A DNA stretch of 13,959 nucleotides, taken from the NCBI RefSeq assembly GCF_003334315.1, contig NZ_QOWR01000079.1; one strand, given 5' to 3'. The notes under the pieces are model-generated. The model made no database searches and had not been told where the DNA came from. It saw only the letters and a list, made by a program, of their open reading frames with translations. Below, piece by piece: positions 1-13,959 of this stretch. Every line of letters starts with the position of its first letter. Position 1 is the first letter of the stretch. This stretch comes from Escherichia coli. Lineage in GTDB: Bacteria; Pseudomonadota; Gammaproteobacteria; Enterobacterales; Enterobacteriaceae. The position numbers and the translations under genes are program-made.

Positions 1-8698: not shown

Positions 8699-10243
8699 AT
8701 GGCTGACTCACAACCCCTGTCCGGTGCTCCGGAAGGTGCCGAATATTTAAGAGCGGTGCTGCGCGCGCCGGTCTACGAAGCGGCGCAGGTCACGCCGCTA
8801 CAAAAAATGGAAAAGCTCTCGTCTCGTCTTGATAACGTCATTCTGGTGAAGCGCGAAGATCGTCAGCCAGTTCATAGCTTTAAGCTGCGCGGCGCATACG
8901 CCATGATGGCGGGCCTGACGGAAGAACAGAAAGCGCACGGCGTGATCACTGCTTCTGCGGGTAACCACGCGCAGGGCGTCGCGTTTTCTTCTGCGCGGTT
9001 AGGCGTGAAGGCCCTGATCGTTATGCCAACCGCCACCGCCGACATCAAAGTCGATGCGGTACGTGGATTCGGCGGCGAAGTGCTGCTTCATGGCGCGAAC
9101 TTTGACGAAGCGAAAGCTAAAGCGATCGAACTGTCACAGCAGCAGGGGTTCACCTGGGTGCCGCCGTTCGACCATCCGATGGTGATTGCCGGGCAAGGCA
9201 CGCTGGCGCTGGAACTGCTCCAGCAGGACGCCCATCTCGACCGCGTATTTGTGCCAGTCGGCGGCGGCGGTCTGGCGGCGGGCGTTGCGGTGCTGATCAA
9301 ACAACTGATGCCACAAATCAAAGTGATCGCCGTAGAAGCGGAAGACTCCGCCTGCCTGAAAGCAGCGCTGGATGCGGGTCATCCGGTTGATCTGCCGCGC
9401 GTAGGGCTATTTGCTGAAGGCGTAGCGGTAAAACGCATCGGTGACGAAACCTTCCGTTTATGCCAGGAGTATCTCGACGACATCATCACCGTCGATAGTG
9501 ATGCGATCTGTGCGGCGATGAAGGATTTATTCGAAGATGTGCGCGCGGTGGCGGAACCCTCTGGCGCGCTGGCGCTGGCGGGAATGAAAAAATATATCGC
9601 CCTGCACAACATTCGCGGCGAACGACTGGCGCATATTCTTTCCGGTGCCAACGTGAACTTCCACGGCCTGCGCTACGTCTCGGAACGCTGCGAACTGGGC
9701 GAACAGCGTGAAGCGTTGTTGGCGGTGACCATTCCGGAAGAAAAAGGCAGCTTCCTCAAATTCTGCCAACTGCTTGGCGGGCGATCGGTCACCGAGTTCA
9801 ACTACCGTTTTGCCGATGCCAAAAACGCCTGCATCTTTGTCGGCGTGCGCCTGAGCCGCGGCCTCGAAGAGCGCAAAGAAATTTTGCAGATGCTCAACGA
9901 CGGCGGCTACAGCGTGGTGGATCTCTCCGACGACGAAATGGCGAAGTTGCATGTGCGCTATATGGTCGGCGGGCGTCCGTCACATCCGTTGCAGGAACGC
10001 CTCTACAGCTTCGAATTCCCGGAATCACCGGGCGCGCTGTTGCGCTTCCTAAACACGCTGGGTACGCACTGGAATATTTCTTTGTTCCACTATCGCAGCC
10101 ACGGTACCGACTATGGGCGCGTGCTGGCAGCGTTCGAACTCGGCGACCATGAACCGGATTTCGAAACCCGGCTAAATGAGCTGGGCTACGATTGCCACGA
10201 CGAAACCAATAACCCGGCGTTCAGGTTCTTTTTGGCGGGTTAG
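8699..10243 (+). CDS. ilvA: Biosynthetic threonine deaminase / threonine dehydratase (514 aa)
   Basis: Protein MADSQPLSGAPEGAEYLRAVLRAPVYEAAQVTPLQKMEKL... contains the PLP-binding region (SFKLRG) and a C-terminal regulatory domain. Two tandem ATGs at 8696 and 8699; I call the second, which gives 514 aa. The first overlaps the ilvD stop (taATGATGG). Confidence 0.93.
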   Translation: MADSQPLSGAPEGAEYLRAVLRAPVYEAAQVTPLQKMEKLSSRLDNVILVKREDRQPVHSFKLRGAYAMMAGLTEEQKAHGVITASAGNHAQGVAFSSARLGVKALIVMPTATADIKVDAVRGFGGEVLLHGANFDEAKAKAIELSQQQGFTWVPPFDHPMVIAGQGTLALELLQQDAHLDRVFVPVGGGGLAAGVAVLIKQLMPQIKVIAVEAEDSACLKAALDAGHPVDLPRVGLFAEGVAVKRIGDETFRLCQEYLDDIITVDSDAICAAMKDLFEDVRAVAEPSGALALAGMKKYIALHNIRGERLAHILSGANVNFHGLRYVSERCELGEQREALLAVTIPEEKGSFLKFCQLLGGRSVTEFNYRFADAKNACIFVGVRLSRGLEERKEILQMLNDGGYSVVDLSDDEMAKLHVRYMVGGRPSHPLQERLYSFEFPESPGALLRFLNTLGTHWNISLFHYRSHGTDYGRVLAAFELGDHEPDFETRLNELGYDCHDETNNPAFRFFLAG

Positions 10244-10251
10244 GGAAAAAT

Positions 10252-10277
10252 GCCTGATAGCGCTTCGCTTATCAGGC
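10252..10277. repeat. REP-like (repetitive extragenic palindrome) hairpin between convergent ilvA and ilvY
   Basis: Perfect 8-bp inverted repeat gcctgata / tatcaggc with a 10-nt loop. The sequence gcctgatagcgcttcgcttatcaggcttacc resembles the E. coli REP consensus (...cttatcaggcctac). Confidence 0.6.
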
Positions 10278-10294
10278 TTACCCGCGCGACAACG

Positions 10295-11188
10295 TCATTT
10301 GTGGTTCGGCAAAATCTTCCAGAATGCTTCAATCAGCGGCTCATGTAGCCGCTTTTTCTGCGCACAAACGCCCAGCTCAAACGGCGTTTTCTCATCGCTG
10401 CGCTCTAAAATCATCACGCGGTTACGCACCGGTTCCGGGCTGTTTTCCAGCACCACTTCCGGCAACAGCGCCACACCACAGCCGAGCGCCACCATCGATA
10501 CCATCGCTTCATGCCCGCCAACCGTGGCGTAAATCATCGGGTTGCTGATTTTATTGCGTCGAAACCACAGTTCAATGCGGCGACGCACCGGTCCCTGATC
10601 GGCCATGATAAACGGCACTGTAGACCAGTCCGGCTTCTCTGCCGAAACCTGGTTACGCACCGGGCAGGGCAGCGCGGGCGCAATCAGCACTACTGCCAGA
10701 TTCTCCAGCATCGAAAACGCCACAGCGCCGGGTAGCGTCTCCGGTTTCCCGGCAATCGCCAGATCCGCTTCTCCCGTGACCACTTTTTCCATTGCATCTG
10801 CCGCATCACCAGTGGTGAGTTTGATCTCCACCGACGGGTGTTCCGCGCGGAAGCGATCCAGAATCGGCGGCAGATGGCTGTAGGCAGCGGTCACCGAGCA
10901 GAAGATATGTAATTCGCCAGAGAGCGACGGCCCTTGCTGATCGATGGTGTGGCGCAATTGCTGATACTGCAACAGCGTTTGCTGGGCGAAAACGCGCAGC
11001 TCTTCGCCCGCTTCCGTCAGCGTTACCGTGCGGTTATCGCGCACAAATAGCGGCTGACCAAGATCTTCTTCCAGGCGCTGAATCTGCCGTGAGAGCGTGG
11101 ATGGGCTAACGTGCATCGCCCGCGCGCTGCGGCCAAAATGGCGGCTTTCCGCCAGATGCAGGAAGGTTTTCAGATCGCGTAAATCCAA
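10295..11188 (-). CDS. ilvY: LysR-family activator of ilvC, IlvY (297 aa)
   Basis: Protein (M)[63 protein letters not shown]... Start assigned to TTG (plus-strand caa at 11186-11188), preceded by a GAGGG Shine-Dalgarno, which gives the canonical LysR N-terminus and the recalled 297-aa length. The ORF-track start at 11272 would add 28 residues and overlap the ilvC promoter. Confidence 0.88.
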
Positions 11189-11337
11189 TGGCGCAGCCCT
11201 CGATGTTGACGTTGCAAAAATTGCAATGTGACGTTGTGAATATATCAATTTCCGCAATAAATTTCCTGTCATATAGTGAATTCAATCTCGCAAACGCGAA
11301 CCGAACAATAAGAAGCACAACATCACGAGGAATCACC
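11189..11337. promoter_or_regulatory. Divergent ilvY / ilvC promoter-operator region
   Basis: 149-bp spacer between the divergent ilvY and ilvC starts. It contains the palindromic hexamer TTGCAA twice (11212-11217 and 11221-11226), the direct repeat GACGTTG (11208-11214 and 11230-11236), a candidate ilvC -10 tatagt (11272-11277) with a weak -35, and a GAGG Shine-Dalgarno for ilvC. Confidence 0.6.
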
Positions 11338-12813
11338 ATGGCTAACTACTTCAATACACTGAATCTGCGTCAGCAGCTGGCACAGCTGGGCAAATGTCGC
11401 TTTATGGGGCGCGATGAATTCGCCGATGGCGCGAGCTACCTTCAGGGTAAAAAAGTAGTCATCGTCGGCTGTGGCGCACAGGGTCTGAACCAGGGCCTGA
11501 ACATGCGTGATTCTGGTCTGGATATTTCTTACGCTCTGCGTAAAGAAGCGATTGCCGAGAAGCGCGCGTCCTGGCGTAAAGCGACCGAAAACGGTTTTAA
11601 AGTTGGTACTTACGAAGAACTGATCCCGCAGGCGGATCTGGTGGTTAACCTGACGCCGGACAAGCAGCACTCTGATGTAGTGCGCACCGTACAGCCACTG
11701 ATGAAAGACGGCGCGGCGCTGGGTTACTCGCACGGTTTCAACATCGTCGAAGTGGGCGAGCAGATCCGTAAAGATATCACCGTAGTCATGGTTGCGCCGA
11801 AATGCCCTGGCACCGAAGTGCGTGAAGAGTACAAACGTGGATTCGGCGTACCGACGCTGATTGCCGTTCACCCGGAAAACGATCCGAAAGGCGAAGGTAT
11901 GGCGATCGCTAAAGCATGGGCGGCAGCAACCGGTGGTCACCGTGCGGGCGTGCTGGAATCGTCCTTCGTTGCGGAAGTGAAATCTGACCTGATGGGTGAG
12001 CAAACCATCCTGTGCGGTATGTTGCAGGCTGGCTCGCTGCTGTGCTTCGACAAGCTGGTGGAAGAGGGCACCGATCCGGCATACGCAGAAAAACTGATTC
12101 AGTTCGGTTGGGAAACCATCACCGAAGCACTGAAACAGGGCGGCATCACCCTGATGATGGACCGTCTCTCTAACCCGGCGAAACTGCGTGCTTATGCGCT
12201 TTCTGAACAGCTGAAAGAGATCATGGCACCCCTGTTCCAGAAACATATGGACGACATCATCTCCGGCGAATTCTCTTCCGGTATGATGGCGGACTGGGCC
12301 AACGATGATAAGAAACTGCTGACCTGGCGTGAAGAGACCGGCAAAACCGCGTTTGAAACCGCGCCGCAGTATGAAGGCAAAATCGGCGAGCAGGAGTACT
12401 TCGATAAAGGCGTACTGATGATTGCGATGGTGAAAGCGGGCGTTGAACTGGCGTTCGAAACCATGGTCGATTCCGGCATCATTGAAGAGTCTGCATATTA
12501 TGAATCACTGCACGAGCTGCCGCTGATTGCCAACACCATCGCCCGTAAGCGTCTGTACGAAATGAACGTGGTTATCTCTGATACCGCTGAGTACGGTAAC
12601 TATCTGTTCTCTTACGCTTGTGTGCCGTTGCTGAAACCGTTTATGGCAGAGCTGCAACCGGGCGACCTGGGTAAAGCTATTCCGGAAGGCGCGGTAGATA
12701 ACGGGCAACTGCGTGATGTGAACGAAGCGATTCGCAGCCATGCGATTGAGCAGGTAGGTAAGAAACTGCGCGGCTATATGACAGATATGAAACGTATTGC
12801 TGTTGCGGGTTAA
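11338..12813 (+). CDS. ilvC: Ketol-acid reductoisomerase (491 aa)
   Basis: Protein [55 protein letters not shown]... with a Rossmann NADPH motif (GCGAQG). The ORF-track start at 11188 is an upstream in-frame ATG inside the regulatory region; the ATG at 11338 has the Shine-Dalgarno and gives the known length. Confidence 0.96.
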
Positions 12814-12820
12814 GTGCGCG

Positions 12821-12859
12821 CTGATGCCCTCACCCCGACCCTCTCCCACAGGGAGAGGG
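12821..12859. repeat. GC-rich palindromic intergenic element
   Basis: Perfect 9-bp inverted repeat ccctctccc-aca-gggagaggg (12839-12859) preceded by tgccctcaccccgacc. Resembles the GC-rich imperfect-palindrome intergenic repeats of E. coli (boxC-like); family assignment is tentative. Confidence 0.45.
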
Positions 12860-12870
12860 AGAAAACACTC

Positions 12871-12895
12871 AAGGCCTTCTCCTGGAGAAGGCCTT
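12871..12895. terminator. Hairpin between convergent ilvC and ppiC (probable shared terminator)
   Basis: 12-nt inverted repeat aaggccttctcc / ggagaaggcctt. On the minus strand it is followed by a modest T-run (gagtgtttt). It lies 5 nt from the ppiC stop. Confidence 0.5.
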
Positions 12896-12899
12896 GCTA

Positions 12900-13205
<306 letters not shown>

Positions 13206-13278
13206 TCAGGCGGCGATTTTAGCATGATCCGCAGATGCTAACGTAATTGTCAGTCAGGGAGTGGCTGGTACATATATG

Positions 13279-13303
13279 GCAAAAGCCCGGAAAATCCGGG
13301 CTT
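13279..13303 (-). terminator. Intrinsic terminator downstream of the yifN-like gene (minus strand)
   Basis: Hairpin aagcccgg-aaaat-ccgggctt. Read on the minus strand, the stem is followed by TTTT (plus-strand aaaa at 13281-13284). Located about 80 nt downstream of the yifN-like stop. Confidence 0.5.
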
Positions 13304-13379
13304 CGCAGGTCCCTCAAGGGGAGAAAACTTAGGGCCTCTATGGGCTACAAAGTCATTATCGGGGATGGTTATTTTATTG

Positions 13380-13828
13380 TCAATTTATGAGCGATATGGC
13401 ATTGATTGACTTGATGACCGCCCTCTGTATGTCTGCAACCAACTCATGTGGCAAACATTGATTAAGATACCCTCTGTAAGTCCTTGCTCTGTTTAATCTG
13501 TTTCGACTGACTTGTTGTACCAGGTCGGCTTTGGCCCAACGAATCTGCTGATCAAAGAATTGCAGGTCATTGATAACATTACTGGCTATTTCAACATGCA
13601 TTCCACGTTTTAACTTGTCTGGTCGCGAGTGGTTGATAATGGAACGACGATGCATGCGTTGCCATTAATTTTTCCGTTGAGCACGACAACTAACCTGTTT
13701 TTTATCATTTCAGGAGGAATGCGGCCATCGTAATACGTCGTGCTGAACGGTCCATTTTGGCTAACAGGATAGTTACCAAAGTTGCATTCCAGTATTTCAC
13801 CAACCTTAGGGCTGAAATTAATCGCCAC
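13380..13828 (-). pseudogene. yifN: PemK/MazF-like toxin gene disrupted by a frameshift (yifN-like)
   Basis: Two overlapping minus-strand ORFs in different frames (13610-13909 and 13380-13655) together show a MazF/PemK-like order of motifs: GEILECNFG...RLVVVLNGK...ACIVVPLSTT, then after the frame change KLKRGMHVEIA...IRWAKADLVQQVS...ADIQRAVIKSINAI. The likely start is GTG at 13826-13828, preceded by an AAGGAGAGG Shine-Dalgarno (plus-strand cctctcctt at 13835-13843). The span 13380-13828 is 449 nt, not a multiple of 3, consistent with a 1-nt indel near 13610-13630. Confidence 0.7.
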
Positions 13829-13959
13829 GAGTAAACCTCTCCTTAGTAAACTCTGAAAAAGTAATAACACAACGTTACGACCTGGATTGGCCCCTATATT
13901 TCCATACACTTTTTATCACTTAACCCATTACTGGTTCGCCGCCGCAGATATTCCCGTGG

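Follow-up and report, generated by a model that had tools for sequence, protein, structure and literature searches.

A point-mutated REP in the convergent ilvA/ilvY spacer of Escherichia coli

The genes ilvA and ilvY of E. coli run toward each other and are separated by a short spacer that contains a palindrome. REP elements, their targeting by IS621 and their presence/absence polymorphism are already known, and the ilvA-ilvY junction was itself studied experimentally in 1989. What the palindrome at this junction is, how it came to be there and what it does to the two converging transcripts are the questions that we address here, using a stretch of 13,959 nt of E. coli DNA (the window). Positions 10000-10600 of the window are 100% identical to strain CP53, which we used as the window's own genome.

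A REP hairpin in the spacer

The ilvA gene ends with a TAG at 10241-10243 on the plus strand and ilvY with a TGA at 10297-10295 on the minus strand, which leaves between the converging stops exactly the 51-bp spacer, 10244-10294, that had been predicted. The features of the junction are as follows.

10244-10294, no strand: ilvA/ilvY spacer, 51 bp between the two stops; an insertion relative to a 4-nt stop-codon overlap that is presumably ancestral
10252-10281, minus strand: solitary REP of the short z2-like class, reading GTAA + GCCTGATAAGCGAAGCGCTATCAGGC on the minus strand and GCCTGATAGCGCTTCGCTTATCAGGCTTAC on the plus strand
10252-10259, no strand: 5' arm of the stem, GCCTGATA, perfect 8-bp inverted repeat
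10270-10277, no strand: 3' arm of the stem, TATCAGGC, perfect 8-bp inverted repeat
10260-10269, no strand: hairpin apex, with a 3-bp stem GCG/CGC, a 3-nt loop and one bulged base
10235-10243, plus strand: left arm of an outer stem, GCGGGTTAG, made of the last ilvA codons and the stop; pairs with CTTACCCGC at 10277-10285
10278, no strand: C-to-T change relative to K-12, CTAC to TTAC (GTAG to GTAA); the IS621 target ATCAGGCCTAC becomes ATCAGGCTTAC, with core CT changed to TT
10282-10294, no strand: flank CCGCGCGACAACG, possibly the decayed 3' arm of a second, inverted REP, from an alignment made by eye

The 8-bp perfect stem of the original prediction is found as the inverted repeat GCCTGATA/TATCAGGC at 10252-10259/10270-10277. 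Above it, GCG at 10260-10262 pairs with CGC at 10266-10268, and the bulged base is T10269 on the plus strand or the corresponding A on the minus strand, an asymmetry of the stem that is typical of REPs; binding by TnpA_REP needs a mismatch in the stem (PMC3333891). The hairpin has a dG of -14.4 kcal/mol on either strand. Relative to shuffles, the fold of 67 nt has a z of -2.1 and five of the 200 shuffles fold equally well, so the structure by itself is only modestly unusual. An outer 9-nt inverted repeat, GCGGGTTAG/CTTACCCGC, joins the end of ilvA and its stop codon to the tail of the REP, and the composite hairpin that includes it folds at -25.3 kcal/mol.

The palindrome had also been described as filling the spacer almost entirely, which is overstated: the hairpin takes up 26 nt and the whole REP 30 nt, or about 60% of the 51 nt. 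The REP lies wholly between the two stop codons and is thus extragenic. Its stem starts at 10252, 8 nt past the ilvA TAG (10243); on the other side, the ilvY stop is 13 nt away from the GTAA and 17 nt away from the stem, a borderline distance with respect to the 16-nt rule considered below.

REPs are defined as imperfect palindromes of 30-40 nt with a conserved 5' GTAG and fall into types y, z1 and z2; in K-12, 84 of 584 are solitary (Ton-Hoang et al. 2012, PMC3333891). The element in the window has the expected size and architecture (30 nt, stems of 8 bp and 3 bp, one bulged base). The window contains the head/tail pattern GCCTGAT..ATCAGGCYTAC of REPs a single time, and 200 shuffles of it yield no instance. 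Aligned ungapped with the gdhA-ynjI REP of the window's genome, the K-12 allele of our element is identical at 28 of 30 positions and the window copy at 27 of 30, and the K-12 allele differs from the published REP query GCCTGATGCGCTACGCTTATCAGGCCTACG by one gap and one mismatch. Similar copies are dispersed through the genome: a scan of 200 kb of CP53 found about 14 REPs, including four copies of the 29-nt class GCCTGATGCGCTACGCTTATCAGGCCTAC, which is one of the three REP queries of Durrant et al. 2024.

The window copy shares with the gdhA-ynjI REP and with GCCTGATGCGCTACGCTTATCAGGCCTACG the head GCCTGAT, the tail CTTATCAGGC.TAC, a length of 29-30 nt and a bulged stem, as well as an extragenic location just past a stop codon and an A/T-rich 5' flank. 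It departs from them in reading TTAC for CTAC and in two more substitutions, both in the apical stem. Unlike the short z2-like REPs that are carried in BIMEs it is solitary, being the single REP of the window, and 10282-10294 is at most the remnant of a second one. The palindrome is therefore strongly supported, by its match to the consensus, as one copy of the E. coli REP family, of the short z2-like class. The K-12 allele at this junction is a textbook solitary REP. The REP-type identity that had been proposed is borne out by the consensus match, by the many copies in the same genome and by a natural insertion of IS621 into an orthologous copy, described below.

A scan of 9900-10700 against Rfam at E <= 10 returned two chance-level matches and no REP family, the MG1655 record leaves REPs without annotation, the known gdhA REP included, and the RepRanger and Durrant supplements do not mention ilvA/ilvY. 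The lack of an Rfam match and a thermodynamic z of only -2.1 are what might be expected of a chance palindrome, or of a locus-specific regulatory hairpin unrelated to REPs. We give this reading a negligible probability: the sequence agrees nearly base for base with published REPs and with other REPs of its own genome, IS621 targets the REP here, and related species bear REP types of their own at the ilvA/ilvY junction. The alignment to REPs rules out a chance or unrelated hairpin.

The GTAG that is conserved in REPs is altered in the window. Orthologues in K-12, ES5 and RM10466 have GTAG/CTAC where the window has GTAA/TTAC, so that the window copy is a point-mutated REP and a member of the family by descent. 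Both GTAG and a C|T dinucleotide are needed for binding and cleavage by TnpA_REP (RayT) (PMC3333891), and the natural target of IS621 in REPs is ATCAGGCCTAC (Durrant et al. 2024). The K-12-type allele carries this exact 11-nt site; conversely, the window reads ATCAGGCTTAC at 10271-10281, with a TT core that is probably unusable. Because the published GTAG and C|T requirements are both altered here, the window copy is probably inert for the RayT transposase as well as for IS621.

The orthologous REP of RM10466 is interrupted by IS621 precisely at ATCAGGCCT^AC (222-1500 of the extracted locus), and in strain 64 a frameshifted IS110-family transposase gene lies in the ilvA-ilvY gap (approximately 2538-3828 of the extracted locus). 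In about 180 complete E. coli genomes the match to the spacer breaks off at the IS621 site (3062 matching genomes minus 2882 full-length matches), and both of the two that we opened, RM10466 and strain 64, have an IS110-family transposase gene in the gap. A query spanning the REP::IS621 junction was unfit for counting occupied loci, as it also matches IS621 copies in near-identical REPs elsewhere, in up to 28 places per genome.

Presence, absence and origin of the spacer

A 57-nt query covering the spacer matched 3062 of 5426 complete E. coli genomes and left 2364 (~44%) unmatched. In JJ1886, the one unmatched genome that we opened, and in the GTDB representative of E. coli, the two stops overlap in gggTTAAtgg (741-744 of the extracted JJ1886 locus), and IlvY ends in PNH* in both, as opposed to PNHK* with the spacer. 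Since about 44% of E. coli genomes lack the REP, any role that it has is dispensable.

We then compared the junction among 71 representatives of enterobacterial species for which both gene ends were available. A 4-nt overlap of the stops (TTAA, TTAG or CTAG), with no intergenic DNA, is found in 33 of them, including K. pneumoniae, C. freundii, Yokenella, Kosakonia and Atlantibacter. Spacers of 4-97 bp, mostly REPs, two-REP BIMEs or remnants, occur in another 25. The remaining 13 have 0.47-2.0 kb between ilvA and ilvY, with whole genes. Where the stops overlap, the terminator of each gene is forced inside the other gene.

The genes lodged at the junction of other species include fabV (enoyl-ACP reductase), a gene for a TIGR02453-family protein and an ORF of about 128 aa with a hydrophobic N-terminus and no family match. 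The junction of E. whittamii holds an ORF of 120 aa, likewise with no family match.

Pseudocitrobacter faecalis has a homologous spacer of 51 bp. In C. koseri, P. timonensis and S. enterica arizonae, the REP nearest ilvA is shared with E. coli and is accompanied by a second, inverted REP. The BIMEs that C. koseri, S. enterica arizonae, Pseudenterobacter timonensis and Citrobacter sp. R56 carry at this junction closely resemble E. coli in the REP next to ilvA and in the flank to its left, GGGAAAAT-GCCTGAT. Unlike these BIMEs, E. coli keeps one REP, and the second is at best represented by the 13-nt remnant at 10282-10294: aligned by eye, the CCGCGCGACAACG region and C. koseri ...GCGCCGCCATCCGGCATTAGTG match at approximately 16 of 23 positions.

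The difference between strains with and without the spacer is an insertion/deletion, and we infer from the species comparison that the overlap of the stops is the ancestral state. A REP or BIME would thus have inserted at the junction of originally overlapping ilvA and ilvY stops and created the spacer. E. coli retains one REP, and GGAAAAAT and CCGCGCGACAACG may be the decayed remains of a larger insertion. The left flank of P. timonensis, ATGGTTCGGGAAAAT, matches the ilvY end of JJ1886, AATGGTTCGGCAAAAT, at 15 of 16 positions, which suggests that insertion of the BIME duplicated approximately 15-18 bp of its target. This left flank, ATGGTTCGGGAAAAT, which adjoins ilvA in P. timonensis and C. 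koseri, nearly duplicates the ilvY 3' end ATGGTTCGGCAAAAT. Within E. coli, the overlap alleles may have been retained, re-created by deletion or imported.

Between E. coli strains, divergence in the 300-nt flanks of the junction (9941-10240 and 10301-10600) amounts to 4-9%, which seems high for the species. The ilvA tail of K-12 is 95% identical to those of Pseudocitrobacter faecalis and Citrobacter sp. Cu233, roughly the level that it shares with other E. coli. This divergence hints at recombination or at old allelic lineages.

Transcript ends on the two strands

Two further features bear on how the converging transcripts end.

10335-10359, plus strand: hairpin AGCGGCT-CATGT-AGCCGCT followed by TTTTCT, inside the ilvY CDS (IlvY K278-L285); probable ilvGMEDA terminator
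10246-10250, minus strand: run of five U, one A after the hairpin on the ilvY-sense transcript; an intrinsic-terminator-like signal read from the sequence

On the plus strand, the stem of the REP is followed by UUACCCGCG, which contains no T-tract and sets the hairpin on this strand apart from intrinsic terminators; the tables considered below list no 3' end at it. A terminator acting in both directions is rejected on account of this strand. The conserved terminator of the region appears to be a hairpin separate from that of the mobile repeat. It lies within ilvY, approximately 90 nt past the ilvA stop, and has a dG of -10.5. Over 64 distinct enterobacterial sequences its stem is 99.6% paired; four synonymous sites in the stem are almost invariant, while the loop and the neighbouring wobble sites vary. 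C. youngae ATCC 29220 shows a compensatory double change in the stem (AACGGCT/AGCCGTT), and in most species the hairpin is followed by T7. Judged by this conservation, the hairpin and T-run at 10335-10359 are probably the intrinsic terminator of ilvGMEDA. This predicted terminator would place the REP in the 3' UTR of ilvA.

What the REP might do for the ilvGMEDA mRNA can be considered in this context. REPs are barriers to exonucleases and protect Rho-terminated mRNAs from PNPase and RNase II. Deletion of the gdhA REP is reported to affect the stability of gdhA mRNA (Merino 1987, as cited elsewhere), and by analogy with this near-identical REP a role of the ilvA/ilvY REP in stabilising the 3' end of the ilvA mRNA is plausible. 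The original prediction considered the hairpin to be probably an mRNA 3'-end stabiliser or a transcriptional insulator. Insulation is not supported: some 90 nt beyond, within ilvY, is the likely terminator of ilvGMEDA, and a region of Rho termination lies antisense within ilvA.

That the REP is kept at the junction for stabilising the ilvGMEDA 3' end or for insulating the two converging units is, in our view, unlikely. A stable hairpin 8 nt after the ilvA stop, the protection that REPs afford to Rho-terminated mRNAs and the reported effect of the gdhA REP are what such a role calls for. However, 2364 of 5426 E. coli genomes have no match to the spacer, the stops overlap in 33 of 71 species, a conserved terminator follows downstream inside ilvY, Term-seq lists no 3' end at the REP (Adams et al. 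2021), and Rho termination on the minus strand takes place beyond it. The title of Sameshima, Wek & Hatfield 1989 likewise speaks of overlapping transcription and termination of ilvA and ilvY.

The position of the hairpin raises another possibility. According to a second-hand account of Liang, Rudd & Deutscher 2015, ribosomes are stalled where a REP and a stop codon are less than 16 nt apart, and the 8 nt that separate the ilvA TAG from the stem fall within this distance for down-regulation of translation. The REP might thus lower the synthesis of IlvA, with ribosomes stalling at the ilvA stop, which is itself part of the outer stem. Although the distance rule fits, hundreds of REPs would be equally subject to this mechanism, and the rule reaches us second-hand; we regard this reading as quite improbable.

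The minus strand differs. The statement that no T-tract adjoins the hairpin on either strand is correct for the plus strand, as shown by UUACCCGCG, but the ilvY-sense strand reads GCCUGAUAAGCGAAGCGCUAUCAGGC-A-UUUUU-CC. Likewise, that the hairpin is not an intrinsic terminator stands for the ilvA strand, which lacks a U-tract, and is doubtful for the ilvY strand, where U5 follows the hairpin. In form, as with intrinsic terminators, a G+C-based hairpin is followed here by five U within 1 nt. A consensus terminator scanner made no call at the minus-strand REP hairpin, because it allows loops of up to 8 nt and the loop here is longer unless the bulge is taken into account.

The curated Term-seq tables of Adams et al. 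2021, which cover three conditions, list no 3' end on either strand in MG1655 3956700-3957099, but they also miss the terminator inside ilvY, so this negative could be due to low expression or to thresholds. Neither ilvA nor ilvY is mentioned in the SMRT-Cappable-seq supplements. Adams et al. 2021 report a Rho-termination region at MG1655 3956067(-), corresponding to window position ~9435 and antisense in ilvA, with a Rho score of 3.7 (p = 2e-6), and 62 reads without bicyclomycin (BCM) on the minus strand in the 800 nt just downstream of the REP. These antisense reads could stem from an unmapped promoter within the region instead of from read-through of ilvY.

The same Term-seq data contain a 3' end of class 'internal' at MG1655 3957809(-), window ~11177(-), 11 nt into the ilvY ORF. 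It possibly represents premature termination or processing at the start of ilvY.

One may therefore ask whether the REP is chiefly a one-directional intrinsic terminator for ilvY, formed by the hairpin and A-U5 on the minus strand, in which case strains with overlapping stops would lack such a terminator. The sequence GCCUGAUAAGCGAAGCGCUAUCAGGC-A-UUUUU, three G-C pairs at the base of the stem and a dG of -14.4 argue in this direction, as does our inspection of the ilvA tail, where we found no conserved hairpin and T-run for ilvY in any species examined. Against it, no 3' end is listed at MG1655 3956876-3956882(-) (Adams et al. 2021), and both reads and a Rho-dependent stop are found further downstream, antisense to ilvA. 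Other REP copies also bear GGCATTT or GGCAATT after the stem, so that the T-rich flank is partly a feature of the family. On balance this reading is doubtful.

We instead favour, as the probable reading, a REP that is one family repeat in an inserted spacer, that provides no insulation, is dispensable and is largely a neutral passenger with side effects at the 3' ends of the transcripts. Both converging transcripts would read it as a stable hairpin. In the ilvGMEDA mRNA, the REP would sit in the 3' UTR, 8 nt past the ilvA stop and upstream of the probable terminator at 10335-10359, where it could act only in the way of other REPs, chiefly by opposing 3'-to-5' exonucleases as a second barrier and possibly by hindering ribosomes at the stop codon. 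In the ilvY mRNA, the hairpin with A+U5 would be expected to cause partial termination, and the transcripts that read through would be ended by Rho in antisense ilvA. This amends the picture of the junction on four points: the REP is not an insulator, the ilvGMEDA terminator likely lies inside ilvY, a U-tract is present on the ilvY strand and the spacer is optional. The terminator embedded in ilvY, the ancestral overlap of the stops and the recurrent occupancy of the junction by REPs make a tidy but unsurprising ensemble.

A selective account can also be formulated. Gain of the REP would have given ilvY a hairpin+U5 terminator and an extra C-terminal residue and altered the antisense overrun, and the dimorphism (~56:44, with flanks 4-9% divergent) would be kept by selection on ilv regulation and not by drift. 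We hold this to be very unlikely. The locus could provide a clean natural pair of alleles for testing the effect of a single REP on two converging transcripts.

Upstream in the same operon, ilvG is intact in the window as an ORF of 548 aa at 3926-5572 on the plus strand; the MG1655 record annotates ilvG as a pseudogene.

Follow-up and report, generated by a model that had tools for sequence, protein, structure and literature searches.

The locus described here lies between two convergent genes, ilvC and ppiC, in a 13,959-nt stretch of Escherichia coli DNA (contig NZ_QOWR01000079.1 of assembly GCF_003334315.1) that is referred to below as the window. The ilvC gene is identical to its K-12 annotation (NC_000913.3, 3,957,970-3,959,445), and the 86-bp spacer that separates the two genes (12814-12899) matches that of E. 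coli K-12 MG1655 base for base, window coordinates being obtained by subtracting 3,946,632 from the K-12 coordinates. The initial annotation had placed two inverted repeats in this spacer, and a repeat search recovered both of them at the same site. The genes and the two hairpins are as follows.

11338-12813, plus strand: ilvC coding sequence (ketol-acid reductoisomerase), with the stop codon TAA at 12811-12813, from the open reading frame and its translation
12900-13181 including the stop codon, minus strand: ppiC coding sequence, 93 aa (peptidyl-prolyl isomerase C of the parvulin type), from the open reading frame and the K-12 annotation
12839-12859, either strand: palindrome 1, the Watson-Crick hairpin of a BoxC element, 9 bp with a 3-nt loop, -16.8 kcal/mol when folded in isolation
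12870-12896, both strands: palindrome 2 or hairpin 2, 12 bp with a 3-nt loop, -19.6 kcal/mol when folded in isolation; both transcripts end here

The folding energy of the 106-nt region was -48.4 kcal/mol on the plus strand and -50.3 kcal/mol on the minus strand (z = -3.9 and -3.8, respectively), and none of 200 shuffles folded as well. A 41-aa open reading frame that spans the spacer (12797-12922) was judged spurious and disregarded.

Palindrome 1 consists of the arms CCCTCTCCC (12839-12847) and GGGAGAGGG (12851-12859), which are 9 nt long, 100% complementary and separated by a gap of 3 nt. Over 200 shuffled versions of the window, the expected number of occurrences of this pattern is 0.00, even at 3 mismatches, and no further copy was found in the window, either at up to 3 mismatches or by a BoxC regular expression. 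Read on the minus strand, the palindrome is embedded in the arrangement GTTTTCT-CCCTCTCCC-TGT-GGGAGAGGG-TCG-GGGTGAGGG-CATCAGCGCGCAC, which directly adjoins the ilvC stop codon and displays the three-block architecture of BoxC, namely a C-block, a complementary G-block and a mirror-repeat G-block with short loops between them (minus strand, 12859-12827).

12814-12866, minus strand (the G-rich strand): complete BoxC (PIT/TMECO/HPGQ) unit of type B, 53 nt, comprising the published core and the shared flanks
12827-12835, minus strand: third BoxC block GGGTGAGGG, a mirror repeat of GGGAGAGGG, from the sequence, with the architecture according to Holder 2015

Palindrome 1 shares its repeat unit with conserved flanks at 12814-12825 and 12860-12866, and the type B flanks GTTTTCT ... 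CATCAGCGCGCAC recur at five other copies (three E. coli loci and Pseudocitrobacter). Both the third block and these conserved flanks had been overlooked in the initial annotation. The core CCCTCTCCCTGTGGGAGAGGGTCGGGGTGAGGGC (positions 12859-12826 of the window's minus strand) is identical at 34 of 34 nt to TMECO no. 20, a type B motif located at MG1655 3,959,491-3,959,458 in antisense orientation (Holder 2015, PMC4666352). Kaplan 2016 (PMC5100583), in which the element goes under the name of HPGQ/HPG2 motif, includes the same copy as HPGQ no. 46, at a distance of 13 nt from ilvC and 52 nt from ppiC, and according to Holder 2015 the TMECO motifs correspond to the BoxC repeat of the 1990s and to the PIT (potential intrastrand triplex) elements of Hoyne and Maher. 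Judged from the base sequence, the third block could serve as the candidate third strand of the intrastrand triplex examined in vitro for this family in Holder 2015, as it would form nine allowed purine-motif triads (G.G-C, T.A-T, A.A-T); together with the other G-runs of BoxC it has also been described as a G-quadruplex motif in Kaplan 2016.

Palindrome 1 is therefore a BoxC element on account of its identity in sequence, its architecture and flanks, its dispersal and its place between genes. REP or ERIC identity of the spacer repeats was ruled out on sequence, and the REP consensus palindrome (of the GCCGGATG...CATCCGGC type) is absent from 12814-12899. Rfam searched at the gathering threshold over the whole window placed no family in the spacer, and a permissive scan of 12500-13300 returned only sub-threshold chance matches (StyR-3, SmY and Antizyme_FSE). 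The notion that both palindromes arose by chance, or that they are single-copy terminators of this locus outside any repeat family, is almost certainly wrong. Nothing beyond their position at gene ends speaks for it, and for palindrome 1 it is refuted by the zero shuffle expectation, by thousands of matches at other loci and by membership of a published family; palindrome 2 is indeed single-copy, yet RNA ends have been mapped at it and it is conserved.

The dispersal of the element was quantified by blastn with a 56-nt query over palindrome 1 against 5,426 complete E. coli genomes. BoxC-core matches were found at 29,466 places in 4,502 of the 5,426 genomes, with a median of 7 and a maximum of 14 per genome. 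The suspicion that palindrome 1 belongs to a dispersed family of GC-rich intergenic repeats was thus borne out: the search for further copies returned many, and this particular copy appears in two published catalogues. In MG1655, 23 TMECO motifs are listed in Table 1 of Holder 2015, and in an independent survey BoxC is a described 56-bp E. coli family of 32 copies, 22 of which were recovered. Near-identical 53-nt units with the same flanks occur in the hrpB-mrcB gap, on a plasmid, in Pseudocitrobacter, in Enterobacter and in Enterobacteriaceae RIT691, and another BoxC copy is situated between a glycosyltransferase gene and a lysine-N-methylase gene. A match to GGGAGAGGG in a nanopore paper proved to be a T7 primer and is irrelevant.

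Hairpin 2 is a different kind of element. Its arms, CAAGGCCTTCTCC (12870-12882) and GGAGAAGGCCTTG (12884-12896), are 13 nt long and 100% complementary with a gap of 1 nt, so that the inverted repeat described earlier is one pair longer than the 12 nt given to it; the RNA fold has 12 bp, 7 of which are G-C pairs in a G+C-rich stem. It was detected in 5392 of the 5426 E. coli genomes, with or without BoxC, and was rejected as a repeat on the grounds that it is single-copy; the two places scored per genome are most simply a single site, which a palindromic query would hit on either strand. Homologues were found in Enterobacter asburiae, in Enterobacteriaceae RIT691 and in Siccibacter colletis, and across four genera 10 of the 12 stem pairs are invariant and the other two carry compensatory changes, with a variable loop and variable flanks. 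In a covariation test on 6 sequences the observed score was reached by 38 of 500 shuffles, a result that supports the conservation of hairpin 2 and is weak as evidence of covariation.

Most related genera have a canonical bidirectional terminator (A-tract/hairpin/T-tract) at the position of hairpin 2, and in the Siccibacter homologue complete A5 and T5 tracts accompany the stem. A lenient consensus terminator scan also accepts the hairpin of E. coli as terminator-like, whichever way it is read. Past the hairpin, no U run on the plus strand (CUAUUAGUUG) exceeds 2, and on the minus strand (AGUGUUUUCU) a run of four U begins at position +5. This run, which is supplied by the BoxC flank as GUUUUCU, is the sole U-run on the ppiC strand, and it is missing from the empty allele (AACUCUGAAUCGC) described below. 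The weak T-run noticed earlier on the minus strand does exist (GTTTTCT, 12866-12860), but it is part of the conserved BoxC flank and not a feature of hairpin 2. Taken together, hairpin 2 behaves like a degenerate bidirectional terminator or a protective 3' stem-loop.

The spacer exists in two main forms in E. coli. The filled allele was counted with a 91-nt query that spans the junction, and the empty allele with a matching query from the short form, over the same 5426 complete genomes. The BoxC-filled spacer was found in 2944 of them (~54%), and a 45-bp spacer without BoxC in 2259 (~42%), O157:H7 among them. In the empty allele, ATTCAGAGT replaces 50 nt (CGCTGATG...GAGAAAACAC) after a common GTGCG (or TAGCG). 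No target-site duplication or clean insertion footprint could be defined in the filled-versus-empty alignments, and a clean insertion was rejected as the difference between the two forms, which differ by replacement. A rare rearranged allele of the spacer also exists.

Among seven sampled alleles, the presence of BoxC is accompanied by T as the loop base of hairpin 2 and by G at 12906, its absence by C and A, and the SNPs farther from BoxC are shuffled. The linkage of BoxC to its nearest SNPs combined with the shuffling of distant ones suggests, in this small sample of 7 alleles, two old haplotypes that would have been spread by recombination. In other genera, the arrangement of BoxC and hairpin 2 is also present in Enterobacter asburiae and in Enterobacteriaceae RIT691, and the same spacer contains an inverted BoxC pair in Pseudocitrobacter, REP/BIME copies in E. 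albertii and Citrobacter, the REP consensus also in Pluralibacter, and ERIC-like elements in several genera. The occurrence of BoxC, REP/BIME and ERIC-like repeats across genera suggests that the spacer is a tolerant landing site for small repeats, and BoxC would sit in it as passenger DNA where the two genes end.

It could be argued instead that BoxC acts at the DNA level: its three blocks would fold into an intrastrand triplex or a G-quadruplex, replication would stall there or recombination be favoured, and the element would in this way destabilise the locus or regulate its neighbours. Holder 2015 (PMC4666352) describes a stable intrastrand triplex formed in vitro by the TMECO motif, and reports that the sequence around TMECO loci varies more than that around controls; Kaplan 2016 (PMC5100583) describes circular dichroism evidence for a switch between G-quadruplex and hairpin. 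These in vitro reports concern other BoxC copies. The spacer is also polymorphic in E. coli, is very heterogeneous among genera and has its rare rearranged allele. However, according to Holder 2015 a stable triplex found no support in DMS footprinting in vivo, and no functional link to the flanking genes was found. Furthermore, the linkage of BoxC to its nearest SNPs in the 7 alleles fits two old haplotypes and not recurrent instability, and genera that lack BoxC are equally variable through REP or ERIC insertions, as if the site itself were insertion-tolerant. A DNA-level effect is accordingly considered improbable at this locus, and the passenger reading is retained below.

The ends of the two transcripts were taken from the curated, thresholded Term-seq tables of Adams 2021 (PMC7815308, Supplementary file 1), the coordinate convention of which (50 nt upstream, the end, 10 nt downstream) was verified on sgrS. 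All transcript evidence used here comes from this one published study, and neither ilvC nor ppiC is mentioned in the TERMITe supplements. Three ends map to the spacer.

12899 (K-12 3,959,531), plus strand: 3' end of ilvC-sense RNA (...GGCCUUGCUA), M63 glucose at OD 0.4, 5,802 reads, 3 nt past hairpin 2
12867 (K-12 3,959,499), minus strand: 3' end of ppiC, classed as 'primary ppiC' (...GGCCUUGAGU), M63 glucose at OD 0.4, 23,172 reads, 3 nt past hairpin 2
12835 (K-12 3,959,467), minus strand: 3' end of read-through RNA from the ppiC strand (...GGGAGAGGGUCGG), LB at OD 0.4, 28,044 reads, 4 nt past the BoxC hairpin

The published ends thus coincide with the hairpins. In M63 the ilvC and ppiC RNAs overlap by 33 nt centred on hairpin 2, and the ends at 12899 and 12867 both abut this hairpin, which indicates that it serves both genes. 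The proposal that it is the likely ppiC terminator is supported by the primary ppiC end, and the way in which ilvC ends, which had not seemed obvious, is answered by the plus-strand end on its other side. On the minus strand, the listed end lies past the BoxC hairpin in LB and past hairpin 2 in M63, in lists that are thresholded, so that an end unlisted in one condition is not an absent end.

Rho-dependent regions were derived in LB from data with and without bicyclomycin (Adams 2021, PMC7815308, Supplementary file 2). On the plus strand, such a region peaks at 3,959,826, antisense to ppiC and 295 nt downstream, with a score of 2.8. On the minus strand, the peak is at 3,959,177, antisense to ilvC and 290-320 nt downstream, with a score of 3.98, and the downstream/upstream coverage changes from 39/147 to 189/179 with bicyclomycin. 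Rho regions on both strands imply substantial read-through of the two hairpins, in LB at least, which makes the earlier doubt about an intrinsic terminator of the classical kind reasonable.

In the favoured explanation, hairpin 2 is the shared stem-loop at which the stable ends of both convergent mRNAs form. With its poor U-tracts it is leaky, and Rho halts the read-through polymerase inside the opposite gene, after which the read-through RNA is probably trimmed back to the nearest stable hairpin. Release at hairpin 2 itself could occur by weak intrinsic termination or by collision-assisted bidirectional termination. We expect that release at hairpin 2 and exonuclease trimming after Rho both contribute, in shares that are themselves inferred. 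Hairpin 2 may release little polymerase by itself, since the ends lie 3 nt from the stem and not 7-9 nt into a U-tract, and since minus-strand read-through is near-complete with bicyclomycin.

Taken to its limit, this argument leads to a different interpretation, in which the ends at hairpin 2 do not reflect termination at all: polymerase reads through, Rho stops it in the opposite gene, the RNA is trimmed, and the hairpin only protects. The downstream Rho regions on both strands, the near-complete minus-strand read-through with bicyclomycin, the weak U-tracts and the short distance of the ends from the stem are all in keeping with it, as is the general pattern reported by Dar and Sorek 2018, in which the typical 3' end of a Rho-dependent transcript lies directly after a stable stem-loop that has no U-tract, owing to protection from exonucleases. 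The spacer resembles that pattern in its stable hairpins without a good U-tract, the adjacent steady-state ends and the Rho regions downstream.

Conversely, the consensus scan regards hairpin 2 as terminator-like in both directions, and complete A and T tracts occur at this place in homologues from other genera. The Rho scores are also modest and were obtained in LB, a medium in which little ilvC expression is expected, the gene being induced by acetolactate through IlvY. In addition, hairpin-dependent bidirectional terminators that do not need Rho have been reported for E. coli convergent gene pairs (Ju 2019, as described by Wang et al., bioRxiv 10.1101/2022.10.23.513370). Hairpin 2 is similar to these terminators in its position between convergent genes, in the ends that flank both of its sides and in the 33-nt RNA overlap, but it differs in the degenerate A/T tracts of the E. 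coli version and in the substantial Rho-dependent read-through. Protection without any termination is thus possible rather than probable, and a mixture of leaky release and trimming at hairpin 2 is the preferred explanation.

The BoxC element may also have a part at the RNA level. It is transcribed within the ilvC 3' UTR and within the ppiC read-through RNA, and its hairpin of 9 G+C-rich base pairs probably blocks 3'-to-5' exonucleases. Such a barrier would explain the minus-strand end that is observed in LB 4 nt past the stem. The end at 12835 is most likely a trimmed, protected end and not a termination site, since it has no U-tract, since PIT/BoxC showed no terminator activity in tests, and since a Rho region lies ~290 nt downstream. 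As trimming ends within the third G-run, the structure that remains would be a hairpin and neither a triplex nor a quadruplex. Two other BoxC copies likewise have Term-seq ends 4 nt beyond the hairpin, at 3,781,065 (plus strand, primary end of lldD) and at 847,200 (minus strand). Among the curated 3'-end sequences GGGAGAGGG occurs only 4 times, and three BoxC-associated ends were read (one of them at a degenerate copy) as against 23 K-12 copies, few of which thus have a listed end.

Strong ends of this kind could alternatively mean that the BoxC hairpin is a genuine second terminator for ppiC transcripts that escape hairpin 2. The 28,044 reads in LB at a position 4 nt past the hairpin, together with the similar ends at the two other copies, would agree with this idea, which nevertheless appears unlikely: the sequence after the hairpin (UCGGGGUGAGGGCAUC) lacks a U-tract, the Rho-dependent region lies further downstream on the same strand, and earlier tests, as related by Holder 2015 (PMC4666352), found PIT/BoxC to have neither promoter nor terminator activity and no effect on RNA polymerase. 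It follows from this inactivity that any role of BoxC at the RNA level would have to be post-transcriptional.

A more far-reaching possibility, which we put forward tentatively and hold to be somewhat doubtful, is that ppiC owes to BoxC a second 3' end, used according to the conditions, and that convergent ilvC transcription picks between the two ends. Strong transcription of ilvC is expected in minimal medium, whereas in rich medium the gene is expected to be quiet. If this idea is true, ppiC RNA would end at hairpin 2 (12867) in minimal medium, where ilvC is active, and in rich medium ppiC transcription would read through into antisense ilvC, be stopped by Rho and be trimmed to 12835. BoxC would then be a REP-like stabiliser of 3' ends that is present at this site in about half of the strains, and its GTTTTCT flank would provide the only U-run of the ppiC terminator. 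Such a choice fits the switch of ends between LB and M63 and the ends at the two other BoxC copies, as they appear in the thresholded lists of one study.

REP/BIME elements are known to act as mRNA 3'-end stabilisers through a hairpin that blocks 3' exonucleases, and REP has a transposase partner, RAYT. By analogy, BoxC is likewise short, dispersed, intergenic and palindromic, is transcribed in 3' UTRs, and would have a hairpin that can block exonucleases; its sequence, however, is unrelated. To our knowledge, no mobilising enzyme of BoxC has been described, and we know of no demonstrated cellular function in ~30 years.

To conclude, the spacer very probably combines two unrelated elements, a BoxC passenger repeat and an older, constant hairpin 2 that sets the ends of both mRNAs. 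The BoxC copy, its dispersal and the mRNA 3' ends are all found in the literature or in public tables, and the finding is in this sense real, ordinary and already known. The spacer copy shows no sequence difference from BoxC in the literature (Holder 2015, PMC4666352; Kaplan 2016, PMC5100583), and the ~53-nt extent with conserved flanks and the Term-seq ends at +4 are additions to the accounts given in the excerpts of these two papers. The RNA 3' ends at the BoxC hairpins of several loci point to a possible role as an RNA stabiliser that could be tested cheaply. The natural filled and empty alleles between ilvC and ppiC offer a ready-made isogenic comparison of whether BoxC affects termination, read-through or antisense transcription.

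Small repeats in the ilvC-ppiC spacer vary among Enterobacterales (spacers compared within L008-L071, sequences from other genomes). The spacers of E. albertii, Citrobacter and Pluralibacter hold REP/BIME copies, whereas those of Escherichia sp. ESNIH1, Phytobacter and Mixta contain ERIC-like elements. The dispersed repeat BoxC is also found at this site outside E. coli, namely in Pseudocitrobacter, E. asburiae and RIT691, and a distance of about 930 bp separates ilvC from ppiC in Cedecea and Enterobacter sp. Ag1. In Enterobacter asburiae, the TGA of the BoxC flank is apparently the TGA stop codon of ilvC (…GGGTTGA/TGCCCTCACCCC, L022 about 1557-1565), and the repeat appears to abut or overlap the end of the coding sequence. 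Further arrangements occur in the following comparison sequences:

L091 219-308: rare third ilvC-ppiC spacer allele, 90 bp, E. coli Z1323PEC0014
L004 1501-1632 (plasmid pMTY18781-3) and L006 601-730: inverted BoxC pair of about 130 bp, made up of one type B and one type A unit

In the Z1323PEC0014 allele, two copies of hairpin 2, the second palindrome of the spacer, flank the ppiC 3' end copied in inverted orientation (junctions …CCTTGCTGT/ACCGTAACTAACAG/CAAGG…), and this duplication creates a long palindrome. The inverted BoxC pair, whose outer ends contain GCGCGC, sits between glycosyltransferase and lysine-N-methylase genes, once on a plasmid and once on a chromosome. In complete E. coli genomes, blastn places BoxC matches on plasmids at 50 places; Holder 2015 (PMC4666352) found TMECO/BoxC not to be associated with plasmids.

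Elsewhere in the window, the following features are present:

69-396, start of the window: 5S rRNA and two tRNA genes
3617-3906, upstream of the ilv biosynthetic genes: Rfam Rev39_5p_UTR match (scan of the whole window, gathering threshold)
13277-13301, minus strand: canonical intrinsic terminator, GCCCGG-ATTTT-CCGGGC-TTTT (sequence and Term-seq end)
about 13380-13830, minus strand: yifN, upstream of ppiC (annotation; also L003 2140-2589 and L001 2513-2961)

The first is consistent with the end of rrnC, and the second is probably the ilvL leader region. The intrinsic terminator lies 96 nt from the ppiC start, on its upstream side. A strong Term-seq 3' end maps to this terminator at K-12 3,959,909 (window 13277) and is covered by 39,000-63,000 reads in LB and M63 and classed as 'orphan / upstream ORF' (Adams 2021, PMC7815308). 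While this terminator may alternatively serve as a ppiC 5'-UTR attenuator, transcripts coming from the yifN side probably end there. The annotation of yifN itself differs by strain, being an intact PemK/MazF-family toxin in 95-3192 and a pseudogene in K-12.

On the ppiC strand, the sole U-run 3' of hairpin 2 is GUUUUCU, which is part of the conserved BoxC flank (window 12860-12866), and the corresponding place in BoxC-less strains reads AACUCUGAAUCGC (L002 415-431). Because the U-run is supplied by the BoxC flank and is replaced in its absence, these sequences suggest that the efficiency of ppiC termination may differ between BoxC and BoxC-less alleles.

What the first reader, a model, noticed from the sequence alone, without database searches (positions are those of the whole stretch)
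13380..13909. Orphan PemK/MazF-like toxin gene inactivated by a single frameshift
The only accessory-type element in the window. Two overlapping minus-strand ORFs jointly give a MazF/PemK-like toxin of about 149 aa if one nucleotide is restored near 13610-13630. The frame switch falls between the conserved VVPLSTT strand and the KLKRGMHVEI segment. A strong Shine-Dalgarno and GTG start at 13828 and a downstream hairpin terminator suggest it was recently an expressed gene. No antitoxin ORF is visible between it and the window end. This fits toxin decay after antitoxin loss, or an orphan toxin. I recall the E. coli K-12 yifN locus is likewise annotated as a PemK-family pseudogene, so this is probably known rather than new.
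Basis: partly seen in the sequence, partly recalled or inferred. Interest (0 to 1): 0.4.

Follow-up and report, generated by a model that had tools for sequence, protein, structure and literature searches.

The report
Dead yifN toxin gene, live RNA partner
This is the already-annotated, frameshifted E. coli yifN gene (a MazF-like RNA-cutting toxin); its whole family lacks a protein antidote but is always next to one small RNA gene, still intact here, which may be the real antidote.

Summary
Window 13380-13828 (minus strand) is the yifN pseudogene. It is 100% identical to the E. coli K-12 allele and lacks one T between 13620 and 13619. RefSeq already marks it as a frameshifted PemK/MazF toxin. 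The repaired 149-aa protein matches Pfam PemK_toxin (E 6e-11), folds like MazF, and keeps the MazF catalytic Glu/Arg/Thr(Ser) positions.

The deletion is a real allele, found in about 1223 of 4016 E. coli genomes with the locus. Other alleles are intact and under purifying selection.

Two points need correction. The ORF extension 13829-13909 is an artefact, because 13883-13959 is the end of an IS2-family element. "Antitoxin loss" is not supported: no homolog in 43 loci from many genera has a conserved neighbouring protein gene.

Instead, every YifN-family gene is linked to a conserved small RNA gene of about 79 nt. Here it lies at 13348-13270, with its promoter at 13383-13355. It has two mini-hairpins and a terminator, matches no Rfam family, and was detected by northern blot in K-12 as ecr3777(d+).

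My best reading is a MazF-family toxin paired with an RNA partner, probably an antitoxin (about 45%). The toxin is dead and the RNA is intact.

The parts
13380..13828 (-). yifN pseudogene, a PemK/MazF-family toxin of the K-12-type frameshift allele. The GTG start is at 13828 and the TGA stop at 13382-13380.
   Evidence: 100% identical to K-12 MG1655 over window 13200-13882. RefSeq marks the CDS as 'frameshifted'. The repaired protein matches Pfam PF02452 with E 6e-11. The AF2 model matches MazF structures.
13619..13620 (-). Site of the 1-nt deletion. A T is missing between these two bases, and codon His70 of the intact protein is disrupted.
   Evidence: Alignment with the intact allele AW1.7. 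The same deleted 89-mer is present in 1223 genomes.
13610..13828 (-). Truncated reading frame actually encoded from the real start. It gives 72 aa ending ...PLSTTRDQTS*. It keeps Glu40, Arg45 and Ser65 but lacks the C-terminal half of the fold.
   Evidence: Translation. Family alignment. Ribosome initiation at the yifN start was reported in 10.1101/520783.
13836..13844 (-). Shine-Dalgarno sequence AAGGAGAGG, 7 nt upstream of the GTG.
   Evidence: Read directly from the sequence.
13355..13383 (-). Sigma-70 promoter of the small RNA. The -35 TTGACA (13383-13378) overlaps the yifN stop codon. A 17-nt spacer precedes the -10 GATAAT (13360-13355).
   Evidence: 11 of 12 consensus matches, the best site in the region. 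In nearly all of 40 related loci a -35-like hexamer lies 16-18 nt from a -10-like box that usually ends 6-7 nt before the RNA; 26 of 40 score at least 9/12.
13270..13348 (-). Conserved small RNA gene of 79 nt, published as ecr3777(d+). It is the putative partner or antitoxin of YifN.
   Evidence: Covariance model hit of 86.9 bits, E 8e-18. Reported as a 79-nt RNA in the ppiC-yifO spacer of MG1655 and probed by northern blot; the printed probe matches 13313-13342 exactly. No Rfam family reaches threshold. The sequence is unchanged (>=99% identity over the 79 nt) in 3996 of the 4056 matching records, from 4016 genomes.
13334..13345 (-). Mini-hairpin 1 of the RNA (GCC-CAUAGA-GGC).
   Evidence: The stem covaries: GGC/GCC and CCC/GGG occur in other loci, and CGG/CCG in a Pasteurellaceae plasmid.
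13311..13320 (-). Mini-hairpin 2 of the RNA (CCC-UUGA-GGG), a degenerate repeat of hairpin 1.
   Evidence: Alignment A4 and pair counts. Some Roseateles/Rubrivivax loci appear to carry an extra copy of this unit.
13279..13306 (-). Intrinsic terminator hairpin shared by the small RNA and the yifN transcript.
   Evidence: 8 of 11 stem pairs show compensatory changes across 40 distinct sequences. The E. coli RNA folds at -27.8 kcal/mol, z -2.8.
13883..13959 (-). Terminal 77 nt of an IS2-family (IS3 family) insertion sequence. It sits 54 nt upstream of the yifN start and replaces the native yifN-rep spacer.
   Evidence: Identity with K-12 stops at 13882. The junction is the same as the annotated IS2 in strain ST540, but identity there is only about 86%. 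It is 96% identical to an IS3-family remnant on an E. coli plasmid.

Best explanation
SHOWN. Window 13380-13828 is the yifN pseudogene. It is the allele carried by E. coli K-12 and about 30% of the E. coli genomes that have the locus, and a single-T deletion after codon 69 truncates the protein to 72 aa.

Intact YifN (149 aa) belongs to the PemK/MazF family. It has the MazF fold and conserves the positions equivalent to MazF Glu24, Arg29 and Thr52 (Glu40, Arg45, Ser65). It is under purifying selection. It is part of a roughly 0.8-kb islet between ppiC and rep that is absent from about a quarter of E. coli genomes.

The YifN family is patchily distributed and mobile, occurring on chromosomal islets and conjugative plasmids. 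It never has a conserved protein-coding neighbour. It is always linked to a small RNA gene of about 80 nt that has its own strong promoter, two mini-hairpins and a terminator. That RNA is intact here at 13348-13270 and is expressed in K-12 according to a published northern blot.

INFERRED. YifN is an endoribonuclease toxin and the RNA is its dedicated partner.
- Most likely (about 45%), the RNA is an antitoxin that binds the YifN dimer through its two hairpins, in a type III-like manner.
- Less likely (about 20%), the RNA acts by base-pairing with the yifN mRNA.

In this lineage the toxin was knocked out and the harmless RNA gene stayed. An IS2-family element later landed 54 nt upstream of the dead gene.
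For: Pseudogene identity and frameshift.

Intact alleles: seven sampled genomes carry a 149-aa gene. dN/dS is 0.02-0.2, with dS up to 0.19 within E. coli and 0.05 against Superficieibacter.

Family, fold and catalytic residues: Pfam PF02452 E 6e-11. AF2 pLDDT 78, and the top 50 Foldseek PDB hits are all MazF with target TM up to 0.80. Invariant E40, R45 and S65 align to MazF E24, R29 and T52.

No protein partner: neighbours differ by genus. All-against-all clustering of flanking ORFs from 43 loci found no family shared beyond three loci; the groups were within-genus synteny, apart from an ssb gene seen in three loci of two genera.

RNA linkage:
- Conserved module seen by eye in 8 genera.
- Covariance model hits next to the gene in about 40 gamma- and beta-proteobacterial loci, plus an E. 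coli plasmid paralog and pCAR1.
- The linkage survives rearrangement: convergent in Shewanella, two divergent upstream copies in Herbaspirillum, and one copy on the opposite strand upstream in Massilia.
- Analogous two-hairpin RNA with flipped stems on a Pasteurellaceae plasmid.
- Structure covariation and promoter conservation.
- In E. coli the RNA is in 4016 genomes, the same number as yifN, and is unchanged in 3996 of the 4056 matching records.
- It is absent together with yifN from the empty site.

Expression: PMC4681348, Table S5, Fig. 7 and the probe sequence.
Against: No experiment shows that YifN is toxic or that the RNA neutralises it.

The hhalign match to E. coli MazF that maps the catalytic residues is weak (E 0.012).

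The RNA differs from known type III antitoxins. It has no long tandem repeat array, it usually lies downstream rather than upstream of the toxin gene, and there is no evidence of processing.

The 5' hairpin stems are only 3 bp long with modest covariation, and alignment A4 was fitted to the model.

Neither NCBIfam nor PADLOC has a model that matches YifN.

Complementarity of the RNA to yifN codons 6-15 is significant in two or three loci (L021 and L029 p~0.003, L045 p~0.04). A base-pairing mechanism is therefore not excluded.

The literature check covered only open-access full text.
Confidence: 0.8

Rival explanations
1. First reader's model. This is a classical type II toxin whose MazE/PemI-like protein antitoxin was lost, after which the toxin decayed. 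Alternatively, the antitoxin lies beyond the window end.
For: RefSeq names the product 'type II toxin-antitoxin system PemK/MazF family toxin'. The window ends 131 nt upstream of the start, so upstream context is not visible in it.
Against: In genomes without the IS, the gene is followed upstream by only 216 bp and then the divergent rep gene, with no ORF annotated there. Intact, selected alleles have no antitoxin either. No conserved flanking ORF was found in 43 homologous loci.
Confidence: 0.04
2. The small RNA is the antitoxin but works as a trans-acting antisense RNA (type I-like, as in RalR/RalA). It would pair with the 5' coding region of the yifN mRNA (codons 6-15) to block translation or trigger decay, rather than binding the protein.
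For: In Superficieibacter (L021) and Photorhabdus akhurstii (L029), RNA nt ~16-43 form a ~22-bp duplex with mRNA +16..+47 (p~0.003 each against shuffles). Roseateles L045 gives p~0.04. The RNA has a CU-rich stretch that resembles an anti-Shine-Dalgarno sequence.
Against: In 14 of 17 loci, including E. coli (p~0.29), the predicted duplex is no better than with shuffled RNAs. Whole-mRNA and 5'-UTR scans give z-scores of about -1.7 to +1.5 and inconsistent sites. The most conserved RNA features are two hairpins with conserved loops, which suits protein recognition better.
Confidence: 0.2
3. The RNA is not an antitoxin. YifN could be a non-toxic or domesticated RNase whose substrate or cofactor is this RNA (an enzyme-substrate pair). 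Or the RNA could be an independent regulator or 3'-UTR element that simply travels with the gene.
For: Toxicity has never been shown. The RNA remains expressed in K-12 although the protein is dead. In E. coli it lies upstream of ppiC and could act as its leader.
Against: Linkage holds across alpha-, beta- and gamma-proteobacterial contexts with unrelated neighbours and in three gene orders. This argues against a ppiC leader or a simple 3'-UTR. The MazF catalytic residues are invariant. Repeated inactivation of the protein gene with the RNA retained fits a toxin: the K-12 allele, and a truncated Rahnella woolbedingensis copy (L058) that still has the RNA.
Confidence: 0.2
4. The frameshift is a sequencing or assembly error and the gene is really intact.
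For: Single-base indels are a common error type.
Against: The identical deleted sequence occurs in 1223 independent complete genomes, including many K-12 assemblies. It is not in a homopolymer run.
Confidence: 0.01

Closest known systems
E. coli K-12 yifN pseudogene (older names yifN/yifO; RefSeq 'type II toxin-antitoxin system PemK/MazF family toxin, frameshifted')
   Same: 100% nucleotide identity over 683 nt, with the same 1-nt deletion. It has the same position between ppiC and rep.
   Different: The window's strain is not K-12 MG1655. Its ilvG is intact at 548 aa. An IS2-family element replaces the native sequence from 54 nt upstream of the start.
MazF / ChpBK / PemK(Kid) type II endoribonuclease toxins (Pfam PF02452)
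   Same: Profile match, the same fold, and a conserved Glu/Arg/Thr(Ser) catalytic triad.
   Different: YifN is 149 aa rather than about 110. It has an insertion of about 20 residues in the first loop (residues ~17-38, low pLDDT). It has no MazE/PemI-type gene in an operon and no matching NCBIfam model.
Type III toxin-antitoxin systems (ToxIN, CptIN, TenpIN)
   Same: A protein endoribonuclease with a Kid/MazF-like fold (for ToxN this rests on my own knowledge) is genetically coupled to a small non-coding RNA with repeated units. No protein antitoxin is present.
   Different: Known type III toxins belong to the ToxN/AbiQ-type families, not PF02452. Their RNAs are arrays of 34-45-nt direct repeats upstream of the toxin gene, separated from it by a terminator, and are processed by the toxin. 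Here there is one roughly 80-nt RNA with two 10-12-nt mini-hairpins and its own promoter, usually downstream. No Rfam match was found.
Type I-like systems with a separately transcribed sRNA antitoxin (RalR/RalA, TisB/IstR-1, SymE/SymR)
   Same: A strongly promoted small RNA gene lies beside a toxin gene.
   Different: Those systems rely on clear base-pairing with the toxin mRNA. Here complementarity is not significant in most loci.
sRNA ecr3777(d+) of Romero et al. 2014 (PMC4681348), also seen by Conway et al. 2014
   Same: The same RNA: 79 nt in the ppiC-yifO spacer, on the same strand, with a northern probe identical to window 13313-13342.
   Different: It was published only as a 'previously undetected' sRNA of unknown function. 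I found no link to YifN or to other genera in the searched literature.
pemK RNA motif (a candidate cis-regulatory RNA upstream of pemK genes in Firmicutes; recalled from memory)
   Same: A conserved RNA structure associated with PemK-family genes.
   Different: That motif lies in the 5' UTR and occurs in Firmicutes. The Rfam scan of this region found nothing above threshold.

Membership tests
PemK/MazF toxin family (Pfam PF02452) | Significant match of the repaired protein to the family profile | tested here: met
   PemK_toxin i-Evalue 6e-11, 43 bits, residues 38-141 against model positions 15-108 of 109. All full-length homologs carry PF02452.
PemK/MazF toxin family (Pfam PF02452) | MazF/Kid fold (small beta-barrel plus C-terminal helix) | tested here: met
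   AF2 model with pLDDT 78 and pTM 0.72. The top 50 Foldseek PDB hits are all MazF proteins, with probability 1.00 and TM to target up to 0.80.
PemK/MazF toxin family (Pfam PF02452) | Catalytic residues equivalent to E. coli MazF Arg29 and Thr52 (plus Glu24) | tested here: met
   E40, R45, P63 and S65 are invariant in 64 family members. They align to MazF E24, R29, P50 and T52 (this alignment is weak, E 0.012).
PemK/MazF toxin family (Pfam PF02452) | Intact open reading frame in this window | tested here: not met
   A 1-nt deletion at 13619/13620 truncates the product to 72 aa. The window copy is therefore a pseudogene of the family.
PemK/MazF toxin family (Pfam PF02452) | Sequence-specific endoribonuclease activity and growth inhibition | not testable with these tools
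   No experiment on YifN was found in the literature.
Type II toxin-antitoxin system | Adjacent co-transcribed gene for a protein antitoxin | tested here: not met
   No ORF is annotated between yifN and rep or ppiC in 9 E. coli genomes. No flanking ORF family is shared across genera in 43 loci.
Type III toxin-antitoxin system | Non-coding RNA gene genetically coupled to an endoribonuclease toxin gene | tested here: met
   Covariance model hits lie adjacent to the gene in about 40 loci. E. coli genome counts are equal at 4016 and 4016.
Type III toxin-antitoxin system | Toxin of a ToxN/AbiQ-type family, with the RNA as a tandem array of 34-45-nt repeats upstream of the toxin behind a terminator | tested here: not met
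   The toxin is PF02452. The RNA is a single unit with two short hairpins and its own promoter, usually downstream. No Rfam type III antitoxin match was found.
Type III toxin-antitoxin system | RNA binds and inhibits the toxin protein and is processed by it | not testable with these tools
   Needs RIP-seq, EMSA, co-expression or a structure.
Type I toxin-antitoxin system | Antitoxin RNA complementary to the toxin mRNA | tested here: inconclusive
   Significant in L021 and L029 (p~0.003) and marginal in L045, but not in 14 of 17 loci including E. coli. Whole-mRNA scans were not significant.
IS3 family, IS2 group insertion sequence (window 13883-13959) | Terminal sequence homologous to an annotated IS2-type element end | tested here: met
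   It aligns to the end of the annotated 'IS3-like element IS2 family' in ST540 at the same junction, with about 86% identity. It is 96% identical to an IS3-family remnant. Only 77 nt are visible, so the element was not identified to name.

The most novel reading that the evidence does not exclude
YifN plus its small RNA would define a new kind of toxin-antitoxin (or defence/addiction) module. In it, a genuine MazF/PemK-family endoribonuclease is held in check by a dedicated, separately promoted two-hairpin small RNA that binds the toxin dimer, and not by a MazE-like protein. This would be a type III-like system outside the ToxN-type families. It is widespread on plasmids and chromosomal islets of proteobacteria and is present in about three quarters of E. 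coli genomes.
Probability: 0.4. Interest if true: 0.75.

Novelty: new variant of a known kind. Interest (0 to 1): 0.45.

Why it matters
The pseudogene itself is ordinary and already annotated, so on its own it deserves a low score.

What matters is the context it exposed. 'Orphan' MazF-like toxins are usually assumed to have lost their antitoxin or to be neutralised in trans. Here a whole MazF subfamily, intact in about half of all E. coli genomes including O157:H7 and present on conjugative plasmids such as pCAR1, has no protein antitoxin. It is strictly coupled to an experimentally detected small RNA of unknown function.

If the RNA is the antitoxin, several things follow:
- RNA-based neutralisation would extend to the best-studied toxin family.
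- An orphan E. coli sRNA would gain a function.
- It would explain how an apparently unguarded toxin gene can stay under purifying selection.
- Current genome annotation as 'type II' would need correcting.

The idea is directly testable with simple genetics in E. coli.

Tried and rejected
- NCBIfam and PADLOC scans of intact YifN gave no family. PHROGs matched only an uncharacterised family, phrog_15698.
- A PDB sequence search gave only chance-level hits, E of about 1. The fold search was needed instead.
- Rfam at gathering and at permissive thresholds gave nothing for the RNA except a sub-threshold terminator-driven match to rnk_pseudo (20 bits against 55).
- The antisense hypothesis was tested by duplex energies against shuffles in three designs. 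It was not significant overall, so I did not adopt it as the main mechanism.
- RNAalifold and single-sequence folding suggested a long 5' stem (GGCCCU with AGGGaCC). A C-to-A change in Pseudomonas disrupts this stem without compensation, so I replaced it with the two-mini-hairpin model.
- An exact-pattern scan of viral contigs for the RNA core gave two chance matches, one clearly inside an apparent ORF, with no YifN gene on either contig. A tblastn of phage genomes found only two distant Vibrio satellite-like hits. There is therefore no evidence that the module is phage-borne.
- A ppiC-leader role for the RNA was rejected, because the RNA follows yifN and not ppiC in other genera.
- A fused antitoxin domain was rejected, because the Pfam match and the model span the whole protein.
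- Several shared-queue calls failed and were repeated.

Full report
**1. The observation**

The stretch 13200-13882 is 100% identical to E. coli K-12 MG1655. RefSeq annotates the corresponding CDS (window 13380-13828) as a frameshifted 'type II toxin-antitoxin system PemK/MazF family toxin' lying between ppiC and rep.

An alignment with an intact allele (strain AW1.7) shows one missing T in CGCGACCA[T]GACAAG, between window 13620 and 13619. This falls directly after ...VVPLSTTRD. Restoring the base gives a 149-aa protein. As it stands, the gene stops after 72 aa.

The deletion is not an error. The identical deleted 89-mer occurs in 1223 of the 4016 complete E. coli genomes that have the locus.

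Identity with K-12 ends at 13882. Bases 13883-13959 are the end of an IS2-family element. It sits at the same junction as an annotated IS2 in strain ST540, but is only about 86% identical to it. The GTG at 13828, with AAGGAGAGG 7 nt upstream, is the real start. A ribosome-profiling study reports initiation at the annotated yifN start.

**2. What the protein is**

- The repaired protein matches Pfam PemK_toxin (E 6e-11, residues 38-141).
- It matches no NCBIfam or PADLOC model.
- It matches one uncharacterised PHROG.
- It has no solved relative detectable by sequence.
- An AlphaFold2 model built on 64 homologs (pLDDT 78) finds only MazF structures among the top 50 PDB matches, with TM to target up to 0.80.
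- Family-invariant residues E40, R45, P63 and S65 align with MazF E24, R29, P50 and T52, the catalytic residues according to established MazF literature. The pairwise profile alignment behind this is weak.
- The extra length comes mainly from an insertion at residues ~17-38 with low model confidence. It is not a fused domain.

**3. Population picture**

All seven sampled E. coli genomes with other alleles carry an intact 149-aa gene with no annotated neighbour other than ppiC and rep. dN/dS among intact alleles is 0.02-0.2, with dS up to 0.19, and 0.05 against Superficieibacter. The intact gene is therefore functional and the K-12-type allele is a lineage-specific loss.

About 1400 of 5426 genomes lack the gene. 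In those, ppiC and rep are 86 bp apart, so yifN sits on a discrete islet of about 0.8 kb.

Outside E. coli the family is rare and patchy. It was found in 58 loci among about 100,000 species representatives, in Superficieibacter, Photorhabdus, Xenorhabdus, Serratia, Pantoea, Rahnella, Pseudomonas, Shewanella, Roseateles, Herbaspirillum and others. It also occurs on 118 plasmids, including pCAR1 and many E. coli plasmids.

**4. No protein antitoxin**

Neighbouring genes differ from genus to genus. I extracted all ORFs of at least 35 aa within about 700 bp of the gene in 43 loci and clustered them. No family is shared beyond three loci. The groups were within-genus synteny, apart from an ssb gene seen in three loci of two genera. 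The 'antitoxin loss' reading is therefore not supported.

**5. The conserved small RNA**

The sequence immediately downstream of the stop codon is conserved across genera, although everything beyond it differs. In the window the module consists of:
- a near-consensus sigma-70 promoter: TTGACA at 13383-13378 overlapping the stop codon, a 17-nt spacer, and GATAAT at 13360-13355 (11 of 12 matches);
- a 79-nt RNA at 13348-13270, GUAGCCCAUAGAGGCCCUAAGUUUUCUCCCCUUGAGGGACCUGCGAAGCCCGGAUUUUCCGGGCUUUUGCC...;

A covariance model built from 18 sequences finds this RNA next to the yifN homolog in about 40 gamma- and beta-proteobacterial loci. It also finds it beside the 55%-identical E. coli plasmid paralog and on pCAR1.

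The linkage survives rearrangement:
- In Shewanella the RNA gene is convergent with yifN.
- In a Herbaspirillum there are two copies upstream on the other strand, and in a Massilia one copy.
- A Pasteurellaceae plasmid homolog (38% identity) is followed by an analogous RNA. Its two hairpins read CGG-CUUAGA-CCG and CGG-CAUAGA-CCG, so the stems are flipped relative to GCC-CAUAGA-GGC while the loops are kept.
- Distant alphaproteobacterial homologs are followed by a different but likewise conserved structured element.

Pair counts support two mini-hairpins plus a terminator. 98% of cells are paired, 12 of 17 pairs show double changes, and slid controls collapse. The caveat is that the alignment was fitted to the model. 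The promoter is positionally conserved in nearly all of 40 loci.

In E. coli the RNA occurs in 4016 genomes, the same number as yifN. It is sequence-invariant in 3996 of the 4056 matching records despite synonymous divergence of up to 0.19 in the adjacent gene. RefSeq annotates nothing there and no Rfam family matches.

The RNA has been seen experimentally. Romero et al. 2014 list 'ecr3777(d+)' as a 79-nt RNA in the ppiC-yifO spacer of MG1655 on the same strand. They show a northern blot of the sRNA 'downstream of yifN', and their printed probe matches window 13313-13342 exactly. In the text held here the probe labels for ecr3777 and ecr2775 appear swapped. I found no paper that connects this RNA with YifN.

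**6. Mechanism**

What is shown: a MazF-fold, catalytically equipped protein family is strictly co-inherited with a strongly promoted small RNA gene and with no protein partner.

What is inferred: the RNA is the antitoxin. I favour direct RNA-protein neutralisation (about 45%) for these reasons:
- The conserved features are two similar hairpins with conserved loops, which suits a dimeric toxin.
- Some loci appear to carry a third unit.
- Complementarity to the yifN mRNA is not better than with shuffled RNA in most loci.

A base-pairing mechanism keeps about 20%, because two loci show a ~22-bp duplex with codons 6-15. A non-antitoxin role (substrate, cofactor or passenger) keeps about 20%.

The state of the window fits the usual order of toxin-antitoxin decay: the toxin is inactivated and the antidote retained. 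A Photorhabdus locus (L061) shows a deletion that removes the 3' half of yifN and the 5' half of the RNA together.

**7. Verdict**

The finding as written is correct in observation and already known as the yifN pseudogene. Its evolutionary interpretation is wrong in one respect, because there was never a protein antitoxin, and its upper coordinate is inflated by IS sequence.

The added value is the yifN-sRNA module. To my knowledge this is an undescribed variant of toxin-antitoxin organisation, and it is easy to test.

Noticed in passing
window 13883-13959: End of an IS2-family element whose junction is base-for-base the same as an annotated IS2 in E. coli ST540. The 77 visible bases are only about 86% identical to that IS2, and the best E. 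coli match is 96% (a plasmid IS3-family remnant). Two different IS2-group elements at one site suggests an insertion hot spot. It also suggests the source may lie outside the RefSeq E. coli set (for example Shigella).
   Followed up: partly
window 3926-5572 (+): ilvG is intact: 548 aa with a full-length match to the acetolactate synthase 2 catalytic subunit model. The yifN allele is nevertheless the K-12 type. The window is therefore not from K-12 MG1655, whose ilvG is frameshifted (this last point is from my own knowledge).
   Followed up: partly
window 69-399 (+): The 3' end of an rRNA operon: 5S rRNA (69-184), tRNA-Asp (239-315) and tRNA-Trp (324-399). These are followed by hdfR (494-1333, minus strand), yifE (1452-1790) and yifB/comM (1815-3365, minus strand).
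   Followed up: yes
window 3617-3906 (+): The ilv leader region matches Rfam RF02744 'Rev39_5p_UTR' (157 bits, gathering score 88). That family is described from soft-rot Enterobacteriaceae.
   Followed up: no
L061:2501-2679 (Photorhabdus sp. CRCIA-P01): A deletion joins yifN codon ~79 directly to the 3' half of the small RNA. The toxin's C-terminal half and the RNA's 5' half were lost in one event.
   Followed up: partly
L056:1474-1719 and 1959-3145 (Herbaspirillum sp. Sphag64); L052:1628-1714 (Massilia): In L056 two tandem copies of the small RNA lie on the opposite strand upstream of a helix-turn-helix-like ORF, which precedes the yifN homolog. No RNA copy lies downstream. This is a different architecture for the same pair. 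In Massilia (L052) a single RNA copy lies upstream on the opposite strand; the intervening ORFs there were not examined.
   Followed up: partly
L060, L064, L065, L068, L078: about 40-160 nt after the yifN-like stop: Distant homologs (27-34% identity; Alphaproteobacteria and a Planctomycete) are followed by a different structured element ending in a strong terminator. One example is GCGCCUCAAGUCCACC...GGUGGCG, shared by Komagataeibacter and Pelagibacterium. The covariance model does not detect it. L060 also has an XRE/HigA-like ORF just upstream.
   Followed up: no
L028, L033, L034; L010-L014; L081 (pCAR1): In Pseudomonas and Xenorhabdus the module sits among runs of small co-directional unknown genes. 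An ssb gene and an N6-methylase-like gene are nearby. This resembles the leading region of a conjugative element.
   Followed up: no
PMC4681348, supplementary Table S9: The northern probe that matches the yifN-downstream RNA is printed on the row labelled ecr2775(u+). The probe on the ecr3777(d+) row does not occur in the window. The labels seem swapped, either in the table or in its text extraction.
   Followed up: partly
L082:414-499 versus L001:2983-3845: In genomes without the islet, the roughly 80 bp upstream of rep is not homologous to the K-12 sequence. The indel therefore also replaces the rep promoter-proximal region.
   Followed up: no
H78 (NZ_OY754443.1) and H89 (NZ_CP157104.1), ppiC-rep interval: Other E. 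coli genomes carry IS1 or IS481-family insertions within the same 1.5-kb interval. This hints at repeated IS hits on this islet.
   Followed up: no
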